From the sequence record MN850635.1: a stretch of DNA of 64,000 bases. The stretch is one strand, 5' to 3'. Positions 1-64,000 of this stretch are shown here, piece after piece. The position numbers and the translations under genes were made by a program. The notes beneath the pieces were generated by a model. That model was given only the letters and a program-made list of their open reading frames with translations. It did not search any database and was not told the origin of the DNA. The first letter of the stretch is position 1; each line of letters starts with the position of its first letter. The stretch is from Escherichia phage bumzen.

Positions 1-3387
<3,387 letters not shown>

Positions 3388-3389
3388 TA

Positions 3390-4538
3390 ATGGCAGTAGG
3401 TGAAATTCAAATTAGTGCCTTGCCTCAAGCAGCCTTACCAATTGACCTTAGTGATATCTTCCATCTTAAACAGGGTATCGAGGATAAGAGATGTACTCTT
3501 GAGCAATTACTTGCTCCACACTCAAGCCTAAGAAATAACCCTCATGGTGTTACTAAGACACAAATTGGTTTAGATAACGTTATTAATGCTCTCCAGTTAG
3601 TCGCTGCAAATAACTTATCAGATATTGTTAATGTAGCTGAGGCAAGAGCAAATCTACAGATTATGTCTTCAGAAGAGGTTAATAGCCTTATTCAACAGCA
3701 TATTAATGACAAGAGCAACCCACACAATACAACTAAGGCGCAGGTTGGTTTAAGTAATGTCCAGAACTGGGTGACATCTAACCTTTATAATGAGGATGCA
3801 GATAAGTATGCTACAGCAAGAGCAGTAAATAACTTGTACAAGGCTGTTCAGGCTTCTTATCCAGTAGGTACTATCCATCTCTCTATGAATCCTGCAAACC
3901 CTTCTACATATTTAATTTGTGGAGGTACTTGGGAGTTAGTTTCAAAAGGAAGAGCACTTGTAGGTTATGATAGAGATTCTAGGCCAGTTGGTTCAACGTT
4001 TGGTTCACAGACTACTGCACTGACGGTTAATAACATCCCTGCACATACCCACTCAGTGTATGTCACTGGTGGTGGTCACACTCATGGTGCAACGGCCTCT
4101 GTCAGTGCTTTTGATTATGGCACTAAAGGGACTACAACGTTTGACTACGGAACCAAGACCGTATCTACTTACGACTATGGCAACAGAACAACAAGTGCCG
4201 CTGGCTTAACACAAACAACATTCATTAACCGTGGCTATGCTGATGGTGGCTGGAGAGGTTTATCGGTTGAGGGGGCAAGCTATGACCCAAGAGCTACGTT
4301 GACAACAGCTAACAACCACACTCACTCTGTAGCAATTGGTGCGCATAATCACACAGTGGGGATTGGTGCTCACAGCCATTCTGTTGCAATTGGTTCCCAC
4401 AACCACTCAGCAACAGTAACAGTAACCGGAGCAGGTGAGCATTCGCACTCTGGCACAACTGGCACAACTGGTTCTGGTCAAGCATTTAGCGTTGAGCAGC
4501 CATCCTTCGTATTGTATGTATGGCAGAGAACAGCTTAA
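3390..4538 (+). CDS. tail fiber protein (short paralog) with His-x-His repeat tip
   Basis: 382 aa; repeats HTHSV/GAHNHTVGIGAHSHSVAIGSHNHS and SFDYGTK; C-terminus (GSGQAFSVEQPSF..W.RTA) shared with next gene. Confidence 0.7.
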   Translation: MAVGEIQISALPQAALPIDLSDIFHLKQGIEDKRCTLEQLLAPHSSLRNNPHGVTKTQIGLDNVINALQLVAANNLSDIVNVAEARANLQIMSSEEVNSLIQQHINDKSNPHNTTKAQVGLSNVQNWVTSNLYNEDADKYATARAVNNLYKAVQASYPVGTIHLSMNPANPSTYLICGGTWELVSKGRALVGYDRDSRPVGSTFGSQTTALTVNNIPAHTHSVYVTGGGHTHGATASVSAFDYGTKGTTTFDYGTKTVSTYDYGNRTTSAAGLTQTTFINRGYADGGWRGLSVEGASYDPRATLTTANNHTHSVAIGAHNHTVGIGAHSHSVAIGSHNHSATVTVTGAGEHSHSGTTGTTGSGQAFSVEQPSFVLYVWQRTA

Positions 4539-4584
4539 TTTCTTTACAGGGGCTGTATAGCCCCTTTTAAGAGGAAAATTTATA

Positions 4585-6939
4585 ATGGCAGATTACAAGT
4601 TGAGTGAATTAAACTCAATTGATACAATTCGTTCAGACGACCTCCTTCATATCAGGGTTAAAAAGAGACCTGAAATGCTGGGTGATGAAGACCGTCGAAT
4701 GACCTATCAAGACTTCTTAGCGTCTTTTAAACTAGAAAGATTTGTCCAGATTGCTGGTAGCACTATGACGGGTGACTTAGGAATTGTCAAGTTACTTTAT
4801 GGTGGTAAGGCAGTATTTGACCCTACAGGTTCTTCTGAGATTACTATGGGGGATGTTTTAAAGGCTTTTAAAATCAATGCAAATGGTCTTAAACTAACTA
4901 TTGCAGATGCTTCAAGGTCTGCAACTGTTTATCATACTCTTAATAAGCCAAGTCCTAATGAACTTGGGATGAGAACTAATGAAGAGAATGATGCAAGATA
5001 CTCAAGATTGGCTGCAAATAACACCTTTAGAGGTACTCAAAATATTCTATCTGATAATGAAACTATTATTGTTAAGAATATTACACAAGGAATGCCGCTG
5101 TATATTCGCGGTCAAGATGCAGATGGTACTAACAGGTGGTATCTAGGTAATGATAACAAAGGTACAGACAATCTTGTTTTAAAAAATGTTAAATCTGGTG
5201 CATATGTAGCTATTTTGGGTAGCTTAATCACTGTGAACAAATCTATCCAGATTACTGGTCAAGTTCAACCTTCTGATTGGTCTAACTTAGATACTAGATA
5301 CTTTACTCAGACAGCAGCTAATCAGAGATTTGCACAGCTAGTTGGTAATAACACCTTCAGGGGTATTAACAATTTTGTAGGAGAGTTCAATATCACCAGA
5401 GATAACGCTGTGCTAGTCGTTAAGAATGCCACTGCTGCAACTGGACTGTACTTGCTGGGGCAGAAGGCTGATGGGACAAACAAGTTCTACTTAGGGACTG
5501 ATGACTCTGATTCTGTAGTTAATCTACATAACTACATCACAAGCACAACCATCTCTTTGTCAAATGTGATTACCACTACTAAGACTGTGAAAATCACTGG
5601 ACAAGTTCAACCTTCAGATTGGACTAACATTGACTCTAGATACATCTCAGCAGGAACTTTGAGTAATCTTGCTAAGTTAAGTGATGTAAACACTTTTAGG
5701 ATTGCACAGATTATTAATCAGAATGGTTCATTGTTACAGCTAAAGAATACTACACAAGACAAAGAGCTATACTTTGCTGGTCATAATGCTGATGGTGTTA
5801 GAAGGTGGTACATTGGGAATGGGGAACCATCCAACCCAGAAAGATTTATTATCCATAACGACAGAACTGCAACTACGATTTATATGCAAGATGATTTCTT
5901 GCTGAATAAAACTGTTAAAATTACTGGTCAAGTTCAACCATCTGATTGGTCTAACTTAGATGCTAGATACTTCACTCAGGCAGCAGCTAATCAGAGATTT
6001 ATGTATGCAGGTTCTACAGGAGAAGCTACAGAGCAGAATGCAGATGGTGTGGCATGGAACGCTAAAACAGGCTTATATAATGTAACCTCAACAAATGCTG
6101 ATTACACAGCACTTGTGTTTCAAATGTATCAGGGGGTGACCTCTTCTACTGCCTGTGCGCAATTAAAGTTCCAGTATAAAAACGGTGGAATGTGGTACAG
6201 AACATCTGTAGCTAGTAAAGGTTTTGAAGCTAAGTGGTCTAAGGTTTACACAGAGGCTCAGAAACCAACCCCTTCAGAGCTTGGTGCATACACTAAAGCA
6301 GAAACTGACCAGAAGATTGCACAGGCAGTAAGTGACTCTACAGACCTTAATAAAATCTACCCAGTAGGTATTGTAACGTGGTTTAACAGTAATGTTAACC
6401 CTAATACAGCACTGCCTGGTCTAACTTGGACGTACCTTAACAATGGTGTTGGTAGAACTATCAGAATTGCAGCAGCAAACGGTTCAGATGTTGCTACAAC
6501 AGGTGGTTCAGACTCTGTGACGTTAGCTGTTGGTAACTTACCATCACACACTCACAGTTTTTCTGCTACCACTTCATCTTTTGACTACGGAACAAAAAAC
6601 ACTAACACGACTGGTGCTCACGCTCACTCTGTAAGTGGCTCTACTTCATCTGCTGGTAACCACAACCATTCCATTTCGTGGATTGGTCAGAACTCTAAAC
6701 ACTACTCTGGTGGTGGTGGTGGTAGTATTGGTGTAGGACCGGGTTACACCGATGCTAACGGTGCTCACACCCACTCTGTAAGTGGTACTGCCGCTTCTGC
6801 TGGTAACCATGCTCACAGTGTAGGTATCGGTGCTCACACCCATACAGTTAGTGGTAACACTGGTGGTACAGGTTCTGGTTCAGCATTTAGTGTTACTAAC
6901 CAGTTCTACAAGTTAATGGCTTGGGTAAGAACTGCTTAA
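4585..6939 (+). CDS. tail fiber protein (long paralog) with internal tandem repeats and His-x-His tip
   Basis: 784 aa; three ~110 aa repeats each ending [15 protein letters not shown]; C-terminal GAH.HSV repeats and shared C-terminal motif. Confidence 0.75.
4987..5980 (+). repeat. three in-frame tandem ~330 bp repeats inside long tail fiber gene
   Basis: Near-identical DNA segments at ~5255, ~5593 and ~5923 (attactggtcaagttcaacc.tc.gattgg.ctaac). Confidence 0.7.
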
Positions 6940-7018
6940 TCCCTTGTTGACTGATTGTTAAGATGGTGTTAATATTCTTTATGGGTATTCTCACCATCTT
7001 GGCTGATGAGGTGATTAA

Positions 7019-7213
7019 ATGCCTACAATCCTAGCAATTCTTCTAAAAAATCTAGGTAGCTTCTTCTGGAAACTCATTTTATCCCTTCTAAGTGAATACA
7101 TGATTGAGAAAGTGTTCTTTAAGCTTGCAAGATACCTTGCGAGTAAAACAGACACACCTATTGATGATGAGTTCGTAGATAACTTAGAAAAAGCTTTTAA
7201 GGGGGAGAAATAA
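7019..7213 (+). CDS. small membrane protein (holin candidate)
   Basis: 64 aa, hydrophobic N-terminal segment, charged C-terminus; follows fiber genes. Confidence 0.3.
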   Translation: MPTILAILLKNLGSFFWKLILSLLSEYMIEKVFFKLARYLASKTDTPIDDEFVDNLEKAFKGEK

Positions 7214-7585
7214 ATGAAGTGGCTAGAGGAAGCTTTTAAAAATAATATTGGTGCAATTGTAGTTGGTATTTTTAGTGTTATTGGGATGTATACCACGATG
7301 CAAGTCTCAAGTGGTAAGCAAGAAGTATCTGTCACAACAAAGTTACAGCAGCTAGATAATTATTCCAAAAGTAACTATTCAGCTATTCGTGATTTACAGT
7401 CTGACATGAGACTGATTCAGCTAGGGATGGAGAACCAGAAAGTTCAGTTAGAGAATGTTAAGGGTGAAAACGCAAAACTTACCAAAACTCTTGATAAATT
7501 CTCTGACAGTGTGAACAATCTGGCTCAATCAGTATCAGCCTTGCAAGCTATTACTGAAAAGAACACAAAGAATACTGAAAAATAA
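7214..7585 (+). CDS. membrane-anchored coiled-coil protein
   Basis: 123 aa; N-terminal TM segment (IGAIVVGIFSVIGMY) then heptad-rich region. Confidence 0.35.
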   Translation: MKWLEEAFKNNIGAIVVGIFSVIGMYTTMQVSSGKQEVSVTTKLQQLDNYSKSNYSAIRDLQSDMRLIQLGMENQKVQLENVKGENAKLTKTLDKFSDSVNNLAQSVSALQAITEKNTKNTEK

Positions 7586-7590
7586 AATTT

Positions 7591-7620
7591 AAGGCTCCCG
7601 TAAAAAGGAGCCTTTTTTGT
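7591..7620. terminator. bidirectional rho-independent terminator between convergent blocks
   Basis: aaggctcc-cgtaaaa-ggagcctt followed by tttttt; A/T runs on both sides. Confidence 0.7.
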
Positions 7621-7622
7621 TT

Positions 7623-8522
7623 TTACTTACCTACTGACAGAGGTGCTTCAATCTTCCCTGCATGTTGGTAGTTGTTAATACCACCAATAAAATCACTTGC
7701 AGTAAGATGTTTCAGGTCACTCAGGGTGTTAAGCTGTACACCAATCTCAAAAGTAGGTGCATGGAACTCTTCATTGTTCATCAGTTTATAAACCTGCTTC
7801 ATATGGTTCTGATAAATCTGGGTATCCCCAAAGACACCTATCAAGTACCGTGGAGTGTATCCAGTCATCTTGCAAAGAACTTCTAAGATGAAGCCATAAG
7901 ACGCAATGTTAAATGGAAGCCCTAAAAAGGTGTCTACAGAACGTTGATACCATTGCAAGTCAACTTCACCTTCGTTAGTGATATAAATCTGAAACAGGAC
8001 ATGACAAGGTGCTAAAGCCATTGAGTTTGCTGCGATATCTGCTGCATTCCAAGCATTAACAAGCATGTATCGGTCTGTGATATCACCCTTCATCTTCGTT
8101 ACTAAGGTCTCTAGCTGGTCTACAACACAACCGTTATAACCTTCAAAGTTTCTCCACTGAACTCCATAGATTCTCCCACCTGCATCCTCTAACCAATCTT
8201 GTTCAGAAGAATAATTAGAGCTTAACCAACGTTTAAAATCATCTGACCAGATAGTCCAGCGTTCTCCGTCATTTTCATCCCAAGTACGGTAACGAAGTTC
8301 ACCCAGCTTATTCTCACCATTCAGGAACCATAAAGCCTCCCCAATAACTTGCCGTGTAAACACCTGTTTAGATGTTAAGAGCGGGAAACCAGTCCTCATA
8401 TCAAAACGAAACTGAGGTGGAGCAAAAGCAGAGATAACATCTCCAGTTCGTGTAGTACGCAGTTCACCAACGGATAAAACATGGTTCAGGATATTTTTGT
8501 AACTTGTATCTGCTTGTGACAT
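7623..8522 (-). CDS. thyA: thymidylate synthase
   Basis: 299 aa; motifs CHVLFQIY and QRSVDTFLGLPFNIASY. Confidence 0.9.
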   Translation of the reverse strand: MSQADTSYKNILNHVLSVGELRTTRTGDVISAFAPPQFRFDMRTGFPLLTSKQVFTRQVIGEALWFLNGENKLGELRYRTWDENDGERWTIWSDDFKRWLSSNYSSEQDWLEDAGGRIYGVQWRNFEGYNGCVVDQLETLVTKMKGDITDRYMLVNAWNAADIAANSMALAPCHVLFQIYITNEGEVDLQWYQRSVDTFLGLPFNIASYGFILEVLCKMTGYTPRYLIGVFGDTQIYQNHMKQVYKLMNNEEFHAPTFEIGVQLNTLSDLKHLTASDFIGGINNYQHAGKIEAPLSVGK

Positions 8523-8523
8523 A

Positions 8524-9069
8524 TCAAAAGTGTCCTTTTACTTGTGGAACATAAATTTCAAAAGTTGCTTTACCATCCTCTGATGGTTTTGACTGTACCT
8601 TTGTAAACACACGGTTATCATACAGCTTCTCAAAGAAGTTTTCAAAAGGTAAATGCACAGTGGCCTCTTCAGTAACTTTATGGAAAACAGTATGGAACAC
8701 CACACTAGCATACGGTAAAGCATTGACAAGGATACCTGCACCACCAATTACAAAGACATCTTCATCAATAGAGCTATCAAGATACTTCAAAAATGCTCCA
8801 AATGACTCTTTACTGGCTTTAGCATACATTACATCATCTTTGCCAAAGTCTATGCCTAAGTATGGTACAGAATTTGTTAAGATGAGGTTTGCACGTTCTG
8901 GTAAAGGTTTACTACCCAGAGTCTTAAAAGTCTCATTACCCATGACTACTAAGTTATTTTTAGTGAGCCTCTTAAACTCTTGCATGTCCTGTTTATGTCG
9001 AGGCCACGGCATACCAGTCGGTGTACCAAATTCACCGTTTTCACCACTTGCAAATATTAGCTTAATCAT
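8524..9069 (-). CDS. dihydrofolate reductase
   Basis: 181 aa; N-terminal MIKLIFA..G.PW pattern, VVMGNETF, PLPERANLILT; adjacent to thyA. Confidence 0.75.
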   Translation of the reverse strand: MIKLIFASGENGEFGTPTGMPWPRHKQDMQEFKRLTKNNLVVMGNETFKTLGSKPLPERANLILTNSVPYLGIDFGKDDVMYAKASKESFGAFLKYLDSSIDEDVFVIGGAGILVNALPYASVVFHTVFHKVTEEATVHLPFENFFEKLYDNRVFTKVQSKPSEDGKATFEIYVPQVKGHF

Positions 9070-9326
9070 TTTGTAAATCCTTTCTTAATGAACCAGTTAA
9101 TAACATTCTTCACAGCTTTATTGCTGTGATAGATTAAGTGTGGTGTAGGTTGGTATGAACCATAGGCCCAGAATGATAGATGCTCACCACAACCAACACA
9201 TGTCGTACTCTCTTCAGCTATATGACCATTAACAATCACATGAACTTCACCTTGCAAGTCTGTACATCCACAATGTGGGCATCGGATAGGTGTTCCATCA
9301 GACTCATAGCAGTGTTCAATTTTCAT
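9066..9326 (-). CDS. small zinc-ribbon protein
   Basis: 86 aa; CPHCGC ... CVGCGEH cysteine pairs. Confidence 0.4.
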   Translation of the reverse strand: MKIEHCYESDGTPIRCPHCGCTDLQGEVHVIVNGHIAEESTTCVGCGEHLSFWAYGSYQPTPHLIYHSNKAVKNVINWFIKKGFTK

Positions 9327-9842
9327 TTATTTAACCTCAAAAACTGGCTCAAGAACCAATATAAAATCTACACAGTCATCTTCTTCATCCAGAATACCAT
9401 CAAAGTTCTTAGGAACGAAGTCGAAGAGGCTCATCACAAAACAGTCAGAAGTAACCTTTATAGTTCCTCCCATGTTCTCTACAGTTAACACTGTACGACT
9501 TTCTTTTACCTCCCTCAGAAGATTACCTACAAAGTCATCTAAGAAGTACTTCATCAATGACTTAAAACCTTTAGGATAATCTGTACCAGAGTATGTTTCA
9601 ATCTGCGGTACAAGCTTAACATTTATACTAGTCTTTGTTAAGAATGCACTAGAGAACATACTATCAGGTAGCTTACAAACAGTCTTTCCAGTACCTTCAT
9701 GTTCAATCTCAACAAAACCAGCTTCGTCGCCACATGTAACTATTTTAAAAGATGCTTCATTCTCATACTGTGAAGCCATAAACTTTTTAAGCATCTCTTT
9801 AAGGAAATCTGCATGAGCATCTTGTAAGTAGACATCAATCAT
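9327..9842 (-). CDS. hypothetical protein
   Basis: 171 aa ORF, operon packing. Confidence 0.45.
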   Translation of the reverse strand: MIDVYLQDAHADFLKEMLKKFMASQYENEASFKIVTCGDEAGFVEIEHEGTGKTVCKLPDSMFSSAFLTKTSINVKLVPQIETYSGTDYPKGFKSLMKYFLDDFVGNLLREVKESRTVLTVENMGGTIKVTSDCFVMSLFDFVPKNFDGILDEEDDCVDFILVLEPVFEVK

Positions 9843-9855
9843 AGTTAATCACCTA

Positions 9856-10215
9856 TTATGGGAACAGACACTTAATGTCATCGTTTTTGAAAACAAAACT
9901 CGTGTAGTTATGACCGTCAACATCCAGCCAAACAGCCTGAACATCTACACCATCAAGATTCTGGTAAAGCTCTTTGATGAAGTGGTCTTTCACAATCTGA
10001 CTGCTAGTTGTTTCCAGCTTAATGTTCGAGATTGCTGAACCTACAGCCATATAGCCCATGACACGTTTCTTCTCAGTATGCTTAATCTTACCATCTTTGT
10101 AAGCCATAATGAGATTGGAAAGAATTTTTACACCATAATACTTTTCAAGGTGAGTAGGTACACCATAAAAACCTAATGCGAAGTTTTCAGAGTGGATAAT
10201 GTTTTCACGTTTCAT
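9856..10215 (-). CDS. hypothetical protein
   Basis: 119 aa ORF. Confidence 0.45.
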   Translation of the reverse strand: MKRENIIHSENFALGFYGVPTHLEKYYGVKILSNLIMAYKDGKIKHTEKKRVMGYMAVGSAISNIKLETTSSQIVKDHFIKELYQNLDGVDVQAVWLDVDGHNYTSFVFKNDDIKCLFP

Positions 10216-10216
10216 A

Positions 10217-10546
10217 TTAATCTGCCAACCTTAAATTAAAATTAACACCAAATTTTTCACATACTTCCAACATATACTCAAGGGAAACATTCCCAGTGAG
10301 GTGGATTATGTTGGATACACGAGCCTGAGAGATACCACAAATTTTAGCAACTTGCTCTTGAGAAAGACCTCTGGATTTAATCTCTCTCTTAAAACGATGT
10401 GCAACGAAGTCTCTCATTTCGTCTACATCCATTGGACAAATATAACTCTCCATTTCAGCCTCTCTATCAGCCTCCCAATCATCTTGTGGGGCATAAGGGT
10501 CAAAAACCTCATTCATCTTTCTTCTTCCGTTTACGTGAAGTATCAA
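10217..10546 (-). CDS. helix-turn-helix DNA-binding protein
   Basis: HTH-like segment LSQEQVAKICGISQARVSNIIHL; true start may be internal Met (MNEVFDPY). Confidence 0.45.
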   Translation of the reverse strand: MILHVNGRRKMNEVFDPYAPQDDWEADREAEMESYICPMDVDEMRDFVAHRFKREIKSRGLSQEQVAKICGISQARVSNIIHLTGNVSLEYMLEVCEKFGVNFNLRLAD

Positions 10547-10721
10547 TTAATGAGTCTATGTTTGTAGCTCTGACCTTTTCACGTTCATCATTAAGATAAT
10601 CATCAAGAGCCTTTTCAATCTGTGAATCATCTTGACAGATAACTGTAAAGACTGTAAAGCCGTCTGTATCGTCAATTATCTTACCATAACCGCTTCTGGG
10701 ATGTAACTTTTTAAGAGCCAT
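10509..10721 (-). CDS. hypothetical small protein
   Basis: 70 aa ORF overlapping neighbour; basic C-terminus. Confidence 0.3.
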   Translation of the reverse strand: MALKKLHPRSGYGKIIDDTDGFTVFTVICQDDSQIEKALDDYLNDEREKVRATNIDSLIDTSRKRKKKDE

Positions 10722-10722
10722 A

Positions 10723-11106
10723 TCAAATACCTGTGCAGCTTCTGTTTTCTAAGAAATACTCAACACCATACATAGCTTTTTGCATCAAATCTTCTTTAAA
10801 CTGGATACGATGATTGAGCATAGACTGTACATCAATATCATCAGGGTGTTTCTCTTTAATATTTGCAGATTGCAGGAAATACTCTGCAAGAACACGATAT
10901 TGGTAGTCAGTTACCTTATCAGTCATCTCTGTCAAAGACTCTTCAGAGATTGGTTTAAGTAGCTCACCATTAGCCAGAGCAACACCTTTTACAATCTGGC
11001 AAGTATCTTCTGGAACACCTGACAAGTCCACATTTGGAAGTTCTGTTGCATTGACTGGTAAATTCATTGTCATAACCATTGCAGCAGCTAATAAAATCTT
11101 TTTCAT
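10723..11106 (-). CDS. secreted/periplasmic protein
   Basis: 127 aa; N-terminal signal peptide MKKILLAAAMVMTMNLPVNA. Confidence 0.45.
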   Translation of the reverse strand: MKKILLAAAMVMTMNLPVNATELPNVDLSGVPEDTCQIVKGVALANGELLKPISEESLTEMTDKVTDYQYRVLAEYFLQSANIKEKHPDDIDVQSMLNHRIQFKEDLMQKAMYGVEYFLENRSCTGI

Positions 11107-11224
11107 AATGACCTCAAAGTTATATTAAATTTTGTATTACGTTGAGTATAAAAATAAGCTATAACACCTGACTTGTCAACAGACTTTATAGCTTATTTGG
11201 CAGATTTTTTATAAGGTTACTGCC

Positions 11225-11570
11225 ATCCTTCCATACCAAACCTCACCTGACCTCGCCTAACCCTACCTTACCCCACCATACAGCACCTTATTAAAACACC
11301 CTGTTTAAAGACCTTTTAAAAAGGTAAGTCTCATTTTAATGTAGCTGAGACTAACTACCCATACCTCACCCTACCAGACCCTACCAGACCAGACCTTACC
11401 CTACCAGACCCTACCGAACATCACTTAAAAACCCTATGAGATACTCTATCGAATATAATTTAAAGACTCTTAAGTGATGTAATCGAATTTTAATGTAGCT
11501 CCGATTAACTACCCATACCTCACCTCACCCAACCATACCATGCCTTGCCAGACCGCACCTTACCTCATTA
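11225..11570. repeat. repeat module with three C+A-rich tracts and conserved hairpin-containing units
   Basis: Tracts at ~11225-11290, 11370-11425, 11513-11570; conserved unit aagaccttttaaaaaggtaagtctcattttaatgtagctgagactaactaccc. Confidence 0.7.
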
Positions 11571-11590
11571 AAAGACCCTCTTAAAAGACC

Positions 11591-11618
11591 TTTTAAAAAG
11601 GAGCCTCCGAAGAGGCTA
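11591..11618 (-). terminator. rho-independent terminator (minus strand)
   Basis: agcctc-ttcg-gaggct hairpin followed by T-run on minus strand, just 3' of gene 11629-12069. Confidence 0.5.
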
Positions 11619-11628
11619 CCTAGTCAAC

Positions 11629-12069
11629 TTAGAAAGGTTTTCTACGTTGCTTGTTAATGTTAGCTTTCATAGCAGCTAAATGGTTTTGCTGTTCAATCAG
11701 TCGTGAACGTTCTTGATGACTAAGCGCCATAGTGTTCACATTCTCAATTGCTTGAGTGGCTTGCTTTAAAGCTCGACCAATCTTACCAGACATTTTGCGT
11801 TTTGCAATAGTTGCTTGATGCTTAGGTTCAACCACACGATAACCAACACCCATTGAAGCAACCAGATAAATCTTCTCTTCTTTAAGAAGCTTTTCAATAA
11901 ACTTCTCAAGTCGGTTTAGACGTGTAAGTGCATAAGCCTTCATTTCATCTTCGTACTTAACAATGTCACCTTGATAAGTTGGCTTCACAATACCTAAGAA
12001 GGTATCCATCTCGGAATGTGATACAGTGTCGCCGTAACTAAACTTTGCTGCTAATGCTTTTGTATTCAT
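11629..12069 (-). CDS. hypothetical protein
   Basis: 146 aa ORF. Confidence 0.45.
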   Translation of the reverse strand: MNTKALAAKFSYGDTVSHSEMDTFLGIVKPTYQGDIVKYEDEMKAYALTRLNRLEKFIEKLLKEEKIYLVASMGVGYRVVEPKHQATIAKRKMSGKIGRALKQATQAIENVNTMALSHQERSRLIEQQNHLAAMKANINKQRRKPF

Positions 12070-12071
12070 AA

Positions 12072-12677
<606 letters not shown>

Positions 12678-12754
12678 TTAGTTGATTGTTAAGTTGTTTG
12701 TAAAGAACCCTCAACAGAAGACTCTTTAGAAACTTGGTAGATTTTTAACGTGGA

Positions 12755-12965
12755 TACTACCATCCACCCATACCGTGCCACACCACACCGGACCGTACCA
12801 TGCCCAACCCTACTACACCAGACCTTATTAAAAGACCCTCTCCAAAGACCTTTTAAAAAGGTAAGTCTCATTTTAATGTAGCTGAGACTAACTACCCATA
12901 CATTACCGCACCATATTATACCCTACCCCACCATACTTCACTGCACCGAGCCACGCATTACATCA
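12755..12965. repeat. second copy of C+A-rich tract/hairpin repeat module
   Basis: 58 bp identical to 11310-11368 (aaagaccttttaaaaaggtaagtctcattttaatgtagctgagactaactacccatac) flanked by C+A-rich tracts. Confidence 0.7.
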
Positions 12966-13213
12966 CTTAAAAACCCTTTTCAAAGACTCTTAAGTGATGC
13001 TGGTGAGTACCCGTTGGTTTATGATGCTCAGTATACTCACCAAATTTCCTATGTCAACAACTTTTATAAAAAAGTTCTGATAGCTATATGCGTCACGAAA
13101 CAAAAGATTGTAAACAAGACACCCATTGCAAAAGATGTGTCCAAAAGCTTACTTGCAACGTATGACAATACAAAGACAACCAGTATAAATAGAATGACTG
13201 TACTGAACATAGT

Positions 13214-14350
13214 TTACTCATAATCCCTAATAACTAGCCCTACAGGAAACTGTAAAGAACCTTTACGAGTCATCTTCTGGAACTGAACAGTTAAAGGTTT
13301 CCCGATAAACTCTTCAGGATGTTCAGCAAGATACTGTTTCTTCTCGTGTGTAGTTTTCCATGAAACATCTACAAAGACGTTAGGAAGAGTCTCTACAACG
13401 AACTTACCATGACCACGCTTATCGGTCTTTACACCAGTCACTTTAAACTCTTCAGTGTGCATCTTCTTGTGCTTAATCAAGAAGTATGAACGGTGACAAC
13501 ACTCATAGAAGGAGTCTTCAGAGATTGAACGGTACATTGCACCTTCAAACTTAGCTTCAACCCACTTATCATGAGCTTCATCAAACTCTTCCCAAGAATT
13601 TACACGGATAGTCTGTACAGGAACAACTCTACAGGTATCCCCAAGCTCAACAATAGGTGAGTTATCAATAACTTCACGACGCTCAGGCCAAGATTTTGAA
13701 TTGTCACAGATATCATACCAGTAGAATTTAAGAAGGTGACGGTCTGGATTGTCAGCATTCTTAATCATAGATACAATATCTTCTAAGTCCCAACCATGAG
13801 CATAAATCTCGCCATCAAAGTCTTCAACTTGCGGGTGTAATTTAAGCAGCAAAAGCAAATCTGGGATTAGTTCTGCTGGAACGTTGTAAACAGTATTCTC
13901 ACGAGAATAAGCCGTGAAACTAACTGAATCAGCATCTCTTGAAATTCTGCAACGTACACCATCAAGTTTTGGTTGAGCATCAGCAGGGAACTTCAAATAC
14001 TTTGCGTGGCTAACCTTTGCAGCATCATGAGCAAGCTGTACACCTGCCTTTTCAGTATTCTGTGCAGACTCTTTTGTGTAAGCATAACCTTTGCGGTCAA
14101 CTTGCTTTTTGTACTTAGCAGCAACTTCAAAGAGAGCTTGCTGTTCAGCGTTACGCTCATTCTTTTTACCGATGTTTTTAGGTTCTGCTGTATACTCTTC
14201 AAACATCATCTTGCCATTTTCTTTACCGTAGGTTGTAATAACTTTGTTACCTACAGCAACGCATGACCAGACGTTAAAAGAGCCATCTTTATTTTGTTTG
14301 TATAGAATTGTCATTTTTAACCTCTGAGTGATACCAAGTATTGCAAGCAT
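13214..14350 (-). CDS. ATP-dependent DNA ligase
   Basis: Adenylation motif I PKLDGVRC; size as for phage ligases; start may be internal Met (MTILYK). Confidence 0.75.
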   Translation of the reverse strand: MLAILGITQRLKMTILYKQNKDGSFNVWSCVAVGNKVITTYGKENGKMMFEEYTAEPKNIGKKNERNAEQQALFEVAAKYKKQVDRKGYAYTKESAQNTEKAGVQLAHDAAKVSHAKYLKFPADAQPKLDGVRCRISRDADSVSFTAYSRENTVYNVPAELIPDLLLLLKLHPQVEDFDGEIYAHGWDLEDIVSMIKNADNPDRHLLKFYWYDICDNSKSWPERREVIDNSPIVELGDTCRVVPVQTIRVNSWEEFDEAHDKWVEAKFEGAMYRSISEDSFYECCHRSYFLIKHKKMHTEEFKVTGVKTDKRGHGKFVVETLPNVFVDVSWKTTHEKKQYLAEHPEEFIGKPLTVQFQKMTRKGSLQFPVGLVIRDYE

Positions 14351-14502
14351 TACATGCGTAAAGCTCTAAGTCATTTTTATCTGGTTTATGAAAACAGTTT
14401 GCTCCGCAGTGGCAACGAAATGGCTTTCCACCAACTGTCAGGACGAAGGACTGAATCTTTCCATCAGGAGTCCGTACAGCATTTTATGCTTATCTTCTTT
14501 GT

Positions 14503-14808
14503 TCATTTCCTCTTGCCACCAATTTCTACGTCAATAACTTGAACATCACCAGCAACATCAAACTTATGAATGATGCTTTCCACAGTGTAAGTCCAACCAT
14601 CAATGCGAACCAACTCACCTTCTCGTGGGACGATTGGGTTACGTTGAGCTACCGTTGTAGTAGAGTGAACAACATCATAACAATAGATATAGTTTACTAG
14701 GACTTCCATCGTGAAACCCTCACTCAATAACCGTAGTGTGTGATTGACCATTTTTGCCATAGCTATAAGATGTTGTTGTTTGGGAGTTTGGACATCTGAC
14801 AACAACAA
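14503..14808 (-). CDS. hypothetical protein (start uncertain)
   Basis: ORF overlaps upstream lipoprotein gene; real start probably an internal Met. Confidence 0.3.
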   Translation of the reverse strand: MLLSDVQTPKQQHLIAMAKMVNHTLRLLSEGFTMEVLVNYIYCYDVVHSTTTVAQRNPIVPREGELVRIDGWTYTVESIIHKFDVAGDVQVIDVEIGGKRK

Positions 14809-14956
14809 TATCTCTGCTTATAGCATCACCATGTAACTTGTATACTCTGCAATCTTGCATCTCTGGTGGGAGGCTGTAAGAAGCATTTTTATCTTCATAA
14901 GAAGGGTTGCAGCCAGATAGAAAAATAACACCAAGCGCAATTACTGATTTCCACAT
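14720..14956 (-). CDS. small lipoprotein
   Basis: Signal peptide with lipobox MWKSVIALGVIFLSGC; start set at internal Met. Confidence 0.4.
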   Translation of the reverse strand: MWKSVIALGVIFLSGCNPSYEDKNASYSLPPEMQDCRVYKLHGDAISRDIVVVRCPNSQTTTSYSYGKNGQSHTTVIE

Positions 14957-15143
14957 AATACACCCCTGTTTACTGTTCACGATGCTCTACTTCTCTGTAT
15001 GTACGTCGATAATGAATGATAAGTGGTGCTAATTCATTGCTTTTAACATTTGAGCGTAACAGTTGCCAGTCAAAACCTTTACCAACTCTTCCATATAAAT
15101 TAAAAAACTTAACTTTGCGTTTCATTTTCGGTATCTCCAATAT

Positions 15144-15371
15144 TCAGAGGTTAATATTAATACGTTCGCCCTTAAGGACTCCAGTACGGTCCCTTGCAAT
15201 CTTACCATCAACAATAAGGATATGCGCAGACCTTAAAGAGTCATTATTAAAACCTTTTACGAACTTACTAGGCATCACTACAATAAGCATCTCCTGAATC
15301 AACTCTGGAGTATAGCAGTTATCATGAAGTTGTTGGATAACGTCTGCAAGTGTCATTTTTGATGTCTCCAA
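15144..15371 (-). CDS. hypothetical small protein
   Basis: 75 aa ORF. Confidence 0.3.
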   Translation of the reverse strand: METSKMTLADVIQQLHDNCYTPELIQEMLIVVMPSKFVKGFNNDSLRSAHILIVDGKIARDRTGVLKGERININL

Positions 15372-15562
15372 TACTCAATGTCAATAAGTTCTTGTGCAAT
15401 GCTTTTCAGATTACCTTTCAAGAAAACCTTCTCAGAACCTGAAAGAGATGAATTGTCAATTAACCTGTTCATTCTCTCAAACAACTTCTGCTTACGGTTC
15501 TTGATAGTTTCCTTTGAAGCGCCTTTCATCATCGCTGCATGGGTTCTTCCACGATGGCTCAT
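15353..15562 (-). CDS. hypothetical small basic protein
   Basis: 69 aa ORF. Confidence 0.3.
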   Translation of the reverse strand: MSHRGRTHAAMMKGASKETIKNRKQKLFERMNRLIDNSSLSGSEKVFLKGNLKSIAQELIDIEYWRHQK

Positions 15563-15613
15563 AAGTCCTCCTATACAAGATATTGTATAAGGTACTCTTC
15601 CCTGAGCACCTTG

Positions 15614-16147
15614 TCAACTTAGTTTTGCAAACTCTCCGTGGAGTTTAATAGCAGCTTCACAGTAAGCTTTATGGGCTTCTTCAGGGGTGTCATGGTGACC
15701 TAAAAACATCTTCTTACCTTTATAACTTATCTGTGCGACCCACTTACCAGACTTCTTCTTAAGACTTACACCCTTGTACCCAGATTTATTGGTGACTGGT
15801 TTACCTTTATTCCAAGCACTTTGAAAATCATCTGCTTCCCTTAAGTTTACAATCCTGTTGTCAAGTGAGTCTCCGTTGATATGGTCAATGATACCTTTTG
15901 GCATCTTGCCATACACGTAAAGCCATGCGAGTCTGTGTGCTTTATGTGCTTTCTTGTCAAAATAGATACTAATCTGTTTATGACCACTTGAATCAGTCTG
16001 GATATTACCTGCCACCTTTCCTGCATAATTACTGTTAAAAACACTAACAGCTCTTGATTTACCTTCTCTACGAAGCCAAGTAAAGACCCCTGTTTCGGGG
16101 TCATAGTGCAGCAGCTCCTTTAAACGTTTTTGTAAAATTAAATCCAT
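15614..16147 (-). CDS. HNH homing endonuclease
   Basis: 177 aa; paralog of 25743-26243 (shared LHYDPETGVFTW, HRLAW, IDHINGD..DNR..NLR, SGYKGVS); sits beside DNA polymerase gene. Confidence 0.7.
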   Translation of the reverse strand: MDLILQKRLKELLHYDPETGVFTWLRREGKSRAVSVFNSNYAGKVAGNIQTDSSGHKQISIYFDKKAHKAHRLAWLYVYGKMPKGIIDHINGDSLDNRIVNLREADDFQSAWNKGKPVTNKSGYKGVSLKKKSGKWVAQISYKGKKMFLGHHDTPEEAHKAYCEAAIKLHGEFAKLS

Positions 16148-16150
16148 TAA

Positions 16151-18880
16151 TCAATGTACCTCATACCAGCTCTTACCAACCTTTGCTGTACCAGTTACAA
16201 GTGTTTCTTTCCTCAAACCTAAGTTTTTTGAAGCTTGTCCATACATCCAGTCAGCAATTGCTTTCATATCATGTGTCATACCCTCTGGACATTCCCAACT
16301 ATTTTCATCGTGATATGCCAGAAGTAACCTTGCTCCGATAGCTGGTTTTCGAGCATTCAGTTTTGTCAGGCCATCTTCACAGGCTTTTCTTGCTGCTAGG
16401 TTGATGGCCTCATTCTGAATCTGTGCTTCCGAACTCATCAGGAGGTAGTTCAGTAGTTTATGTGGAGATTTGCACCATATCCATGCTCCAGCGACCCTGA
16501 TATAACCACCTTTAGCAATTGAAGAATTCTTCCCAAAAACCTCTTCCAGAGCCTTTTTAGACGCCTTAAAATCGGCTTCTAAACTATCAAGTAACTTCTT
16601 AATCTTTGGCAGACGCATATAGTAAGTTTGTTTAGTCAATGCACCTTCTTCCGTAGATGATGCCTTGATAGTTTTTGCAAACTTCTCGTCTCCGGCTCCA
16701 AATAACAGGGCGTAGATGCCATTTTTGCTCTTCTTACGGCCTTTTGTAATCTCGTGAAGAAGTTCCTCATCCTGTGTCTCCCTACAACGAACAATATCTT
16801 CTTCCTTGTTCAGACCAAAGTAAATACTGTTCAGTGTATGCGCATCAGTCCCTGTGTAGACTTCATAGAGGTCGTTCTCAGCATCATAACGAAGATACTT
16901 GTCAGTTTCTGGATTAAGATACTTATCGAGATGCTTGCAATAGTATCTGCCATCCTCTTGCTTAGTGAACTCTACTGACTCTTTACCCTCAGTTACCGCT
17001 TTAGTGAAGTCTTCATCACCCATAAAGTTACAAAGAAGAACTAGCTGTGCAGAGTTCTGGTCAACTGAAACGATATTAGTACCTTCCTCGCAAATCCAAA
17101 CCTCCCTCATAGGTGCTCCATAGACAGCAGCACCAGACGGTACGTTTACAATACCATATTGTGTCATACGTCCAGTTGAAGTACCAAACACCATTGCACC
17201 AGCACTAAGGCGACCATCAGGACGAATCTGGTTCAACCAACCTTTTTCATCATCCTTTGAGTTCTCAATAGTTCTGCGTCTGTGCATCAAAGTATAGTAC
17301 TTAGCAATCTTCTGTCCAAGCTCACCTTCAATCGTATCATAAGATGACTCAGTAAGTTTTGGTGAAGTACGGATTAAGCAAGGCTCAAGCAAATCTGTGT
17401 ATTTCTTCACAGACCAGTTATGCTCAATGTACTGGACACCTTCATGTTCAACATAACTTAAACCACATCGTTCCACCATCTCCTGCCACTTAGGATGTTT
17501 TGTAATCATCTTTTTATTGTCTTTGAAACGACAAACTTTGACAGGGCGACCGTCTGAGTCTTTCTTGTAGTTCCAGTCATCTGGAATCCAACCAACTGAT
17601 TTCAAGTAGTCTTTAACAACTGCTACCTGAGTCATACGAGAAACTTCAAACTCAATTGGTGTATATGGTGCATCAATCAAACCTGTGTAGCGACTTGACT
17701 CAAGTTCAAAGTGGTTAACAACGTGGCTGTTATAGTACTTCACAGTTTTGACTGTTTTTACTGGCTTCCAGTCTTTGCATTTCTTACCAATCTTTGCATT
17801 CAACTCATTGCAAATTGCACGAGCATCCTTCATTGCTACAAAACCTTCCTTGTACTCTTCACCAGTTACAGAGTTGGTTGGTGTATAGCAATTCCTTTTT
17901 TCAATGTTAAAAATCTTTGTAGTTGGCTTACCAAATGGCTTGATTTCATATGTCTGCATCTCACCGTTACGTACCTGCTGACGGTACTTCGTCTTAGGGT
18001 ACTTGGTAATTCTCTTCAGTCCATCTGCATGACCAAATGTTTCAACATACTCATTCCAAGCCCTTGCAAACTCTTCTCCAGTGACTTTACCTTTGGTCTT
18101 AATAGTTGGAGGAAGATGTGGTTCAACCTCTGAAGCAAGCTCATTAGTCAACTTGTCAAGTTCCTTTACATGGAACTCCATAAGCTCTTTGTCAGCTTTC
18201 CAACCATTGATAGCTTGCTGGCTCATCCAGAAAGATGTCTCTTTAGCTCGCATGTAGGTTTCATAAGTGTCTATGCCACACTTCTTAAGCTTGAGATACT
18301 CATTATCAAGTGCCCGTTTAGTTTTGGCGTTAATACGGATATCTTCTACAACACGAGTGAAGATTTCTGCATTCCACACACCCCAATGCTCAATCTCTGG
18401 CTTACGAACACCAACACGAGCACCCCATGCAGCCAAGCCATGAGCACCTTTATAACCCTTTGGGGTTGGTCTATCCATCCACTGAACACGAGACTGGATA
18501 AGAGAGTCCTGAAAGAAATTACTCCACGGTTTACACTTTGGATTATCAAAGTTCCATAAATCAGGTGCAATGTGATTGAAAACCCACCAGTCATAACCGA
18601 GACCATTATGGATGCAAAGACGTTTTGCCTTTAACGCAAATTCAACACCTTCACGTAAACCACCTTTGATGTACTTGGTATACTTGTGACCGAGGATAGG
18701 CTCATCTGTAAAGACCCATACAGGTGGCTCTTCATCGTCAGATTTATAGTCTGCGAAAGCCATTACGTGCACTTTAGTGAACTCAAGGAGTAAACCATCA
18801 GTTTCTGTATCACCAACCAAATGTAAGTTTTTAAAATCTACGTTTTCCATTTTTACTCCCTCTAAAATCATTAACCTCAT
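16151..18880 (-). CDS. DNA polymerase, family A, with 3'-5' exonuclease domain
   Basis: 909 aa; N-terminal exo motif VGDTETDGL; motif C-like LLLAYHDEN; motif A-like DQNSAQL. Confidence 0.85.
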   Translation of the reverse strand: MRLMILEGVKMENVDFKNLHLVGDTETDGLLLEFTKVHVMAFADYKSDDEEPPVWVFTDEPILGHKYTKYIKGGLREGVEFALKAKRLCIHNGLGYDWWVFNHIAPDLWNFDNPKCKPWSNFFQDSLIQSRVQWMDRPTPKGYKGAHGLAAWGARVGVRKPEIEHWGVWNAEIFTRVVEDIRINAKTKRALDNEYLKLKKCGIDTYETYMRAKETSFWMSQQAINGWKADKELMEFHVKELDKLTNELASEVEPHLPPTIKTKGKVTGEEFARAWNEYVETFGHADGLKRITKYPKTKYRQQVRNGEMQTYEIKPFGKPTTKIFNIEKRNCYTPTNSVTGEEYKEGFVAMKDARAICNELNAKIGKKCKDWKPVKTVKTVKYYNSHVVNHFELESSRYTGLIDAPYTPIEFEVSRMTQVAVVKDYLKSVGWIPDDWNYKKDSDGRPVKVCRFKDNKKMITKHPKWQEMVERCGLSYVEHEGVQYIEHNWSVKKYTDLLEPCLIRTSPKLTESSYDTIEGELGQKIAKYYTLMHRRRTIENSKDDEKGWLNQIRPDGRLSAGAMVFGTSTGRMTQYGIVNVPSGAAVYGAPMREVWICEEGTNIVSVDQNSAQLVLLCNFMGDEDFTKAVTEGKESVEFTKQEDGRYYCKHLDKYLNPETDKYLRYDAENDLYEVYTGTDAHTLNSIYFGLNKEEDIVRCRETQDEELLHEITKGRKKSKNGIYALLFGAGDEKFAKTIKASSTEEGALTKQTYYMRLPKIKKLLDSLEADFKASKKALEEVFGKNSSIAKGGYIRVAGAWIWCKSPHKLLNYLLMSSEAQIQNEAINLAARKACEDGLTKLNARKPAIGARLLLAYHDENSWECPEGMTHDMKAIADWMYGQASKNLGLRKETLVTGTAKVGKSWYEVH

Positions 18881-19107
18881 ACATTACTGCAAAAAATTAT
18901 AAAAAGCAAGTTGACAATGCACTTGACAAGGTGTTAATCTTTGCGAAGTGGGTTTTTACTTAAAAGGTTACTTAACAGTTTAACTATACAGATACTTTAA
19001 AACTCTTAAAAGATTATTTAATAGCTTTTAAAAAGCTTTAAAGTATAACGTATAGAATACGTTAAGATAAAAGATTAAAACTTAATAGTTACTTAAAAGA
19101 GGCTTAC

Positions 19108-19530
19108 ATGCAGAAAATGTTTGTTCACCCAGACATAGCTGACTTTGTTAGAGCTTTGCAGAAGTTGGAAGAACTTGACATTGCTGCTCAACGGGAATAT
19201 GCTCACCATCACAGGAGAATGGTTGATATACAACATGAAATAGAGTTATCTGAAAACTATGAAGATGACTTAAAATGCTCTGTGTTTGAGCATATGAAAG
19301 ATGTTGCTACAGCGAGACGTAAAGCTAAAGACACAGTTGCTTTACTAGACTCTCTTAAAAAGAGGTTGCAAAGTGGTACAGACCTGTGTAATCTAGCGTC
19401 ACTGATTAACGATGTTGAAACTTCTTGGGATAGGCACTATTATCCACGTTCTGAAAAGACACTTGACTTTTCTTCATCCGAAAACTTAAAATGTTCTAGA
19501 AAGAAACTTAACCAACTGAGAGAGAAATAA
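19108..19530 (+). CDS. hypothetical protein
   Basis: 140 aa ORF, first gene of plus-strand block. Confidence 0.5.
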   Translation: MQKMFVHPDIADFVRALQKLEELDIAAQREYAHHHRRMVDIQHEIELSENYEDDLKCSVFEHMKDVATARRKAKDTVALLDSLKKRLQSGTDLCNLASLINDVETSWDRHYYPRSEKTLDFSSSENLKCSRKKLNQLREK

Positions 19531-19531
19531 T

Positions 19532-20332
19532 ATGAATATCGATGTAGAAAAGATGCTTGAAGAAAAAGGTATTGACGAAGCATTTTTAATCAATGCCGTA
19601 GAAAGCATGGCTATGATTCTTCGTGGGAACAACTACACAGAACAGTTTATGCCTTCAAGCTATAACTTGCCTGAAGACAAGTCTGATAATGGTGCTTTTG
19701 CAGAACAGGTTAACATGATGTTGACAGACACTACACTTGCTTTAGCATCTATAGTCGTAGGTGTTGATGCTCTTGCAGAGTTCATTTTTAAGGAGATGCA
19801 GAAAAATGACTATATCTCCCTTAACTCTGAAGAAAAGGACTTATTACTGTCATTAGGTAATAATGAGTTAATTTCCATGATAATTTCATCAACAAGTGCT
19901 GTTATGGCTGCTCTTGAGAAGCGAATGGGAGAGAAGCTGTCACGATATGAAAAACTTGATTGGGGGGTAGAAGAACTAAACCCACGAATCCAAGAAATTA
20001 TCCAGCAAACCAAAGATTCTTTGGAAGAAGCTGTTGAAAATGACTCTGTAGCTGATATAGAACCACTTCAGGTGAAAGTTGCACTGATGATTCCAGCTAT
20101 CTCTACGATGATGAATATCGTTGCACTAATCCAACTTTCACAGATGATGGGTGTAAGTATTGAGTTCATTGAGGAGATGACTGGTGGCGTTAGTATGCAA
20201 GCCATCAATGATGTTTTGGTGAACATTGGTGCTTCAATCATTGAAGAAAAACTACGCATTAACTTCGGTGATGATTTTGTGAAGCAAATCTCAGCTATGG
20301 CTGAAAAAGAGTATGCTGACCAACTGCACTAA
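19532..20332 (+). CDS. hypothetical acidic protein
   Basis: 266 aa ORF. Confidence 0.5.
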   Translation: MNIDVEKMLEEKGIDEAFLINAVESMAMILRGNNYTEQFMPSSYNLPEDKSDNGAFAEQVNMMLTDTTLALASIVVGVDALAEFIFKEMQKNDYISLNSEEKDLLLSLGNNELISMIISSTSAVMAALEKRMGEKLSRYEKLDWGVEELNPRIQEIIQQTKDSLEEAVENDSVADIEPLQVKVALMIPAISTMMNIVALIQLSQMMGVSIEFIEEMTGGVSMQAINDVLVNIGASIIEEKLRINFGDDFVKQISAMAEKEYADQLH

Positions 20333-20350
20333 GTCTTTATAAATCTTACA

Positions 20351-20375
20351 AGCCTCCTTAGTTGGGGGCTTTTTA
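20351..20375 (+). terminator. rho-independent terminator
   Basis: agcctcc-ttagttg-ggggct then ttttt. Confidence 0.5.
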
Positions 20376-20393
20376 GTAATTAAGGGAGATAAA

Positions 20394-21137
20394 ATGAGTA
20401 ATATTATCGCATTTACTGGAAAGGCACGTTCTGGAAAAGACACCTCGTGTTCTATTGTGAAGAACATCTTAGAGGATGAGTACGGCTACAATGTTGCAGT
20501 AATGGCCTATGCAGACAACCTTAAACTATCTGCATCAAAGATATTTGACCTGACTTGGAATGACCTGTATGGTGAAACTAAAGAGACTCCACAGGTTTTT
20601 GATTTATCATATCCTGAATTGATGTTCAAAGTTACAGAAGTTATGGAGTTTACCTTCAAAGATGAACGTTACCATATGGATTTTAAGCTTATGTCAGAAC
20701 TAACCGGACGATTAATCATGGAGCTTAAGAAGATTGCTAAACCGACTCTATTAACACGTCTAGGATTTAGCAACAAGTATAAATTCTCATCAAGACAAAT
20801 TCAACAGATTTGGGGTACTGAAGTCATCCGTAAAGTTATGGGTGACAAATTCTGGGCTAAAGACCTTGAAAAACGAATGGCTCGCTTCTTTGAATCTTGT
20901 TCACTTATGAATCAAGAGGGTGTTGTTTTAATCAGTGACTTAAGGTTTGACTCTGAAGCTGAGTGGCTGAGTAGATTTGCACACCAGACTATTGAAGTAA
21001 AAAGAGACAATGTGGACAAGGTTTCATCACATGTTTCAGAAAATGGAATTTCTACCAAATATGCGCGTGACATTATCCATAATAATGGTACTCTTGCAGA
21101 CCTTGAAAGTAAGCTAAGAGCTATCCTGAAGATTTAA
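20394..21137 (+). CDS. deoxynucleoside monophosphate kinase
   Basis: P-loop GKARSGKDT near N-terminus as in phage dNMP kinases; 247 aa; good RBS. Confidence 0.6.
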   Translation: MSNIIAFTGKARSGKDTSCSIVKNILEDEYGYNVAVMAYADNLKLSASKIFDLTWNDLYGETKETPQVFDLSYPELMFKVTEVMEFTFKDERYHMDFKLMSELTGRLIMELKKIAKPTLLTRLGFSNKYKFSSRQIQQIWGTEVIRKVMGDKFWAKDLEKRMARFFESCSLMNQEGVVLISDLRFDSEAEWLSRFAHQTIEVKRDNVDKVSSHVSENGISTKYARDIIHNNGTLADLESKLRAILKI

Positions 21138-21145
21138 AAGAGAGA

Positions 21146-21346
21146 ATGAAGATGAGAGTAAAAGACAATTTTAAAGTTATTGACCACCGTTTAGTGGAAC
21201 TCTCATCTCTTTCCAATGAGGTAATGATTGAACGTCTTAAGAGAGTTGAATCACGAAGGAAAGAGATTGCAGATGAAATTCATGAACTGGACAAGATTGA
21301 AAATGGATTGAAGGCAGAACTACAACGAAGAGGTGCTAATGTCTAA
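21146..21346 (+). CDS. small coiled-coil protein
   Basis: 66 aa ORF. Confidence 0.35.
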   Translation: MKMRVKDNFKVIDHRLVELSSLSNEVMIERLKRVESRRKEIADEIHELDKIENGLKAELQRRGANV

Positions 21347-23324
21347 AGGTCGTAAATTGAAAGAGGCTGGTCAGTTTATTGGTCATTGTGCATGTCCACG
21401 TTGTGGTTCATCAGATGCTGGTTCAATCTATCATCATGACGATGATTCTTATTCGATGACTTGCTTTAGCTGTAACAAAGGTTTCCCAGAGTGGGATTTT
21501 GATAAAGGACAAATCGTGAGCACTTATTCTACTGGTTCAGATAACAAAAACCGTACTTTCCGTGGAATGGATTTAGACGATGTAAAAGAAAACCTAGAAG
21601 CAATGGACTTGAAAGACAGGAAGATTCCTGCAAAAGTCCTTGAACGCTTAGGTATCAAGGTTGACATTGACAGTGACGGTGAAATTGATGCGCATTTCTA
21701 TCCAACTTACAAACGTAATGAAGATGGTAAGCTAGAGCATGTTGGTTACCGTGTTCGTCACCGTTACCCAGAAGACCATCCAAAAGAGCACCTACGTGGT
21801 AAGCTAAAAGACTTTTCTGGTGGTGTTGGAGACATTAAAGGTGAACTGGCAATGTTCGGTTCATGGATTGCTCCAGAAGGTGGTAACCGTCTATTCATCT
21901 GGGAAGGTGAGATGGAATGTGCGACAGCAATCTATATGACTTCTCTTGCGATTAAAGATAAGTCTCGTCGTAAGAATTACTGTCACGTATCTGTACCATC
22001 AGGTGCAAACATTAAGTCTATCAAAGACAACTATCAGTACATCACATCATTTGATGAGATTTACTTGTGCTTTGATAACGATGAAGCAGGTGCTAAAGCC
22101 ACTAAAGAGGCTGCTGGCATTCTCCCTATCGAGAAGGTTCGTTTATTCCAGTATCCAGAGGGTGTAAAAGACCTTAACGAATGGTGGACAAAGTTCTATA
22201 AAGAGAAAGATACAGTTCTTGAAGGGTTTAAGCAGCGTATATACAATGCACCCCGTTACTGCCCTGCTGGTATCAAGAACTTCGCAGATGGTTTTGAGGC
22301 AATGAAGAATCGTGGTCAGATTCCATTGATTCCTTTCCCAGAATCATTCGGAGATTTGAACAGACTGACTTATGGCGGTTATGGTTTAGGTGAGATTACA
22401 ACTCTGGCAGCACCCTCTTCAGTGGGTAAATCTGCATACACTCGTGAAATGATTTACACAGCTTGGAAAGAAACCGATTACAATATTGGTGTAATTCCTG
22501 TAGAAGATACCTATGAAGAGTTGATGGAGATGCTTTGTGCAATCCACCTTAGCAAGCAGATTTCTGAGATTCCTTATGACGAACGCGATTGGGATGAATT
22601 GAAGGAAGCACACGCAGAACTGTCTAAAGGTCGTCGTATCCACATCGTAGACCATCAAGGGGCAATTGACCAAGATAACTTGCTGGAGTTTGTTGACTAT
22701 CTTGTTAATAGCTTAGACTGTAAGATTATTATTCTTGACCCTATTACGTTGGCTCTGTCACGTTCAGATACGGATGAAGAGGAAGTTTTGTCTGAGCTAT
22801 TGCGTCGTTGCAAACGCTACCAGTATGCACAAGTGAACGTCTGTCACGTTCGTAAGAGTGCAGGTGGTCAGAAGGCTAACTCTGAAGGTGGGGATATCTC
22901 TGAAGAGGATATTAAAGGCTCTGGTGCGTATTTCCAGATTTCTATGAACAACATTCTGTTAATGCGTAACAAGGTTGACCCAGACCCTGTTAAGAAAAAC
23001 TTGACAAAAATCAAGCTAACTAAATGTCGTCGTCACGGTAAGTCAACGGGTATTGCTGGTCATACTTGGTACAATCCAGATACAGGACGCCTCATCAAAG
23101 CATCTGGTTGCGGAGTTGACATTGATGGTGCAGCAGAAAATATTCGCCAACAGTTTGGTATTGGTGAAGCTGAAGACCATTACGATGACTCTTTGCCACA
23201 TTATGAGGATGAAGTGTTTGACCGTGAGACTGGTGAAGTCTATACTGAAGAGCAGCGCCAAAGCTCAACGATTCCACCTGTATTAAGTGAGGATGCAGAT
23301 GACTGCCCATTCGAAACTGAGTGA
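21333..23324 (+). CDS. bifunctional DNA primase-helicase (T7 gp4-like)
   Basis: N-terminal Zn-ribbon CACPRCG...CFSCNKG; central primase region; C-terminal helicase with Walker A APSSVGKSA. Confidence 0.85.
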   Translation: MLMSKGRKLKEAGQFIGHCACPRCGSSDAGSIYHHDDDSYSMTCFSCNKGFPEWDFDKGQIVSTYSTGSDNKNRTFRGMDLDDVKENLEAMDLKDRKIPAKVLERLGIKVDIDSDGEIDAHFYPTYKRNEDGKLEHVGYRVRHRYPEDHPKEHLRGKLKDFSGGVGDIKGELAMFGSWIAPEGGNRLFIWEGEMECATAIYMTSLAIKDKSRRKNYCHVSVPSGANIKSIKDNYQYITSFDEIYLCFDNDEAGAKATKEAAGILPIEKVRLFQYPEGVKDLNEWWTKFYKEKDTVLEGFKQRIYNAPRYCPAGIKNFADGFEAMKNRGQIPLIPFPESFGDLNRLTYGGYGLGEITTLAAPSSVGKSAYTREMIYTAWKETDYNIGVIPVEDTYEELMEMLCAIHLSKQISEIPYDERDWDELKEAHAELSKGRRIHIVDHQGAIDQDNLLEFVDYLVNSLDCKIIILDPITLALSRSDTDEEEVLSELLRRCKRYQYAQVNVCHVRKSAGGQKANSEGGDISEEDIKGSGAYFQISMNNILLMRNKVDPDPVKKNLTKIKLTKCRRHGKSTGIAGHTWYNPDTGRLIKASGCGVDIDGAAENIRQQFGIGEAEDHYDDSLPHYEDEVFDRETGEVYTEEQRQSSTIPPVLSEDADDCPFETE

Positions 23325-23580
23325 TAGTTATAAAAGAGAGGGGTTCACACCCTTCTTTGAAGAAAAAAGTTTAAATAAATTTCAGGAAGAGTGTTTGACA
23401 AAGATTGATAGATTCTATAGAATGCTCCTCATGAAATGCGATGGAGAGGTTGAGATAAAAGAAGATTTTCACCAGAGCATGATTACAGTCATCATTGCGC
23501 TGCCTCAGCATAATATTAGTTGGCTGTTTATAATTAAAGAAAATGTGTTTGAATATCAAGTATATCGGAGAATATCATGA
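23287..23580 (+). CDS. hypothetical protein (start uncertain)
   Basis: 97 aa ORF overlapping end of primase-helicase. Confidence 0.3.
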   Translation: MRMQMTAHSKLSDSYKREGFTPFFEEKSLNKFQEECLTKIDRFYRMLLMKCDGEVEIKEDFHQSMITVIIALPQHNISWLFIIKENVFEYQVYRRIS

Positions 23581-23724
23581 AACACTCTAAAGCATTTGAA
23601 AAAGTTTTTGGGGATTCCTTAAAAGCCACTGCTGGAAAACCAGCAAAATACTATGAAGAAAAACGTGTAAGAACTGGAAAAACTGCACGCAAAGCAGCTT
23701 CTAAAGATAAGCACAATTTCCAGT
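23578..23724 (+). CDS. small basic protein (below ORF-track cutoff)
   Basis: 48 codons from ATG at 23578 (MKHSKAFEKVFGD...), ATGA overlap with upstream stop. Confidence 0.3.
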
Positions 23725-23733
23725 AATTAGTAT

Positions 23734-23762
23734 TTGACAATAGGGTATCAACAAACTAGAAT
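23734..23762 (+). promoter_or_regulatory. sigma70-like promoter upstream of SSB gene
   Basis: TTGACA - 17 bp - TAGAAT. Confidence 0.6.
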
Positions 23763-23798
23763 TGGTACTCTTCATAAATTGAGATAGAGGTTTAAATA

Positions 23799-24656
23799 AT
23801 GTCTAAAGTTGTTAAAATGAAAGCTCCGGTAGAGAAGTACAACGGTACTGAACGTCAAACTCTGCGTTACCTGCTGAAAGATGTCTGGTTTTATTACCTG
23901 AACACTTCACCACGTCCGGGGAAAGGTAAGTCTATTGATAAGAAATTCCCAGGCAAAGACTGTAACTACAGCGTATCAATTCTGGCAGAAGACGGTAACA
24001 AACTCTTTAAAGAGTTTACTAAGTCTAAGAAGAACCCAGAAGGTTGGGATAAAGTTACTACTGAAGCAGTTGATGCAGATGACTTCGAAGAGAAGTTTGG
24101 TTGTAAACCACCTTTTGAAGCAGACACTTACTACATCTTGAAAGTAAGTCGTGCAGCAGCTTATAAAGATGGTGCTGTATGGACAGCTAAACAGTCATTC
24201 CCTGTAATGCTGATTGAAGAAGTAAATGGTAAGCGTGTAGCTGTTAAGCAGCCGATGAAGAAAATCAAAGCTCAAGCATCTGATAAACATGAAGATGACA
24301 AGAACTATGATGTAATTCATCCAGATATCGCAGTTGGTAATGGTTCTTTTGGTAGTGTGATTCTTTCTACTCACTTCTACACTTTTGAGAACAATGTTCT
24401 GACAAAACCTATTCAGGAACAGTTTATCATTGATACTCTTGTACCTTACACTGGTGGTAACGGTGCTAATGGTGAACCTGAACTTGATGAAGATGAACTG
24501 GCTATGCTTGGTCTTGATGGTGTTGAAGATAACGGTGAAATCACTGAAGAAGACGCAACAGACCATAAACCTTCGAATGCTTCTGATGATGGTGATGATG
24601 AAGATTTGCCAGACCCAGATGACGAAGAAGATGAAGACTTCGATACAGAAGACTAA
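23799..24656 (+). CDS. single-stranded DNA-binding protein
   Basis: 285 aa with strongly acidic C-terminal tail (DDGDDEDLPDPDDEEDEDFDTED); located between primase-helicase and exonuclease. Confidence 0.5.
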   Translation: MSKVVKMKAPVEKYNGTERQTLRYLLKDVWFYYLNTSPRPGKGKSIDKKFPGKDCNYSVSILAEDGNKLFKEFTKSKKNPEGWDKVTTEAVDADDFEEKFGCKPPFEADTYYILKVSRAAAYKDGAVWTAKQSFPVMLIEEVNGKRVAVKQPMKKIKAQASDKHEDDKNYDVIHPDIAVGNGSFGSVILSTHFYTFENNVLTKPIQEQFIIDTLVPYTGGNGANGEPELDEDELAMLGLDGVEDNGEITEEDATDHKPSNASDDGDDEDLPDPDDEEDEDFDTED

Positions 24657-24718
24657 TCTCTAAAAGTTACTTTAAAGCCCTGTACTTAGTATGGGGCTTT
24701 TTCATATGGAGAGCCATA

Positions 24719-25765
24719 ATGGAGAAGTACACATTAACAAAACTTCCCGATTCAGTTACACATGTTTTTATTGACTCTGATAGTATTGCCTATAAAGGTG
24801 CTTGTGTAGTTGAGAAAGCAAAATATAAATATGTCAATAAACTCACAGCAGAAGAATCTGAGCCATTTGATAATGCTAAAGATGCTGCAAGATGGTTAGC
24901 AGACCAGAGAATCCTTGTGGAAGAACTTGGCCTAGCATTTGATGAAGATGAATGGGAAAGACAGACTTGGAAAGAAGCTAAGAGTGAAAAAGAAGCTATC
25001 ATGGCTACTCAACAGGTTCTTCAGGAATGGCTTAAGGTTGTTGGTAAAGAGAGAACTTGGGTAGGTTACTTAACAGAGAAAGGTGTGCATAAACATAAAG
25101 ACATTAAAGGTCTTGAGCACCAATATCAAGGTAACCGTAAAGATGCTGTCACACCAACACACTTAGTTGCTTGTCGTGAATATCTTCTGTCAAGACCAGA
25201 GTTCAAACTCTTAAGGGGAGGCTTCGAAGCCGATTCAATCGTAATTGCTAAAGCTGAAAAGATGGGTAAGAAAGCTGCTCTTATGAGTATTGACAAAGAC
25301 CTTCGACAAGCTGAAGGGACTTATTGTATTGATATGACTTATGAAAAATCACCACTAATTTTTATCGCTGATAATAATGTTGGTAATATCTGGGATTGCC
25401 CTATCAAATCAAAACCAAAAGCTGCAAAAACAGTTGGTGTAGGTTTTAAATTCTTGTGTTATCAGGCTGTTGCTGGAGATAATGCAGACAACTACTTCGG
25501 CCTAAAAGGTGCTGGTAAAGTAGCTGTGATGAATGCTTTAGAGGGTAAAGAGACCTACAAAGAGTGTCTTGACGCTATCTATGAACTTTATGCTAAAAAA
25601 GACTCTTATACCTATGTGTCATGGGATGGACAGACCGTTACAAAGACGCCGTTAGAGTTAATGGAACAGCATTTCTTCCTAGCTTATCAAGAGCGAAATA
25701 AATCAGATATTTTTTCATTTGAAAAGTATGGTTGGACTCCAAATGTTGACTCAGCAGATACTTAA
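24719..25765 (+). CDS. 5'-3' exonuclease (T7 gp6-like)
   Basis: N-terminal acidic cluster HVFIDSDSIAY; replication-module context. Confidence 0.55.
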   Translation: MEKYTLTKLPDSVTHVFIDSDSIAYKGACVVEKAKYKYVNKLTAEESEPFDNAKDAARWLADQRILVEELGLAFDEDEWERQTWKEAKSEKEAIMATQQVLQEWLKVVGKERTWVGYLTEKGVHKHKDIKGLEHQYQGNRKDAVTPTHLVACREYLLSRPEFKLLRGGFEADSIVIAKAEKMGKKAALMSIDKDLRQAEGTYCIDMTYEKSPLIFIADNNVGNIWDCPIKSKPKAAKTVGVGFKFLCYQAVAGDNADNYFGLKGAGKVAVMNALEGKETYKECLDAIYELYAKKDSYTYVSWDGQTVTKTPLELMEQHFFLAYQERNKSDIFSFEKYGWTPNVDSADT

Positions 25766-26243
25766 AGAATATCTACACTATGACCCCGAAACAGGGGTCT
25801 TTACGTGGATAAAGAAATCAGCTAAAAGAACAGTTATAGGTTCCATTGCAGGTACACCACATAAGCGAGGTTATATTAGGATAAAAATTAAAAGAAAACC
25901 CTATATGGCTCATGATTTAGCAATCCTGTACACAGACGGTTTCCTACCTAACAGAGTAGACCATCGAAACGGTATTACTAATGATAATCGGAGATTAAAT
26001 CTAAGGGTTTGCACACAAGCTGAAAACTCTTGGAATAGAAGAACACACTCCAACAACACATCTGGAGTTAAGGGTGTATCTTTCTATAAGGCTAACCAAA
26101 AATGGAAGGCCAGAGTTATGACACACGGAGTATCTCACTTTCTGGGGTATTTTGACAGTATTGAAGATGCCAAAGATGCAGTCACAAAGAAAAGAGAAGA
26201 ACTACATAAAGAGTTTTCAAATCACGGAGAAGCTTATGAATGA
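25743..26243 (+). CDS. HNH homing endonuclease
   Basis: Paralog of 15614-16147; start moved to internal Met aligning with paralog; overlaps end of exonuclease gene. Confidence 0.7.
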   Translation: MLTQQILKEYLHYDPETGVFTWIKKSAKRTVIGSIAGTPHKRGYIRIKIKRKPYMAHDLAILYTDGFLPNRVDHRNGITNDNRRLNLRVCTQAENSWNRRTHSNNTSGVKGVSFYKANQKWKARVMTHGVSHFLGYFDSIEDAKDAVTKKREELHKEFSNHGEAYE

Positions 26244-26737
26244 AGATTAAAGGATTTGGCAATTGCCCTACCTACGGTCATTGGGTATCTTTATGTGGGG
26301 AAGTTGACCCCACTAAACATTTTGGCTTTGTCTATTTAGTACACTGTAAGAAGACTGGACAGTATTATATCGGAAAGAAACAGTTTAACAGTGTGACCAA
26401 AAGAAAAGTTGCTGGGAAGACTCGGAAGAAGATAGTCACTAAGGAAAGTGATTGGATGACTTATGAGACTTCTTCTGAGTATATTAAAAAAGATATTGAG
26501 AGTTTTGGAAAAGAATTTTTTGACTTTTACATTATTCAGACCTACTACACAAAAGGTGGCCTAGTCTATGGTGAAGCAAACCTTCAACATAAATTCGATG
26601 TAATGACAAAAAGGATTGACTCTAAGCTCAGACTCTTCTACAATGCCAATATTGCAGCAATTAAGTTTATCACTAAAGAAACTTATGAAGATGCTGAAAA
26701 AAGAATCCATAAGGTAATGAAAGCAAATTGTGCTTGA
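26240..26737 (+). CDS. putative GIY-YIG endonuclease
   Basis: FVYLVHCKKTGQYYIGKK resembles GIY-(9-11 aa)-YIG spacing; tandem with HNH gene. Confidence 0.45.
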   Translation: MKIKGFGNCPTYGHWVSLCGEVDPTKHFGFVYLVHCKKTGQYYIGKKQFNSVTKRKVAGKTRKKIVTKESDWMTYETSSEYIKKDIESFGKEFFDFYIIQTYYTKGGLVYGEANLQHKFDVMTKRIDSKLRLFYNANIAAIKFITKETYEDAEKRIHKVMKANCA

Positions 26738-26743
26738 TAACTA

Positions 26744-27007
26744 TTGAGAGAGAATAAAATGTTTAACAAAAGTAAAGCTGTGAGTCATGTAGCAAAAGTT
26801 GACAGCAAGATTGAAGAACTTGAGCGCATCCTTGCAAATGCTAGAGAGTCAATAATTAAAGAAGTTGAAGCTGTTGAGTCTCAAATGCAGCACCTAATGC
26901 TTAAACGTCAAGAGCTACGTGAACATCTAGAATATATTGAAACACGAGAGCTAAAGGTTAACAAATATTTTAAGGAGTCCGAATGTTTAACTCAAGAGAA
27001 TCAGTAA
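26744..27007 (+). CDS. hypothetical coiled-coil protein
   Basis: 87 aa ORF. Confidence 0.4.
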   Translation: MRENKMFNKSKAVSHVAKVDSKIEELERILANARESIIKEVEAVESQMQHLMLKRQELREHLEYIETRELKVNKYFKESECLTQENQ

Positions 27008-27738
27008 AAAACTGGAACCTTCGTTGTGGAAACACTCAAAAGCAACCTTACAGTGATGAGTATTGGGAATCTTTAAAATCTCAATCTCTGTGTATGCTTG
27101 AAGAAGCAAAAGAGCTTGTAAAAGCAATTGAAGAGAAAGACCCCATTGAGACACTGGATGCTCAGGCAGATTTGCAATATGTTCTTGACGGCTTGATTTA
27201 TCTGTCACAACATGACCATAACGGTGCTATGAAAGCTGTTTGCCGTAATAATGACCTGAAGTACACAGATGACTATGAAGAAGCTTTAAAACGTCTTGCA
27301 GACATTGAAAAGCGTACTGGTCAAGAGTGTATTATCAGAATGTCAGTAGTTGATGGTAAAGAGTGGTATGCTATTGTTCGTGCAGCCGATGGGAAGATTA
27401 TGAAGCAATCAAATCTCCCTAAAGTACAGCTTGGTGAATACATTGTAGAACTTGAAAGCCAAGAACTTTTTGTGGTAGTATCTGAGACATGCGTTATCTG
27501 CAAAGGTATTGTAGGTAGCTTAAAGGATTTGGGTGTAGATGGTTTTGTAGAAGTTAATCCAATTACCTCTAAAGCAGATAAAGACTTCTGTAAAGAGAAC
27601 GGACTATGGATTGCAGATATTGTCTACTATGATGGTGAGCAGTTCCATGTAACCTCATACCCGAAACTGAATTATGATGCTAATAACCTGAAGTGCTGGT
27701 TAAAAGGGGTTGGTTATAATGGATTCACAGAACATTAA
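26983..27738 (+). CDS. hypothetical protein, possible MazG-like NTP pyrophosphohydrolase domain
   Basis: EEAKELVKAIEE...ETLDAQADLQYVL resembles all-alpha NTP-PPase acidic motifs; weak. Confidence 0.3.
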   Translation: MFNSRESVKNWNLRCGNTQKQPYSDEYWESLKSQSLCMLEEAKELVKAIEEKDPIETLDAQADLQYVLDGLIYLSQHDHNGAMKAVCRNNDLKYTDDYEEALKRLADIEKRTGQECIIRMSVVDGKEWYAIVRAADGKIMKQSNLPKVQLGEYIVELESQELFVVVSETCVICKGIVGSLKDLGVDGFVEVNPITSKADKDFCKENGLWIADIVYYDGEQFHVTSYPKLNYDANNLKCWLKGVGYNGFTEH

Positions 27739-28042
27739 TAAAGAGGGTGTGGCTCAGAAGAGCCACTTCTCAAACTACAATATTTCTATGACGGTGTTTA
27801 TGAATGACCCGTTACTAGAAAAATATGGTGAGACTCCAGATACACTTCTGGACAATGAACAAGTTTTAAAAGCAGTCCTGTACAAATACGGTATTGATAT
27901 TGAGAAAGAGTATTCTTTTGAAATCTGCCAACACAGAAACACTTTTGGTAAAGTTGTGATGGCTCCACTCTTTATGGGCGTAGAAAGGACTGACTATGGC
28001 TGGTTGTATCTGAAAAGAAACTTGGAGAAATACCGTGTCTAA
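27710..28042 (+). CDS. hypothetical protein
   Basis: 110 aa ORF. Confidence 0.4.
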   Translation: MVIMDSQNINKEGVAQKSHFSNYNISMTVFMNDPLLEKYGETPDTLLDNEQVLKAVLYKYGIDIEKEYSFEICQHRNTFGKVVMAPLFMGVERTDYGWLYLKRNLEKYRV

Positions 28043-28370
28043 AGCAAAAAAGCTATCTTATGATGACATTATCTCAGGTGCTAAGTTAGGTGTTGATAGT
28101 ATCGGACAAGATGTTAAGCACGGAGACACAGTCATGTACTGTGATGACCGAAGAGGTAGAAGTGCAATCTTGTTTGGAAGAATTGTTTGCAAGATGAGAG
28201 GTAATTACGTTGTTGCAGACATGGATGTGAACGTTACACAAAAACTTGAAACAATTATGGATGCTAGCGCACCATCATGGTTCCTAAATTGTATGCACAC
28301 CTCGTCAGTCACAAAAGTAAGTGATAAGTTTTACGATATGTGGCAGAATGAGCAAATTTTCAAGATTTAA
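28035..28370 (+). CDS. hypothetical protein
   Basis: 111 aa ORF. Confidence 0.4.
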   Translation: MSKAKKLSYDDIISGAKLGVDSIGQDVKHGDTVMYCDDRRGRSAILFGRIVCKMRGNYVVADMDVNVTQKLETIMDASAPSWFLNCMHTSSVTKVSDKFYDMWQNEQIFKI

Positions 28371-28375
28371 ACTAT

Positions 28376-28400
28376 GGAGCCTCTTCGGAGGCTCTTTTCA
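28376..28400 (+). terminator. rho-independent terminator with UUCG loop
   Basis: ggagcctc-ttcg-gaggctc then ttttc. Confidence 0.7.
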
Positions 28401-28416
28401 TCTGTAGGATTCAAAA

Positions 28417-30651
28417 ATGATTAAGACAATTAAAAAATCAAATGGTACAGTAGTAAGCTTTGACCCAGAAAGACTGAATAAGTGGGCATCATGGGCAGAT
28501 AAACGTGGAATTATCTGGTCAGAAGTCACTATGGAAGCTATGAAACGTGTTTATGAAGGATGCACCACAAAAGAGATGCACCAAGCCATGATTGATGTTT
28601 GTGTTGATAAACAAACTCAAGAGTACTCAGATATGGCTGGACGGCTACTTCTGGGGATTATCTACAAAGAAGCCTTTGGAGGCTTTACTAAAGTTCCTAC
28701 ACTGGTTACCTTCGTTAAAAATATGGAGAGAGCAGGACTTTGGGAGAAGATGGACTATTCACAGGAAGAGCTTGAATATCTGCAAGGTTACATCGTACAC
28801 TCAAAAGATATCTCTTACGGTTATGCAGTCTTGAAACAGTTCAGAGACAAGTATGGTATCCGTGATATTAAAACGGGAAGACTTTTTGAGTCACCACAAT
28901 TTATGTTTATGGGTATGGCTATGAAAGCCTTTGAGAAGCAACCAAAGCACCGTAGACTGCAAGATGTTATCAAGCTGTACACTTACCTATCTGACCTGAA
29001 GATTAACGCCCCTACGCCTTATTTAAATGGCTTAAGAGCAACTAAATCAGGTTATGCGTCATGCTGTTTGATTAAGGCAAATGATACCGCTGAGTCTCTC
29101 GGTATTGCTGCAAAGGTTGCTTATGATATGACCACAAAGCAAGCTGGTATTGGTATGCTGATGGAGACACGTACTATTGGTGATGGTATCCGTCAAAATA
29201 CGATTGAGCACATGGGTAAACTACCTTATTACAAGCTTGTACGTTCATCTGTAGAGGCAAACAAACAGAAGAGTCGTGGCGGTTCAGCTAATAACTTCTA
29301 CACTGCTCTAGACCCGCAGATTGAAGATTTACTGCGTTTGAAGCACCCTACAACGGTTCCTTCTAAACGTATTAATGAGATGGACTACTCATTCGGCACA
29401 AACGATTATTTCTGGCAGTGTGTTCAGTATGATACAGATTGGTTGCTATTCTCTTACAAAGATGCACCAAAACTCTATGACATGTTCTACACAGCATCTG
29501 CTGATGAGTTTGCTATGGCAGTTGGTCACGCAGTACATTCAGGAGTTAAGCACAGACGAGTAAAGGCTCGTGAAATTGCTAAGCTGTTTATTCAACAGCG
29601 TTATGCTACAGGTCGTGTGTATCCATTCTTCACTAACAATGCAAACACGCATACACCATTTAAAGAGTCATTGAAGATGTCAAATCTTTGTATGGAAATT
29701 GTGTTGCCAGTGTATGGTTTTGAGAAAGAGACAGACCTTTACAGAGATGATGCTGTGAAAGAGGATGGTGAGGTGGCTCTTTGCTTCCTAGCTAGTTTGG
29801 TTGCAGGGAGAATTTCAGAAGATGAATACGCTGACGTTGCTTATTATGCTCTTGCAATGGTTGACTCCGTTATTGACCTTATGGATTATCCGTATCCGTC
29901 GATGCGTAACCATGTTCAGAAGCGTCGTTCTGTTGGGATTGGCCTTACAAATGTGGCTCATTACCTTGCGAAGAACTACGTGAACTACTCTTCACGAGCA
30001 GGTAAAACGAAGCTTCATGAGCTTGCTGAAATGCACTCTTACTATCTGCATGAAGCCTCTCTGAGACTTGCTAAAGAGCGTGGTGTTCCAGAGTACATGA
30101 AGTTCACTAAGTATCCTGAAGGCTGGGTTCCTCCAAAGACAGCTAACAAGAAGATTGATGAAAAGCATGATGCAAAACTAAGATATGATTGGGATGACTT
30201 AGCACAACGTATCAAAGAGAATGGTGGAATCCGAAACTCTGTATTAGAAGCTTACATGCCTAATGAGAGTTCTTCACTAGCAACTAATACGACAAATGGC
30301 TTGTACCCAATTCGTGACTTTATTTTAACTAAAAAATCTGCAACTGGTAACGTACTGTTTATTGTTCCAGATTATGAAGAGTTGAAGTATGTCTATGAAA
30401 TTGCTTGGGATATTGACACCTTTGATATGATTGATTGTTATGCAATTGTTCAAAAGTTCACTGGTCAGGCTATCTCTTCAGACTTCTATGTTGACTATGC
30501 AAAGTCTAAGAAGGTATCATTGGCTCAAGCTTTGAAGTACATGATTTATGCCAACTCGGTAGGTATGAAAACCATGTACTACCTTAACAGTCGCATTGGT
30601 GTAGGTAAATCTGCACTGCAAGATGCTTATTGCGAGGGTTGTGGTGTTTAG
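28417..30651 (+). CDS. nrdA: ribonucleotide reductase class I large subunit
   Basis: 744 aa; N-terminal ATP-cone-like segment; active-site SNLCMEI; C-terminal CEGCG. Confidence 0.9.
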   Translation: MIKTIKKSNGTVVSFDPERLNKWASWADKRGIIWSEVTMEAMKRVYEGCTTKEMHQAMIDVCVDKQTQEYSDMAGRLLLGIIYKEAFGGFTKVPTLVTFVKNMERAGLWEKMDYSQEELEYLQGYIVHSKDISYGYAVLKQFRDKYGIRDIKTGRLFESPQFMFMGMAMKAFEKQPKHRRLQDVIKLYTYLSDLKINAPTPYLNGLRATKSGYASCCLIKANDTAESLGIAAKVAYDMTTKQAGIGMLMETRTIGDGIRQNTIEHMGKLPYYKLVRSSVEANKQKSRGGSANNFYTALDPQIEDLLRLKHPTTVPSKRINEMDYSFGTNDYFWQCVQYDTDWLLFSYKDAPKLYDMFYTASADEFAMAVGHAVHSGVKHRRVKAREIAKLFIQQRYATGRVYPFFTNNANTHTPFKESLKMSNLCMEIVLPVYGFEKETDLYRDDAVKEDGEVALCFLASLVAGRISEDEYADVAYYALAMVDSVIDLMDYPYPSMRNHVQKRRSVGIGLTNVAHYLAKNYVNYSSRAGKTKLHELAEMHSYYLHEASLRLAKERGVPEYMKFTKYPEGWVPPKTANKKIDEKHDAKLRYDWDDLAQRIKENGGIRNSVLEAYMPNESSSLATNTTNGLYPIRDFILTKKSATGNVLFIVPDYEELKYVYEIAWDIDTFDMIDCYAIVQKFTGQAISSDFYVDYAKSKKVSLAQALKYMIYANSVGMKTMYYLNSRIGVGKSALQDAYCEGCGV

Positions 30652-30706
30652 TTTTAATAACTATGAGGGTCGTAAAAGACCCTCTAAAAATAACTTTGGA
30701 GAGACC

Positions 30707-30964
30707 ATGAAAGATTTAATAGAAAAACATGAGCGGCCTATATACTTGCTCCACAAGCCTCGGAAAACGATGTACTATGTTAGTAGCACAGATATGATGA
30801 TAAAACAAAATGATGACTCATGGGTTGCTGGTATCTCTTACATCTCTACAGCAGATGGTAAAATATACGCAAGACCTTATGAGATGTTCAACAAAGAAAA
30901 TTGGGAAGTTTTAGACAGAAAACAAGCCTTAGAAATGATAAAGAAAGGAGAAATCACACTATGA
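30707..30964 (+). CDS. hypothetical protein
   Basis: ORF 30623-30964 trimmed to first Met after nrdA stop (MKDLIEK). Confidence 0.35.
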   Translation: MKDLIEKHERPIYLLHKPRKTMYYVSSTDMMIKQNDDSWVAGISYISTADGKIYARPYEMFNKENWEVLDRKQALEMIKKGEITL

Positions 30965-32034
30965 TTAACCAGCACCCAATCTTTTTAGGTGGTGAGAGAA
31001 AAACTTTTGACTCACTCAATAAGCACTACCCAAAAATCTTTGAACTTTATAAACAACAAAAAGCACAAGATTGGTCAGAAGATGAGTTCCCTTTTGAACA
31101 ATCACGTCTTGATTTTGAGAGTGTCCCAGCATCAATGTCAGGTGTAATGCTTGAGATTCTTAAGTGGCAATGGGAAGCAGACACTCAAGTTGCTAAGAGC
31201 TTGGCATTTGCCTTTGCACCTTTTATCTCTGATGACATATATGCAACTGCAATTATGAAGCAGTCTGAGATTGAAAACCTACATGCTCTTACTTACTCAG
31301 AGATTGTAAGGCAATGTATTAAAAACCCTGAAACAATCTTAGATGAGATTAACCAGAATGTTGCTGTGCAAGACCGATTAAAAACTGTGAATCGTGTTCT
31401 TGAAGAATTATTGGATGAAGGGATAAACTACCGACTGAGTTATGTACGTGATTCACTTCTGGACAAAGACCCTTTACACTTCCATAAAGTGATTCTAAAA
31501 GGTCTGTTTGCAGTGACTGCACTTGAAGGTATATCTTTTATGGCATCCTTTGCATGTACCTTTGCACTTGATGCTCAAGATAAATTTCAGGGTATTGCTC
31601 AAGCTGTCCAGAAGATTATGCTTGACGAAATCCTTCACACTAAAATTGATATTGAAGTTTTAAAAGAAACTTTAAGAGATGATGAGTGGCAGAAAGCTTT
31701 TCAACAGATTCTTCCAGAGATTAAAGTAATCTTAGATGAAGTAGTTGAAAGTGAAGAGAAATGGTCGTATTATATCTTCTCCGAAGGACGTGCTGTAGTT
31801 GGCTTAAATACAAAGCTTCTTCATGAGTGGGTTTACTATAATGCTGCCCCACTGTATGATATGTTTGGCATTCCAAGAGATTTTGTAGCTCCCAAAGAAC
31901 CACCTTTGAAGTACATGATTAAGAAGATGGAAATTGATAAAGAGCAGAATGCTAATCAGGAGCAACAGAACGGTGCGTACCTGTTGAATACTGTTGTAGA
32001 TGATTTGAATAGTGGATTTTTAGAGGTTCCTTAA
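30961..32034 (+). CDS. nrdB: ribonucleotide reductase class I small subunit
   Basis: Start at ATG 30961 after aaggag RBS (track ORF begins earlier at 30901); 357 aa ferritin-like protein immediately after nrdA. Confidence 0.8.
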   Translation: MINQHPIFLGGERKTFDSLNKHYPKIFELYKQQKAQDWSEDEFPFEQSRLDFESVPASMSGVMLEILKWQWEADTQVAKSLAFAFAPFISDDIYATAIMKQSEIENLHALTYSEIVRQCIKNPETILDEINQNVAVQDRLKTVNRVLEELLDEGINYRLSYVRDSLLDKDPLHFHKVILKGLFAVTALEGISFMASFACTFALDAQDKFQGIAQAVQKIMLDEILHTKIDIEVLKETLRDDEWQKAFQQILPEIKVILDEVVESEEKWSYYIFSEGRAVVGLNTKLLHEWVYYNAAPLYDMFGIPRDFVAPKEPPLKYMIKKMEIDKEQNANQEQQNGAYLLNTVVDDLNSGFLEVP

Positions 32035-32276
32035 TGACTTATATAATTTACTCCAAAACTGGATGCCCTCAGTGTGAGACTGCAAAGAATTTTGCAAAAG
32101 CTCGTGGTATTGACCATGTTGTGAGAATGTTAGGGCAGGATTATGAACTGTCAGACCTGATGGATATTGCACAGATGCCAGTTCGTCAGATGCCATTCAT
32201 CATGAAAACCGATGGACAAAACCTAAAACCTGTTGGGACGCTACAGAATTTTATGGCAGAGGTGAATAATGCTTAA
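32034..32276 (+). CDS. glutaredoxin/NrdH-like redoxin
   Basis: 80 aa; N-terminal CPQC active-site motif. Confidence 0.6.
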   Translation: MTYIIYSKTGCPQCETAKNFAKARGIDHVVRMLGQDYELSDLMDIAQMPVRQMPFIMKTDGQNLKPVGTLQNFMAEVNNA

Positions 32277-32475
32277 ACGCATTTGGGAAGGTTTGGTTGT
32301 TGATGCACCAGCTATTGTGATTGGTATGCTTATTGTTAACCTATTTACTGACTTTGAACAAGGTTCATTGTTTGGAGCCATGTTACTATGGGTTATCTTC
32401 GAAATATTAGAGATACAGCTAGGCATCACTGAAAAACTAAGAGAAATCTTTGCGAAGTTTTCTAAAAAGATTTAA
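32269..32475 (+). CDS. small membrane protein
   Basis: 68 aa, hydrophobic. Confidence 0.35.
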   Translation: MLKRIWEGLVVDAPAIVIGMLIVNLFTDFEQGSLFGAMLLWVIFEILEIQLGITEKLREIFAKFSKKI

Positions 32476-32481
32476 AATGAA

Positions 32482-32505
32482 AGGGTCTCTTCGGAGACCT
32501 TTTTA
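32482..32505 (+). terminator. rho-independent terminator with UUCG loop
   Basis: ggtctc-ttcg-gagacc then ttttt. Confidence 0.65.
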
Positions 32506-32523
32506 GCATGTAAAGGGGCAATA

Positions 32524-34668
32524 ATGAACAAAGTACAGATTATTAAAAAGAATGGCTCACTTGAAGAACCTGATATCAAAAAAGTTTTAGCAGCAGTCAC
32601 AAAGTCAGCTAACAGAGTTGGTTATAAAGAGCTTCCACCAGATGTTACTCAAGCTCTTGAGTCAGCATTTATGAGGATTCTGGTAAAGTCCACTAAGCAG
32701 AATAATTTGCTAATTTCGGTAAATGATATTCACAGTATTGTTGAGGGTGCTTTGGCAGAAGTCAATCACGAGATTTATGAGTCTTACTCAACATATAGAA
32801 ATTACCGTAAAGAGGTTGCTCAAAATTGGGATGAGCTTTACCAAAAGACTAGAGATACACTCTTCTTAGGTGACCGTGAAAATGCTAACTTTGACAGCAG
32901 TTTAATTTCTACAAAAGGCTCAATTATTCGTGGTTACTTGACTAAAGAAATCTTTAAACAGTACCATTTAACACCAGAGGAACTTGAAGCCATTGAAAAA
33001 GGGTTTATCTACATCCATGATTTAAGAGACCTAATTTTTGGTGGTATCAACTGTTGCCTGTTTGACATCGGTAAAGTACTGAAAGGTGGCTTTGAAATGT
33101 CTGGTATCGAATACTGTGAACCAAAGTCTGTGCTGTCAGCCTTACAGGTTATTGGCGATGTAGTTCTTTCAGCAACTGCACAGCAATTTGGTGGCTTTAC
33201 TTTAGCAGAGATTGATAAGGTACTTGTACCGTATGCTAAAAAATCTTTAGTGTACCACTCAGAGAAAGCTGAAGAGTACGGAATACCTAAAGAGCAACAC
33301 TATAATTACGTAATGGAGCAATTACAGAATGAGTTAACACAAGGTTTCCAATCTCTTGAAATGAAACTTAACACTGTTCCTTGCAGTCGCGGTGATTTTG
33401 CATTTACTACTCTGACATTTGGCCTGTTGGAACCAGATATGCACAATGAAGATAACCGTCTTCAGTTTATGATTGCCAATACAATCCTTAATGTAAGGAT
33501 GAACGGGCAAGGAAAAAGCAAAAAACCTGTTGTGTTTCCTAAACTTGTGTATATCTATGAAGAGACAAGACATAAACTTGATGTATGCCAAGCAAGGTTG
33601 TTTGAAAAAGCTATTGAGTGTTGCTCTAAAGCGATGTATCCAGATTTCTTAAGTGTATCTGGTCATGGTGCTGTAGCAGATGCTTTTAAGCGTTCTGGTA
33701 AGGTGATTTCACCGATGGGTTGCAGAGCTTTCTTATCTCCATATCTTAACGAGAATGGAGAAGAGTTCTATGTTGGTCGTGCTAACATTGGTGCTGTATC
33801 TTTGAACTTGCCAATGATTTACCAGTATTCTAAAGAGAATGGTTTAGATTTCTGGAAAGAGCTTGATAAGTACCTAGAGATGATTCGCAGCTTCCACAAG
33901 AAACGCTACGAAATGATTGCTAACATGCCAGCAAGCTCTAACCCTCTTGCATTCACACAGGGTGGTCTGTACAAAGGGAATAAGAAACCTACTGACAAGG
34001 TTGGCTGGGATATCGTGAAGTCCTTCACAGCTTCTTTTGGGGTTACTGCGCTTGATGAGCTATCTGTTCTTGCTGAAGGTAAACGACTCCATGAAGTTGG
34101 AAGCTGTAGTTTTGCATATGATGTTCTGGCATACATTAACATGAAAACTGAAGAGTTTAAGAACGAAGATGGCTTCTTGTATGCGGTATATGGCACTCCA
34201 GCAGAATCACTTTGTGGAACTCAGTTAAAACAGTTCAGAGATATGTTTGGCGTTATTAAAGGTGTCTCTGACAAGGAATACTTTACAAACAGTTTCCATA
34301 TGAATGTTGCAGCAGACATCTCACCATTTGAGAAGCAGGACTTAGAAGAGCCATTCTTCCATATCTGTAGAGGTGGTAGAATCCAGTATGTAAGGGTAGC
34401 TAACCCAGAAAACTTAACAGCACTTAAAAGTTGTATTACAAGAGGGATGTTGAAAGGTTTCTATCAGGGGCTTAACTTTGACTTAGCAATCTGTGAACAT
34501 TGTGGTAACAGACCAAAGGCTGATGTTGAAGAATGTGAGGTTTGCCATTCACATGATATCTCTGTGATTAACAGGGTGTGCGGGTACTTGTCATTCACAA
34601 AAATTAAAGGTCAGTCTCGAATGAATGACGCTAAGATGGCAGAAATTAAGGATAGGGTTTCTATGTAA
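32524..34668 (+). CDS. nrdD: anaerobic ribonucleoside-triphosphate reductase (class III)
   Basis: 714 aa; C-terminal Zn-ribbon CEHCG...CEVCH and glycyl-radical motif RVCGYL. Confidence 0.85.
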   Translation: MNKVQIIKKNGSLEEPDIKKVLAAVTKSANRVGYKELPPDVTQALESAFMRILVKSTKQNNLLISVNDIHSIVEGALAEVNHEIYESYSTYRNYRKEVAQNWDELYQKTRDTLFLGDRENANFDSSLISTKGSIIRGYLTKEIFKQYHLTPEELEAIEKGFIYIHDLRDLIFGGINCCLFDIGKVLKGGFEMSGIEYCEPKSVLSALQVIGDVVLSATAQQFGGFTLAEIDKVLVPYAKKSLVYHSEKAEEYGIPKEQHYNYVMEQLQNELTQGFQSLEMKLNTVPCSRGDFAFTTLTFGLLEPDMHNEDNRLQFMIANTILNVRMNGQGKSKKPVVFPKLVYIYEETRHKLDVCQARLFEKAIECCSKAMYPDFLSVSGHGAVADAFKRSGKVISPMGCRAFLSPYLNENGEEFYVGRANIGAVSLNLPMIYQYSKENGLDFWKELDKYLEMIRSFHKKRYEMIANMPASSNPLAFTQGGLYKGNKKPTDKVGWDIVKSFTASFGVTALDELSVLAEGKRLHEVGSCSFAYDVLAYINMKTEEFKNEDGFLYAVYGTPAESLCGTQLKQFRDMFGVIKGVSDKEYFTNSFHMNVAADISPFEKQDLEEPFFHICRGGRIQYVRVANPENLTALKSCITRGMLKGFYQGLNFDLAICEHCGNRPKADVEECEVCHSHDISVINRVCGYLSFTKIKGQSRMNDAKMAEIKDRVSM

Positions 34669-34679
34669 AACTTGACAAG

Positions 34680-35066
34680 GTGGTGTGGGTCTTGATAGGC
34701 TTACATCACCTTTTTATTTGGAGTTACATTATGGACTTGTGGCTTTATGTAGCAGTTTGTGGGATTGTATGTCTGATAATCTTATTTATTCTTGGAATAA
34801 TGCGATTTAGAGACATCATACAGTCAGATTTTTTGCCTGAGTTTACCATGATAGTTGGAGTTATTACACTTTGTGTCTTGGCTGTGTTCTATTCATACAA
34901 AACTGTGATATGGATGGAGGCAAACAATTGTGTAAAAACTCATCAGCATCGTGAGGTTACTCATTTTGTGAGTGTACTTAGTGGTAGCACCACTATACTT
35001 GTCCCACAAACTTCTGTAGAGTATCTTTACACATGTGATAATGGTAAAACTATATGGTGGAATTAA
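34680..35066 (+). CDS. membrane protein
   Basis: 128 aa with several hydrophobic segments. Confidence 0.35.
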   Translation: MVWVLIGLHHLFIWSYIMDLWLYVAVCGIVCLIILFILGIMRFRDIIQSDFLPEFTMIVGVITLCVLAVFYSYKTVIWMEANNCVKTHQHREVTHFVSVLSGSTTILVPQTSVEYLYTCDNGKTIWWN

Positions 35067-35269
35067 CAATGACAACACTCTTAAAAGTATTGATACCCAT
35101 ACTACATATAGCAGTCTTCTTTTTTGGTGTTAGTGTTATGGTATGGGGATTTTCAGACCCACAATGGAGTTTCTCATATCATGGTCAGATGGATTTATGG
35201 TCATGCTTCAAACCATTTTTAGGGTTAGCTATAGCATTCAGTGCATTACCAACTAAGGTGAAATTATGA
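35054..35269 (+). CDS. small membrane protein
   Basis: 71 aa, two hydrophobic segments. Confidence 0.3.
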   Translation: MVELTMTTLLKVLIPILHIAVFFFGVSVMVWGFSDPQWSFSYHGQMDLWSCFKPFLGLAIAFSALPTKVKL

Positions 35270-35661
35270 TTAAGTTGAACCAAAAACAGTTAGAGTGGAT
35301 TAAAGATTATGCCTCAGAGTGTGGCTCTTGTGAAAAGAATCACGTAAGGTACTCAACATTCCATACGAACTTCACATTGTATATTGGTGACAATGTTCTA
35401 AGTGATTCTGTAGAAGATGGTGTAGTATTGCCTAATGAATTACTTGATAAACTAGCTGTAGTCTCTGGAACTTGGTCTGAAGAAGATGGTCACGAGCTGT
35501 CTGATGATGTTGTCTTCTACACCCTTGAAAACATCATGAACCCAGAGTACATTATGCTAATGACTTGCGCACAAGATTGTGTACCATTACAAAACTTCAT
35601 TAAAGAGCACTGTGAAGAATTTATTACTAAACAGGTTCCTTGTCAGGTGGTATTTGAATGA
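35266..35661 (+). CDS. hypothetical protein
   Basis: 131 aa ORF. Confidence 0.4.
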   Translation: MIKLNQKQLEWIKDYASECGSCEKNHVRYSTFHTNFTLYIGDNVLSDSVEDGVVLPNELLDKLAVVSGTWSEEDGHELSDDVVFYTLENIMNPEYIMLMTCAQDCVPLQNFIKEHCEEFITKQVPCQVVFE

Positions 35662-35957
35662 GTAAAACAATTCGAAGAAAAGGTTTAAAGAACGTTCATG
35701 GACTTTATGAGTGGAGAAATGAGGTACGTAACAGAGAAAATGCTTCAGAGGTCTACTACCACTCTGATATGATGTCTAGAAAAGGTGGCTCTTACGACTT
35801 CACAAGCCAGCCTTGTAGAGAGATTAAGAAGGCTACTAAACGTCTTACAAGAACACAAATAAGGCAGCTTTCTAAGACATCCTACTTAGATGAAGACTTT
35901 GACATTGATAGCAAGTCTCCAAAGAAAGCTGCTCAGAGCACTTATATGTATTGGTGA
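35658..35957 (+). CDS. hypothetical basic protein
   Basis: 99 aa ORF. Confidence 0.4.
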   Translation: MSKTIRRKGLKNVHGLYEWRNEVRNRENASEVYYHSDMMSRKGGSYDFTSQPCREIKKATKRLTRTQIRQLSKTSYLDEDFDIDSKSPKKAAQSTYMYW

Positions 35958-35966
35958 GGTAACTAG

Positions 35967-36452
35967 ATGAATTACATGGAGATTCGACCATTTGATACAG
36001 CTAATGGTGAAGGGGTTCGTGTAAGCCTCTTCGTAGCTGGCTGTAAACATCACTGTGAAGGCTGCTTTAACAGGGAGTCTTGGAAGTTTAATGCTGGTAA
36101 AGTGTTCACTTATGCAAACCTCTACGGCATCATTAAGTTAATGGATGATGATGCTGTCAGTGGGCTGTCAATACTTGGTGGAGAACCTCTGGATGATAGA
36201 AATATTCAAGAGGTTACCAACATATGCAAACGTATTAAAACCGTTTACCCAGAAAAATCTATCTGGCTCTGGACAGGTTTTCAGTTACACGAAAAAATTC
36301 ACCTAGATGTGATGAAATATGTTGACGTGGTGATTGATGGTAAGTATGATTCATCTAAACCAACAGTTAAACCATATCGTGGTTCTGATAACCAAAACCT
36401 CTGGAGAAAAGAGTATGGATGGCAAGGCGATTGTCAATGGCGAGCAGAGTGA
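35967..36452 (+). CDS. nrdG: anaerobic ribonucleotide reductase activating protein (radical SAM)
   Basis: CKHHCEGC (Cx3Cx2C) cluster near N-terminus; ~160 aa; follows nrdD region. Confidence 0.8.
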   Translation: MNYMEIRPFDTANGEGVRVSLFVAGCKHHCEGCFNRESWKFNAGKVFTYANLYGIIKLMDDDAVSGLSILGGEPLDDRNIQEVTNICKRIKTVYPEKSIWLWTGFQLHEKIHLDVMKYVDVVIDGKYDSSKPTVKPYRGSDNQNLWRKEYGWQGDCQWRAE

Positions 36453-36690
36453 TTATTCTGGCAAATGGACTTACGACATCAACAAGTTAGATGCTTGGAT
36501 GATTTATACGAGAGAAAAATTTGGTGCAAGTTCATTATGTGCTCTTGCAACGATGGTGAAGAACGTTACCTTTGACATTCATGACTCAGATAAGTTTGGA
36601 GACTTCTACAGGATTCAAAACATCAGAGAAGGCATGACTCCAATTGGTATCACTGAAGAAGAACTTCATAAGTTCTGTATTAAACTTTAA
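36334..36690 (+). CDS. hypothetical protein (start probably internal, after nrdG stop)
   Basis: ORF overlaps nrdG 3' end. Confidence 0.3.
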   Translation: MMVSMIHLNQQLNHIVVLITKTSGEKSMDGKAIVNGEQSDYSGKWTYDINKLDAWMIYTREKFGASSLCALATMVKNVTFDIHDSDKFGDFYRIQNIREGMTPIGITEEELHKFCIKL

Positions 36691-36971
36691 TGAGGGAGAC
36701 TAAAATGGGAATTTTAGGTAATATGAAAGCTGGCTTCTTGAAGGCACTGGCAAAAGCAGCAGCAATCATTTCTATGACTGGAAAGCAGGTTGGTGTAGAT
36801 GCTTCAGCAGTTGCACAAGTTCTTACAAGCCAAATTGAACAGCAACCTTACATCTACGTAGGCCGTGGCAAAGGTGGTAAAAAACAAGCACATCGACCAA
36901 CTGGTGCAGCAGCAATTAAACGTGCAGCTAAAAAAGCTCGTAACCGTAAACGTAATAAGAAGGCTAAATAA
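36690..36971 (+). CDS. small protein with highly basic C-terminal tail
   Basis: C-terminus KRAAKKARNRKRNKKAK. Confidence 0.4.
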   Translation: MRETKMGILGNMKAGFLKALAKAAAIISMTGKQVGVDASAVAQVLTSQIEQQPYIYVGRGKGGKKQAHRPTGAAAIKRAAKKARNRKRNKKAK

Positions 36972-36973
36972 TC

Positions 36974-37294
36974 ATGAGCAAAGTTTATAACACTCGCAAA
37001 TTACAGATTTTCGTACTGTGCCAGTTTATGGCTAAAGAATACAACTTCTACTATTGCGGCACAGGTTTTATTAGCGACGATGATGGTTCATACCTACCAT
37101 TCAAAGAAGCTGTAAAACTCTTTAATGAAGAGAAAAGCTCTAAGAAAGATATTGAAAAGGTTAAGCTAACTTACAGTAAGAAAGATAAGAAGATTATCTG
37201 CCTAGATAACTTTGTAAAAGTTACTGGAGAAGCAAAAGAGTTTATGGATGAGAGTGAGATTTCATTCACAAGCATCTTGAAAGTAGCTCAGTAA
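36974..37294 (+). CDS. hypothetical protein
   Basis: 106 aa ORF. Confidence 0.4.
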   Translation: MSKVYNTRKLQIFVLCQFMAKEYNFYYCGTGFISDDDGSYLPFKEAVKLFNEEKSSKKDIEKVKLTYSKKDKKIICLDNFVKVTGEAKEFMDESEISFTSILKVAQ

Positions 37295-37306
37295 ACAGAT
37301 ACTATA

Positions 37307-37335
37307 AGGGAACTGTAAAGGTTCCCTTTTTATTT
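37307..37335 (+). terminator. rho-independent terminator
   Basis: agggaac-tgtaaag-gttccct then ttttatttt. Confidence 0.65.
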
Positions 37336-37345
37336 TGGAGATGAT

Positions 37346-37861
37346 ATGTATCTGTCAAACCTAAAACGTTCTGCTGCAATGTCAGTGCTAAGACTCAGCT
37401 TTGAGGAACGTCAAGAGTTCATTGACTCCCACCAATACGACCCTTCTAACTCCAATCACATGATTCTCTGGAATCGTGGCAGTACTCGTGAAAGAGCACT
37501 ATTCCGTTACTACCCGCATTACACCATAGATAACCTGTATGAATGTTTTGTTGTGAAGAACACCATTACAGTACTTAATAGACTTTGCAGATACACAGGT
37601 AGTCAATCCTTCACATTAGGCCACCACAAACCTGTTACAAAGGGTGGTGAGCATCACTGTGCAAACTGGTTTATCCAGACTAAACTTGATAATCAGAATC
37701 AAGGAGATAGCCTTCTAAGCACCCCTAAGATGACCTATGAAGAGCAAGAGAAATATATCAAAAATAATATGCCAGAGGTGCTTGACAACAACTATACAGA
37801 TTTGGCAATATCTCTCCTGTTGAAGTTCGAGACAGTTTATAGGGCAACTTACAATGGCTAA
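37346..37861 (+). CDS. HNH endonuclease
   Basis: GHHKPVTKGGEHHCANWFIQTKLDNQNQG matches the HH...N...N pattern of HNH nucleases. Confidence 0.5.
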   Translation: MYLSNLKRSAAMSVLRLSFEERQEFIDSHQYDPSNSNHMILWNRGSTRERALFRYYPHYTIDNLYECFVVKNTITVLNRLCRYTGSQSFTLGHHKPVTKGGEHHCANWFIQTKLDNQNQGDSLLSTPKMTYEEQEKYIKNNMPEVLDNNYTDLAISLLLKFETVYRATYNG

Positions 37862-38132
37862 AGAGAAGTGGGAAATTTTACCATTAGTGAGTGAAGGTGG
37901 TAATGGTTGTGAGATGTACATGATACGTGGTCATGTTCCAGAACCAATTGCACTTGAGATGGTAAACAATTTTACAGATGGCTCTTACAAAGATTTAGGA
38001 GAGCCAACTATAAAGCATCAATGGGTCAAACCTGTACCAGACAGCACAGGTAACTGTAGTGTACTTTATCACGTTGTAGACCCTGCAAAATGCAAATCTG
38101 CAATGGCAGTAACAAACATAACCTTTGATTGA
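37854..38132 (+). CDS. hypothetical protein
   Basis: 92 aa ORF. Confidence 0.35.
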   Translation: MAKEKWEILPLVSEGGNGCEMYMIRGHVPEPIALEMVNNFTDGSYKDLGEPTIKHQWVKPVPDSTGNCSVLYHVVDPAKCKSAMAVTNITFD

Positions 38133-38145
38133 GAGAGAGAAAACT

Positions 38146-39027
38146 ATGAAAACTGTTATTGAAGTCGTTGTCACCGCACAAGAGAAATTCTTCCACACAG
38201 AAAAATTTAATATCATCCAATTCCCATCTGGAGAAATTGGTGGAAACTTCTCTGAAGATTTTGTTAAGTTTACTGAGCGTAATGCTGGTAAGATTGACAA
38301 TGTTATACTTACTGTGCAGGGATATGATAAAGATACACTGTTTGCATTAGCTTTGGCTAAGGATGCCGTTGACAGTCTTGTTCCACATAAATCAGCGATG
38401 AAAACCGTTGTTTTCGGGTTCTTACCGAATGCTCGATATGACCGACATATGTTCAAAGGTGATTCAGCAGCACTGAAAGCTTTTGCCAACCTCGTTAATG
38501 CAATGGGCTTTGATGCAGTATGTGCTCTTGACCCTCACAGCAATGTTGCAGAAAACTTATTTAAGTGCTTTCAGGGCATGAAGCAAAAAGATGTAGCAGC
38601 ACACTTTGCAAGTGACCCACGCATTGATTTCTTGGTAGCCCCAGATGCAGGTGCAGCTAAGAAGACTGAAGAGACTGCTAAAGAGGTGGATAAACCATAT
38701 ATCACAATGTCTAAAATGCGTAACCTTAAGACTGGTGAAATTACTGGTATGCGAATCCTTGATGATGTTGATTTGACCGATAAAACTGTTATGATTCTCG
38801 ACGATATCTGTGATGGCGGTCGAACCTTCATAGAAGCAGCTAAACATCTTCGTGAAGCAGGTGCAAAACGTGTGGAACTCTATGTAACTCATGGCATTTT
38901 CTCTAAAGGTGTTGAAAGCTTACTTGACAATGGTATTGACCATATCTACACTACAAACACTTTAGGTGAAGCTAAAGACCGTGGCTTAACACATTATGGC
39001 CAAGTTACTGTAGCAACCATTGATTGA
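38146..39027 (+). CDS. ribose-phosphate pyrophosphokinase family protein (Prs-like; possible ADPR-pyrophosphate synthetase of NARP1)
   Basis: PRPP-binding signature VMILDDICDGGRT; start set at first ATG (track ORF begins 38125). Confidence 0.75.
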   Translation: MKTVIEVVVTAQEKFFHTEKFNIIQFPSGEIGGNFSEDFVKFTERNAGKIDNVILTVQGYDKDTLFALALAKDAVDSLVPHKSAMKTVVFGFLPNARYDRHMFKGDSAALKAFANLVNAMGFDAVCALDPHSNVAENLFKCFQGMKQKDVAAHFASDPRIDFLVAPDAGAAKKTEETAKEVDKPYITMSKMRNLKTGEITGMRILDDVDLTDKTVMILDDICDGGRTFIEAAKHLREAGAKRVELYVTHGIFSKGVESLLDNGIDHIYTTNTLGEAKDRGLTHYGQVTVATID

Positions 39028-39036
39028 AACTTTATA

Positions 39037-39058
39037 GGGGCTTGAAAGCCCCATTTTG
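39037..39058 (+). other. GC hairpin (ggggcttgaaagcccc) between Prs-like and NAMPT-like genes
   Basis: Perfect 6 bp stem followed by attttg; weak terminator or attenuator/processing site. Confidence 0.4.
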
Positions 39059-39072
39059 AGAGAGATTAAAAG

Positions 39073-40854
39073 ATGACTAAATCACTTTATGCAGTACCAG
39101 CAGGTTTAAACGCAGATGCTTACAAATCTGGTCATGTTTACCAGTATCCTAGTGCAACAGATTACTTGATGTTCAACCTGACACCACGTAGCGACAAATG
39201 GTTTAACAGCCCTTTAGCAATTGATGGTGTAGTGGCTTTTGGTATTCAACGTTTTGTTAAAGATTACTTGATAGACCACTGGAACGCCACTTTCTTTGAA
39301 CGTGATAAAAAAGAAGCAATTGACGAAATCTTAGAAGTTATGAATGGTGTTCTGGGGAAAGATGCTATCGGTCGAGAGCATTGGGAAGCACTTCACGACT
39401 TAGGTTATCTACCAGTTGAAGTGTACGCTGTAGAAGAAGGCACAGTTGTCCCGATGCGTGTCCCAATGATTGTCTTCCAGAACACTGTTTCAGGTTTCCA
39501 TTGGGTAGCAGGTTATCTAGAAGACGCTTTCTCTGCTGAGATTTGGAAGGCTTGCACCATTGCAACTATTGCATTGCACTACAAACGTATCTGTAAGAAG
39601 TGGGCTGACCTCACTTGCGACAACGACTTGCATTTACCTTATCAGTGCCATGACTTTGCTATGCGTGGTATGTCCGGCTTTACTGATGACGCATTCAACG
39701 CTGTAGGACACTTAACCAGCTTTAAAGGGACTGATAGCTTCCCTGCTGTATACACGGCTAAACGTATCTATGGGCAGACCTATCCAATCTCTGATATTGG
39801 AAGCTCTGTACCAGCCACTGAACACTCTGTAATGTGTGCAAACATTGCTTGGGAAGGTGGTAACGAGTTGGTTGAAGAAGAAAGACGATTTAAAGGTGAG
39901 TTACAAACCTTCCGTCGTTTCTTAACAGAAACTTACCCAACTGGTATTGCAAGTATTGTTTCAGACACTTATAACTTCTGGAGAACTGTGTCAGAAATCT
40001 TACCAGCACTTCGTAAAGAAATTATGGAACGTGATGGTAAGCTGGTAATTCGCCCTGACTCTGGAGACCCTGTACATATTGTCACAGGCTATAAAGCAAT
40101 CCACTTAGAGTGTGCTAAGAAGGCTTATTATGAGCACCTAAGCAAGCTGGAAGCTAGTGACACAATGTTGAATGCTGTTCTGAACATGAAGCTTGAAAAC
40201 ATCAACTATGGTATTGCTGGATGGCTACTGTCAGAAGGCTACGAAATGGTTGTTGACAAAGAAGACTTTGAAGTTGCTGATACAGTGATGTTGAAAAATG
40301 CTTATATGGTTGGCTCTGCAAACGTTGTAACACGTCCTGTAGCAGAGATTGATGGAGCTATTAAGACCCTGTACAACATCTTCGGAGGGACTATTAACTC
40401 TAAAGGGTTTAAGGTACTGGATGAGCACATCGGCCTTATCTATGGTGACTCTATCACGCTGGAACGTGCAAACGAAATCCTGAAGCGTCTGTATGAAATG
40501 GGTTTTGCAAGCTCTAACGTAGTGTTTGGTGTAGGCTCTTACACTTACCAGTACATGACTCGTGACACCTTTGCATTTGCTGTCAAAGCAACTCTTGCAA
40601 GCATTGGTGGTAAAGAGATTATGCTTGCAAAAGACCCTAAAACAGATAGTGGTGTTAAGAAATCTGCCTTTGGTGGTGTAGCACCTATGTGGGATGGTGA
40701 TAAGCTGAAAGCTGTAGATGGCTATGGATTCCAGAGTTTTGCAGATGTACTTGACCACCAAGCTTGTGCTTTACGTTTAGTCTTTAGCGACTCTGAGCAG
40801 TTCGGTTATACAACTCTTGGAGATATTCGAAATAATATTGACAAGCAGCTTTAA
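39073..40854 (+). CDS. nicotinamide phosphoribosyltransferase family protein (NAMPT-like; possible Namat of NARP1)
   Basis: 593 aa, recognised as NAMPT/NAPRTase-type by overall sequence character; adjacent to Prs-like gene. Confidence 0.7.
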   Translation: MTKSLYAVPAGLNADAYKSGHVYQYPSATDYLMFNLTPRSDKWFNSPLAIDGVVAFGIQRFVKDYLIDHWNATFFERDKKEAIDEILEVMNGVLGKDAIGREHWEALHDLGYLPVEVYAVEEGTVVPMRVPMIVFQNTVSGFHWVAGYLEDAFSAEIWKACTIATIALHYKRICKKWADLTCDNDLHLPYQCHDFAMRGMSGFTDDAFNAVGHLTSFKGTDSFPAVYTAKRIYGQTYPISDIGSSVPATEHSVMCANIAWEGGNELVEEERRFKGELQTFRRFLTETYPTGIASIVSDTYNFWRTVSEILPALRKEIMERDGKLVIRPDSGDPVHIVTGYKAIHLECAKKAYYEHLSKLEASDTMLNAVLNMKLENINYGIAGWLLSEGYEMVVDKEDFEVADTVMLKNAYMVGSANVVTRPVAEIDGAIKTLYNIFGGTINSKGFKVLDEHIGLIYGDSITLERANEILKRLYEMGFASSNVVFGVGSYTYQYMTRDTFAFAVKATLASIGGKEIMLAKDPKTDSGVKKSAFGGVAPMWDGDKLKAVDGYGFQSFADVLDHQACALRLVFSDSEQFGYTTLGDIRNNIDKQL

Positions 40855-40869
40855 AAGTATATGATAAGA

Positions 40870-40890
40870 GGCTCCTACGGGAGCCTTTTT
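40870..40890 (+). terminator. rho-independent terminator
   Basis: ggctcc-tacg-ggagcc then ttttt. Confidence 0.7.
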
Positions 40891-40907
40891 AATTTCTGGA
40901 GAAGATT

Positions 40908-41243
40908 ATGAAAATCAAAGAAATGAACATTAACGTTGTCCTAGAAGAACGTTGGGAGAACATTAAGAAACCTGAAGATGGTAAAAAGTTCCTTAACAAA
41001 ATTTTAGTAGCAGCTAAAGAAGAACTGACTGGCAAGATTGCAGCAGCAATCACAATAAAAATCTGTGTAAAAGGTCTTCCACAACATCACCAATTTGCAC
41101 TTGACGAGTTTAAAGAAAGCTTCTACAATCCAAACAAACAGATGCTTGAAAGTAACTTTGCAGTGTCTACAAGTATCGTCCATGACAGAAGCTTTATCCT
41201 TTACAAGAATATGAGAGGTGAGTCATGCAAGCATATTGGATAG
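40908..41243 (+). CDS. hypothetical protein
   Basis: 111 aa ORF. Confidence 0.4.
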   Translation: MKIKEMNINVVLEERWENIKKPEDGKKFLNKILVAAKEELTGKIAAAITIKICVKGLPQHHQFALDEFKESFYNPNKQMLESNFAVSTSIVHDRSFILYKNMRGESCKHIG

Positions 41244-41401
41244 AAATTTTACTGTCACTTGGTAGTGTAGCAGTATTTGTTTACCTTCTTTGCAAGTACT
41301 ATGCAGAACACAAGAAGTGTGATTACTGCAACGGGGAAGGGTACACAAGAGCAGGTTGTTGCCCTATTTGTGGTGGTTCTGGTAAAATGTTTAATAAGTA
41401 A
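41225..41401 (+). CDS. small membrane protein with zinc-ribbon (below ORF-track cutoff)
   Basis: 58 codons; N-terminal TM; CDYCNGEGY...CCPICGGSG. Confidence 0.3.
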   Translation: MQAYWIEILLSLGSVAVFVYLLCKYYAEHKKCDYCNGEGYTRAGCCPICGGSGKMFNK

Positions 41402-41429
41402 TTTAACAGTAAACTAAGAGGAAAGTATT

Positions 41430-43796
41430 ATGCGCATGGTAAACGACCACGCAGAAGTGATTAAGAGTTCAACTTCTTTGGAGACATCTCAAGCACAGAT
41501 TACAATGACACCTGAAATGTTCAGCCTTTTGAGTTCAGGTGTATACACATTCAAAGAAAGGGCAGTGATTCGTGAACTGTCATGTAACGCAGTAGATGCT
41601 CAAAAAGAAGCTGGAAAAGAGAACATCCCATTCCATGTGCATTTACCTACTCGATTTGAGCCTTACTTTGAAGTCCGTGACTTTGGAACTGGTTTAACCC
41701 ATGACAAAGTAATGAGTTTGTATCTGAACTATGGGGCTTCTACGAAGAATGACTCCAATGATTACATTGGTGCAATGGGTATCGGCTCAAAATCCCCATT
41801 TGCAATTGCTCAGTCATTCACAGTATCTAGCTATGTTGATGGTGTTGTTAATAAGTACTCTGTTTACCTTGAGAATGGTATCCCTCAAGTAACTAAGCTT
41901 ACTACCAACCCAACAAATGAACCCAATGGTTTAGCTGTACGTGTGGCAGTTGCTGACCATCGTATTTCAAAGTTCTTTGAAGAGGCTGGTCACGTATACT
42001 CATACTTTGCTGTGAAACCAGAAAGTAATATTGTATATGATGACGTGTTAGCAGATATGAACGTCATTGCCCGTGAAGAGGGTGTTTATGATGCCATGAT
42101 TCATAAGCAAAGCTGGCGTTCTAGTAGTAACAGGACAGAGTTTAATGTGGTGATGGGTAACATTGCCTACCCTGTTAACATGGAAGCATTACTTGGTGAT
42201 GATTTCTTCAAAATCTTGCCAGAATTTTTCCGTAGGAGCGTAGACCTTGTAAACATCTACATGCCTATTGGTTCAGTTGCTATTGCAGCTTCTCGTGAAG
42301 CATTGCAGATGAATGACACGACAAAAAATGTTATCATTGAGGCTACTAAAAAGATAACTGAAGCAATTACAAAGGATGTTATCAAGAAAGTTAATAGCCA
42401 ACCTACACTCATGGATGCTGCACAGGCTTATGCTGAGTTACGTTTGAACTCACGAGAGATGTTTAATGCTGTGTGTCCAAAGCTAGAGTGGGGAGGTGTT
42501 AAGCTTGATTCTCTGGAAGAAGAATTACTAAACATTCGTCGTGGAATTATCTACGCAGAAGACGGCTCAGTCATCTATGAACGTGACGGCAAAGGTAATA
42601 TTAAGGTTGACAGTAAAGGAAACAACATTCCTAAAGTGGACTACCTATACAATCCAGTTGCTTATGTTAAGTTCAACTCTTTAGAGAGTAAGATTCGTGC
42701 AACAGCACTTTCCTACACTCAAGAAGCAAGCATGTTCAATATCTTTGGTGCAATGCGTAAAAGTCAAATTGAACAGTTTTTGTTCGTGATTAATGACCGT
42801 CGCAATAAAAACGGTACTGAGAAGACTGTAGGACGCAATCAAATCTTGCGTGGTGCATGTCGAGATTATGCCAGTGAGTCGAATCTGTTTCACAGATACA
42901 ATGGTATTGTGTTTGTATTCTCGACTGAAAAAGAGTTAGATGATTTAATCAATCTACATAAACTTGATAAAAGCTTGTTAAAGATTGTGAAGATGTCTGA
43001 TAAGGAACACCATTATCAGCGTAAAGAAGCTGTGAGAGGTGTTGTAAAACTCTGGAAAGCTGTTCCAGCAGAAGGTGTAGCCTCATACACAGAGGTGTCA
43101 GAAGACTTAGACACGATTGAAGAGCCTCAGCTTTATATTAAGGCAGTAGGTGACACAGTTGATGGCGAATGTTTTTGCTCATCTCCAGATGATGTAGCTA
43201 AGTCAGTTGCCAATGTCATTGGAAAGACAGTCTATGTTTTCCGAAAAGCAAATTGGAAAAAGATACCAGAAGACTGGATTGAAGTAGATGAGAAGCTCTT
43301 GAACGACAGCTTAACTGATGTTCATTGGATTAATCATAACAGGTATATGACACGCGTCTGTATGCGTGGTGTCCTAGACCTTACAAGCTGTTGGATTATT
43401 ACCAGAAACTTTACGTTCAATAACAGGAAGATTTCTGATGGTTATTGCTATTCACGGGATACAAACAAAACTATCTTCCTAGAAGGTAATGAAGATGCTG
43501 TTGAGGCAATGTTCGGTAAAATCCAATACATTGCTGCACAATTTGCATACACTTACACTATTAGTGTGTTGCAAGATTTGAAAAGGTGTCTTGATAATGA
43601 TACAAAACTTTACAAGAAAATTAAGAAAGCTGGTGACCGTATGTTTATTAAGGTAACAAACTACTTCTCAAAAAGAAAACAAGAAAACTTCTTGCTTTCT
43701 CATCTAGATTGGAATAAAGTGTCACCCGTCGAAGTAAGTAAGTTCTTAGGCTTTGATGTGAAGTGTGTCCCAGAAGGTACTACAATTTACAATTAA
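41430..43796 (+). CDS. rIIA: rIIA-like protein with GHKL-type ATPase domain
   Basis: 788 aa; RAVIRELSCNAVDA, RDFGTGLT, SNDYIGAMGIGSKSPF match remembered T4 rIIA N-terminal motifs. Confidence 0.65.
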   Translation: MRMVNDHAEVIKSSTSLETSQAQITMTPEMFSLLSSGVYTFKERAVIRELSCNAVDAQKEAGKENIPFHVHLPTRFEPYFEVRDFGTGLTHDKVMSLYLNYGASTKNDSNDYIGAMGIGSKSPFAIAQSFTVSSYVDGVVNKYSVYLENGIPQVTKLTTNPTNEPNGLAVRVAVADHRISKFFEEAGHVYSYFAVKPESNIVYDDVLADMNVIAREEGVYDAMIHKQSWRSSSNRTEFNVVMGNIAYPVNMEALLGDDFFKILPEFFRRSVDLVNIYMPIGSVAIAASREALQMNDTTKNVIIEATKKITEAITKDVIKKVNSQPTLMDAAQAYAELRLNSREMFNAVCPKLEWGGVKLDSLEEELLNIRRGIIYAEDGSVIYERDGKGNIKVDSKGNNIPKVDYLYNPVAYVKFNSLESKIRATALSYTQEASMFNIFGAMRKSQIEQFLFVINDRRNKNGTEKTVGRNQILRGACRDYASESNLFHRYNGIVFVFSTEKELDDLINLHKLDKSLLKIVKMSDKEHHYQRKEAVRGVVKLWKAVPAEGVASYTEVSEDLDTIEEPQLYIKAVGDTVDGECFCSSPDDVAKSVANVIGKTVYVFRKANWKKIPEDWIEVDEKLLNDSLTDVHWINHNRYMTRVCMRGVLDLTSCWIITRNFTFNNRKISDGYCYSRDTNKTIFLEGNEDAVEAMFGKIQYIAAQFAYTYTISVLQDLKRCLDNDTKLYKKIKKAGDRMFIKVTNYFSKRKQENFLLSHLDWNKVSPVEVSKFLGFDVKCVPEGTTIYN

Positions 43797-43801
43797 AGTG
43801 T

Positions 43802-43831
43802 TTGACAAGGGGCTTTGAAGCCCCTTAGAAT
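43802..43831 (+). promoter_or_regulatory. sigma70-like promoter with embedded GC hairpin
   Basis: TTGACA - 18 bp (aggggctttgaagcccct) - TAGAAT upstream of 43876 gene. Confidence 0.45.
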
Positions 43832-43875
43832 AACCTCACAAAATGATTTATTAACTAACAAGAGAGAGTAATAAG

Positions 43876-44985
43876 ATGACTACTAAAACTAAAGCACAGA
43901 TTGACGCAGAAATTTACAAACTGGTTAAAGAAGGTAAGCTGACTAAAACAGCTATTGCACAGAAGTTCAATACTTCAACCCGTTCAGTTGGTCGTGCTGT
44001 AGAGCGTCATGAAGCAACCTTAAAGGGTAAGAAAAAGGTAGCTTCTAAGCCAGCTACGAAGACTTTGAAGCAAGTTGCTAAATCAGTTAAAAAGAAAGCT
44101 GGAAAACCAGTTGAAAAGGTTGTTAAAGAGGCTGTACAGAAAGCTCCGGTAAATAAACTACACGAAGCTATGCAGAAAGATGACAAGATTGAGTACATGA
44201 TTACTGGTGACTCTGTAATTATGACTTATGGTTCAGAATCTGAAATTGTTGAGTCTACTCATCCGAACTATCAAGAGATTGTAGTTCATGTTGTGAAAGG
44301 TGAGTTCAAGAAAGCTTTCGAACTGATGAACATTCGTAAATCTATCGAAAACTTCACTCAGGGTGCTATCACAATCAAAGGTGACAAGTTATTCTATGGT
44401 GCTGTTGAGATGCGTTCTACTCTGGTTGACCGTATCCTTCACATGATGAAGACTGGTGATAAAGGTTTTGAACGACTTGTAATGTTCTTCGAAAAACTGA
44501 TGGAAAACCCATCTAAAGACTCTGTAGAACAACTTTGGGGATTTGTATCTCACCTTGATGTTGAAATTGATGAAGAAGGTTACATCATTGGTTGGAAGAA
44601 AGTCTCTACTCGTGAAGGCAAGTTGGTTGACTCCCACACCTACAAAGTACCTAATGATTTGGGTAACATTGTAGAGATGCCACGTTGGATGGTTGATAAC
44701 AATCGTAACGTAACTTGCTCTCAAGGTCTTCATGTCGGTGCTTGGGATTATGTTCGTTACTTCTCAGGTGATACCATCCTGAAGGTTCGTGTCCATCCAC
44801 GAGATGTTGTATCTGTTCCAACTGATTACAACGATATGAAGATGCGTTCCTCTCGTTATGAAGTTGCAGCAATCGTTGATAATCAACGTAAAGTGCTGAA
44901 AGAATGGGATGGCAAGACTGAAGCTTTGCATGTCATCGTTGGCACTGCTGGTGAACTAATCTCCCAACGTAAACGTGAAATCTAA
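43876..44985 (+). CDS. rIIB: putative rIIB-like protein
   Basis: 369 aa directly downstream of rIIA-like gene; synteny only. Confidence 0.4.
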   Translation: MTTKTKAQIDAEIYKLVKEGKLTKTAIAQKFNTSTRSVGRAVERHEATLKGKKKVASKPATKTLKQVAKSVKKKAGKPVEKVVKEAVQKAPVNKLHEAMQKDDKIEYMITGDSVIMTYGSESEIVESTHPNYQEIVVHVVKGEFKKAFELMNIRKSIENFTQGAITIKGDKLFYGAVEMRSTLVDRILHMMKTGDKGFERLVMFFEKLMENPSKDSVEQLWGFVSHLDVEIDEEGYIIGWKKVSTREGKLVDSHTYKVPNDLGNIVEMPRWMVDNNRNVTCSQGLHVGAWDYVRYFSGDTILKVRVHPRDVVSVPTDYNDMKMRSSRYEVAAIVDNQRKVLKEWDGKTEALHVIVGTAGELISQRKREI

Positions 44986-45001
44986 TAAGTAATTTCTTAA
45001 A

Positions 45002-45030
45002 AGGCTGCTTCGGCGGCCTTTTTTATTTGT
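45002..45030 (+). terminator. rho-independent terminator with UUCG loop
   Basis: aaggctgc-ttcg-gcggcctt then ttttatttg. Confidence 0.7.
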
Positions 45031-45085
45031 ATTTTGTGCAGAGTGCTGTATAATTGTTGTCACGATAAACTAAACAGGAGAACCA

Positions 45086-45634
45086 ATGAAGAAATTGATT
45101 CTAGGTTTGTGCTTAATGTTTACAGCACACTTATCTTATGCAGTTGACTGCCCAGAGCTATCAATTAGCCAAAAAGTAAACATGTTAAAAGCTTACCAGT
45201 ATGGTGAGAATAACATGGGTAAAGGTTGGGGTATCACTCTAGCTGCTATAGCCTTACAAGAGTCAGAGTTAGGTCTGAAGGTAGAGAATAAAAAGACACA
45301 TGATTATGGTATCTTCCAGAATCACTTGAAGACTGTTGTAAAGCGTAACAAAATTAGTCCTAATGTGGCTAAAAAGAAACTCTTAAGAGACTTTGATTAT
45401 GCTGCGAAGGAAACTCACAAAGAGCTTGAGTTTTGGACAAAGGTGCATGGTCAGCCAAAGTCAAAGAAGACTTTACAAAAAGTTTTAGCATCATATAATG
45501 CTGGGTATTCGTACAAAATTCCTAAAGCTAAGAAATACTCTCAAGATGTCTATAACAATATGAAAGTCATCGCTCAATGTGAATTTGCAATAAACATTTC
45601 TAAGGTAAACCATGAAAAAATTAAAAAAGTCTGA
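45086..45634 (+). CDS. secreted lytic transglycosylase-like (SLT domain) protein
   Basis: Signal peptide MKKLILGLCLMFTAHLSYA; AIALQESELG...DYGIFQ resembles SLT catalytic-Glu motif. Confidence 0.4.
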   Translation: MKKLILGLCLMFTAHLSYAVDCPELSISQKVNMLKAYQYGENNMGKGWGITLAAIALQESELGLKVENKKTHDYGIFQNHLKTVVKRNKISPNVAKKKLLRDFDYAAKETHKELEFWTKVHGQPKSKKTLQKVLASYNAGYSYKIPKAKKYSQDVYNNMKVIAQCEFAINISKVNHEKIKKV

Positions 45635-46307
45635 TGAAGTACTGTGTCATGCTTACGACTTACATCCTCATGAGTTAGGTCTTGATTCCTGTGTATGGAC
45701 TCCAGAACAGTGTAGGGATTTTGAAGACACTGCAAGAGAAGTTGTATGTTCACTCGAAGAGTTCCACACATCAGAGCCAATTGTGAATGTTGTAGATAAA
45801 GAGACTGGACAAACTATAGGTGTAAGTCGTGATAGCTTAGTCATAGTCAATAAAGACCTTGTAGAAAAAGGTAACCTCATCTTAGCAGATATTGATGGTG
45901 TTCTTACAAATTTTAATCACGAAGATTGCTCAACGGAATTGACTGATGGGTCATTCTCACAGTACACTAATCTTCTTGACTCTGTAAGAGCAAAACCAAC
46001 GTATGTCTTTAGTATTATTGATGCAATTGCTAATCATGCTGCCATTGGACTCTTGACAGCGAGAGGTGAATCTCAGAGAATACCTACTGAGATGTTTTTA
46101 AGGCATAACACAGAGCATGACTACATGCTTTTTATGCGTGGTTTTGGGACTAACTCTATAAGTGCAGAAAGTTTGAAAGTGAGGATGATTCAGTCTTGCA
46201 TTCTGCCTTACTTTAATATAGTATGTTTTATAGAAGATACAGAGAAGAATGTGCAGAAGGTGAACAGAATCCTTCCACACATCAAAACCATGTTAGTTAA
46301 ACATTGA
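45612..46307 (+). CDS. HAD-superfamily hydrolase-like protein (possible nucleotidase/phosphatase)
   Basis: ILADIDGVLT (DxDxT/V motif I) and GLLTARGES (motif II-like). Confidence 0.4.
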   Translation: MKKLKKSDEVLCHAYDLHPHELGLDSCVWTPEQCRDFEDTAREVVCSLEEFHTSEPIVNVVDKETGQTIGVSRDSLVIVNKDLVEKGNLILADIDGVLTNFNHEDCSTELTDGSFSQYTNLLDSVRAKPTYVFSIIDAIANHAAIGLLTARGESQRIPTEMFLRHNTEHDYMLFMRGFGTNSISAESLKVRMIQSCILPYFNIVCFIEDTEKNVQKVNRILPHIKTMLVKH

Positions 46308-46317
46308 GAGAAAACTT

Positions 46318-46782
46318 ATGAACAATATCATTACGGTAGCACTGGACGTTACGGCAAACAAATCTGAAGTAGTTCGTAACATTATCAAGAGCAACTTTGA
46401 GGGTAAAATTTTCCGTGCTGTCAACGTAAAAGCAGACGGTAACATCCGAGAGTATCGTGCTCTTTTGAATGTTAAGAAACACGTAAAAGGTTCTGGCTCA
46501 ACCACAGCACACAAAGAAAACCTGATGACTATCTATGATATGGGGATGGCTTCAGAATTAGGTGCTGAAGGTATCGTTAAAGAAGGTGCTCCGTATCGCT
46601 CTTTCAATCTGGAAACTGCTCTTATGCTTTCCTTTACAAGTGGTTCTAAAACAACTACTTATCTCTTTACTGATGCTGCAACGGTATCTGCTATCAAGGA
46701 TAGCACTGTCAAAGCTGGGGTAGCTGCTGCTGCAAAAGCTTCTTCGATGGCTGCAAATGTCCTTGCTAAAGTCCTCGGTTAA
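46318..46782 (+). CDS. hypothetical protein
   Basis: 154 aa ORF with good RBS. Confidence 0.45.
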   Translation: MNNIITVALDVTANKSEVVRNIIKSNFEGKIFRAVNVKADGNIREYRALLNVKKHVKGSGSTTAHKENLMTIYDMGMASELGAEGIVKEGAPYRSFNLETALMLSFTSGSKTTTYLFTDAATVSAIKDSTVKAGVAAAAKASSMAANVLAKVLG

Positions 46783-46793
46783 GGTTAAGATAC

Positions 46794-46818
46794 AGGCTCC
46801 TTCGGGAGCCTTTTTCAT
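46794..46818 (+). terminator. rho-independent terminator with UUCG loop
   Basis: aggctcc-ttcg-ggagcct then ttttc. Confidence 0.7.
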
Positions 46819-46834
46819 TTCAGGAGATTGTTAA

Positions 46835-47182
46835 ATGACATTTAAAGAGTTCTGTCAAGCTACTTTCATAATTGTTTTCTTAGTTGGGGCAGGTGTCTGG
46901 GGAGGATACTCTTACAGAGACTACCAAGTTGCTGAAGCTGAGTTAAGCAATGAGAAACTAATAAGTGTTGCTAAAGACGCTTATCAGGAAGGTTTAGCCA
47001 CACTGAGCACCAATTACAAAAATGATTTGAAAGATGTGCTTGCTAAGAATAAGCATACAAAAGAGGTACTAACATATGAAAAAACTAAGCCAGAGTTTTA
47101 TAATGTTTGTGTTACTGATAACTATGTCAGGGTGTTCAACGAACAAAGTGAGCAGTACATTCAAAAACTCCCAAGTAAGTGA
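46835..47182 (+). CDS. type II membrane protein (i-spanin-like)
   Basis: 115 aa; N-terminal TM FIIVFLVGAGVWGGY then charged domain; overlapped by lipoprotein gene. Confidence 0.4.
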   Translation: MTFKEFCQATFIIVFLVGAGVWGGYSYRDYQVAEAELSNEKLISVAKDAYQEGLATLSTNYKNDLKDVLAKNKHTKEVLTYEKTKPEFYNVCVTDNYVRVFNEQSEQYIQKLPSK

Positions 47183-47345
47183 GGGTGATAAGTACACCCA
47201 AGAAGAATCACGGTATATCATCAAAGGCAACACAGGCAGCGATGTAGCAGCAGCCCTTGAGTTCTATCGTGACGGCTTTTACCAGTGCACAATCAAAGCT
47301 AACAACCTTATTGACATGATTTTATTAGGGAATAAGCAGCAATGA
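47076..47345 (+). CDS. lipoprotein (o-spanin-like)
   Basis: 89 aa; lipobox LITMSGCS; begins inside previous gene in another frame. Confidence 0.4.
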   Translation: MKKLSQSFIMFVLLITMSGCSTNKVSSTFKNSQVSEGDKYTQEESRYIIKGNTGSDVAAALEFYRDGFYQCTIKANNLIDMILLGNKQQ

Positions 47346-47611
47346 CAGAGAATCAAGATACTTTTTACGTAGAAGGGTACTTACTGTTACCACGACCAAA
47401 AGAGACTTATATGCGAATTGATTTCTCACCAACCATTATGGATAATGTGATGTGCCATATCTTTATGCAAGGTGTCACAGCACAGCTTAAACATGTTGGT
47501 AAAGAGTGCAAAATAAAGGTTGACACTCATCCAGAAATCAAAGAGAATCACTACACATGGTTCTTACCAGATTCTAAAGAAATCTTAGCAGTTCTTAAAA
47601 CGAGGAAGTAG
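47342..47611 (+). CDS. hypothetical protein
   Basis: 89 aa ORF. Confidence 0.4.
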   Translation: MTENQDTFYVEGYLLLPRPKETYMRIDFSPTIMDNVMCHIFMQGVTAQLKHVGKECKIKVDTHPEIKENHYTWFLPDSKEILAVLKTRK

Positions 47612-47613
47612 CT

Positions 47614-47940
47614 ATGCAGATTAATGGAAGAGACTTTGTAGCCGTTTACTATGATAACAATAAAGAAGTTGGTGTAGCACAGGTAACCTATGGCAATGGT
47701 AAGTGGCTATATGGAACAATCGCAGTAGTAGGAACAAGAAGTGATACAAAAACTTTTAAAGATTGTGTTGACCTTCTTGAAGAATCCATCCACAATCATT
47801 GGTGTCTGATATGGATGACTGACAATGAAGTGATGGAACGTTTCAAAAAGATTGATATCAACATTGATAGTATTGAGCATGTTGATTTATATGAGCTAAC
47901 TGAGAAGGTAAATTATGAGAGTAATTCTAGCCAGAGATAA
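47614..47940 (+). CDS. hypothetical protein
   Basis: 108 aa ORF. Confidence 0.4.
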   Translation: MQINGRDFVAVYYDNNKEVGVAQVTYGNGKWLYGTIAVVGTRSDTKTFKDCVDLLEESIHNHWCLIWMTDNEVMERFKKIDINIDSIEHVDLYELTEKVNYESNSSQR

Positions 47941-48142
47941 AAAGACACGGAAACTCATCCGGTCAGCAGTATTCATTGGAAGAAATGAAGTCATCCCGTT
48001 TACAACAAACCTTGTGATAGCTTACAGGAAAAACTTAGTATTTAGTGATTGCTTGCGCGGCTTCATCTCCCAACCGTTGGAAGACTTTAAAAGCCGTTGT
48101 GGTAAAGGTATCATCATTCAAGAGGCAATTATTCATGGCTGA
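47915..48142 (+). CDS. hypothetical protein
   Basis: 75 aa ORF. Confidence 0.3.
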   Translation: MRVILARDKKTRKLIRSAVFIGRNEVIPFTTNLVIAYRKNLVFSDCLRGFISQPLEDFKSRCGKGIIIQEAIIHG

Positions 48143-48335
48143 TTTCTGCAAAGACTGTGCTATCGAAATGTTCGGACGTGATACAGGTGACTTAAAAGGT
48201 CTTATCACTGAAGATGACTTTAAAGCTGGCTATGCAATGCCAGTAATCTGTGAAGGTTGTGGATGTATCTGGGTAGACCACGAAGGACAACGTGTAAAAC
48301 CTTCAGAAGATAAAGAATCTTGGGAGAGATGCTAA
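48135..48335 (+). CDS. small zinc-ribbon protein
   Basis: Start at internal ATG 48135 (MADFCKDCAIEM...CEGCGC). Confidence 0.35.
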   Translation: MADFCKDCAIEMFGRDTGDLKGLITEDDFKAGYAMPVICEGCGCIWVDHEGQRVKPSEDKESWERC

Positions 48336-49121
48336 ATGGGTATTGTAAAAATCATCAATGGGGATATCTTCTCCGCATTTGATAAAGGTAAGTTTGATAT
48401 TATTGGTCACGGTTGCAACTGTATGAATTTAATGGGTGCAGGTATCGCTGACAAGATTTCTAAACTTTACCCAAAAGCATATGAGACCGATACAGAAGTT
48501 TATCTGTATGCAGGTGGCATAGGCCACAAACCCTGTGAAAATTTACTAGGGAATTTCTCTGTAGCACGTTTAGAACAAGGCCGTATAGCTAACCTTTACA
48601 CACAACTTCATACTGGTAAAGATGCCCGATACAGTGCTTTAGAGTCATCTTTGAAGAAACTTAACATGTACTGTGAAGTCAATCAGTTGAAGAAAGTCGG
48701 GTTACCTATGATTGGCGCAGGTATCGGTGGACTAGACCCTCAAGCCGTCACAGTTATCATTAATCAGGTGATGAAGAGTGTAGATGTTTATCTGTATGTC
48801 TACGAAGGAGAGATGTACCACAAGTTACGCTCAGGTTGGAATAACTACTGTGAACCAGAATACTTTGCAGGTGTAGTAATGTTCACAGATGATACAGTTA
48901 CCCTCTTCAGACGAAGAAAAGGTAAGATACATCAAAGTAACCCTCCGGTTGAGAAGATGTCTCTAAGTAACGCTCTAGTTACCCACCTGTCAAAGAGCAA
49001 TCACAGAATTGCTGTAACATTTGGTAGTGATGCAGAAGCTTATATCTATGCAAGAACTGATGAGGATATCGAGGCAATCTTCTCTTCACCAGAAGTTACC
49101 TTCTTAGACGCAAAGAACTAA
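48336..49121 (+). CDS. macro-domain-like protein (ADP-ribose binding/hydrolase fold) with C-terminal extension
   Basis: NGDIFSAF...DIIGHGCNCMNLMGAGIA and LPMIGAGIGGLDPQAV resemble macro-domain motifs. Confidence 0.4.
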   Translation: MGIVKIINGDIFSAFDKGKFDIIGHGCNCMNLMGAGIADKISKLYPKAYETDTEVYLYAGGIGHKPCENLLGNFSVARLEQGRIANLYTQLHTGKDARYSALESSLKKLNMYCEVNQLKKVGLPMIGAGIGGLDPQAVTVIINQVMKSVDVYLYVYEGEMYHKLRSGWNNYCEPEYFAGVVMFTDDTVTLFRRRKGKIHQSNPPVEKMSLSNALVTHLSKSNHRIAVTFGSDAEAYIYARTDEDIEAIFSSPEVTFLDAKN

Positions 49122-49189
49122 GAAACTCTGTAGTATATTCACAATAGCCTAAGCCTTTCTTATCTGGTAAATTTTTCAGGTAAGGAGGG

Positions 49190-49375
49190 CTTTTTCATTT
49201 TAGAATTGTGCAGGTAGAGTTCTGTAGAGAAATCTGTAGAGAGAATTTTGAACTCCAAAGGGAAAATTCATTTTCAAACTGTGCAGGTAATCTCCAAAGA
49301 GCTTTTTCATTTTCAAAACGTGCAGACCCCGCTCAGGTCGGGCAAGAAAAATCATTTTAGATTTGTGCAGGTAGG
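49190..49375 (+). repeat. four direct repeats of a ~22 bp motif upstream of the early-gene array
   Basis: cattttagaattgtgcaggta / cattttcaaactgtgcaggta / cattttcaaaacgtgcagacc / cattttagatttgtgcaggta, then C-rich tract 49393-49428. Confidence 0.6.
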
Positions 49376-49571
49376 TTTTTATAGAGAGCCAGACCAACCC
49401 CTCTCCCCCTCTTACTCCCCCTCTCCCCAAAAGTCAAGAGAAAAATTTGTAGCGGATTGAAAAATAATTCTTGATTTGTGTTCTGTTTTGTGGTAGTCGT
49501 GTGCGCCCGTTTCATTACAGTTTTGCCAAAAATATTTTTAAAATTTTTTCTTGACTCTTTGAACGTGGTTA

Positions 49572-49600
49572 TCTAGTATTTGCATCAACGGGGAGGGAAT
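49572..49600 (+). promoter_or_regulatory. strong sigma70-like promoter at head of small-gene array
   Basis: TTGACT - 17 bp - TAGTAT with AT-rich UP-like region upstream; then hairpin leader and RBS. Confidence 0.65.
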
Positions 49601-49642
49601 GACCTTCCCCACTAAATAAAGTCCTAAACTGGAGATTCAAAA

Positions 49643-50023
49643 ATGGCATATCGCGCACCTAAATTCATCAATAAAGACAACTTTCGCAACGCACTGGAGA
49701 AGTCACTTGATGAAAATTTTAAAGGTAACATTATCGTTGTTCACGCATTCAATTTTAAGTATGATGTAAACGGGAATAGAATCAACCATTACACGGCAAC
49801 CATGTTAGATGGTACACTATCAAGTGAAAAAGCCGTACTGAATGCACTAGCAGGACGCGGAAAAGTATTAGTAAGATGCGATAAGCGACGTTATCAGGGT
49901 GGCGCATATGGTTATGATGATGCTGTTTATCATCTTGAAAATATGGGCTATAAAGTAGAAAAAGCTGGGGTATCGCAAATCATCGGGAGCGATGGTTATG
50001 TAACAATCTTCAAAATTAACTGA
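49643..50023 (+). CDS. hypothetical early protein
   Basis: 126 aa; own promoter cassette and conserved leader/RBS. Confidence 0.5.
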   Translation: MAYRAPKFINKDNFRNALEKSLDENFKGNIIVVHAFNFKYDVNGNRINHYTATMLDGTLSSEKAVLNALAGRGKVLVRCDKRRYQGGAYGYDDAVYHLENMGYKVEKAGVSQIIGSDGYVTIFKIN

Positions 50024-50032
50024 TAAAGTACT

Positions 50033-50061
50033 TTACAAGGGGCTTATAGTTCGATAGAGTA
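50033..50061 (+). promoter_or_regulatory. family-A promoter cassette
   Basis: TTTACA - 17 bp - TAGAGT; spacer and -10 lie within palindrome ggggctta...taagcccc; conserved ~60 nt leader. Confidence 0.55.
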
Positions 50062-50113
50062 AGCCCCAGATAAAGAGCTTTACCACTCAATCCTAAATTG
50101 GAGAATCTGAAAA

Positions 50114-50407
50114 ATGGCTATTATCAAAAACGTTGTAATTACTGCAAAAACTCGTGATGACGCTCGCGTTATGGCTAAAAAGTTATGCGGGAAAGTTGTT
50201 GACAATGGGAAAAAATCTGCTGTAAGGTGGGGCGTGAAGGTTGATAAACAGTTGAAGTTAAAAAATTCACCGATAAACCTTTTTACATGTGTAAACACTA
50301 TCGGGAAGACAAATGTATACACGAAAAAGGCATACATTAGACGCGTAGCATTAACATCCCCCATTCGTACAATGAGAAGTTATGCAAAGCTGAAAATTAA
50401 CAAATAA
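50114..50407 (+). CDS. hypothetical early protein
   Basis: 97 aa; conserved leader; N-terminus MAII. Confidence 0.5.
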   Translation: MAIIKNVVITAKTRDDARVMAKKLCGKVVDNGKKSAVRWGVKVDKQLKLKNSPINLFTCVNTIGKTNVYTKKAYIRRVALTSPIRTMRSYAKLKINK

Positions 50408-50412
50408 AGTAC

Positions 50413-50441
50413 TTTACAGGGGGCTTAAAAGTTGATATCTT
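50413..50441 (+). promoter_or_regulatory. family-A promoter cassette
   Basis: TTTACA - 17 bp - TATCTT with palindrome gggggcttaa...taagcccc. Confidence 0.5.
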
Positions 50442-50494
50442 AAGCCCCAGATAAAGAGCTTTACCACTTAATCCTTAAACTAGGAGATTCAAAA

Positions 50495-51007
50495 ATGAAA
50501 ACTGTAGACGCTACCTTTGAAGTTGTAAAAGAAAAATTCACCATTATTTACGAAGCTGTCAATTGTTATGAAGCAAGCCATAACCTTGATAATTGGAAGT
50601 TTACAGATGACCATCAAGGCGGCGTGACTATTAAAAACCCCAATTGTCAGCGTAATGATTTTAAATATGCAATCCCTTTAAATTATAGCCTTAAACAGCT
50701 TTCTAGTGACTATGCAAAACAAGGCCGGGAAAATCCATCAAAAGAGGCTTACGCAAGCTTACAGAAAGAACTAGAAAGAGATTTAGAGGCTTCAGAGTAC
50801 AACCTTGCCGCGAAAGTTGTGGATGCAAACGGTAACACGGTTTTAGAAAGTTTTTATCTTGGTTATGCTTTCGATTGGTGTTATCGTGACGGCGATGATT
50901 TAGAGGATAGACTAAAAGAAGAGGTGAACAACGCAGACGCAGAATCTGAAGTATTAGAACGTTTGGAATCATTGAAAGACTCAGTGATGAATATCTTTAA
51001 GAACTAA
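50495..51007 (+). CDS. hypothetical early protein
   Basis: 170 aa. Confidence 0.5.
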   Translation: MKTVDATFEVVKEKFTIIYEAVNCYEASHNLDNWKFTDDHQGGVTIKNPNCQRNDFKYAIPLNYSLKQLSSDYAKQGRENPSKEAYASLQKELERDLEASEYNLAAKVVDANGNTVLESFYLGYAFDWCYRDGDDLEDRLKEEVNNADAESEVLERLESLKDSVMNIFKN

Positions 51008-51016
51008 ATAGATTTC

Positions 51017-51045
51017 TTTACACGGGGTTATCAAGCTGGTAGGAT
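51017..51045 (+). promoter_or_regulatory. family-A promoter cassette
   Basis: TTTACA - 17 bp - TAGGAT with palindrome cggggtta...atagcccc. Confidence 0.5.
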
Positions 51046-51099
51046 AGCCCCAGATAAAGAGATTTATCAAATAAAGCCCTTAAACTAGGAGATTCTAAA

Positions 51100-51396
51100 A
51101 TGAAATTATCAAATCAAGTGCGTGAAAATTTGAGCAAATTACTCAACAAAATTGATTTCATTGAAACATCAAGGAATAGTCATGATGTTATGGAATGGTT
51201 ACACGGCAAAATAAAAGGTCGTCGTGTAGTGATTTGCTTATGGAATAGCTGCAGGGAGTATAAAAAACCTGTATTGCAAGTCAATATTTATGATGACACC
51301 TTTAAAAGTCCTGTAAAGTCTAAAAGCGATTTATTAGAATCCTATGAGATAACTGTAAATGGCAAAGTATCACGTAAAGAGGAATCGCCATGCTGA
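51100..51396 (+). CDS. hypothetical early protein
   Basis: 98 aa. Confidence 0.5.
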   Translation: MKLSNQVRENLSKLLNKIDFIETSRNSHDVMEWLHGKIKGRRVVICLWNSCREYKKPVLQVNIYDDTFKSPVKSKSDLLESYEITVNGKVSRKEESPC

Positions 51397-51722
51397 TGAT
51401 TGGTATCACTGCAACCATTGCCATTTTCGCGCTATATAAGGCATATAAAGCCTATAATCTAGCAAATAAGGCAATCACACAACAGGTTAGCAATAACCTT
51501 GTAGGGAGCTTTCTAGAGCGTTTAAATGATGAGCAAATAAAGCGGCTAGAGATGAGCTTCAGATACAAAGCGAAAACCTATCAGATAAGTGACATCTTCA
51601 AAGATGATTTTCAGTTAGTTGATGATTATAATTCTCTGATAAATGCTTTAAATGTCAGTGACTTAAAAGACTACTACGCTGTAATTGTTCAAGAATTGAG
51701 CAAACGAAAAAATTCCTCTTGA
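51390..51722 (+). CDS. hypothetical early membrane protein
   Basis: 110 aa; N-terminal hydrophobic segment; no own cassette (co-transcribed). Confidence 0.45.
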   Translation: MLMIGITATIAIFALYKAYKAYNLANKAITQQVSNNLVGSFLERLNDEQIKRLEMSFRYKAKTYQISDIFKDDFQLVDDYNSLINALNVSDLKDYYAVIVQELSKRKNSS

Positions 51723-51747
51723 TTTTGGTTTTTAAAACAAGTAAATT
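51719..51747 (+). promoter_or_regulatory. family-B promoter cassette
   Basis: TTGATT - 17 bp - TAAATT, then leader hairpin gggaggtaataacctcccc and conserved RBS. Confidence 0.5.
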
Positions 51748-51809
51748 ACTAATCAACGGGAGGTAATAACCTCCCCACTAAGTAAAGTCCTTAAACTAGG
51801 AGATTCAAA

Positions 51810-52082
51810 ATGTACACTACTAACAACGGTCGCACCTTAAACGTAACCATTCGTCACTATGTGAACGGTGTAATGCACTTCGAAGATTTACAAGCCGAAC
51901 AACATATCTTAGATTGGCAACTTGCAGGACTACAAAAAACTGCTACAGGATACGGGAAAAAGATTCCAACCAGTTGGAAAGTATACTACGAAGGCCGTTT
52001 GCGCAGAATTTATCAGGATGTGCAAAGCAATAGCGCATCGAGTTACATCATAGTAAAAGGTAAAAAGCTGCATTTAGTGTAA
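51810..52082 (+). CDS. hypothetical early protein
   Basis: 90 aa. Confidence 0.5.
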   Translation: MYTTNNGRTLNVTIRHYVNGVMHFEDLQAEQHILDWQLAGLQKTATGYGKKIPTSWKVYYEGRLRRIYQDVQSNSASSYIIVKGKKLHLV

Positions 52083-52087
52083 AGTAC

Positions 52088-52116
52088 TTTACAGGGGGCT
52101 TATAGTTCGATAAAGT
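52088..52116 (+). promoter_or_regulatory. family-A promoter cassette
   Basis: TTTACA - 17 bp - TAAAGT with palindrome. Confidence 0.55.
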
Positions 52117-52168
52117 AAGCCCCAGATAAAGAGCTTTACCACTAAATCCTAAATTGGAGAACTTAAAA

Positions 52169-52573
52169 ATGGCTATTAATAACCGTGAATTATCAATCTT
52201 AAAAGCACGTTTGACCGTTAACCGGATTAATGTTATCACGTCATCAGCGCCTGATGAGACATTGCACAACATTATCGGGAAGATTCAAAGCGTTATCTTA
52301 GACGTTGAAAACGTAAAAAAATCATTGGCTGACGTTGCATCAGGTATCACGCTAGACGGCGCACAATATGAAATGGCTGACATGTTAGGCAAATCAAAGA
52401 TAATGAATAAAGAGCTTGATTTAAAAATGTTTCGATTTGCTGTTAAAGTATGGCTATCCGTCGAGTATGACGCTAATTTTGCAATCGCTGATTTCTTTGC
52501 CACTTGGTTACAACGTAATTTGACAAATCACGATTTTCGTGATGTCTGTGATGCAATTTATGCAGAACTCTAA
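52169..52573 (+). CDS. hypothetical early protein
   Basis: Start placed at ATG 52169 matching the conserved leader-to-ATG spacing (track ORF starts at TTG 52154). Confidence 0.5.
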   Translation: MAINNRELSILKARLTVNRINVITSSAPDETLHNIIGKIQSVILDVENVKKSLADVASGITLDGAQYEMADMLGKSKIMNKELDLKMFRFAVKVWLSVEYDANFAIADFFATWLQRNLTNHDFRDVCDAIYAEL

Positions 52574-52581
52574 AAATTTTG

Positions 52582-52610
52582 TTGACACCGGTTTTTAGAT
52601 AGATTAAATT
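52582..52610 (+). promoter_or_regulatory. family-B promoter cassette
   Basis: TTGACA - 17 bp - TAAATT, then leader hairpin ggggagggaatgaccttcccc. Confidence 0.6.
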
Positions 52611-52673
52611 ACACATCAACGGGGAGGGAATGACCTTCCCCACTAAGTAAAGTCCTAAACTGGAGATTCTAAA

Positions 52674-52877
52674 ATGGCTATTATTAACGGTTTAAACATT
52701 GAAACTACACACATCAAAGATATCAAAGTTGGCGATATAGTCCTTTCCCACGGCGTAGAAAAAACTGTCACTACAAAGGATATCAAAGAGGATTCTTTCA
52801 TGGGTAGGACTCTCTTCGGTGATTCTTATTGCTTAGGGTATCTTGCAGTCTTAAAAGTTGTCAAAAATAACAAATAA
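52674..52877 (+). CDS. hypothetical early protein
   Basis: 67 aa; N-terminus MAII. Confidence 0.5.
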   Translation: MAIINGLNIETTHIKDIKVGDIVLSHGVEKTVTTKDIKEDSFMGRTLFGDSYCLGYLAVLKVVKNNK

Positions 52878-52882
52878 AGTAC

Positions 52883-52911
52883 TTTACAAGGGGCTTATAG
52901 TTCGATAAAGT
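52883..52911 (+). promoter_or_regulatory. family-A promoter cassette
   Basis: TTTACA - 17 bp - TAAAGT with palindrome; near-identical to cassette at 50033. Confidence 0.55.
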
Positions 52912-52964
52912 AAGCCCCAGATAAAGAGCTTTACCACTTAATCCTTAAACTAGGAGATTCAAAA

Positions 52965-53531
52965 ATGAAATGCTATCACGGCACTACTCTGAAAAACTTT
53001 GTAAACCTGCTTAAAGGTGGCGACAAGCCGGAAGGTATCTGGAACTGCTCTTACATGGATGATTGTTTTTACGTTTACCCGATGGATAAGATTATCAAGA
53101 CGGGATGCCTGGAAGATGAAGAAGTCTCTTACATCCGTGAACGCTGCATGCAAAACGCTTTAGAGTCGGGGCTTATTACGGCAGCTTTCCAAATGGAAAC
53201 GCAGGAAGTGATTGTAATTGAGATGGATATCCCAGAGGAAGAACTTGAGGACGATTATTCTTGTGACAACATGAGCGAAATCGCCAGCTTTACCGGTTAC
53301 TTTGATAAAGATTGGATTATCGGTATTCACTCAACGAAATTTAGTGCAATGTATGCGCCATTCTTTGTACCTGATACAACTAACCGCAATTTGGGCTATA
53401 TTGACGATGATTTGTTGAGTATTGCAAAAATTGTACAGAATAGCGGGGATACTTCTTCTGTGTTTTGTGACCTGCTGGATAAAATTACCGAGAATCTCAC
53501 AGAGCGCAATCTAAGCGACTTTTTAGACTAA
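52965..53531 (+). CDS. hypothetical early protein
   Basis: 188 aa, acidic. Confidence 0.5.
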   Translation: MKCYHGTTLKNFVNLLKGGDKPEGIWNCSYMDDCFYVYPMDKIIKTGCLEDEEVSYIRERCMQNALESGLITAAFQMETQEVIVIEMDIPEEELEDDYSCDNMSEIASFTGYFDKDWIIGIHSTKFSAMYAPFFVPDTTNRNLGYIDDDLLSIAKIVQNSGDTSSVFCDLLDKITENLTERNLSDFLD

Positions 53532-53594
53532 GTAGTACAAAGACACTAATTTCCAACTTAAGGCCTATACAGGGCCATTTAAGAGGCTTAAATC

Positions 53595-53828
53595 ATGCTT
53601 ACAACCGTTTATCTTATCCTTTCTATATGTAATGGTCATTCATGTGATTTTAAAGGGCTTGAGGAGTTTACAGGGAGTAAAGAAAATGCTATTCAAGTTT
53701 GCCAGATAGCAAGACAAGACTATCCCGCCAGTGATGATATTCAATGCTACTTTAAGACAGAAGATGAAGACGGCGTCTATTTTGACAGTGTCGATGGTCA
53801 ATATGAAATTATCATTGAAAAAGACTAG
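53595..53828 (+). CDS. hypothetical early protein
   Basis: 77 aa; N-terminal hydrophobic stretch. Confidence 0.45.
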   Translation: MLTTVYLILSICNGHSCDFKGLEEFTGSKENAIQVCQIARQDYPASDDIQCYFKTEDEDGVYFDSVDGQYEIIIEKD

Positions 53829-53854
53829 ACAAGCCTGATAAAAGTCTGTAAATT
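53826..53854 (+). promoter_or_regulatory. family-B promoter cassette
   Basis: TAGACA - 17 bp - TAAATT, then leader hairpin ggggagggaatgaccttcccc. Confidence 0.5.
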
Positions 53855-53919
53855 GTCAATCAACGGGGAGGGAATGACCTTCCCCACTAAATAAAGTCCT
53901 TAAACTAGGAGATTCTAAA

Positions 53920-54261
53920 ATGGCTTATGTAACTGTAATTACCGATAAAGAAGATTCATCTTGGTCAACTCAAGTAAGTGATAAGATGTCACCTATGCAG
54001 TGCCTAAAATACTTTGAGCAGTGGAACAAAGGCGAGGATGTCAGCCCCTTTCAAGTGATGCAGATTATTCATGTAGACAATGAAGGGAAGAAAACGACTC
54101 TGAACAGTGAGTACTATGCGAGCCGCTTCGAAACGAGAAGTAAAACAATGAAGCTTCTACGTGAATCCGGTTATTCTCATATTGCCGCGCTAATCTGGGA
54201 TGACCTGCTAAAAAACCAACGTATCAGCTACGTAAAACCTGAAAAAATATTCATCAGTTAA
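53920..54261 (+). CDS. hypothetical early protein
   Basis: 113 aa. Confidence 0.5.
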   Translation: MAYVTVITDKEDSSWSTQVSDKMSPMQCLKYFEQWNKGEDVSPFQVMQIIHVDNEGKKTTLNSEYYASRFETRSKTMKLLRESGYSHIAALIWDDLLKNQRISYVKPEKIFIS

Positions 54262-54390
54262 TCAATAACTTACAAAAAACTTTTTAAAAAGTATTGACAA
54301 TACCCCTTGACATTGGTAAATTTGTTCGAGGGGGTTTATCTAAAAGGGATTCACTTAAAAGATTCTTTATAGATAGACTTAAAAAATTGC

Positions 54391-54419
54391 TTGCAATCAG
54401 CTATCAAAACAAGTAAATT
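54391..54419 (+). promoter_or_regulatory. family-B promoter cassette
   Basis: TTGCAA - 17 bp - TAAATT, then leader hairpin ggggaggcaataacatcccc. Confidence 0.5.
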
Positions 54420-54481
54420 ACTAATCAACGGGGAGGCAATAACATCCCCACTAAATAAAATCCTAAACTGGAGATTCTAAA

Positions 54482-55012
54482 ATGAACAAATTTCAAGCTA
54501 TCAACCACATTCGTTCAAATAGTGTCATGTCTAAGCCTGTAAAAGACACATACGAATTTCGCTGCAATGGTGTACACTTTGCAACCATCACCAAATCAGA
54601 AAACGGAGCTTATTATGTACATCGTCGTAATGTTGCAACCGTTGTAGTCTCTCACTTTATGCAAGCTGTAGCGGAATTATTGCCGTTATTCTTAGAGATT
54701 TACTTAGATGAGTGTAAAAACGTTCGTAACCACGTTAAAAACCTTTTAAACGGCTATAAAATGGCTTATGAGCGTTCTATCCAGAATCTTAACAAGTTCT
54801 ATAAAGCCCCTGAAAACTCTGTTGCTTCAGCCTATGGCGTAGGCGGTTGGACTGTTAGTCTCTTCGAAGTGGAAGAAATCGAGCTTTACGACCATCGACC
54901 TAGCGGTTACTCTAAGACACTGGGAGAAGGTTTATCTTTCAATATCAAGAACTTAGAAAAAACTTTAAAAGATATTGAAAAAGATATTGACGAAACAATC
55001 AAAAGTCTGTAA
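54482..55012 (+). CDS. hypothetical early protein
   Basis: 176 aa. Confidence 0.5.
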   Translation: MNKFQAINHIRSNSVMSKPVKDTYEFRCNGVHFATITKSENGAYYVHRRNVATVVVSHFMQAVAELLPLFLEIYLDECKNVRNHVKNLLNGYKMAYERSIQNLNKFYKAPENSVASAYGVGGWTVSLFEVEEIELYDHRPSGYSKTLGEGLSFNIKNLEKTLKDIEKDIDETIKSL

Positions 55013-55015
55013 ATT
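54987..55015 (+). promoter_or_regulatory. family-B promoter cassette (overlaps 3' end of previous gene)
   Basis: TTGACG - 17 bp - TAAATT; -10 contains stop codon of 54482-55012. Confidence 0.55.
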
Positions 55016-55091
55016 GTCAATCAACGGGGAGGGAATGACCTTCCCCGCTAAACAAAACCCTTAATCAACTTCCTAAACTGGAGATTCTAAA

Positions 55092-55340
55092 ATGGCTACT
55101 ATCCGCGCAACTGTTAACGAATTTGGCTTCTACTCTCTGGACGTTAAATTTGACCTTGTAGGTACTGATAACGCCTTTGAAATGGTGAAAGGCCTTATCA
55201 GCCAGACCATCAGTGACTACAACCCCTCTGATGAATTCTGGAAAGAAACAAAAGAGGAAGTTCTTAAAGATGGTTACACTTTTCACTATTGGGGAGAAAA
55301 AATCGTCTCCCTGTACTACAACAAACAAGGTTGCAACTAA
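55092..55340 (+). CDS. hypothetical early protein
   Basis: 82 aa; last gene of array. Confidence 0.5.
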   Translation: MATIRATVNEFGFYSLDVKFDLVGTDNAFEMVKGLISQTISDYNPSDEFWKETKEEVLKDGYTFHYWGEKIVSLYYNKQGCN

Positions 55341-55392
55341 TCGACGCAGCGGGGCTAAATAGCCCAGATACCTTTATACAGCCCCTTAAATG

Positions 55393-55420
55393 GGGCTTTT
55401 TGCATCCTATCGAATCCTTA
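55393..55420 (+). terminator. rho-independent terminator ending the plus-strand array
   Basis: cagcccc-ttaaat-ggggct then ttttt. Confidence 0.6.
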
Positions 55421-56971
55421 TACAATCCCTTTCCCTTTCCTTTCTAGAATCTTATCAGACCTTAAAAAGCAATAACTTTACAGCCTTTTACTAAGTCAAT
55501 TAATTGGCCTTATTAATAAGCCCTTAAACATAAGCCAATAACCCCAGAAAGGGGGCAACCCATTTAAACGCCATATAAAGCCCTATAACGGCCTTTTTAA
55601 CCTAACTTAAGGGATTGCATTACCTCACCCTTAAAAGCCCTTTATAAAGCTTCACAGAGCCTTAAAAGAATCTTATAAGGGTGTAAGCTTTATTATCTCG
55701 TTAGCTATCTTGTGAACTACTAAACAACCCCCTTGATAGTAACTGAAAAGTATGTTATAGGGGCTTTAAAGTTACTTTGAAGTAGCTTAAGAGTTACGTA
55801 AATGCTAGCCCCCTTAACATTTTCTTAACAATTTCTTAACAATCCCTACATAGTTATGCTTGTTAGAGACTTGTTAGCCCCTTGTTAAATCTCTGTTAAG
55901 ACCACGTAAAAGCCTTGTAAGAACCTTTGGCATAGCCTTAAAAGCCCCTGAAAAGCCCTATAAAGAGCTATCCATACAGTTGAGGGGTAAATACTAGGAA
56001 GAGACTTAAAAGGGCTTATAAGGGGCTATAGAGAGCTTTTAAGAGGTATGTTTAGAGATTCACTAAGAGGGAAAGGGAACGATAAGAAAAGAGATAGTGA
56101 CCATGTTAATAGCTTGTTAAAAAGATTAAACACTTGTTAGAGACTTGTTAATTATCTTAACAAAATAACTCTTAACATTTAACTACTTAGCTCTTGTTAG
56201 TCATCTGTTAAGATTCTGTAAAGACTATTCAGCACTTGTTAGAAAACTGTTACATCCTTGTTAGTTCTGTTAAGAATCTGTTAAGACCTTTGAAGAGTTG
56301 TTAAGAAGATGTAAGGACTGTTAAGAGATTGTTAAGGATATTTTAAAATTTTGCAAAGTACTTGTAAGGGAGCTGTTAAGGGCTACCAAGCAGATATACA
56401 TCCTAGACAGATATTTTTCAGTTCCTTCAAAGACCCTAAAAAATGACTTGATAGTCCTATTTTATAAAAATTTTAAAATTCTGAATAATTACCTATACAG
56501 TCTTTTAAAAATACAGGTAGAAACAGGCTTACAAGATACCTTGTTAGTACCGTGTTAGACCTTGTGAGGTAAGGTCTGTAAAGATATTCCTGTTAAGTTT
56601 GTTAAAACAGTCTATATAGAGGCTTAGTATTACCTAGTGAACACCTATAGAGAGTGTCATAGCTAACCTAGAGATTAAGAGGTGTATAGGAGCTTCTAAG
56701 AGGGTGTAGAGGGATGGTTAAGGTGATTGTATAGGTGGTTAAGAGGGCTTGTTAGAAGAGTGTTTAGAAGGCTATTTAGAAGGGCTATACAGAGGGCTAT
56801 TAAGACCACTAGATAGTTACTAAGATACTATATAGTACTATATAACTATATAGAGAGTAAGATTAAGAAGGTTGTTAAGAAGGATAGATATTTTATTCAC
56901 ATATGATGGTGACCCAGAGGTTGGGACAACCGATAAAATTTTATAAAAATTATAAATTTCGTAAATTTTAC
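55421..56971. repeat. 1.55 kb ORF-free region with dense short direct repeats
   Basis: More than 30 same-orientation copies of YTGTTARR (cttgttag, ctgttaag, ttgttaaga) at 55.85-56.9 kb plus gccttaaaagc / gccctataaag motifs at 55.5-56.05 kb; no ORF of 60 aa or more on either strand. Confidence 0.8.
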
Positions 56972-57002
56972 TCAATAAAAAGCCCCCAATTAAGGAGGCT
57001 CT
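56972..57002 (-). terminator. rho-independent terminator (minus strand)
   Basis: Minus strand agcctcc-ttaattg-ggggct then ttttt, just 3' of gene 57013-57564. Confidence 0.5.
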
Positions 57003-57012
57003 TAAGATATTT

Positions 57013-57564
57013 TTAAACCAATGTTTCCAGAACTGTTCTTAATGATGGCTTGGTTGTCTGATAAAAATGAGTGAATCCATTGTTGTTATCAAATACCTGC
57101 ATCATGATATCATCTCCCTTGATTGGGTAAACTCGGATATCATAGTGAAAACCATTAAAGACACAAGAACCACTACAGAATGCTCTAAAGTCATCCACTG
57201 AGATGTACTCTTCATGACCTGTGATTTTTATACAAACACCTTTACTCGGCCTCTTAGGGTTGATATCTTCCATCACAGACATACTCTGTCCACCAAGAGA
57301 TACCATAGTGACCACTTTACGGTTCTTCTGTTTAAAGTGCATCTTAACTTTCTGTAAAGTGTCTTCATAGAACGGATAAGACTTCTCTACAAAGATTCCT
57401 TCAAGTGGCTTTTTACCATTTACAGTCTCTCTATTATGCCGTACTGCAAAGATAAGTTGTCTTAGTATGTCGAGACTTTCTTCGGAGAGTGCTTCTCGAA
57501 TATCACTCCAGTCAAGGACTAGGTAGTTACCTTCAACATCTTTTACATCTTTAAAAACTTGCAT
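57013..57564 (-). CDS. hypothetical protein
   Basis: 183 aa ORF. Confidence 0.5.
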   Translation of the reverse strand: MQVFKDVKDVEGNYLVLDWSDIREALSEESLDILRQLIFAVRHNRETVNGKKPLEGIFVEKSYPFYEDTLQKVKMHFKQKNRKVVTMVSLGGQSMSVMEDINPKRPSKGVCIKITGHEEYISVDDFRAFCSGSCVFNGFHYDIRVYPIKGDDIMMQVFDNNNGFTHFYQTTKPSLRTVLETLV

Positions 57565-57618
57565 ATTCGCTACCTTCTAAGCTTCTACAAAGGGGATATC
57601 AAGTAACCCCTCAAGTTA

Positions 57619-57843
57619 CTACTCAGACTTTTCAGTCTTCTTATCGGATTTCTTACTAGTCTTCTTCTCAGCTTTCTGTTCAGGTTCCTTCTCAGAAGTT
57701 GCCTTGATAACCATATCAAGAAGCTCTGATAAATCACTCTTCAGCAAAGTAACAGGCTGCTCGTTGTAGAAGTTTTTGTCAAGATAAACTTTAAACTCTT
57801 CTATAGAAGGAAATCCAAAAATTGGTACAGGTGTTTTAATCAT
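57619..57843 (-). CDS. hypothetical small protein with basic C-terminus
   Basis: 74 aa ORF. Confidence 0.4.
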   Translation of the reverse strand: MIKTPVPIFGFPSIEEFKVYLDKNFYNEQPVTLLKSDLSELLDMVIKATSEKEPEQKAEKKTSKKSDKKTEKSE

Positions 57844-57919
57844 TACTTAGTCTCTCCATAGGCATCTTTTAAGATTGCCTTGTTAATCATTTCAGCGATT
57901 GCAAAACGAACACATACAG

Positions 57920-58465
57920 CTATAATTGTAGGTTGCATTCTTTACTTACCTCTTCAAGTTTAACCTCAGAATCCTTAAGTCGTTTCTTATGAACTCTGAA
58001 CCTTATTAGTGAGATGATAATACCAGCTAAAGGAACAGCATACAAGTACCAGATATCATGTATCTTTGTAGTAATCTGTGTAGTAATCTGTGTAATGGTC
58101 AAATCTTGAGCTATGCAGCTAATTGCTGATACTGCCAGTAACGTTGCTAAGAAGAACGCCAGTACCATAACAATACTTAGGCAACCTCTGGCATGGTGTT
58201 CATGCTTAATACACTTATTCTTTTCGTCAACAACCCTGTTGTAGTCATTTGCAAAGTCTCTGTAGAAAGCTTTCAGGTATTCTTGAGTGTAGCCTTCAAA
58301 GCAACCTGTACCATACCAATAATCACCACCAAAATGTGCTATGATACCAACCTCTCCATTTGGTTTCGTCACTCTTAAAGAAGTATGATGGCAAGTATCC
58401 TGAAAATCTATCTTGTATCTTTCTTCGTAAATCATTTTCCAACCCCTCTCAATCGTTTGTTCCAC
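57920..58465 (-). CDS. membrane protein
   Basis: 181 aa; two C-terminal hydrophobic segments. Confidence 0.45.
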   Translation of the reverse strand: MEQTIERGWKMIYEERYKIDFQDTCHHTSLRVTKPNGEVGIIAHFGGDYWYGTGCFEGYTQEYLKAFYRDFANDYNRVVDEKNKCIKHEHHARGCLSIVMVLAFFLATLLAVSAISCIAQDLTITQITTQITTKIHDIWYLYAVPLAGIIISLIRFRVHKKRLKDSEVKLEEVSKECNLQL

Positions 58466-58650
58466 TCAAGGTCAACAAGTCTTTGCAGGACTTTCCCTCT
58501 AGGTGTTACGCCTTTTAAATCTGCATCATAGCAACGGTAAAAGTCACCTTCAGCGTGCTTACCATAGCATTTTCTGATATTCTGGCTTCTACGATACTGT
58601 TCTAACAGGGAAAGTTTGTAGTAATCTTCAACTGTAGTTAACTTTTTCAT
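58432..58650 (-). CDS. hypothetical small protein
   Basis: 72 aa ORF overlapping neighbour start. Confidence 0.35.
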   Translation of the reverse strand: MKKLTTVEDYYKLSLLEQYRRSQNIRKCYGKHAEGDFYRCYDADLKGVTPRGKVLQRLVDLEWNKRLRGVGK

Positions 58651-58733
58651 TCTTTTACCATGTCTCTTATCTAGAAACTAAAAAGGGAACTACCTCTCGA
58701 TAGCTCCCATCATAATCAGTTTTGTATACTCGG

Positions 58734-59315
58734 TCAAGAGTATTTTTTAGGCAGTAATGCACTGCGCTTGTTACTCTCTTCACTCAATAGTGCGATAAAA
58801 TCATCACTTTTACCTTTCCACGGGCTGAATGAAGGGATATGTTCACGGATAGCCTCGATAACCGTCTTAAGTGCTGTGTTCTTCATCCACCAATCAGGGT
58901 CTGCTGATGCTACCACGTAGTACCCACCGTCATCAGTTAAAATCGGCTCTGAAATACATGGTGAAATCAAAGTGGTGATGATTGAGCCATTGTTCATGTA
59001 ATATGTACGCTTAATAACCTTTTCAAGAAGCTTGTGGAGGTCACCAAACAGTGTTACAAGTTCTTTATGGTCAATATCTTTTTCAAGACTAGCTCGATAC
59101 TTCAAAAGTGCAGCATCAACTTCTCTGTCATTAAACTTGAAGTACTGGACTTCATCAACAAGGCAGGCACTAATGTTATTAACATTCATAGTCAACTTGC
59201 AAACTTTTGCAGGGGAATTGATACTTGGTTGAAAAAGTGCAACACACCCTTCAATGTTTCCAAAATGTTGAACTAGTGTTACTTGTGGAATGATATCCTG
59301 TTGCTCTTCGGACAT
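58734..59315 (-). CDS. hypothetical protein
   Basis: 193 aa ORF. Confidence 0.5.
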   Translation of the reverse strand: MSEEQQDIIPQVTLVQHFGNIEGCVALFQPSINSPAKVCKLTMNVNNISACLVDEVQYFKFNDREVDAALLKYRASLEKDIDHKELVTLFGDLHKLLEKVIKRTYYMNNGSIITTLISPCISEPILTDDGGYYVVASADPDWWMKNTALKTVIEAIREHIPSFSPWKGKSDDFIALLSEESNKRSALLPKKYS

Positions 59316-59659
59316 TACAGTTTCCTCATTAAATACTTTTTAAGTTGTGTGTTAGGTTTCTCAAAAACTTCTATAGAAGATATCTTGACAGCTTCACCAC
59401 GCATACCTGTATGTTTGAATATATAATACTCTAACATCCCTATGTACTTTGCTGGTAAGTCATATTTGACATACACCGTCACAGAATCTTCAAATTCAAC
59501 GACCTTTGTACCATCTTTGTAGTTAAACTCTTTAGGATGGTTGTAGTTGTCTATGTCGTACATTAAAAAGAGTCTTTTACGTTGTAAGTCAAGCTTATTT
59601 GTTAAAGACTCTTTGATATCTGAGAAGTTTTTGTACACTGTGACATGGAGCTTACTCAT
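59315..59659 (-). CDS. hypothetical protein
   Basis: 114 aa ORF, overlapping stop/start with neighbours. Confidence 0.45.
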   Translation of the reverse strand: MSKLHVTVYKNFSDIKESLTNKLDLQRKRLFLMYDIDNYNHPKEFNYKDGTKVVEFEDSVTVYVKYDLPAKYIGMLEYYIFKHTGMRGEAVKISSIEVFEKPNTQLKKYLMRKL

Positions 59660-59945
59660 CGTTAAACTCTCTGACGAAGAAATAGTTGACTTTGTTATTA
59701 CCTACCATAAGGTCAAAGCAGGTATTCTCAAAAGGTTTGTTGTAGGCATCATATGAAACATATGGGTCAGCTACTTGCTTAGTGCTTAACTTCTTACTTG
59801 ATGGGTTTAAGAGGCCACCATACAGTTTCTTGATAGCCTCTTCTACAACAGACCAGATGATTTCGTCAGTAATTTCTTCGTACAGGTCAAGTTCACGCTC
59901 TAGTGAGAAGTCACAAATAGGGAAAATAACCTGCACTTTACTCAT
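59652..59945 (-). CDS. hypothetical protein
   Basis: 97 aa ORF. Confidence 0.45.
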   Translation of the reverse strand: MSKVQVIFPICDFSLERELDLYEEITDEIIWSVVEEAIKKLYGGLLNPSSKKLSTKQVADPYVSYDAYNKPFENTCFDLMVGNNKVNYFFVREFNDE

Positions 59946-60343
59946 TAACGGATAACCTGTGTGACTTGAATTGCTTCAGTTACTGACAAGTCACCTACTT
60001 TCTCTTCTTTGATAAAAGTGAAGGTGAGTTCAACAGGCTCTTGCTCTTCTTGCTCAACTGGAACACCGTTAAGCTCATCAAAGATTGATTGAGTTGTCCA
60101 GTCTTCTCCACCATCTGGATAGTGGATTGCGTAAAGAGGGAACTCTAAATCAAACCAACCAAATACAGGACAACCGTCTTCATCATCTCGTACTCGATGA
60201 AGTGTGCTTCCAGACCCTGTAAACTGAAGGAATAAATCTCCGTTGCACTTGTATATTACTGCGTCGGCAAAACCAATGTCTTCTCGACCATCATGACCAA
60301 ATGTGTCCACCTTTACTTGGATATCTCTAACATCTTTATTCAT
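59945..60343 (-). CDS. hypothetical acidic protein
   Basis: 132 aa ORF. Confidence 0.45.
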   Translation of the reverse strand: MNKDVRDIQVKVDTFGHDGREDIGFADAVIYKCNGDLFLQFTGSGSTLHRVRDDEDGCPVFGWFDLEFPLYAIHYPDGGEDWTTQSIFDELNGVPVEQEEQEPVELTFTFIKEEKVGDLSVTEAIQVTQVIR

Positions 60344-60734
60344 AAAAACCTCTCTCTGCTTGTTCGATTTTTGCTTTTAGAACTTCACACCGTTCAATGT
60401 GATATCTGGCTTCATGCTCATGTGTCGCCAAAGTTCTTTCAAGAATGGTTTTATAGTAACCTGCAAGTTGCTCTCTTGTCAATGGGTTCTCTGAAATAAT
60501 ATCGAGACCACTTTCACCTAGAGTATTAAACTGTCCATGCTCATTTACATGGTAAGTTTCAAACTTGAATAAACCATTATTAGCAGACTCAATAGGCGAT
60601 AGTTCAACCAACTCAACAGTAAACCTTGTATGTACCCTATCTCCAACTGTAACAACGTTACTTCCAATGATACGTACAAGCGAGCCGTTACGAGTGTACT
60701 TAAAAGTTCCAAAGTCACTAGCCCAAAGCTTCAT
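60336..60734 (-). CDS. hypothetical protein
   Basis: 132 aa ORF; aaggag RBS on minus strand. Confidence 0.5.
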   Translation of the reverse strand: MKLWASDFGTFKYTRNGSLVRIIGSNVVTVGDRVHTRFTVELVELSPIESANNGLFKFETYHVNEHGQFNTLGESGLDIISENPLTREQLAGYYKTILERTLATHEHEARYHIERCEVLKAKIEQAERGFYE

Positions 60735-60750
60735 AGTTTTCTCCTTAGAA

Positions 60751-60776
60751 AATAAAAAAGGCTCCCGAAGGAGCCT
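60751..60776 (-). terminator. hairpin with UUCG loop followed by U-tract (minus strand)
   Basis: Minus strand aggctcc-ttcg-ggagcct then tttttt, between endolysin and next gene. Confidence 0.6.
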
Positions 60777-60785
60777 ATGAAGATA

Positions 60786-61250
60786 TTACTTTGGATATAC
60801 ACTGTCAAGATAAATGTCAGCTTCCATTCTACGTCTGTTTTTCAGGCCGTTTGAAGTGACCTTCTTACCTTTCACTGTAACCTTGTTCCACCACTGCATA
60901 GCTTCTGCACAACCTACCTTATTACCAGCATTGTGGCGCTTGATAAATGTAGAATCCTGCATAGCTGTGATGCCGATGTTGTATGTTTCACTTACAAGTG
61001 CATCAAACTCGTTCTGAGAAGTTGGAACCTTGATGGCTTTGTTCACTGCTGCAACGAACTTTTCAACATCTGCAAGAAGATACTGTTCAGCTTGTTCAGC
61101 GGTAATCTTCATACCCATCTTAACAGGCTTCCCACCAATACGAATTGTCCCATACCCGATTGTAGGGATTCCGGCAGAGTCTTCGTAAGCCTCTAACTTC
61201 AGACCTTCAAAGAACTTAATAGCTTCTAAACCTTTTCTTGAGAGTTGCAT
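60786..61250 (-). CDS. endolysin, GH24 lysozyme family
   Basis: N-terminal EGLKLEAYEDSAGIPTIGYG matches the Glu-Asp-Thr catalytic motif of T4/lambda-type lysozymes. Confidence 0.8.
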   Translation of the reverse strand: MQLSRKGLEAIKFFEGLKLEAYEDSAGIPTIGYGTIRIGGKPVKMGMKITAEQAEQYLLADVEKFVAAVNKAIKVPTSQNEFDALVSETYNIGITAMQDSTFIKRHNAGNKVGCAEAMQWWNKVTVKGKKVTSNGLKNRRRMEADIYLDSVYPK

Positions 61251-62134
61251 TATGCCTCCCCTGCTGGATTAACTGTAACTGTTGCTGCATTAGATGTTAC
61301 AGAGCCACCTGCGCCAGTAACTACACAGGTGTAGCTTCCTGAATCAGCAGCGGTTGCTCCTTCTTTGGTGTAGGTTGCAGTAGTTGCATCGAGGATGTCT
61401 TCCTCATCTTTCTTCCACTGATAACCTGTTGCACCTGTTGCCACAACATTCAACGTTAAGGTCTCACCTTCATTGATTTCTTGATTGGTTGGCTGTTGAG
61501 TGATGACAGGAAGTGCATTCACAGTCACTGTTGCTGCATCTGAGGTAACACTTGTTCCACCCTCTCCAGATACAACACAAGTGTATGAACCAGCATCAGA
61601 AGGTGCTACTGACTGTTTTGTGTAAGTTGCAGAATTGGCACTAGGGATGTCCTCACCATCCTTCTTCCACTGATATCCAGTGGCGTTAGTTGCTAGAATG
61701 CTTAGAGTAAGTGTGCCACCCTCATTGACTGTTTGACCTGTCGGTTGCTGAGTAATTGCTGGTGGCTTAATAGCATCCTTCAACTTAGCATTCAACATTG
61801 AGAACGGCTTAACTCTTGCCAACCATTCACAGTAAATTGTGTCAACATCTTTACCATTGATGATTGCATACTGCAAATCCATGAAGAAATCAGCAGTTCT
61901 CATCTGTGCACCAACACTGTAAAGCAATTCATCACTAAATGGAACTTTGTAGTCTGGTTTGTAGTCAAACTTCTCAACTTCTGCAATATCAGCTTCAGGC
62001 CAATATGAACTATAGGTAAGTGGTAAAATAGCCTCTTGATATGTTCTAAAATCATACCTCTTACCAGCCTTTACATTTGCAATGAAACCCTTCACAAACT
62101 CTTTGAAGTCTGGGTAAGTCTTTGCTTTAATCAT
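61250..62134 (-). CDS. protein with N-terminal conserved domain and two tandem Ig-like domains
   Basis: Two repeats TGYQWKKD(G/E)EDI...ATYTK...D(A/S)GSYTCVV...ATVTVN; stop overlaps endolysin start (TAATG). Confidence 0.65.
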   Translation of the reverse strand: MIKAKTYPDFKEFVKGFIANVKAGKRYDFRTYQEAILPLTYSSYWPEADIAEVEKFDYKPDYKVPFSDELLYSVGAQMRTADFFMDLQYAIINGKDVDTIYCEWLARVKPFSMLNAKLKDAIKPPAITQQPTGQTVNEGGTLTLSILATNATGYQWKKDGEDIPSANSATYTKQSVAPSDAGSYTCVVSGEGGTSVTSDAATVTVNALPVITQQPTNQEINEGETLTLNVVATGATGYQWKKDEEDILDATTATYTKEGATAADSGSYTCVVTGAGGSVTSNAATVTVNPAGEA

Positions 62135-62502
62135 TTCTTTTTAGCCTCTAAATGTGCGTTTAGTCTAAAATAACCTTTGTGATGCGGAGATACATCACCA
62201 ACAACAATACCTTTAACCTTATAGCCTTTACCAATTACATACTGGATATCCATAAGGAATCTTCCAAGTCCAACAATATGGAACATTGGATATAATAGGT
62301 TCTCAGAATCTGGAATATTGATTTCAGGTTTGTAGGTACGCTGTTCGATTGTTGGTGTAATATCTTCTTCAGGCCATTTGCTGAGTCTCCATGTCAAAGG
62401 TGTTGGGATAACATCATTAAGGTTGTACCTTTCACCATTTTGCACGGAATTGATATAGGATTGTAGGAAGCAATAAAAGTCTTTTGCACTCTTAGCTTTC
62501 AT
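62131..62502 (-). CDS. paralog of the N-terminal domain of the Ig-like protein
   Basis: 123 aa alignable with residues 1-120 of 61250-62134; ATGA overlap. Confidence 0.5.
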   Translation of the reverse strand: MKAKSAKDFYCFLQSYINSVQNGERYNLNDVIPTPLTWRLSKWPEEDITPTIEQRTYKPEINIPDSENLLYPMFHIVGLGRFLMDIQYVIGKGYKVKGIVVGDVSPHHKGYFRLNAHLEAKKK

Positions 62503-62549
62503 TAAATATCCTTATAAATAGTTAAAGGGGCATCAGCCCCTATTCACAC

Positions 62550-63140
62550 TTAAGCTTTGGTCTTAAGTAGGTTCTTAAGTTTTTTAAGATTCATACTCTC
62601 ATCAAACTTAAAACCAAATCCATTGACATAATCAATGAACTCGGATTTCTTACTAAGTGACAATGCGTAACTCATATCAAAGTTCTTACTTGTTTCTGCG
62701 TCTGGACTAGAGTTCACATCAAATGAAATTTCTGTAGGCTCTTGCTTACTTTTTCTCATATTATCAACCAACAAACATGTATAGTTTGCTGGATAGAAGT
62801 TTACACTACCATCAACGTAGCTGTACTTATTATTATGGATAAGGTTGGAAAATACCTTAAGGAATGTTTCTGAGTCGTGGCAAACAAGTTTGAATTGGCT
62901 GCTCTCTCCAAGCGCAACTAATGAGTACGGACTTTCACTATCAAAGTCATAATTTAGATTCGATGCCGTCACTGTTACACGCATCAAGTTATTAGCAATA
63001 GTCTTCTGTTTAAAAGAATTTTGAACATAGTGAAGACCTCTATCACACTGATTGACTAGCTCTTTAAGCAGGTCATTTGCATATGGTGAATTAATTGATA
63101 CAGAGCCATCACTATTGTAATTAAAACTTACTGTTAACAT
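62550..63140 (-). CDS. hypothetical protein
   Basis: 196 aa ORF. Confidence 0.5.
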   Translation of the reverse strand: MLTVSFNYNSDGSVSINSPYANDLLKELVNQCDRGLHYVQNSFKQKTIANNLMRVTVTASNLNYDFDSESPYSLVALGESSQFKLVCHDSETFLKVFSNLIHNNKYSYVDGSVNFYPANYTCLLVDNMRKSKQEPTEISFDVNSSPDAETSKNFDMSYALSLSKKSEFIDYVNGFGFKFDESMNLKKLKNLLKTKA

Positions 63141-63367
63141 TTTTCAGTTCTCCTGCGATTTATAATTTTGCTGCAATAGAGAAACGAAGTAAACTCACTG
63201 GAAGAAACTACTAAGTGTTGTTCACTAGATTGAGCCATTGCCCTGAAATACATTCCAGTCAAAGCATCATAGTGACTATTCTTTCCAATTGAGGTTATAT
63301 AGCCATGACTCTTTGCAGTTTGATATAAATCTATAATATCTGCGATTTCTAATTGGGAACTACACAT
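63134..63367 (-). CDS. hypothetical protein
   Basis: 77 aa ORF. Confidence 0.4.
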   Translation of the reverse strand: MCSSQLEIADIIDLYQTAKSHGYITSIGKNSHYDALTGMYFRAMAQSSEQHLVVSSSEFTSFLYCSKIINRRRTEKC

Positions 63368-63531
63368 AGATAATCCTCTTGTCTTCTGTAATTTTGAAAG
63401 AACAGGTACAGACCAATTTCAGAGGATGAATAGTAGAGTAACTCTACCCTTTTTGATTCCTTACAGTGATTGGTATTTTTACCTTTCTTCGGGTTGTTTG
63501 ATTTTCTCATTAAGTCTCCTTTGTAGAACAA
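63349..63531 (-). CDS. hypothetical small basic protein
   Basis: 60 aa ORF, first gene of minus-strand block. Confidence 0.3.
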   Translation of the reverse strand: MFYKGDLMRKSNNPKKGKNTNHCKESKRVELLYYSSSEIGLYLFFQNYRRQEDYLCVVPN

Positions 63532-63758
63532 GGCAGACCTACAGCTTTAAGTAAGATGGTACAGTAATCCATACAACAAGTCAAGAACTATTGCAAGTTA
63601 AAAAAGTTGTTGACAAAGTACTTGACAAGGTGTAGGCTTATAAATACTTAGAAGATAACTTAAAAGGTTCCTCTAAAAAGGCTATTTAAACAGATATCTT
63701 TCTGGATATCTATCTTTTATCTTAAAAGCCTTTTAAGAGGTCTTATAAGAGGCATACC

Positions 63759-64000
63759 AATGAAAAACAGAACAAACAAAGGCCAGTTTAAAAAAGGCCA
63801 GTCTGGAAACCCATCTGGAAGACCAAAAGGCTCTCGTAACAAAAGCTCACTCGTAAAAGCTCAACTGACCATTGATAATTCTGCTGAGTTTGCTGCAAAG
63901 TTGTTTGAGGCGATTGTTACAAGGGACGCTGCTAAGCTTGCAGAGTTCGGGTTAAACACAGATGATGTAACCATCAAGAGTATGATTGAGGTCGGTAAAA
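63759..64000 (+). CDS. 3'-truncated CDS, basic N-terminus with GNPSGRPKG motif (possible DNA-binding/packaging protein)
   Basis: ATG 63759, open to window end; MKNRTNKGQFKKGQSGNPSGRPKGSRNK. Confidence 0.4.

Follow-up and report, generated by a model that had tools for sequence, protein, structure and literature searches.

A pre-late operon of a Felix O1-type phage encoding a predicted exported transglycosylase of the T4 Vs.1 family and a Pnkp-type phosphatase domain lacking the kinase

The window analysed here, a stretch of 64,000 nucleotides of Escherichia phage bumzen (sequence record MN850635.1), carries two overlapping genes, ORF-A and ORF-B, that are probably best explained, when all the evidence is viewed as a whole, as parts of a pre-late operon specifying an exported accessory transglycosylase (ORF-A) and a cytoplasmic 3'-phosphatase devoid of a kinase (ORF-B). 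This explanation draws on homology, fold, motif conservation, gene order and published transcript timing. Both genes are ordinary ones, already catalogued in Felix O1-type phages and annotated in hundreds of genomes.

The DNA of the window is ~97% identical to that of phage humlepung and was assigned to Felixounavirus, with ORF-A and ORF-B sharing 98.9% and 97.4% protein identity with Felix O1 ORF3 and ORF4, respectively. An earlier note, made from the letters of the DNA, had singled out the two open reading frames by their coordinates and by four motifs, and both were confirmed when coordinates and translations were checked, with QESELG, DYGIFQ, DIDGVLT and LLTARGES (4/4) being read in the translated products of the intervals given in Table 1. 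The start of ORF-B overlaps the end of ORF-A by 23 nt. The terminator that precedes the operon is annotated likewise in phage ASO1A and is kept in Sf14 and SUSP1, while the predicted promoter is also annotated in ASO1A and takes the form TTGAAA-N16-TATAAT in Sf14 and SUSP1. The neighbouring pre-late block holds rIIA, rIIB and a gene for a Tk.4-like macro protein. Regarding the canonical endolysin of the window, its kind of gene product has been assigned in Felix O1, where gp35 was described as the lysin (2010 Felix O1 paper).

Table 1. Features of the ORF-A/ORF-B locus and related lysis genes in the window
Feature	Coordinates	Strand	Remarks
Rho-independent terminator	44999..45022	+	3' of rIIB; upstream operon boundary; 10-bp stem and T-run
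Sigma-70-type promoter (predicted from sequence)	45027..45054	+	TTGTAT, 16-nt spacer, TATAAT; -10 element 45049-45054
ORF-A, 182 aa	45086..45634	+	Vs.1-family GH23/SLT-like; equals Felix O1 ORF3; AGGAG ribosome-binding site 45076-45080
Predicted Sec (SPase I) signal peptide, ORF-A residues 1-19	45086..45142	+	MKKLILGLCLMFTAHLSYA followed by VD; rule-based n-h-c and -3/-1 check
E59-S60 codons, catalytic 'ES' motif	45260..45265	+	EtgA alignment and family conservation
ORF-B, 231 aa	45612..46307	+	Pnkp-type HAD; equals Felix O1 ORF4; AAGG ribosome-binding site upstream
ORF-B N-terminal domain, ~84 aa, beta-rich	45612..45863	+	In place of the T4 Pnkp P-loop kinase domain; confidently modelled
HAD_PNKP phosphatase domain of ORF-B	45864..46304	+	D93-x-D95-G-x-x-T99, T149-A-R151, K189, E208-D209
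ORF-C, 154 aa, basic	46318..46782	+	Third operon gene; equals Felix O1 ORF5; phrog_2267
Rho-independent terminator	46794..46811	+	Closes the three-gene operon; annotated in ASO1A
Overlapping i-spanin (46835-47182) and o-spanin (47076-47345)	46835..47345	+	Directly downstream, outside the operon
GH24 phage lysozyme, 154 aa, without signal sequence	60786..61250	-	PF00959, E 6.7e-41; canonical endolysin

The succession of an SLT and a HAD gene after rIIA/rIIB is kept in Mooglevirus, Suspvirus, Kolesnikvirus and Yersinia phage P778, and it is found also in a metagenomic relative that is 37% identical. The adjacency of ORF-A and ORF-B is a conserved trait of the Ounavirinae lineage and does not in itself speak for a joint mechanism. 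A functional coupling of the two products was rejected as unsupported, one being exported (by prediction) and the other having no signal peptide, and the location of the two homologues in RB69, ~75 kb apart, counts against it as well. ORF-C was compared with PseT.1 of T4 and RB69, a relationship that would have extended the pseT-spanin synteny, and no similarity was seen.

The time at which the operon is read can be judged from its Felix O1 equivalents and from T4. In Felix O1, semi-quantitative RT-PCR placed the maximum of ORF3 and ORF4 at 25 min ('middle') and not at 60 min, and the endolysin gene ORF35 fell in the same 25-min class (2010 Felix O1 paper). A literature search for Felixounavirus transcriptomes returned nothing beyond that paper, and a search for T4-type late promoters (TATAAATA), which could have parted early from late units, gave 4 matches with 4.0 expected. 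T4 vs.1 yields an early RNA and a middle protein. The earlier note had spoken of an early region, a description that agrees with the pre-late block, the sigma-70-type promoter and the early RNA of T4 vs.1, but not with the 25-min peak of Felix O1 ORF3 and ORF4, which are not of the earliest class.

ORF-A is a genuine GH23/SLT-fold protein. Its own score with Pfam SLT (PF01464) is marginal, at 19.4 bits (E 8e-4) falling short of the gathering cut-off of 21.3, and the same model is matched at E<=0.01 by 14 of 15 members of its family, the best at E 8.2e-12. When a profile of the family was compared with the PDB sequences, it met the type III secretion system (T3SS) transglycosylase EtgA (8urn) at E 1e-4, with E59-S60 aligned to the EtgA 'ES'; phmmer searches of the PDB sequences with ORF-A and ORF-B as single sequences gave no match, profiles being required, and an NCBIfam search produced noise only. 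The AlphaFold model of ORF-A (pLDDT 85.8, residues 1-19 falling below 50) was submitted to Foldseek, and all its meaningful matches in the PDB belonged to GH23 (probability 0.97-1.0, TM 0.44-0.54, with weak E values of 0.008-1), comprising g-type lysozyme, a GH23 chitinase, EtgA, Cj0843/Slt, MltE and phiKZ gp144. Viral SLT proteins match the model at TM ~0.7, and PRD1 P7 and tape-measure proteins appear among its lower-ranked matches. E59, Y137, G140 and Y151, the last being the motif IV Tyr, are invariant in all 171 family sequences, and S60 is present in 165 of them. Motif II reads G75-I-F-Q78 (G in 162/171, Q or H at position 78) and motif III S136-Y137-N138-A-G140. Position 73, the candidate for a second carboxylate, is variable among the same 171 sequences (Ser in 96, Asp in 54), and this lack of conservation of D73 fits a transglycosylase mechanism with a single Glu. 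These observations also bear out the SLT-like character that the earlier note had seen in ORF-A.

Most likely, ORF-A would cleave the glycan strands of peptidoglycan non-hydrolytically, as a lytic transglycosylase. GH23 also includes hydrolytic enzymes, the g-type lysozymes and chitinases, and these were the top structural matches of ORF-A, which weakens the case for the non-hydrolytic reaction.

The family to which ORF-A belongs is that of T4 Vs.1. BLASTP aligned ORF-A with T4 Vs.1 at 32% identity over 174 residues (E 2e-16), PHROG 600 (phrog_600), the T4 Vs.1 family, matches it at E 2.2e-57, and the Felix O1 record notes ORF3 as similar to the T4 'protein in vs-regB intergenic region'. Judged by sequence, T4 Vs.1 has its Felix O1-lineage orthologue in ORF-A. 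The family, with a median length of 180, falls into 1,232 clusters at 50% identity, and tblastn located it in 2,124 phage records, its members recurring in early, replication or nucleotide-metabolism blocks of phages that have a separate endolysin. Such a gene had been called unusual for a phage, a view that this distribution contradicts. That Vs.1 bears a weak similarity to SLT was published in 2006 (PMC1524935), and a literature search on Vs.1 function led only to this comparative-genomics note and to the 2010 Felix O1 paper; for any member of the family, no enzymatic or export experiment was found in the literature searched.

A rule-based check (charged n-region, h-region of 7-15 residues, small residues at -3/-1) predicts a classical Sec signal peptide at the N-terminus of ORF-A, in line with the earlier proposal of a secreted protein. 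Its layout is MKK / LILGLCLMFTA / HLSYA|VD, with a -3/-1 site, and a like n-h-c arrangement occurs in T4 Vs.1, RB69 Vs.1 and other relatives, a hydrophobic N-terminal core being present in 112 of 144 family representatives. The Ounavirinae members of the family conserve a Cys22/Cys165 pair, which is consistent with a disulfide that could form in the periplasm. Two other readings of the N-terminus were rejected. A lipoprotein processed by SPase II would require a lipobox ([LVI][ASTVI][GAS]C), which ORF-A lacks, its sole early Cys (C9) lying in L-G-L-C with Leu at -1; the o-spanin, by contrast, carries M-S-G-C. The reading as a SAR anchor was discarded on account of an h-region of only 11 residues.

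ORF-B, as judged from its sequence, is a HAD_PNKP-domain protein and not a Pnkp. The top Foldseek match of its model (pLDDT 88.2) is the 3'-phosphatase domain of T4 Pnkp (5uj0, TM 0.81-0.82, E 2e-7 to 6e-7), other top matches being 1ltq, 2ia5 and 4xru/4xrp, and the Pnkp matches span only residues 79-231. Likewise, hhalign with RB69 PseT (probability 95.3%) aligned only PseT residues 150-298, pairing DIDG of ORF-B with DLDG, K189 with K and E208-D209 with DD. With Pfam, ORF-B alone gave nothing even at E<=10, nor did its residues 1-84, and PF25109 (HAD_PNKP) was matched by 4 of 9 family members. The family alignment shows no variation at D93, D95, T99, T149, R151, K189, E208 and D209, and a 'C-I-x-P-Y-Y-D-V' segment is common to ORF-B and the Pnkp phosphatase. 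The HAD assignment made earlier from two motifs is upheld by this invariance and by the closeness of the model to the T4 domain. A Walker A/P-loop ([AG]xxxxGK[ST]) was sought in ORF-B and is absent; RB69 PseT carries GCPGSGKST, which ORF-B and its Ounavirinae homologues lack. The GenBank name 'polynucleotide kinase' overstates ORF-B because the kinase P-loop is missing. The annotation of a related Felixounavirus genome lists neither an RNA ligase nor a separate polynucleotide kinase, and for want of such a partner a T4-style healing and sealing of tRNA cannot be assumed for ORF-B. A literature search for kinase-less phage Pnkp phosphatases found none.

Other explanations have been considered for ORF-A. 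It could be a second, holin-independent endolysin that is exported by Sec and takes a direct part in lysis, in keeping with its GenBank label of 'putative lysin'. Such a role would agree with the muralytic fold and intact active site, with a position that has the rII genes on one side and the spanin genes on the other, with the shared 25-min peak of Felix O1 ORF3 and the endolysin gene ORF35, and with the fact that no holin was identified for Felix O1 (2010 paper). It is nevertheless unlikely, given that the phage already has a canonical GH24 endolysin, that relatives in other phages are placed among nucleotide-metabolism or replication genes, at a distance from the lysis cassettes, which have endolysins of their own, and that the T4 vs.1 RNA is early. 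Moreover, it is established in T4 genetics that lysis fails in mutants of the lysozyme gene e even though they have vs.1, which means that Vs.1 is not sufficient for T4 lysis. A considerably less probable alternative is a non-catalytic periplasmic protein that binds or inhibits at the peptidoglycan and serves, like T4 Spackle, in superinfection exclusion or in resistance to lysis from without. Imm and Sp are periplasmic proteins that T4 produces early for exclusion, and ORF-A is small, pre-late and, by prediction, periplasmic. Against this, across 171 diverged sequences the catalytic Glu does not vary, nor do the ES, YNxG and Y motifs, which argues for retained catalysis, ORF-A has no similarity to Spackle or Imm, and the literature search gave no experimental hint; no finding pointed to the exclusion function once proposed for this gene. 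Finally, many phage SLT domains reside in tail or internal virion proteins, and the presence of PRD1 P7 and tape-measure proteins among the lower-ranked structural matches could recall a virion-associated transglycosylase for penetration of the cell wall at infection. That ORF-A is such a protein is hardly credible, considering its predicted cleavable signal peptide, its single small domain, its non-structural operon and the fact that gp3 is not among the proteins of the Felix O1 virion proteome (2010 paper).

As to ORF-B, it is a doubtful but real possibility that the protein acts on mononucleotides as a phosphatase (nucleotidase), supplying or balancing nucleotide pools, and has no part in the healing of polynucleotide ends; of the alternatives considered for the two genes, this is the one to which most weight was given. 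The HAD fold has all four motifs, and the phage has many nucleotide-metabolism enzymes, but neither an RNA ligase nor a polynucleotide kinase is annotated as a partner. The phosphatase of T4 Pnkp also hydrolyses 3'-dNMPs. However, the structures and profiles nearest to ORF-B are those of Pnkp phosphatase domains in particular, down to the shared PYYDV-containing segment, and NT5C-like families are missing from the Pfam and fold matches. The nucleotidase named in the earlier note does not hold as a generic dNMP enzyme, the domain being specifically of the Pnkp 3'-phosphatase type, though the hydrolysis of 3'-dNMPs by T4 Pnkp leaves room for a 3'-nucleotidase activity. That ORF-B is a true bifunctional polynucleotide 5'-kinase/3'-phosphatase, as annotated in many GenBank records and as the name of PHROG 3970 has it, is most improbable in view of the missing Walker A/P-loop, of 84 N-terminal residues that match nothing in Pfam and of the restriction of every Pnkp match to the phosphatase half.

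From the preferred reading, that of an exported accessory transglycosylase next to a cytoplasmic phosphatase, we infer export and cleavage of ORF-A, the enzymatic products, the substrates and the biological role as follows. ORF-A, ORF-B and ORF-C would form one operon bounded by two terminators and would be read by the host RNA polymerase from the sigma-70-type promoter before the late phase. Removal of the signal peptide of ORF-A would leave a soluble, basic periplasmic enzyme (pI ~9.7, ~18.7 kDa) driven by a single catalytic glutamate, E59. As a separate GH24 endolysin is present, ORF-A represents an additional muralytic protein, and its role may be an accessory one in remodelling the envelope, by which the sacculus is conditioned prior to lysis, and not that of the endolysin. 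ORF-B would remain in the cytoplasm as a Mg2+-dependent DxDxT phosphomonoesterase, most likely acting on nucleic-acid ends or on 3'-nucleotides to strip off the 3'-phosphate.

Taken alone, the locus contributes little, its genes being conserved and already deposited. Through it, a Felix O1-type 'lysin' becomes tied to the T4 Vs.1 family, with an invariant active site, a predicted signal peptide and more than 2,000 phage records; T4, in which Vs.1 occurs, is the best-studied phage. It may be suggested, very tentatively and against the odds, that the Vs.1-family proteins, ORF-A included, are lytic transglycosylases made before the late phase and exported by Sec, and that they have a dedicated function distinct from that of the endolysin and common to thousands of large virulent phages including T4. 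If this were true, such functions could be, for example, the opening of the peptidoglycan mesh for envelope-spanning complexes such as spanins, the conditioning of the sacculus in lysis inhibition, or a wall change directed against superinfecting phages. Two annotations are due for correction, namely the 'polynucleotide kinase' of Ounavirinae, which has no kinase domain, and the 'RegB' of Erwinia phage phiEa104, which is a Vs.1 homologue. Felix O1-type phages serve in the biocontrol of Salmonella and E. coli, so that a second muralytic enzyme, exported by prediction, is of practical relevance.

Among known systems, the Vs.1 proteins of T4 and RB69 are the closest to ORF-A, with homology over the full length, ~180 aa, a predicted N-terminal signal peptide, the ES, G-x-x-Q and YNxG motifs, and a location in a pre-late region with a Tk.4-like macro-domain gene. 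They differ in lacking the Cys22/Cys165 pair and the Asp73 of Ounavirinae members, and in their flanks, as ORF-A lies between rIIB and the Pnkp-like phosphatase gene and T4 vs.1 between regB and vs. The best profile match of solved structure, EtgA of the enteropathogenic E. coli (EPEC) T3SS, belongs to the secretion-system lytic transglycosylases that also include IpgF, IagB, VirB1 and P19. Like ORF-A, it is a small single-domain GH23 protein (150-190 aa) with an ES motif that is exported by Sec (predicted for ORF-A); unlike EtgA, ORF-A has neither neighbouring secretion-apparatus genes nor a known EscI-like partner, and the identity is <20%. The second carboxylate that EtgA is reported to have finds no conserved counterpart in the ORF-A family, where position 73 is mostly Ser.

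T4 Pnkp (PseT) and Capnocytophaga Pnkp1 share with ORF-B the DxDGT nucleophile motif, the Lys, the acidic pair and the PYYDV segment, and the genes of T4-type Pnkp and Felix O1-type ORF-B alike lie within ~1.5 kb of spanin genes. Unlike T4 Pnkp, ORF-B has an unrelated 84-residue domain in the place of the P-loop kinase, and its motif IV is E-D, not D-D. As for phage endolysins that reach the periplasm or cell wall via Sec, independently of a holin, they are exemplified by Lys44 of phage fOg44, which has a signal peptide, and by the SAR endolysins P1 Lyz and R21, all of which are the sole endolysin of their phage, are products of late genes and stay inactive up to the depolarisation of the membrane. 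ORF-A resembles them as a phage protein of muralytic type predicted to take the Sec route, but it is pre-late and is encoded alongside a cytoplasmic GH24 endolysin, and its h-region, which is short and strongly hydrophobic and comes with an AxA-type site, sets it apart from a SAR anchor.

ORF-A (182 aa) and ORF-B (231 aa) constitute a conserved and already catalogued Felix O1 gene pair, sharing 98.9% and 97.4% protein identity with Felix O1 ORF3 and ORF4, respectively. Positions 44000-48000 matched 276 phage records by megablast, nearly all from Felixounavirus and other Ounavirinae, with 247 covering at least 80% of the query and identities reaching 96.9%. Both ORFs and every motif quoted for them in the earlier note were found where it had placed them. 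In the gene layout, taken from annotated relatives, rIIA and rIIB are followed by ORF-A, ORF-B, a 154-aa ORF (ORF-C), overlapping i- and o-spanin genes, several small ORFs and a macro-domain "phosphatase". ORF-B starts 23 nt ahead of the ORF-A stop codon and has a separate AAGG ribosome-binding site. The promoter preceding ORF-A is kept in Mooglevirus Sf14 and Suspvirus SUSP1, being nearer to consensus there (TTGAAA).

Features of the ORF-A/ORF-B region and of the endolysin region (whole-stretch positions)
Feature	Position	Strand	Details
rIIA	41430-43796		from annotated relatives
rIIB	43876-44985		from annotated relatives
Terminator	44999-45022		after rIIB
Promoter	45027-45054		TTGTAT-N16-TATAAT
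Ribosome-binding site	45076-45080		AGGAG, strong; ORF-A
ORF-A	45086-45634	+	SLT-like
ORF-B	45612-46307	+	HAD protein
ORF-B N-terminal domain	45612-45863	+	84 residues
ORF-C	46318-46782	+	154 aa, basic, pI 9.6; phrog_2267 (unknown function); third gene within terminator-bounded operon
Second terminator	46794-46811		after ORF-C
i-/o-spanin genes	46835-47345	+	overlapping; ~0.5 kb downstream of the Pnkp-like ORF-B gene
Macro-domain protein	48336-49121	+	261 aa; Pfam Macro, E 4e-7
Endolysin	60786-61250	-	canonical GH24, no signal sequence
Repeat-containing ORF	61250-62134	-	294 aa, directly downstream of endolysin

ORF-A alone matches Pfam SLT at E 8e-4 (19.4 bits, slightly under the 21.3-bit threshold) and belongs to phrog_600, labelled "unknown function" in PHROGs. 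A word-indexed search returned 21 relatives; PF01464 occurs in those that are more distant. In an alignment of 15 family sequences, SLT was matched by 14 (best E 8.2e-12) and E59, G63, Q78, Y137, N138, G140 and Y151 were invariant; its profile, run on PDB sequences, retrieved the T3SS transglycosylase EtgA (E 1e-4), whose ES falls opposite E59-S60 in the alignment. The AlphaFold model (pLDDT 85.8, pTM 0.80, disorder at residues 1-19) matched GH23 structures only (g-type lysozymes, a GH23 chitinase, EtgA, Cj0843/Slt, MltE, MltF and phiKZ gp144), with modest E-values (0.008-1) and probabilities of ~1, and its best matches among predicted viral structures were small phage "SLT domain-containing" proteins (TM ~0.7). 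An exhaustive HMM search gathered 1,232 clusters at 50% identity, of which 602 had E<=1e-10; proteins of 160-200 aa with the match starting at residue 1 make up almost the whole set. Across 171 aligned family sequences, conservation is 100% for E59, Y137, G140 and Y151 and 96% for S60, and position 73, the sole place where a second catalytic carboxylate could lie, is mostly Ser. Taken together, the motif conservation, the SLT/GH23 profile and fold matches and the Ser-dominated position 73 indicate that the family keeps an active site with one catalytic glutamate, as is usual in lytic transglycosylases, the reaction chemistry being predicted. The SLT-like assignment made in the earlier note is thus upheld by the family SLT matches, the EtgA profile match and the GH23-only structural matches.

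The signal peptide it had proposed was likewise recognized as an n-h-c layout with a -3/-1 site: two positive charges (MKK), an 11-residue, strongly hydrophobic core (LILGLCLMFTA, mean Kyte-Doolittle 2.9) and HLSYA, with Ser/Ala at -3/-1, preceding VD. This layout is shared by T4 Vs.1 (MRKALLAGLLAISMMAHS followed by SE), RB69 Vs.1, phiEa104 gp007, Yersinia phage P778 ORF113 and one metagenomic relative, and 112/144 family representatives have a hydrophobic N-terminal core. We infer from these features that ORF-A is exported and cleaved. Lipoprotein and SAR-anchor readings were rejected, as there is no lipobox and the hydrophobic core is too short. After cleavage, ORF-A would be a basic protein (pI 9.7), and the cysteine pair C22/C165, kept among Ounavirinae members, would be compatible with a periplasmic disulfide.

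By tblastn, ORF-A matches 2,124 phage records, including T4, RB69, many other Straboviridae, Ackermannviridae and large Vibrio and Aeromonas phages. Its T4/RB69 counterpart is vs.1, located between regB and vs (ORF-A versus Vs.1: 32% identity over 174 residues, E 2e-16), and the Felix O1 RefSeq record already likens ORF3 to "protein in vs-regB intergenic region" and ORF13 to "protein in tk-vs intergenic region" (Tk.4). A weak resemblance of Vs.1 to the SLT domain had been reported in 2006 (Nolan et al., PMC1524935). The phiEa104 gp007 product (NC_015292, 2789-3301) is annotated 'predicted T4 endoribonuclease RegB', but at 46% identity (E 2e-46) it is an ORF-A homologue of the Vs.1/SLT-like type that also has a signal peptide and the paired cysteines of CPE...QC; its label is probably a mis-annotation carried from the T4 neighbour gene.

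The Vs.1-family gene adjoins exonuclease subunits in Ackermannviridae, ribonucleotide reductase and topoisomerase genes in Vibrio D527, and a tRNA nucleotidyltransferase in Shewanella KASIA, which has a separate lysis cassette with its own endolysin opposite. In Felix O1, RT-PCR maxima were at 5 min for ORF13, the orthologue of the macro-domain protein, at 10 min for ORFs 2 and 5 (the latter orthologous to ORF-C), at 25 min ("middle") for ORFs 1, 3, 4, 6 and 35 (the lysin), and at 60 min ("late") for structural ORFs 72-77; gp3 was missing from the virion proteins identified in the same study (PMC3185647). T4 vs.1 is assigned to early RNA and to the middle protein class (PMC9697503 supplement). 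The "early" expression previously proposed therefore stands as pre-late, with T4 vs.1 RNA indeed early, but ORF3 and ORF4 peak in the "middle" class. To judge from the family gene contexts, this timing and the separate GH24 endolysin, large virulent phages recurrently encode, besides the endolysin, an SLT-like enzyme that is expressed before the late genes and predicted to be exported. The original interpretation was partly right: its SLT-like, signal peptide and HAD parts were supported, but such an enzyme is not peculiar to this genome, and the view that it is "unusual for a phage" was not supported. The literature search found no functional study of the Vs.1 family, and the remaining interest of the locus lies in the role of this very widespread family and in two annotation corrections.

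The ORF downstream of the endolysin contains two tandem repeats of ~90 residues each (…QQPTxQxxNEGxTLTLxxxATxATGYQWKKDxEDI…SGSYTCVV…), which in sequence look like Ig-like (I-set type) domains; PQ064465 has a shorter gene at the equivalent place, annotated 'tail protein'.

The HAD assignment of ORF-B also held. D93-I-D95-G-V-x-T99, T149-A-R151-G, K189 and E208-D209, corresponding to HAD motifs I-IV, are invariant in its family alignment, and the model (pLDDT 88.2, pTM 0.86) has as top PDB matches the T4 Pnkp phosphatase domain (5uj0, TM 0.81-0.82, rmsd 2.2-2.7 Å, E 2e-7 to 6e-7). The family profile retrieved Capnocytophaga Pnkp1 from the PDB (E 0.014), and hhalign placed residues 79-231 on RB69 PseT 150-298 (95.3% probability, E 2.3e-8), pairing DIDGV with DLDGT, K189 with a Lys and E208-D209 with DD. 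PF25109 (HAD_PNKP) is matched by 4/9 family members (best E 5e-8), but not by ORF-B of the window. ORF-B belongs to phrog_3970, labelled "polynucleotide kinase", yet weaker matches to other Pnkp PHROGs span residues 84-219 only; it has no Walker A motif (GCPGSGKST in RB69 PseT), no Pfam match in the first 84 residues, and the divergent N-termini of Ounavirinae homologues (phiEa104, P778 and a metagenomic phage) have no P-loop. ORF-B is, by its predicted activity, a Pnkp-type phosphatase without kinase, which the common annotation overstates. In one complete related genome neither an RNA ligase nor a separate polynucleotide kinase is annotated, so a tRNA repair pathway like that of T4 cannot be assumed. 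The N-terminal domain is confidently predicted to be beta-rich, has H13-A14-Y15 invariant in the family and no detectable homologue; it varies between Ounavirinae genera, whereas the HAD domain is conserved, and may determine substrate choice.

The SLT-HAD pair directly follows rIIA/rIIB in Felixounavirus, Mooglevirus and Suspvirus, in Kolesnikvirus (SLT gene labelled "RegB", 46% identity to ORF-A), in Yersinia phage P778 (33%) and in a metagenomic phage (37%). The homologues lie ~75 kb apart in RB69 and ~6 kb apart in a more distant metagenomic phage, and ORF-A is predicted to be exported while ORF-B has no signal sequence. The adjacency is therefore read as lineage synteny with co-transcription rather than as a two-component system. 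In a distant metagenomic phage contig (ERZ21849166 contig_2694, 4989-6579), the Vs.1-family SLT gene immediately follows a gene matching Gad2 (PF26128) and lies near a Mom-domain gene, with a HAD_PNKP-like gene ~6 kb upstream; the surroundings resemble an anti-defence or early-gene region.

ORF-C has an Ala-rich C-terminal tail and a faint WYL_2/Sm-like SH3 hint (E 0.16), and no similarity to T4/RB69 PseT.1 was found. The spanin genes of RB69 (pseT.3 and pseT.2, locus positions 11889-12532) and of T4 lie within ~1.4 kb of pseT, meaning that a Pnkp-type phosphatase gene is near spanin genes in both lineages, with the gene order inverted. The first ~157 residues of the macro-domain protein are homologous to RB69 Tk.4 (33% identity, E 9e-23), but, compared with the 154-aa Tk.4, it has an extra C-terminal extension of ~100 residues.

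Follow-up and report, generated by a model that had tools for sequence, protein, structure and literature searches.

Two overlapping genes in a 64 kb stretch of DNA from Escherichia phage bumzen (MN850635.1), referred to here as the window, very probably encode the two-component spanin of the Felix O1/phiEco32 ('JH2') family. The assignment is carried by the open reading frames (ORFs) and their membrane signals, by the overlap and its conservation, by homology with spanins annotated elsewhere and by the place of distant homologues in lysis cassettes. The pair is already known, being catalogued in the literature and in the databases, and the observation is correct but ordinary. An earlier sequence-only reading had recognised the overlapped i-spanin/o-spanin layout, and this is upheld by the match of the first protein to PHROG 1152 'Rz-like spanin' (E = 8.9e-42), by the labels in GenBank and by the survey of Kongari et al. 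2018 (PMC6139136).

Spanin membership was judged by the criteria of Summer 2007 and Kongari 2018, which include a single N-terminal transmembrane (TM) segment in the i-component, adjacency of the two genes, the absence of Asp at position +2 of the lipoprotein and periplasmic Cys residues for homotypic disulfides; similarity of sequence served for the JH2 family. The features of the pair are as follows.

46835-47182, plus strand: i-spanin gene, 115 aa, from the ORF list
46822-46826, plus strand: Shine-Dalgarno-like AGGAG, 8 nt 5' of the i-spanin ATG, read from the sequence
47076-47345, plus strand: o-spanin gene, precursor of 89 aa, from the ORF list
47063-47066, plus strand: Shine-Dalgarno-like GAGG, inside the i-spanin gene, 9 nt 5' of the o-spanin ATG
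47076-47182, plus strand: dual-coding overlap of 107 nt, with the i-spanin in frame 0 and the o-spanin in frame +1

Relationship to Felix O1 and the JH2 family

The window belongs to a Felixounavirus. The 2.5 kb around the pair are 95-97% identical at the nucleotide level to the corresponding DNA of many Felixounavirus phages, among them allfine of Escherichia and Felix O1 of Salmonella, and elsewhere the window shows 99.1% identity to phage wV8. The pair corresponds to ORF6/ORF7 of Felix O1, which have the same lengths (115 and 89 aa), the same 107 nt overlap in the +1 frame and the same position, after rIIB, an SLT-like gene, the polynucleotide kinase gene (pnk) and an ORF of 154 aa. The i-protein differs from that of Felix O1 in 4 of 115 residues and the o-protein in 2 of 89; what separates the window pair from the family is a few conservative substitutions, and nothing of substance.

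The i-protein is 96-100% identical to annotated i-spanins, and copies of the o-protein with 100% identity are held in Felixounavirus records, o-spanin being the label in many of them. Many GenBank records of Felixounavirus phages carry the labels i-spanin and o-spanin on these two genes. The Center for Phage Technology annotation of Citrobacter phage Mijalis has an i-spanin and an o-spanin of the same lengths and overlap, with ribosome binding sites at the equivalent places and an upstream 'terminator'.

The 'overlapped' spanin class of Kongari et al. 2018 (PMC6139136) contains Felix01, FO1a and UAB_phi87, and wV8, Moogle and phiEco32 are likewise assigned to it. In the same survey the JH2 i- and o-spanin families include Felix01, wV8, Moogle, Mushroom and EC6, with FO1a and UAB_phi87 as further members of the JH2 spanin family, and the JH2 i-spanin family also takes in phiEco32, ECBP2, KBNP1711 and NJ01. 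The sequence similarity expected of this family was found, and it extends by tblastn from the window i-protein to phiEco32 (33.7% identity over 82%, E = 8e-8). The Pfam search with both proteins returned no family at E <= 0.1 except for two irrelevant sub-threshold matches, and the NCBIfam search with both gave no spanin match; this absence of a Pfam or NCBIfam spanin match for either protein stands against the spanin reading.

The inner-membrane component

The first protein had been described from the sequence as one of 115 aa with one N-terminal TM segment and a charged domain, and the ORF at 46835-47182 and its hydropathy agree with that description. A short N-terminal tail is followed by a single TM segment at about residues 6-24 (best 19-residue Kyte-Doolittle window, mean 1.75), and the homologues all show the same layout. 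The remainder of the protein is a polar and charged domain of about 90 aa, containing 13 K+R and 14 D+E. Cys92, located in this domain inside the motif KPxFYNxC, is kept in all the aligned homologues.

On either side of the TM segment the charges are mixed, both in the window protein and in the rest of its family, and the orientation is not fixed by charges alone. A type II (N-in, C-out) orientation is suggested by the short N-terminal tail together with the conserved Cys of the C-terminal domain. A crude heptad scan did not find a strong coiled-coil register in the i-protein. The AlphaFold2 model, calculated with single-sequence input, was of low confidence (pLDDT 48) and suggests an all-helical protein.

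The lipoprotein component

The N-terminus of the o-protein reads MKKLSQSFIMFVLLITMSG followed by C20, and is composed of MKK, a hydrophobic core and the element M-S-G-C20, in which the lipobox Cys is residue 20. The second claim of the sequence-only reading, an 89 aa lipoprotein that starts inside the i-gene in another frame, is therefore confirmed by the lipobox at C20, the +1 frame and the 107 nt overlap. The residue at +2 is Ser, not Asp, and the same residue occurs in 12 homologous pairs. Lipoproteins without Asp at +2 are directed to the outer membrane by the established rule of the E. coli Lol pathway, and outer-membrane sorting of the o-protein is predicted from its Ser.

The mature o-protein consists of 70 aa, with zero proline and one additional Cys (C71), which is kept in all aligned homologues. 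Each component is thus predicted from its sequence to have a periplasmic Cys available for homotypic disulfides, Cys92 in the i-spanin and Cys71 in the o-spanin. Position -3 of the lipobox is occupied by Met, outside the strict [LVI] consensus; the relatives carry I, T or M at this position, and such deviations have been reported among o-spanins (Kongari et al. 2018, PMC6139136).

The PHROG matches of the o-protein were 4180, a group with no assigned function (1e-49), and, weakly, 456, Rz-like spanin (2e-3). The search of a large protein database with the o-spanin returned close relatives only, with at least 79% identity. The AlphaFold2 model, based on a shallow 7-sequence alignment, was again of low confidence (pLDDT 51) and suggests a flexible linker followed by a C-terminal helix. 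The o-protein without proline, the Met at -3, the non-decisive charges flanking the TM segment of the i-protein and the low confidence of both AlphaFold models were counted against the spanin reading.

The overlap and selection on both frames

The o-gene starts at codon 81 of the i-gene, residues 81-115 of the i-protein being co-encoded with residues 1-35 of the o-protein, and 163 nt of the o-gene extend beyond the i-gene stop. In their adjacency the two genes correspond to the 'overlapped' class of spanin genes. The conserved C-terminal motif of the i-spanin, which is its most conserved stretch, shares its DNA with the o-spanin's signal peptide and lipobox, and this co-encoding probably contributes to the conservation of both.

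Variability was compared among five Ounavirinae sequences. The fraction of variable sites in these five was 0.159 in the overlap, 0.303 in the part coding for the i-protein only and 0.374 in the part coding for the o-protein only. Third codon positions held 44 of the 73 variable sites of the i-only part and 41 of the 61 of the o-only part. Since the variability is halved in the overlap and third-position changes dominate the single-coding parts, both frames are under purifying selection.

The predominance of third-position changes in the o-only part (41/61) also argues against the hardly credible reading that the 115 aa gene alone is real and that the frame of the 89 aa ORF is open by chance. 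Such a reading could draw on the several gene callers and GenBank records that miss the 89 aa ORF or start it at internal ATGs, and on one published comparison that gives vB_Si_DR094 an i-spanin only; mis-starts of this kind are, however, a known bias of gene callers (PMC6139136). In 12 of 12 loci, down to about 30% identity, the ORF is preserved together with its lipoprotein signal and C-terminal Cys. The gene has a GAGG ribosome binding site of its own, and its stop overlaps the ATG of the following gene as ATGA. When all six frames of the 64 kb were searched for lipoprotein-type signals, exactly one ORF was recovered, the 89 aa o-gene, against a mean of 0.08 expected by chance from 50 base shuffles of the window. 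The lipoprotein ORF is not a chance pattern.

Annotation of the o-spanin

Many database entries for the o-spanin start at internal ATGs, which gives proteins of 73 or 68 aa from which the signal peptide is lost. Other records call both genes 'o-spanin' or omit the o-spanin entirely. Loci with such annotation problems are listed below, with positions in the retrieved loci.

allfine, 4125-4346
mistaenkt, 1305-1511
SarahDanielle, 2968-3484

The bias of gene callers against overlapped genes is known (PMC6139136), and the mis-starts of the o-spanin are attributed to it. The same artefact of annotation probably accounts for the published report (PMC8300805) of phage vB_Si_DR094 as having an i-spanin alone.

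Distant homologues and their lysis context

By tblastn, distant homologues of both proteins were found at 26-39% identity. Twelve pairs were examined, from myophages, phiEco32-type podophages, siphophages, one P2-like phage, and Proteus and Yersinia phages. The o-gene begins within the i-gene in all twelve, and for 10 of them the frame was calculated, in each case +1, the overlaps ranging from 107 to 191 nt. All twelve pairs keep the lipobox Cys, the Ser at +2 and the C-terminal Cys of the o-protein, as well as the Cys in the C-terminal motif KPxFxNxC of the i-protein.

In Salmonella phage SI7, which is P2-like, the order is holin, endolysin, spanin pair. In Yersinia phage P778 the pair begins 44 nt past the endolysin, and in Proteus phage 2207-N35 it is directly behind the endolysin. 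These pairs are true homologues of the window pair (26-34% identity), with which they have in common the C-terminal motifs of the i- and o-spanin and the +1 overlap. They adjoin the endolysin, and in SI7 also the holin, whereas the window pair is 13.4 kb away from its endolysin and on the opposite strand.

The position of homologues of both proteins, with the same overlap, directly after endolysins in SI7, P778 and 2207-N35 supports a lysis role and disfavours the alternative that the sequence-only reading had offered, a superinfection-exclusion pair. In that alternative the two proteins would form an early-made, envelope-modifying module that blocks DNA entry or receptors and has no role in lysis. 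Small phage lipoproteins can act in exclusion, as do T5 Llp and phi80 Cor, and the window pair lies among early-type genes (rIIA, rIIB, pnk and small ORFs), far from the endolysin; yet T4 shows that proven spanins can sit beside pnk in the early region. No PADLOC match was obtained at E <= 0.1, and no superinfection-exclusion family appeared among the PHROG matches at E <= 0.01. What defines the spanin layout is a type II protein paired with an overlapped lipoprotein, a periplasmic Cys being conserved in each (PMC6139136). Essentially all spanin experiments have used lambda Rz/Rz1, with the addition of the T4 complementation (Kongari et al. 2018, PMC6139136), and in our search of the literature no functional test of a JH2 family member came to light, a point which was counted against the spanin reading and in favour of the exclusion alternative. 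On the whole of this evidence an exclusion module without a part in lysis is extremely unlikely, and the spanin assignment is preferred.

Distance from the endolysin

The endolysin gene of the window is the following.

60786-61250, minus strand: endolysin, 154 aa, T4-lysozyme type (Pfam Phage_lysozyme 6.7e-41; PHROG 7 1.2e-57)

The measured distance of 13.4 kb between this gene and the spanin pair, on opposite strands, is in accordance with the figure of about 13 kb given previously. The arrangement is ordinary for Felix O1-like phages, in which a distance between spanins and endolysin has been documented.

Directly upstream of the endolysin, at 61250-62134 on the minus strand, is a gene for a protein of 294 aa, the stop of which shares one base with the endolysin ATG. 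This protein contains two strong immunoglobulin-like domains (Pfam Ig_3, 3.5e-23) and probably serves in decoration or structure and not as a holin. On the plus strand the tail fibre gene is followed by two genes for small membrane proteins. The first (7019-7213) encodes 64 aa and belongs to PHROG 402, which has no assigned function; the product of the second (7214-7585), 123 aa long, combines a TM segment at its N-terminus with a helical domain and weakly matched a spanin PHROG (9e-3). Several Felixounavirus records give the label 'holin' to one of these two candidates.

Comparison with the spanins of T4 and lambda

The T4 spanin genes pseT.3 and pseT.2, which complement amber mutants of lambda Rz/Rz1, are not near t and e either (Kongari et al. 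2018, PMC6139136). The T4 record gives the order alc, pseT.3, pseT.2, pseT.1, pseT. As in the window, the polynucleotide kinase gene is no more than about 0.5 kb from the T4 pair, in a region of early type, although the order of pair and kinase gene is reversed. The sizes of the proteins are 117 and 99 aa for PseT.3 and PseT.2, compared to 115 and 89 aa in the window, and the two o-spanins are alike in being without a proline-rich stretch and in having a predicted C-terminal helix. On the other hand, with an overlap of 4 nt the T4 genes fall into the 'separated' class, the window pair into the overlapped one; and a periplasmic Cys is absent from the T4 i-spanin, while the T4 o-spanin has two and the window proteins have one each.

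Homology to the T4 proteins was rejected. The comparison of the i-protein with PseT.3 gave a BLASTP E of 17, and that of the o-protein with PseT.2 an E of 0.042, from the signal peptide only. This lack of similarity past the signal peptide was counted against the spanin reading. The resemblance to T4 is positional and functional only.

Lambda Rz/Rz1 follows the same logic, that of a type II inner-membrane protein and an outer-membrane lipoprotein encoded in the +1 frame, both with periplasmic Cys residues. The differences concern extent, composition and place: lambda Rz1 is wholly embedded in Rz, whereas the window o-gene runs past the stop of the i-gene; mature Rz1 has 40 aa and is proline-rich, compared to the 70 aa without proline of the mature window o-spanin; and the lambda pair is within the S-R-Rz lysis cassette, the window pair away from the endolysin. 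Membership of the lambda Rz/Rz1 sequence families (Pfam Phage_lysis and Rz1) was considered and rejected, there being no Pfam match and no proline.

Neighbourhood and transcription

The genes around the pair are arranged in the order rIIA, rIIB, secreted SLT-like, polynucleotide kinase, 154 aa ORF, the pair, small ORFs and a 'phosphatase'. The same order is found in Felix O1, allfine and Mijalis, and, with small insertions, in two Ounavirinae that are further removed, Hafnia phage SarahDanielle and Erwinia phage M7. The designation of this region as an early block is suggested by its gene content, namely rIIA, rIIB, polynucleotide kinase and nucleotide metabolism.

46794-46811, plus strand: terminator-like hairpin with a 7 bp stem, 5 GC pairs, a TTCG loop and a T-run

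This hairpin is located 24 nt 5' of the i-spanin ATG and ends the group formed by the SLT-like gene, pnk and the 154 aa gene. A sigma-70 promoter scan did not find a convincing promoter between the hairpin and the i-gene. Since the hairpin stands 24 nt before the i-gene start, the spanin unit seems to need read-through or an unrecognised promoter. The terminator-like hairpin and the promoter not found behind it were counted against the spanin reading. The T4 late-promoter motif TATAAATA was not enriched in the window (4 found, 3.97 expected), and a search of the literature found no paper on Felixounavirus transcriptomics.

The block on the plus strand is split by three terminator-like hairpins with T-runs, at 44999-45022, 46794-46811 and 49151-49192. 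The three hairpin-bounded units comprise rIIA-rIIB; the SLT-like gene, pnk and the 154 aa ORF; and the spanins to the 'phosphatase'.

About 1.2 kb upstream of the spanins, at 45086-45634 on the plus strand, a protein of 182 aa is encoded, with a cleavable-looking signal peptide (MKKLILGLCLMFTAHLSYA) and the lytic-transglycosylase-like motifs QESELG, GIFQN and SYNAGYSY. Its match to Pfam SLT (E = 8e-4, 19.4 bits) is just under the cutoff, and no sequence match was found in the PDB. The Felix O1 record describes this protein as similar to the T4 20.7 kD protein of the vs-regB intergenic region; relatives annotate it as 'putative lysin' or 'lytic transglycosylase', and it has the same place in Hafnia phage SarahDanielle. 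From its motifs it is a candidate for a secreted muralytic protein.

It is tempting to speculate that the spanins, rIIA/rIIB and the SLT-like gene form a conserved envelope/lysis neighbourhood of the Ounavirinae, active ahead of the late genes, by which the spanins, and perhaps an exported transglycosylase, would be pre-loaded into the envelope, or that the pair has a second, early role in exclusion or remodelling; this is considered very unlikely.

Downstream of the pair, at 48336-49121 on the plus strand, is the gene of the 261 aa 'phosphatase', the start of which reads as macro-domain-like and makes it a candidate for such a domain. In phiEco32 a macro-domain (Appr-1-p processing) gene, at 2939-3379 of the retrieved locus, comes directly after the homologous spanin pair. 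A micro-synteny of spanin pair and macro-domain gene may exist between unrelated phage types.

Proposed mechanism and significance

By analogy with the work on lambda Rz/Rz1 and on T4 PseT.3/PseT.2, from which the topology, the disulfides, the formation of complexes and membrane fusion are inferred, the following course of events may be proposed. The 115 aa protein would be anchored in the inner membrane via its N-terminal segment, with a mostly helical domain extending into the periplasm. The 89 aa precursor would be lipid-modified at Cys20, cut by signal peptidase II and, because its +2 residue is Ser and not Asp, sorted to the inner leaflet of the outer membrane. The periplasmic domains of the two proteins would bind each other, giving complexes that span the periplasm through the peptidoglycan mesh and that are probably stabilised by homotypic disulfides via Cys92 of the i-protein and Cys71 of the o-protein. 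After a holin had released the endolysin encoded at 60786-61250 and the wall had been degraded, the complexes would be free to move and would fuse the inner and outer membranes, removing the last barrier to the release of the phage.

Work on lambda has established that the peptidoglycan mesh keeps spanin complexes inactive until the endolysin destroys it. Because the complex would likewise be inert until the wall is gone, the spanin genes should need neither linkage to the endolysin gene nor co-regulation with it.

The lysis genes of these phages are dispersed, as in T4, and illustrate that spanin genes can do without linkage to those of the holin and the endolysin. The importance of the pair is mainly one of correct annotation, many records mis-starting or omitting the o-spanin. 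As a spanin, the pair would provide the outer-membrane step of lysis in phages that are widely used for the typing and biocontrol of Salmonella and E. coli.

What the first reader, a model, noticed from the sequence alone, without database searches (positions are those of the whole stretch)
48336..49121. Macro-domain-like protein in the same early region as the NAD-related genes
Seen: N-terminal GDIF...DIIGHGCNCMNLMGAGIA and later LPMIGAGIGGLDPQAV resemble the ADP-ribose-binding motifs of macro domains, followed by a ~100 aa extension. Established: macro domains bind or hydrolyse ADP-ribose adducts and derivatives. Inference: the phage may reverse ADP-ribosylation-based immunity or feed ADP-ribose into the Prs-like/NAMPT-like pathway.
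Basis: partly seen in the sequence, partly recalled or inferred. Interest (0 to 1): 0.55.

Follow-up and report, generated by a model that had tools for sequence, protein, structure and literature searches.

The report
Two-domain macrodomain hydrolase of Felix-O1-like phage
This phage gene really does encode an ADP-ribose-processing "macro" enzyme with an extra orphan domain, but it belongs to the phage T4 Tk.4-type subclass, not to the subclass known to feed the phage's NAD+-rebuilding pathway, so its target (most likely ADP-ribose attached to DNA, RNA or protein by host defences) is still open and easy to test.

Summary
Window 48336-49121 (+) encodes a 261-aa protein with a bona fide macro domain (aa 1-156) and a separately folded, roughly 105-aa C-terminal domain (CTD) that has no detectable relatives outside Ounavirinae phages. 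The window is a Felixounavirus.

The Prs-like/NAMPT-like genes are the experimentally validated NARP1 pathway. They lie 7.5-10 kb upstream in another transcription unit.

This protein lacks two features shared by all 22 NARP1-linked macros examined: operon adjacency and a 3-8-residue insertion after the catalytic Gln. Among 73 other viral loci, short-loop macros like this one had NARP1 within 10 kb in 0 of 32 cases, against 14 of 41 for long-loop macros.

The protein is closest to T4 Tk.4, from a phage in which no NARP1 is known. It also lacks the DarG/TARG1 catalytic Lys. It has His25/Asn28/Gln90, as in SCO6735 and Adpp.

Two alleles only 41% identical are exchanged on near-identical phage backbones, which suggests a counter-defence role.

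Verdict: a real, already-annotated macrodomain gene and a new variant of a known kind. The substrate is unresolved. I favour macromolecular de-ADP-ribosylation (confidence about 0.35) over Adpp-like phosphatase activity (about 0.3).

The parts
48336..49121 (+). Complete CDS (261 aa plus stop) of the two-domain macro-CTD protein. An SD-like GGGAGAG lies 7-13 nt upstream, and the start codon directly abuts the stop codon of the upstream ORF (..TAA ATG..).
48336..48803 (+). Macro domain, aa 1-156, of the ALC1-like (TARG1/DarG/SCO6735/Poa1p) class and the short-loop 'Tk.4-type' subclass. Key codons: His25 48408-48410, Asn28 48417-48419, Gln90 48603-48605, glycine loop P124-G132 48705-48731.
   Evidence: Pfam; profile against PDB; fold; catalytic columns; omega about 0.07
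48804..49118 (+). Linker helix (aa 158-167) plus an orphan beta-rich C-terminal domain (aa ~176-250). pI 5.8. It evolves about 4x faster than the macro domain.
49151..49192 (+). Terminator-like hairpin (17-bp stem followed by a T-run) 30 nt after the stop codon. It ends the transcription unit that runs from about 46835 to 49121.
48135..48335 (+). Upstream 66-aa CxxC...CxxC ORF (PHROG 2210, unknown function), translationally coupled to the macro gene. It is conserved in Felixounavirus but not in more distant Ounavirinae. Context only.
38146..39027 (+). Adps-type Prs-like gene of NARP1. A possible but unproven downstream user of the ADPR released by the macro enzyme.
   Evidence: Pfam/NCBIfam; annotation; NARP1 validated in the Felixounavirus Bas63
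39073..40854 (+). Namat-type NAMPT-like gene of NARP1. Same caveat as above.

Best explanation
The gene encodes a catalytically competent ADP-ribose C1''-hydrolase that acts as a counter-defence enzyme and is probably expressed early. Shown: (a) an N-terminal macrodomain of the TARG1/DarG/SCO6735/Poa1p class; (b) an intact ADP-ribose-binding glycine loop; (c) a His25/Asn28/Gln90 centre, i.e. a non-lysine, SCO6735/Adpp-like catalytic arrangement; (d) a short 7-residue loop after Gln90 and a 'GGLD' glycine loop, as in DarG and TARG1; (e) closest similarity to T4 Tk.4; (f) a C-terminal orphan domain that is maintained by selection but evolves fast; (g) exchange of whole divergent alleles of the gene between otherwise near-identical phages. 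Inferred: the enzyme removes ADP-ribose from a macromolecular or otherwise bulky C1'' conjugate made by a host defence. My preferred candidate is thymidine-linked ADP-ribose placed on phage ssDNA by DarT2-type toxins. ADP-ribosylated RNA or protein are alternatives. The C-terminal domain would act as a lineage-specific targeting or toxin-binding module, functionally analogous but not homologous to the second domain of DarG. The free ADP-ribose released could then be recycled to NAD+ by the phage's own NARP1 enzymes encoded 7.5-10 kb upstream.
For: Macro fold and class. Catalytic columns: searches show H25, N28 and Q90 conserved. Q85A in SCO6735 (equivalent to Q90) abolishes ADPr-thymidine DNA hydrolysis. 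Thymidine-ADPr hydrolysis is reported for TARG1, DarG and SCO6735 in this class, with only weak activity from ARH3 and MACROD2. Loop class: the N86-A102 segment is 17 aa, as in DarG and TARG1, whereas all 22 NARP1-linked macros have 20-25 aa. Short-loop macros have NARP1 within 10 kb in 0 of 32 loci against 14 of 41 for long-loop macros, Fisher p = 1.4e-4. With full 8-kb flanks only, the figures are 0 of 22 against 9 of 23, p = 0.0015. The closest characterised-genome relative is T4 Tk.4 at 34% identity and 79 bits, against 28% and 54 bits for Adpp. No NARP1 is known in T4 (my own knowledge; not checked here), and T4 remains DarTG2-resistant without AdfA and AdfN, which implies an unidentified factor. 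A phage macrodomain that erases DarT2 marks already exists: AdfM. Arms-race signature: the CTD has omega 0.31 against 0.07 for the macro domain, and alleles only 41% identical sit on backbones 90-98% identical. The two-domain form is conserved across Ounavirinae.
Against: There is no biochemical or genetic evidence for any substrate. The DarG/AdfM/TARG1 catalytic Lys is absent. The DarG models match only the macro part, at 49 bits against a 250-bit cut-off, and the validated phosphatase Adpp scores about the same. The CTD shows no fold similarity to anything, including DarG's toxin-binding domain. The macro domain is only mildly basic (pI 8.3) and the CTD is acidic, so no DNA-binding surface is evident. 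The motif His that is essential in Adpp (H24A) is conserved here, and NARP1 co-occurs in every Ounavirinae genome examined, which fits the phosphatase rival. SCO6735, the Gln-type DNA hydrolase, has a long loop, so loop length alone is not diagnostic. Deep nodes of the tree are unresolved, with 16-52% bootstrap support.
Confidence: 0.35

Rival explanations
1. It is a trans-acting Adpp-like ADPR-1''-phosphate phosphatase. It dephosphorylates the ADPR-1''P made by aRES-type RES-domain NAD+ phosphorylases, giving ADPR that the phage's NARP1 (Adps + Namat) rebuilds into NAD+. This would be an unlinked version of the published NARP1-AP pathway.
For: The protein is homologous to the validated Adpp of Vibrio phage Gary (28% identity, E = 5e-14; same PHROG-level family). 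His25 corresponds to Adpp H24, whose mutation abolishes anti-aRES activity. Asn28 and Gln90 are also shared. NARP1 is present in this window and was validated in the Felixounavirus Bas63. Macro plus NARP1 at about 8-10 kb is conserved across divergent Ounavirinae. aRES occurs in E. coli, Klebsiella and Enterobacter. Other phage lineages have macro and NARP1 6-9 kb apart (L061, L063, L041). Adpp gives the same PDB hit ranking as this protein. 'Feeder' enzymes for NARP1 are an established concept (RyDEP).
Against: The gene is not in the NARP1 operon: it lies 7.5 kb and at least 12 ORFs away, with terminator-like hairpins between. It is absent from the authors' list of NARP1-associated macros. 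It lacks the 3-8-residue aromatic/basic insertion after the catalytic Gln that is present in all 22 NARP1-linked macros. Outside Ounavirinae, its short-loop class is never NARP1-linked (0 of 32). That class includes T4 Tk.4, and at least about 800 Escherichia phage records have a macro homologue but no Namat/Nampt homologue (995 against 191). The phiEa104 ortholog has Gln in place of the essential His. The extra CTD is unexplained by this model.
Confidence: 0.3
2. It binds or degrades a small ADP-ribose-derived immune signal or metabolite, such as His-ADPR or gcADPR of Thoeris systems, or O-acetyl-ADP-ribose. It would act as a sponge or hydrolase against signalling-based defence.
For: Macro domains process groups attached at the 1'' or 2'' position of ADPR, including small molecules, and were predicted to target cADPR-type signals in phages (survey). 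Some records annotate the gene as 'O-acetyl-ADP-ribose deacetylase' or 'high-affinity ADP-ribose binding module'. The short, open loop could admit varied leaving groups.
Against: No specific evidence supports this. The catalytic residues are strongly conserved (omega 0.07), which argues for an enzyme rather than a sponge. Known anti-Thoeris proteins (Tad1/2, RyDEP) are unrelated folds (Tad1/2 from my own knowledge; RyDEP). The database annotations are transferred names, not tests.
Confidence: 0.12
3. It reverses or limits ADP-ribosylation carried out by a phage-encoded transferase (self-regulation, as an eraser for an Alt/Mod-like or Tpt1-like writer), or it clears ADPR-1''P/Appr>p by-products of an RNA-repair pathway.
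For: T4 encodes ARTs (Alt, ModA, ModB; my own knowledge) together with Tk.4. The window has a PNK-like HAD phosphatase gene (45612-46307). PhageMaP reports that Bas63 gp107 weakly resembles the NAD-binding domain of RNA 2'-phosphotransferase. ORF 52965-53531 starts with a YHGT motif. Poa1p's natural role is clearing the Tpt1 by-product.
Against: ORF 52965-53531 has no Pfam or PDB support, even with a profile, and its identity with gp107 is unverified. No ART or RNA ligase was identified in the window. Allelic replacement and a fast-evolving CTD fit conflict with the host better than housekeeping.
Confidence: 0.1

Closest known systems
Phage T4 Tk.4 (NP_049723, 'A1pp phosphatase motif') and the T-even/PHROG 335 short-loop phage macrodomains
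   Same: 34% identity, 79 bits. Same H-G-C-N-C, N-L-Y-T-Q and I-G-A-G-I-G motifs and the same 17-aa post-beta-strand segment. Both sit near a Vs.1-like gene in an early-gene region.
   Different: Tk.4 is single-domain (155 aa) and has 'GKGNW' rather than 'GGLDP'. No NARP1 is known in T4 (my own knowledge; not checked here). Tk.4's function is itself unknown.
Adpp, the ADPR-1''-phosphate phosphatase of NARP1-AP (Vibrio phage Gary; Osterman et al. 2026 preprint, 10.64898/2026.01.28.702374)
   Same: Homologous Poa1p-like macro domain. The essential His (H24 = H25), Asn and Gln are shared. The phage also carries NARP1.
   Different: Adpp is single-domain and encoded inside the NARP1 operon, and it has a 3-8-residue insertion after the Gln. 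This protein has none of these and carries an extra CTD.
DarG (DarTG2 antitoxin) and phage AdfM (PhiKZ gp104)
   Same: Same macro class. Short 7-residue loop, 'GGLD' glycine loop and a conserved Asn. DarG is likewise bipartite: a macro domain plus a second domain.
   Different: The catalytic Lys (K80/K78) is replaced by Gln90. The motif His position is Asn in DarG. The CTD is unrelated to DarG's toxin-binding domain. The NCBIfam DarG score is 49 bits against a cut-off of 250.
SCO6735 / BT1257 bacterial macrodomains (Gln-type thymidine-ADPr DNA hydrolase)
   Same: Best profile hits in the PDB (E = 8e-22 and 2e-21). H-x-C-N motif, and Gln at the catalytic-Lys position, which is essential in SCO6735.
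   Different: SCO6735 has a long mobile loop with Lys89/Lys93 proposed to clamp DNA, 'CND' rather than 'CNC', is single-domain, and is of chromosomal bacterial origin.

Membership tests
Macro domain superfamily (Pfam PF01661) | Profile HMM score above the curated gathering threshold | tested here: met
   30.3 bits against 22, E = 4.3e-7, aa 25-141 covering profile positions 2-117 of 118
Macro domain superfamily (Pfam PF01661) | Three-layer alpha/beta/alpha fold superposable on solved macrodomains | tested here: met
   AF2 pLDDT 91. Foldseek: TARG1 E = 3.6e-10 with target TM-score 0.81-0.85; DarG 0.79-0.80; Poa1p 0.75.
Macro domain superfamily (Pfam PF01661) | ADP-ribose binding | not testable with these tools
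   The glycine-rich loops G34-A-G36 and G127-A-G-I-G-G132 are conserved, but binding was not measured.
Adpp / NARP1-AP phosphatase | Catalytic His of the H-x-C-N-C motif (Adpp H24, Poa1p H23) | tested here: met
   His25 aligns to it. The phiEa104 ortholog has Gln there.
Adpp / NARP1-AP phosphatase | Encoded within the NARP1 operon (within two genes of Adps/Namat, the authors' criterion) | tested here: not met
   7.5 kb and at least 12 ORFs downstream of Namat. Not in the authors' Table S1.
Adpp / NARP1-AP phosphatase | Insertion of 3-8 residues after the catalytic Gln. This is my empirical signature: it is present in all 22 NARP1-linked macros examined. | tested here: not met
   The segment is 17 aa here against 20-25 aa in NARP1-linked macros. 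NARP1 linkage is 0 of 32 for short-loop and 14 of 41 for long-loop macros.
Adpp / NARP1-AP phosphatase | ADPR-1''P to ADPR phosphatase activity, and rescue from aRES | not testable with these tools
   Needs enzymology and plaque assays.
DarG / AdfM (DarT2 eraser macrodomains) | Catalytic Lys (TaqDarG K80, AdfM K78) | tested here: not met
   Gln90 is at that column.
DarG / AdfM (DarT2 eraser macrodomains) | Full-length match to DarG, including the C-terminal DarT-binding domain | tested here: not met
   NCBIfam antitoxin_DarG scores 49.3 bits against a cut-off of 250, over the macro part only. PADLOC DarG scores 48.5 bits over profile positions 17-146 of 329. The CTD alone gives no hit.
DarG / AdfM (DarT2 eraser macrodomains) | Hydrolysis of thymidine-linked ADP-ribose on ssDNA | not testable with these tools
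   Needs a DarT2-modified oligonucleotide assay.
TARG1/OARD1 | Lys84/Asp125 catalytic dyad | tested here: not met
   Gln90 and Gly131 are at those columns.
SCO6735/BT1257-type Gln macrodomains | Gln at the catalytic-Lys position plus the H-x-C-N motif | tested here: met
   Q90, H25 and N28
SCO6735/BT1257-type Gln macrodomains | Extended mobile loop with DNA-clamping lysines (K89/K93) | tested here: not met
   The loop is 7 residues here against 12-13.
T4 Tk.4-type short-loop phage macrodomains (PHROG 335) | PHROG 335 profile match and the N-L-Y-T-Q-x-x-x-G-x-x-x-x-Y 17-aa segment | tested here: met
   E = 8e-112; 34% identity to Tk.4; segment alignment

The most novel reading that the evidence does not exclude
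The Ounavirinae macro-CTD protein, and by extension T4 Tk.4, would be a new class of phage anti-ADP-ribosylation factor. It would use a Gln-type (lysine-independent) eraser macrodomain against DarT2-like or other nucleic-acid ADP-ribosyltransferase defences. In Ounavirinae it would be fused to a non-homologous, rapidly diversifying domain that binds the toxin or a host or phage partner. That would be a convergent re-invention of DarG's bipartite 'erase and block' design, with allele swapping tracking toxin diversity. It could also identify the unknown anti-DarTG2 factor inferred for T4.
Probability: 0.2. Interest if true: 0.65.

Novelty: new variant of a known kind. Interest (0 to 1): 0.45.

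Why it matters
Macrodomains occur in about 40% of myoviruses, yet only two phage macrodomain activities have been demonstrated: Adpp and AdfM. This analysis shows that the abundant Tk.4-type short-loop class fits neither. That class covers T-even phages, Felix O1-like phages used in Salmonella diagnostics and biocontrol, and many uncultured phages. A simple sequence signature, the insertion after the catalytic Gln, separates the macros physically linked to NAD+ reconstitution from the rest.

The signature gives a practical rule against over-annotating phage macro genes as 'Adpp' or 'phosphatase'. It also points to tractable experiments in Bas63, Felix O1 and T4 that could reveal a further counter-defence activity, possibly the unidentified anti-DarTG2 factor of T4. 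If instead the protein does feed NARP1 in trans, the known NARP1-AP pathway would extend to unlinked genes and to the phage in which NARP1 was discovered.

Tried and rejected
1. PDB ranking as a guide to function. Single-sequence hits (DarG, TARG1), profile hits (BT1257, SCO6735, DarG, TARG1 and Poa1p, all E = 1e-22 to 1e-16) and Foldseek do not discriminate. The validated phosphatase Adpp gives the same ranking.

2. AdfB and AdfN as precedents. AdfB is a 77-aa non-macro binder and AdfN is a NADAR protein, so neither is relevant.

4. Conserved partner genes. The abutting 66-aa Cys-rich ORF is conserved only within Felixounavirus. Neighbour clustering was dominated by T-even synteny, and only a Vs.1-like family is shared with our window.

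5. ORF 52965-53531 as a Tpt1/ART-like writer. It has no Pfam, PDB or profile support.

6. PhageMaP data for the Bas63 ortholog. The gene is not discussed and no supplement is held.

7. Literature on Felixounavirus or Tk.4 macro function. None was found. The JACS hydrolase panel contained no phage enzymes, and the CmdTAC paper says nothing on phage macros.

8. Prophage or host origin. There is no match in complete E. coli genomes.

9. Deep phylogeny. The NJ bootstrap tree resolves the Ounavirinae clade (98%) and a short-loop clade (100%), but not the relationships among the Adpp, T-even, SCO6735 and DarG groups.
Full report
**What is there.**

Both quoted motifs are present. The start codon directly follows the stop of a 66-aa upstream ORF (..TAA ATG..), and a GGGAGAG Shine-Dalgarno-like element lies 7-13 nt upstream. 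A 17-bp-stem terminator-like hairpin at 49151-49192 follows the gene, and another lies at 46794-46811. The gene therefore closes a tightly packed run of small ORFs from about 46835 to 49121.

The window is a Felixounavirus, a Felix O1-like myovirus of about 88 kb. It is 93-95% identical in nucleotide sequence to many Escherichia and Salmonella phages. In those records the gene is annotated variously as 'putative phosphatase', 'O-acetyl-ADP-ribose deacetylase', 'high-affinity ADP-ribose binding module' or 'hypothetical protein'. The existence of a macro-type gene here is therefore already on record at the annotation level.

**Is it a macro domain?**

Yes.
- Pfam Macro scores 30.3 bits against a gathering threshold of 22.
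- PHROG 335 matches at E = 8e-112.
- A macro-only profile hits solved macrodomains at E = 8e-22 (BT1257), 2e-21 (SCO6735), 6e-19 (M. tuberculosis DarG), 5e-18 (TARG1) and 1e-17 (Poa1p).
- An AlphaFold2 model built on 28 homologues has pLDDT 91 and pTM 0.89. It superposes on TARG1, DarG and Poa1p with target-normalised TM-scores of 0.75-0.85.

The model shows the macro domain (aa 1-156), a linker helix (aa 158-167) and a separate beta-rich domain (aa ~176-250). A macro HMM finds no other macro gene in the window.

**The C-terminal domain (CTD).**

The CTD has no detectable relatives outside this phage lineage.
- It has no Pfam or PADLOC match.
- Among 1.84 billion cluster representatives, only two close relatives were found.
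- The only significant hit among viral predicted structures is the orthologous protein of phage SUSP2.

The CTD is nonetheless conserved as part of a two-domain protein throughout Ounavirinae. This covers Felixounavirus, Mooglevirus and related uncultured lineages at 33-42% identity, and Kolesnikvirus phiEa104, where the CTD is too diverged for tblastn. The syntenic position is the same in all of them.

Nei-Gojobori estimates over six Felixounavirus orthologues give omega of about 0.07 for the macro domain and about 0.31 for the CTD. Both domains are thus maintained by selection, and the CTD evolves several-fold faster. The CTD is mildly acidic (pI 5.8) and the macro domain mildly basic (pI 8.3).

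**The NAD-related genes.**

The Prs-like ORF (Pribosyltran and Pribosyl_synth domains; TIGR01251) and the NAMPT-like ORF (NAPRTase; NF006629 at 469 bits) are present at about 38146-39027 and 39073-40854. They are orthologues of the pathway in which NARP1 (Adps + Namat) was discovered and validated, genes 79-80 of the Felixounavirus Bas63.

They are not adjacent to the macro gene. rIIA, rIIB, a Vs.1-like 'lysin', a PNK-like gene, another ORF and the spanins lie between them.

**Published precedents.**

Two phage macrodomain functions have been demonstrated.
1. Adpp is a Poa1p-like macro encoded inside about 15% of NARP1 operons. It dephosphorylates the ADPR-1''P produced by the aRES defence, so that NARP1 can rebuild NAD+. 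The H24A mutation abolishes this function.
2. AdfM is a DarG2-like macro of chimalliviruses with active-site N23/K78. It removes DarT2 marks from DNA.

AdfB and AdfN are not macrodomains. No Felixounavirus, Escherichia phage or Salmonella phage appears in the Adpp list.

**Catalytic-site comparison.**

In a structure-informed alignment, the protein has these residues:
- His25, equivalent to Adpp H24 and Poa1p H23. DarG has Asn at this position.
- Asn28, which is conserved in all the compared proteins except TARG1.
- Gln90 at the position of the catalytic Lys of DarG, AdfM and TARG1.
- Gly131 at the position of TARG1 Asp125.

The Gln is shared with Adpp and with SCO6735, where Q85A abolishes hydrolysis of thymidine-linked ADP-ribose on DNA. 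The active site is therefore of the lysine-independent type. That is compatible with both a phosphatase and a DNA-ADPr hydrolase.

The DarG family models match only the macro part, at about 49 bits against an equivalog cut-off of 250. The validated Adpp scores about the same against them. The validated Adpp also reproduces this protein's PDB hit ranking. Database rankings therefore cannot assign the substrate.

**A discriminating signature.**

I fetched 80 viral loci (73 unique, all outside Ounavirinae) that encode relatives of the macro domain. I scanned 10 kb on each side for Adps and Namat homologues and aligned the macro proteins.

The proteins fall into two classes according to the segment that follows the catalytic Gln:
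- A short class of 17 aa, with the pattern 'N-L-Y-T-Q-x-x-x-G-x-x-x-x-Y'.
- A long class of 19-25 aa, with an insertion of 2-8 residues rich in aromatic and basic residues.

NARP1 genes were found near 0 of 32 short-class loci and 14 of 41 long-class loci (Fisher p = 1.4e-4). With full 8-kb flanks only, the figures are 0 of 22 and 9 of 23 (p = 0.0015).

All 22 NARP1-linked macros examined, including the biochemically validated Adpp, belong to the long class (20-25 aa). The window's protein and every Ounavirinae orthologue are strictly of the short class. Their glycine loop reads 'GGLD', as in DarG, rather than 'GGDW' as in Adpp.

The protein is also more similar to T4 Tk.4 (34% identity, 79 bits) than to Adpp (28%, 54 bits). 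No NARP1 is known in T4 (my own knowledge; not checked here). More generally, 995 Escherichia phage records carry a macro homologue but only 191 carry a Namat/Nampt homologue.

A bootstrapped NJ tree supports the Ounavirinae two-domain clade (98%) and a surrounding short-loop clade (100%), but it leaves the deeper relationships unresolved.

**An arms-race signature.**

Locus L004 is a Felixounavirus whose flanking genes are 90-98% identical in protein sequence to this window. One 75-aa ORF (47915-48142) is an exception at 27%. The downstream intergenic DNA is 98.8% identical. Its macro-CTD gene, however, is only 41% identical, and nucleotide similarity is lost about 140 nt into the gene.

This 'allele B' is present at 95% identity or more in 13 sequenced Felixounaviruses, with nothing between 60% and 95%. 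One of the 13 is a laboratory-evolved VpaE1 derivative whose parent carries allele A.

Exchange of deeply divergent alleles on a conserved backbone, together with the faster-evolving CTD, is typical of genes engaged with variable host factors.

**Interpretation.**

Shown:
- a macro fold;
- intact ADP-ribose-binding loops;
- a conserved His/Asn/Gln centre under strong purifying selection;
- membership of the short-loop Tk.4 class;
- an orphan CTD that is maintained by selection;
- allele swapping between near-identical phages;
- NARP1 in the same genome, but not linked to this gene.

Inferred: the protein is an active hydrolase that frees ADP-ribose from a C1''-linked group and serves counter-defence.

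For the substrate I rank the possibilities as follows.
1. A macromolecular conjugate, with DarT2-type thymidine-ADPr on ssDNA as the preferred candidate (about 0.35). The reasons are the class's independence from NARP1, the DarG/TARG1-like loop geometry, the SCO6735 precedent for Gln-based DNA de-ADP-ribosylation, the bipartite architecture, and the report that T4 lacking AdfA and AdfN remains DarTG2-resistant.
2. Adpp-like ADPR-1''P phosphatase activity feeding NARP1 in trans (about 0.3). This is kept alive by the conserved His, the universal co-occurrence with NARP1 in Ounavirinae, the presence of aRES in the hosts, and the known promiscuity of macrodomains towards ADPR-1''P.
3. Small-molecule signal processing (about 0.12).
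4. Erasing marks made by a phage-encoded transferase, or clearing RNA-repair by-products (about 0.1).

In every scenario the product is free ADPR, which NARP1 could recycle. The 2022 survey of viral NAD+/ADPr systems states that these activities cannot be told apart from sequence alone.

**Novelty and verdict.**

The gene is real, ordinary in being a macrodomain, and already annotated as such. Its broad functional class (phage ADP-ribose-processing counter-defence) is known. Four things are new here:
- the demonstration that it is neither an Adpp-type nor a DarG/AdfM-type member;
- the loop signature that separates NARP1-linked phage macros from the others;
- the lineage-specific orphan domain;
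- the allelic dimorphism.

I rate it a new variant of a known kind, of moderate interest (0.45), with clear and inexpensive decisive experiments.

Noticed in passing
window 48336-49121 vs L004:10001-10780; also window 47915-48142 vs L004:9560-9787: Two sharply distinct alleles (41% aa identity) of the macro-CTD gene occur on Felixounavirus backbones that are 90-98% identical in the flanking genes. Allele B is found in 13 sequenced phages, with no intermediates between 60% and 95%. A neighbouring 75-aa ORF is likewise swapped (27% identity).
   Followed up: yes
L096 (T4 NC_000866) 60922-61389, gene tk.4: T4 Tk.4 ('phosphatase, A1pp motif') is the T-even representative of the same short-loop macro class. 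It sits next to vs, vs.1 and regB. It is an obvious untested candidate for the unidentified anti-DarTG2 factor inferred for T4 in the AdfN paper.
   Followed up: partly
window 52965-53531 (+): A 188-aa ORF beginning MKCYHGTT is conserved only in Ounavirinae (PHROG 3303, unknown function). The N-terminal YHGT recalls Tpt1/PARP-type NAD-binding motifs, and PhageMaP describes Bas63 gp107 as weakly Tpt1-like. However, Pfam, PDB and profile searches gave nothing, and its identity with gp107 was not verified.
   Followed up: partly
window 48135-48335 (+): A 66-aa CxxC...CxxC (zinc-ribbon-like) ORF is translationally coupled to the macro gene (stop TAA abuts the ATG). It is 98% conserved even where the macro allele is swapped, and is replaced by unrelated ORFs in more distant Ounavirinae.
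   Followed up: partly
L009 (Erwinia phage phiEa104) 8483-9265; also L019, L042, L057, L082: Some members of the family, including the Kolesnikvirus two-domain ortholog, have Gln instead of the motif His that is essential in Adpp. This suggests that the His is not universally required in the short-loop class.
   Followed up: no
window 45086-45634 (+) and T-even loci (e.g. L065:9010-9648; T4 vs.1): A Vs.1-like protein (annotated 'putative lysin'; called RegB-like in phiEa104) is the only neighbour family shared between short-loop macro loci of T-even phages and this window. This hints at an exchanged early-gene cassette.
   Followed up: partly
window 45612-46307 (+): A 231-aa 'polynucleotide kinase' (PHROG 3970) whose orthologues in related loci give weak matches only to the HAD phosphatase domain of PNKP. 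It may be a 3'-phosphatase without the kinase domain. Its relevance to RNA repair or ADPR-1''P metabolism is unknown.
   Followed up: no
window 40869-40902 and 46794-46827; 49151-49192: Near-identical terminator-like hairpin elements recur at several ends of early transcription units. The 520-bp intergenic region after the macro gene (49122-49642) carries short internal repeats, and related phages have 0.3-2 kb insertions within the 47300-50100 region (e.g. 4.8 kb aligned for a 2.8-kb query).
   Followed up: no
public records GU169904 (Staphylococcus phage SA1) and Campylobacter phage records hit: These records contain DNA about 94% identical to this Felixounavirus region. This probably reflects contamination or mis-assembly in those deposits rather than true host range.
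   Followed up: no

Follow-up and report, generated by a model that had tools for sequence, protein, structure and literature searches.

A conserved single-copy array of direct repeats in a non-coding gap of Felixounavirus genomes: a candidate protein-binding and possibly origin-like element

The 64,000-nt stretch of Escherichia phage bumzen DNA analysed here (MN850635.1; hereafter the window) belongs to a Felixounavirus, that is, a myophage of the Felix O1/wV8 type, and carries four direct repeats that probably constitute an array of protein-binding sites acting at the level of DNA. The explanation which we tentatively consider best is that of a single-copy, iteron-like array for a sequence-specific DNA-binding protein, with an origin-like mechanism as the preferred one. 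Judged from sequence comparisons, that the array is an origin-like element is conceivable rather than probable; such a role is favoured by a small margin in our analysis, and a regulatory or insulating role would be nearly as likely. Phages of the Felix O1 type are among the classic ones used for Salmonella typing and biocontrol and, to our knowledge, neither their replication origin nor their early regulatory circuitry has been mapped.

Over the 1.8 kb surrounding the array, the window is 94-96% identical to many Escherichia and Salmonella Felixounavirus phages. The array itself is located in a non-coding gap of about 520 bp (49122-49642). Upstream of this gap lies a macro-domain gene (48336-49121, + strand; 'phosphatase', Tk.4-like; Pfam PF01661, phrog_335), the last gene of a long + strand operon; homologues of this gene are too widespread to anchor a search for distant relatives. 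The intrinsic terminator of the operon was identified by a terminator scan at 49151-49192 (+ strand; a 17-pair stem followed by TTTCATTTT), and the wV8 and XTG1 records carry a terminator annotation for this same feature. The 3' arm of this terminator (AGGTAAGGAGGGC, 49178-49190) and its T-tail are at the same time the left part of the first repeat unit. On the other side, the gap is followed by the first small early gene (49643-50023, + strand), which opens a series of small genes of unknown function, each equipped with a promoter cassette of its own.

Four direct copies of the motif CATTTT-N6-GTGCAG, all on the + strand, are found at 49196-49213, 49269-49286, 49308-49325 and 49353-49370, with start-to-start distances of 73, 39 and 45 bp. 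Allowing at most one mismatch, these four occurrences in the window compare with 0.57 expected, a count of four was reached in none of 100 shuffles, and no further copy exists elsewhere in the 64-kb window. The four copies and the spacing of 40-70 bp reported in a preliminary description of this DNA are therefore borne out; in the repeat sequence given there, copy 4 reads AT where AA had been written. Copies 1, 2 and 4 end in GTGCAGGTA and copy 3 in GTGCAGACC. When a 21-nt version of the pattern was searched with three mismatches allowed, just two isolated sites, consistent with chance, were retrieved from the rest of the window. The complete genome of a close relative, phage UAB_Phi87 (87.6 kb), likewise contains four matches with at most one mismatch at the array locus, plus one isolated one-mismatch site elsewhere.

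Alignment of all units from three phage genera revealed a common layout, consisting of a G-rich box A (AGGTAAGGAGGGC, ACTCCAAAGRG or AGGTCGGGCAAG), an A/T pentamer termed W5 (TTTTT or AAAAT, flipping between units), the core CATTTY-N6-GTGCAG, in which the length of N6 is constant, and a closing GTA. The half-sites CATTTY and GTGCAG are thus separated by 6 bp, and their centres lie 12 bp apart, i.e. about one helical turn. In the window, where all units are on the + strand, unit 1 (49178-49216) is composed of box A AGGTAAGGAGGGC, TTTTT and the core CATTTTAGAATTGTGCAGGTA (49196-49216); unit 2 (49250-49289) of box A GAACTCCAAAGGG, AAAATT and the core CATTTTCAAACTGTGCAGGTA (49269-49289); unit 3 (49290-49328) of box A ATCTCCAAAGAGC, TTTTT and the core CATTTTCAAAACGTGCAGACC (49308-49328); and unit 4 (49335-49375) of box A AGGTCGGGCAAG, AAAAAT and the core CATTTTAGATTTGTGCAGGTA (49353-49373). 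The last of these is the closest of the units to those of Erwinia phages (AGGTCTGGCAAGAAAAATCATTTTCGATTTGTGCATAG).

The array occupies a syntenic position in Felixouna-, Moogle- and Kolesnikvirus, where it comprises three to five units. Four units with spacings of about 75, 41 and 45 bp are present in Mooglevirus (Mordin and its IMG/VR relatives), and in three Felixounavirus relatives (L029, L140 and L141) unit 2 is missing through a 37-nt deletion, leaving three units. The units of the Kolesnikvirus representative, Erwinia phage phiEa21-4, are true head-to-tail repeats of 37-39 nt (spacings of 37, 37 and 39), and all of their cores end in GTGCATAG or GTGCATAA, not in GTGCAGGTA; the copies have thus changed together. 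We assessed the footprint of conservation in a 10-sequence alignment from two genera, for which the macro gene shows about 70% nucleotide identity. Invariant columns account for 88% of the cores and 74% of box A and W5, as against 33% of N6, 35% of the inter-unit spacers and 19% of the cassette that follows unit 4. The difference between cores and spacers (Fisher p = 2e-8) is to be taken as indicative only, the alignment being anchored on the repeats and its sequences being related. Invariant cores, diverged N6 and spacers and a fixed gap between the half-sites together point to selection on specific bases. The conservation check recommended in the preliminary description accordingly came out in favour of the element: three genera have kept it, and its cores do not vary while the spacers do. 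Outside this group, a two-unit pattern scan of IMG/VR retrieved only Ounavirinae and three unrelated chance or coding matches (a single-unit pattern was too loose and yielded mostly chance matches), and the array pattern found no match in E. coli genomes or plasmids.

Open reading frames do run across the array (49200-49430 on the - strand, 49248-49460 and 49208-49360 on the + strand). As genes, they are rejected: the unit spacings differ between genera by non-multiples of three, and in some phages a 37-nt unit is deleted and the adjoining cassette swapped. When these reading frames were searched against protein families, the only matches were one of 19 residues, to a PHROG that carries no annotation, and one to Pfam that stayed below threshold. 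The earlier opinion that the first two of them exist without being genes agrees with the spacings, the deletion and the lack of family matches. Hypothetical genes have nonetheless been drawn across the array in GenBank (wV8 gene 13, Phi87_49, Phi87_50 and Mordin_126); these are very unlikely to be real, and the existing annotation can be corrected on this point.

Several properties of the array argue for binding sites of a protein: it is single-copy, its cores are asymmetric and bipartite with a fixed 6-bp gap, A/T flips are tolerated, the number of units is variable, the copies change in concert between genera, and conservation takes the form of a footprint. A flip of W5 between TTTTT and AAAAT would be tolerated by a protein reading the minor groove of DNA and would not be tolerated in a site read as RNA. 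As the copies changed together from one genus to another, a phage protein that co-evolves with them is favoured over a host factor such as DnaA. We envisage a protein with two reading heads that would touch two successive major grooves as well as the A/T minor groove. The array on which it would sit begins at the upstream terminator and would face a hub of divergent sigma-70-like promoters, one leftward (PL) and two rightward (P2 and P1). The bound array, together with transcription from these adjacent early-type promoters, might open or prime the neighbouring A/T-rich DNA for the T7-type replisome of the phage, in a manner resembling the proposal made for T4 oriE.

The preference for an origin-like role stems from the T7-type primase-helicase of the phage (T7 gp4-like, a fusion of Toprim and DnaB-type domains) and from the T4 oriE precedent. 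T7-type replisomes use promoter-linked origins, and we know of no requirement of such replisomes for an iteron-binding initiator. Iteron origins contain at least three direct sites of about 17-22 bp that are unique in the replicon, and the four bipartite cores of 18-21 bp described here correspond to this description. Several observations count against an origin. The spacings of 37-76 bp amount to 3.5-7 helical turns without a common phase, and no change in GC skew is seen at 49 kb. No cognate initiator of the Rep/O type is recognisable nearby: ten neighbouring proteins were searched against Pfam and PHROGs along with the macro-domain protein and the first early protein, and none showed a Rep or DNA-binding domain; nor did the primase-helicase match any additional origin-binding domain. 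The segment 49440-49560 is only moderately A/T-rich (about 68% A+T by hand count, compared with 61% for the window). Matches to the DnaA-box and IHF consensus occur at chance level (one observed, against 1.5 and 1.1 expected, respectively), and host DnaA or IHF sites were rejected as an explanation in this phage for that reason. Of the earlier proposal of regulator-binding iterons or an origin-like element, what stands is that the repeats behave like a selected, single-copy cis-element conserved in three genera.

To the right of the array, a promoter scan identified P1 (TTGACT-17-TAGTAT, 49551-49579, + strand), which is preceded by an A/T-rich tract and predicted to drive the first small early gene (49643-50023); the P1 module is also present in relatives. 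This promoter had been noted before, and is indeed there, with the reservation that its designation as the strongest early promoter is not supported by its hexamers: these score 9/12, and several neighbouring promoters reach 10-11/12. The most conserved block of the region spans 49429-49476 (AAAAGTCAAGAGAAAAATTTGTAGCGGATTGAAAAATAATTCTTGATT); in it, two -35-like elements, AGTCAA and TTGATT, stand back to back, flanked by A/T-rich DNA, and an inverted repeat (I1) was recorded. Of the 24 columns at 49429-49452, 23 are invariant across two genera (96%). The leftward half of this arrangement belongs to PL, a candidate sigma-70-like promoter on the - strand (49409-49437) with the -35 element TTGACT at 49437-49432, a spacer of 17 nt and the -10 element TAAGAG at 49414-49409. 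Read from sequence and alignments, PL is weak by consensus in this phage, its -10 element being poor, and was not called by the promoter scan (below threshold, with no T at position 6 of the -10 element); in phages carrying a different allele of the neighbouring cassette, TAGCCT stands in place of TAAGAG. Kolesnikvirus has a stronger leftward promoter, TTGACG-18-TATACT, facing the array, and a leftward sigma-70-like promoter may therefore transcribe into the array in all three genera. The rightward half corresponds to P2 (49471-49499, + strand; TTGATT, a 17-nt spacer with TGn, and TAGTCG), a weak candidate that the promoter scan did not call either. It resembles a degenerate duplicate of the P1 module, a direct repeat (D9) linking 49457-49474 with 49537-49554.

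The units themselves are not leftward sigma-70 promoters, the -35-like box lying 22-25 nt from the -10-like element in Felixouna- and Mooglevirus; two Kolesnikvirus units do pass the promoter scan (TTGCCA-17-TAAAAT and TTGCCA-17-GAAAAT), which is not a general property of the units. By-eye comparison of the repeats with the CRP, marbox, sigma-54, sigma-32 and sigma-E consensus sequences revealed no fit.

The promoter hub lends itself to another function, which we regard as a serious if somewhat unlikely alternative: the array could be a transcriptional control element or insulator, where a bound phage or host protein would block or tune leftward transcription from PL and keep it from colliding with the upstream operon. 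Alternatively, the array might organise the PL/P2/P1 hub and thereby time expression of the first early gene. The array would be positioned suitably for this, at about +30 to +210 of candidate PL and abutting the operon terminator, and the back-to-back -35 block is the most conserved part of the region. Furthermore, the terminator arm and the conserved right block are separated by exactly 275 nt in Felixouna- and Mooglevirus alike, although several indels lie in between; in the three-unit variants the separation is 238 nt. Against these points stand the consensus weakness of both PL and P2 and the absence of any regulator among the neighbouring proteins in Pfam and PHROGs searches. Moreover, 200-390 bp separate the repeats from the P1 start downstream of them, more than a classical operator would allow, and none of the other early promoters has the motif, so that the early array as a whole is not regulated through it. 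On these last two observations, the suggestion in the preliminary description that the element controls the early array is not supported.

The array is followed by a variable cassette of about 52 nt (49377-49428), represented in this phage by allele a. It contains the polypyrimidine tract noted earlier, which is real and spans 49394-49428. No other 35-mer of the window is as rich in C (24/35) or in pyrimidines (32/35), and the complement of the tract is the only G4 motif of the window (G4-N3-G5-N7-G5-N3-G4, - strand). In 13 of 21 aligned Felixounavirus loci the place of the C-rich tract is taken by an equally long, unrelated segment, allele b (GGTGGGTGCAGGTGGGGATGTCGCCATTTCTCACAAGGCTACCACATCTGAAAAG). 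In the phage database, allele a is found at full length in 111 records, Moogle-like phages included, and allele b in 141; about 140 of the roughly 220 Felixounavirus records carry allele b, making the C-rich allele the minority. Since allele b is common and Kolesnikvirus has only three short C runs, the tract is optional and, contrary to what had been supposed, not a part of the conserved element. A G-quadruplex, i-motif or Rho-utilisation role is consequently no conserved part of it.

In its preferred reading as an origin-like, protein-bound element, the array can be compared with several known systems. T4 oriE combines iterons with an early promoter, and a link between its iterons and origin activity is not established (PMC3016281). 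Both elements are found in lytic myophages with rII-type genes and a Tk.4-like macro-domain gene, in both, direct repeats are clustered in a short stretch of untranslated DNA next to early-type promoters for host RNA polymerase, and in both cases the repeats are conserved in syntenic regions of relatives and their role is putative. They share no sequence similarity, however: the T4 iterons are 12 nt long and evenly arranged, whereas the cores described here are bipartite, 18-21 nt long and irregularly spaced (37-76 bp), and the replisome of this phage is T7-like (Toprim/DnaB fusion), unlike that of T4. No counterpart of repEA or repEB was found in this phage.

Iteron origins such as those of RK2, R6K gamma and P1 and ori-lambda resemble the array in having 3-5 direct, asymmetric, single-copy sites of about 20 bp, an adjoining A/T-richer stretch and promoters, and a variable copy number. 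Classical iterons are nevertheless phased at about 22 bp, lie beside or inside the gene for a Rep or O initiator and are often accompanied by DnaA and IHF sites, whereas the present array is irregularly spaced, has no recognisable initiator gene and shows DnaA and IHF sites only at chance frequency. The T7 primary origin is comparable in that the phage possesses a T7-type primase-helicase and a family-A polymerase, with a non-coding region of promoters and A/T-rich DNA near the early genome end; T7, however, uses promoters of its own RNA polymerase and has no iteron array, whereas here the promoters are sigma-70-like and the region is dominated by a repeat array.

The kind of element is thus familiar, and this instance of it is undescribed in the wV8 and Felix O1 papers and in the literature that we found. 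The papers and records on these two phages list other direct repeats and not this array; we found no description of an origin or of iterons in Felix O1-type phages and no Felixounavirus transcriptomic data, and a knockout screen of Bas63 reports nothing for the gap. The array thereby provides a defined candidate cis element (single-copy, present in three genera, about 200 bp long and with an explicit, mutable motif), which can serve as a target for origin mapping, DNA pull-downs and phage engineering, where it could be either avoided or exploited for payload insertion.

A role at the RNA level appears improbable. Under this scenario the motifs would be carried by a leftward non-coding RNA initiated at PL or by a read-through 3'UTR of the macro operon, and would be recognised by an RNA-binding multimer comparable to TRAP or CsrA. 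Short motifs recurring at intervals of roughly 40 nt would suit such a protein, as would the overlap of the terminator 3' arm with unit 1, the leftward promoter-like element facing the array and a CUCCAAAGRG mini-hairpin that retains U-G pairing on the + strand. Yet neither strand folds in excess of shuffled sequences (z = -0.49 for the + strand and +0.15 for the - strand). In alifold, covariation contributes -0.35 and -0.79 kcal/mol, and compensatory pairs number none on the + strand and only three, in weak helices, on the - strand; no match of the array to an Rfam family reaches the gathering score. A structured RNA or a known RNA family was rejected on these results. In addition, W5 would read U5 in some units and A4U in others, which would alter an RNA site drastically, and the strong upstream terminator implies that + strand RNA should be rare.

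We likewise see little probability in the notion that the array is a neutral relic, generated by tandem duplications of the terminator 3' arm and tail and kept, functionless, by common ancestry or gene conversion. Such an origin would account for the identity of the left part of unit 1 with the terminator arm and tail, for the head-to-tail arrangement of the 37-39-nt units in Kolesnikvirus and for the variation in unit number between 3 and 5. The tail of the terminator, TTTTTCATTTC, is also shared by a second terminator of the window, at 46794, which would be compatible with the same scenario. On the other hand, the array persists in three genera whose macro genes are only 56-70% identical at the nucleotide level, and its cores are invariant and its half-site gap fixed while N6 and the spacers have diverged.

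A further, very unlikely reading is that of an injection-pause or DNA-anchoring site similar to the injection stop signal (iss) of T5, bound by membrane-associated DnaA or another host protein. The array would then be the inner boundary of a terminal early-gene block of about 7 kb (approximately 8% of the genome) that adjoins the 0.6-kb terminal repeat; this terminal module would be delivered or expressed first, the DNA being paused or anchored until early proteins are made. We are aware of no report of two-step injection in Felix O1-type phages; if true, this reading would extend two-step DNA delivery to these myophages. The position of the array is in keeping with it, 6.4-7.2 kb from the genome end and separated from that end only by small early genes transcribed toward it. 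The T5 iss region, at 7.9% of the genome, has DnaA boxes among its repeats (bioRxiv 10.1101/866236). It corresponds to LTR repeat region 3 and resembles the array in being an untranslated, repeat-rich and strongly conserved region, located about 8% from the genome end, where a block of small host-takeover genes at the terminus has its inner limit. DnaA-box-like cores are shared as well, but only by the Kolesnikvirus version, whose cores read on the - strand as CTATGCACA or TTATGCACG and match eight of the nine positions of the DnaA box TTWTNCACA. The T5 region is, however, 1.2 kb long, is part of a 10-kb terminal repeat and contains inverted repeats and palindromes, whereas the array consists only of direct repeats over some 200 bp and lies outside a terminal repeat of 0.6 kb. 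The cores of the present phage are not DnaA boxes, matching only six of the nine positions, and the single 8/9 match in the gap (1.46 expected) is outside the repeats. A concerted change of DnaA sites between genera would also be unexpected, because DnaA of Erwinia and E. coli has the same specificity, and the DnaA model for T5 is itself only a proposal.

Finally, it is hardly credible that the array is a physical genome end, i.e. a direct terminal repeat or packaging site. This idea is suggested by breaks in existing assemblies: two IMG/VR contigs (L025 and L063, the latter running into a Nextera adapter) end at 49418, the EC106 record stops at 49420, the KhF1 record overlaps with itself at its two ends across 49179-49549, and the record of Erwinia phage BoyaciRG1 has an exact 1232-bp terminal duplication spanning its own array. 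The KhF1 overlap is only 89.7% identical, which indicates that this record is chimeric. Felixounaviruses have terminal repeats of about 0.6 kb (PMC4837284; PMC8303462), and in UAB_Phi87 terminal SpeI fragments of 2819 and 4322 bp, with a 608-bp repeat, have been mapped experimentally (PMC4837284). The latter fit a 6568-bp SpeI interval with ends at about 55.7-56.3 kb of the window, and the 581-bp terminal repeat of Pr103Blw, annotated with PhageTerm, maps to 55808-56387. A terminus or packaging site at the array is refuted for Felixounavirus by these two results, the second of which places the array 6.4-7.2 kb inside the genome end, not at it. The simplest reading of the assembly breaks in the C tract is sequencing dropout at this G4/C-rich sequence.

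The segment running from the 3' arm of the macro gene terminator to the invariant AAAAGTCAA...GTAG block (window 49178-49452; orthologues at the related loci L004, L013, L032, L093 and L102) is exactly 275 nt long in Felixounavirus and Mooglevirus. Because this length stays constant despite four compensating indels (-2, +4, +2 and -4), there is a hint in the sequences that the array of four direct repeats is under length constraint as a whole; in the three-unit variants, the distance from the terminator arm to the invariant block is 238 nt. As for the provenance of the units, a second intrinsic terminator, AGGCTCCTTCGGGAGCCT, is located at window 46794-46821 and is followed by TTTTTCATTTC, the same tail that forms the left half of each repeat unit. 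Since this terminator carries the tail too, the sequence fits a scenario in which the repeat units were derived from a terminator tail.

Short hypothetical proteins are annotated over the repeat array in public records (gene 13 of wV8, EU877232; Phi87_49 and Phi87_50 of UAB_Phi87, JN225449; Mordin_126, KT363872; and small CDSs in PP810247), with strands and frames that differ between phages. These array-spanning hypothetical proteins look like spurious gene calls.

Sequence breaks in two separate data sets fall no more than 2 nt apart, at window 49418-49420, within the C-rich tract. The IMG/VR contigs L025 and L063, which share one metagenome (3300045988) and are identical over their last ~1.3 kb, both end at window 49418, where L063 runs into Nextera adapter; the GenBank record of EC106 starts at window 49420, and its next few hundred bases are missing. 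A physical discontinuity could account for such breaks, as could a sequencing dropout in the G4/C-rich tract. In the KhF1 record (KT184313; loci L008 and L009), the opposite ends overlap across the array by 377 bp with only 89.7% identity, which suggests that this record is a chimeric or mixed assembly. The record of Erwinia phage BoyaciRG1 (OR125561; L010 and L011) contains an exact terminal duplication of 1232 bp, which begins within the macro gene and spans the array of that phage, and IMG/VR contig L085 turns into GC-rich, host-like sequence beyond window 49342.

The direct terminal repeat of the phage is the non-coding, low-GC region at window 55808-56387, which is crowded with short repeats (CTTGTTAA, CTGTTAAG and the CTTAACA type). 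When aligned, this region is ~83-91% identical to the 581-bp terminal repeat annotated with PhageTerm in Pr103Blw, and the published sizes of the SpeI end fragments of UAB_Phi87 are consistent with a terminal repeat at this position.

Past P1, the rightward promoter, the 5' leader consists of a GGGGAGGG...CCTTCCCC hairpin and a ribosome-binding region (49584-49642), and leaders of this type are found again ahead of at least five other small early genes (51740-51811, 52605-52673, 53848-53919, 54412-54481 and about 55020-55096). They correspond to the DR_x promoter and leader cassettes of the wV8 annotation. In relatives, additional genes totalling 0.4-0.8 kb are inserted directly after P1, and these promoter/leader cassettes are probably what drives the mosaicism in gene content across the early array.

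Sites of the Dam, MboI and DpnII type are avoided to an extreme degree: GATC is absent from the 64-kb window (~225 sites expected) as well as from the 87.6-kb genome of UAB_Phi87 (JN225449). CCGG and CGCG are strongly depleted, at 0.2 and 0.16 times expectation, respectively.
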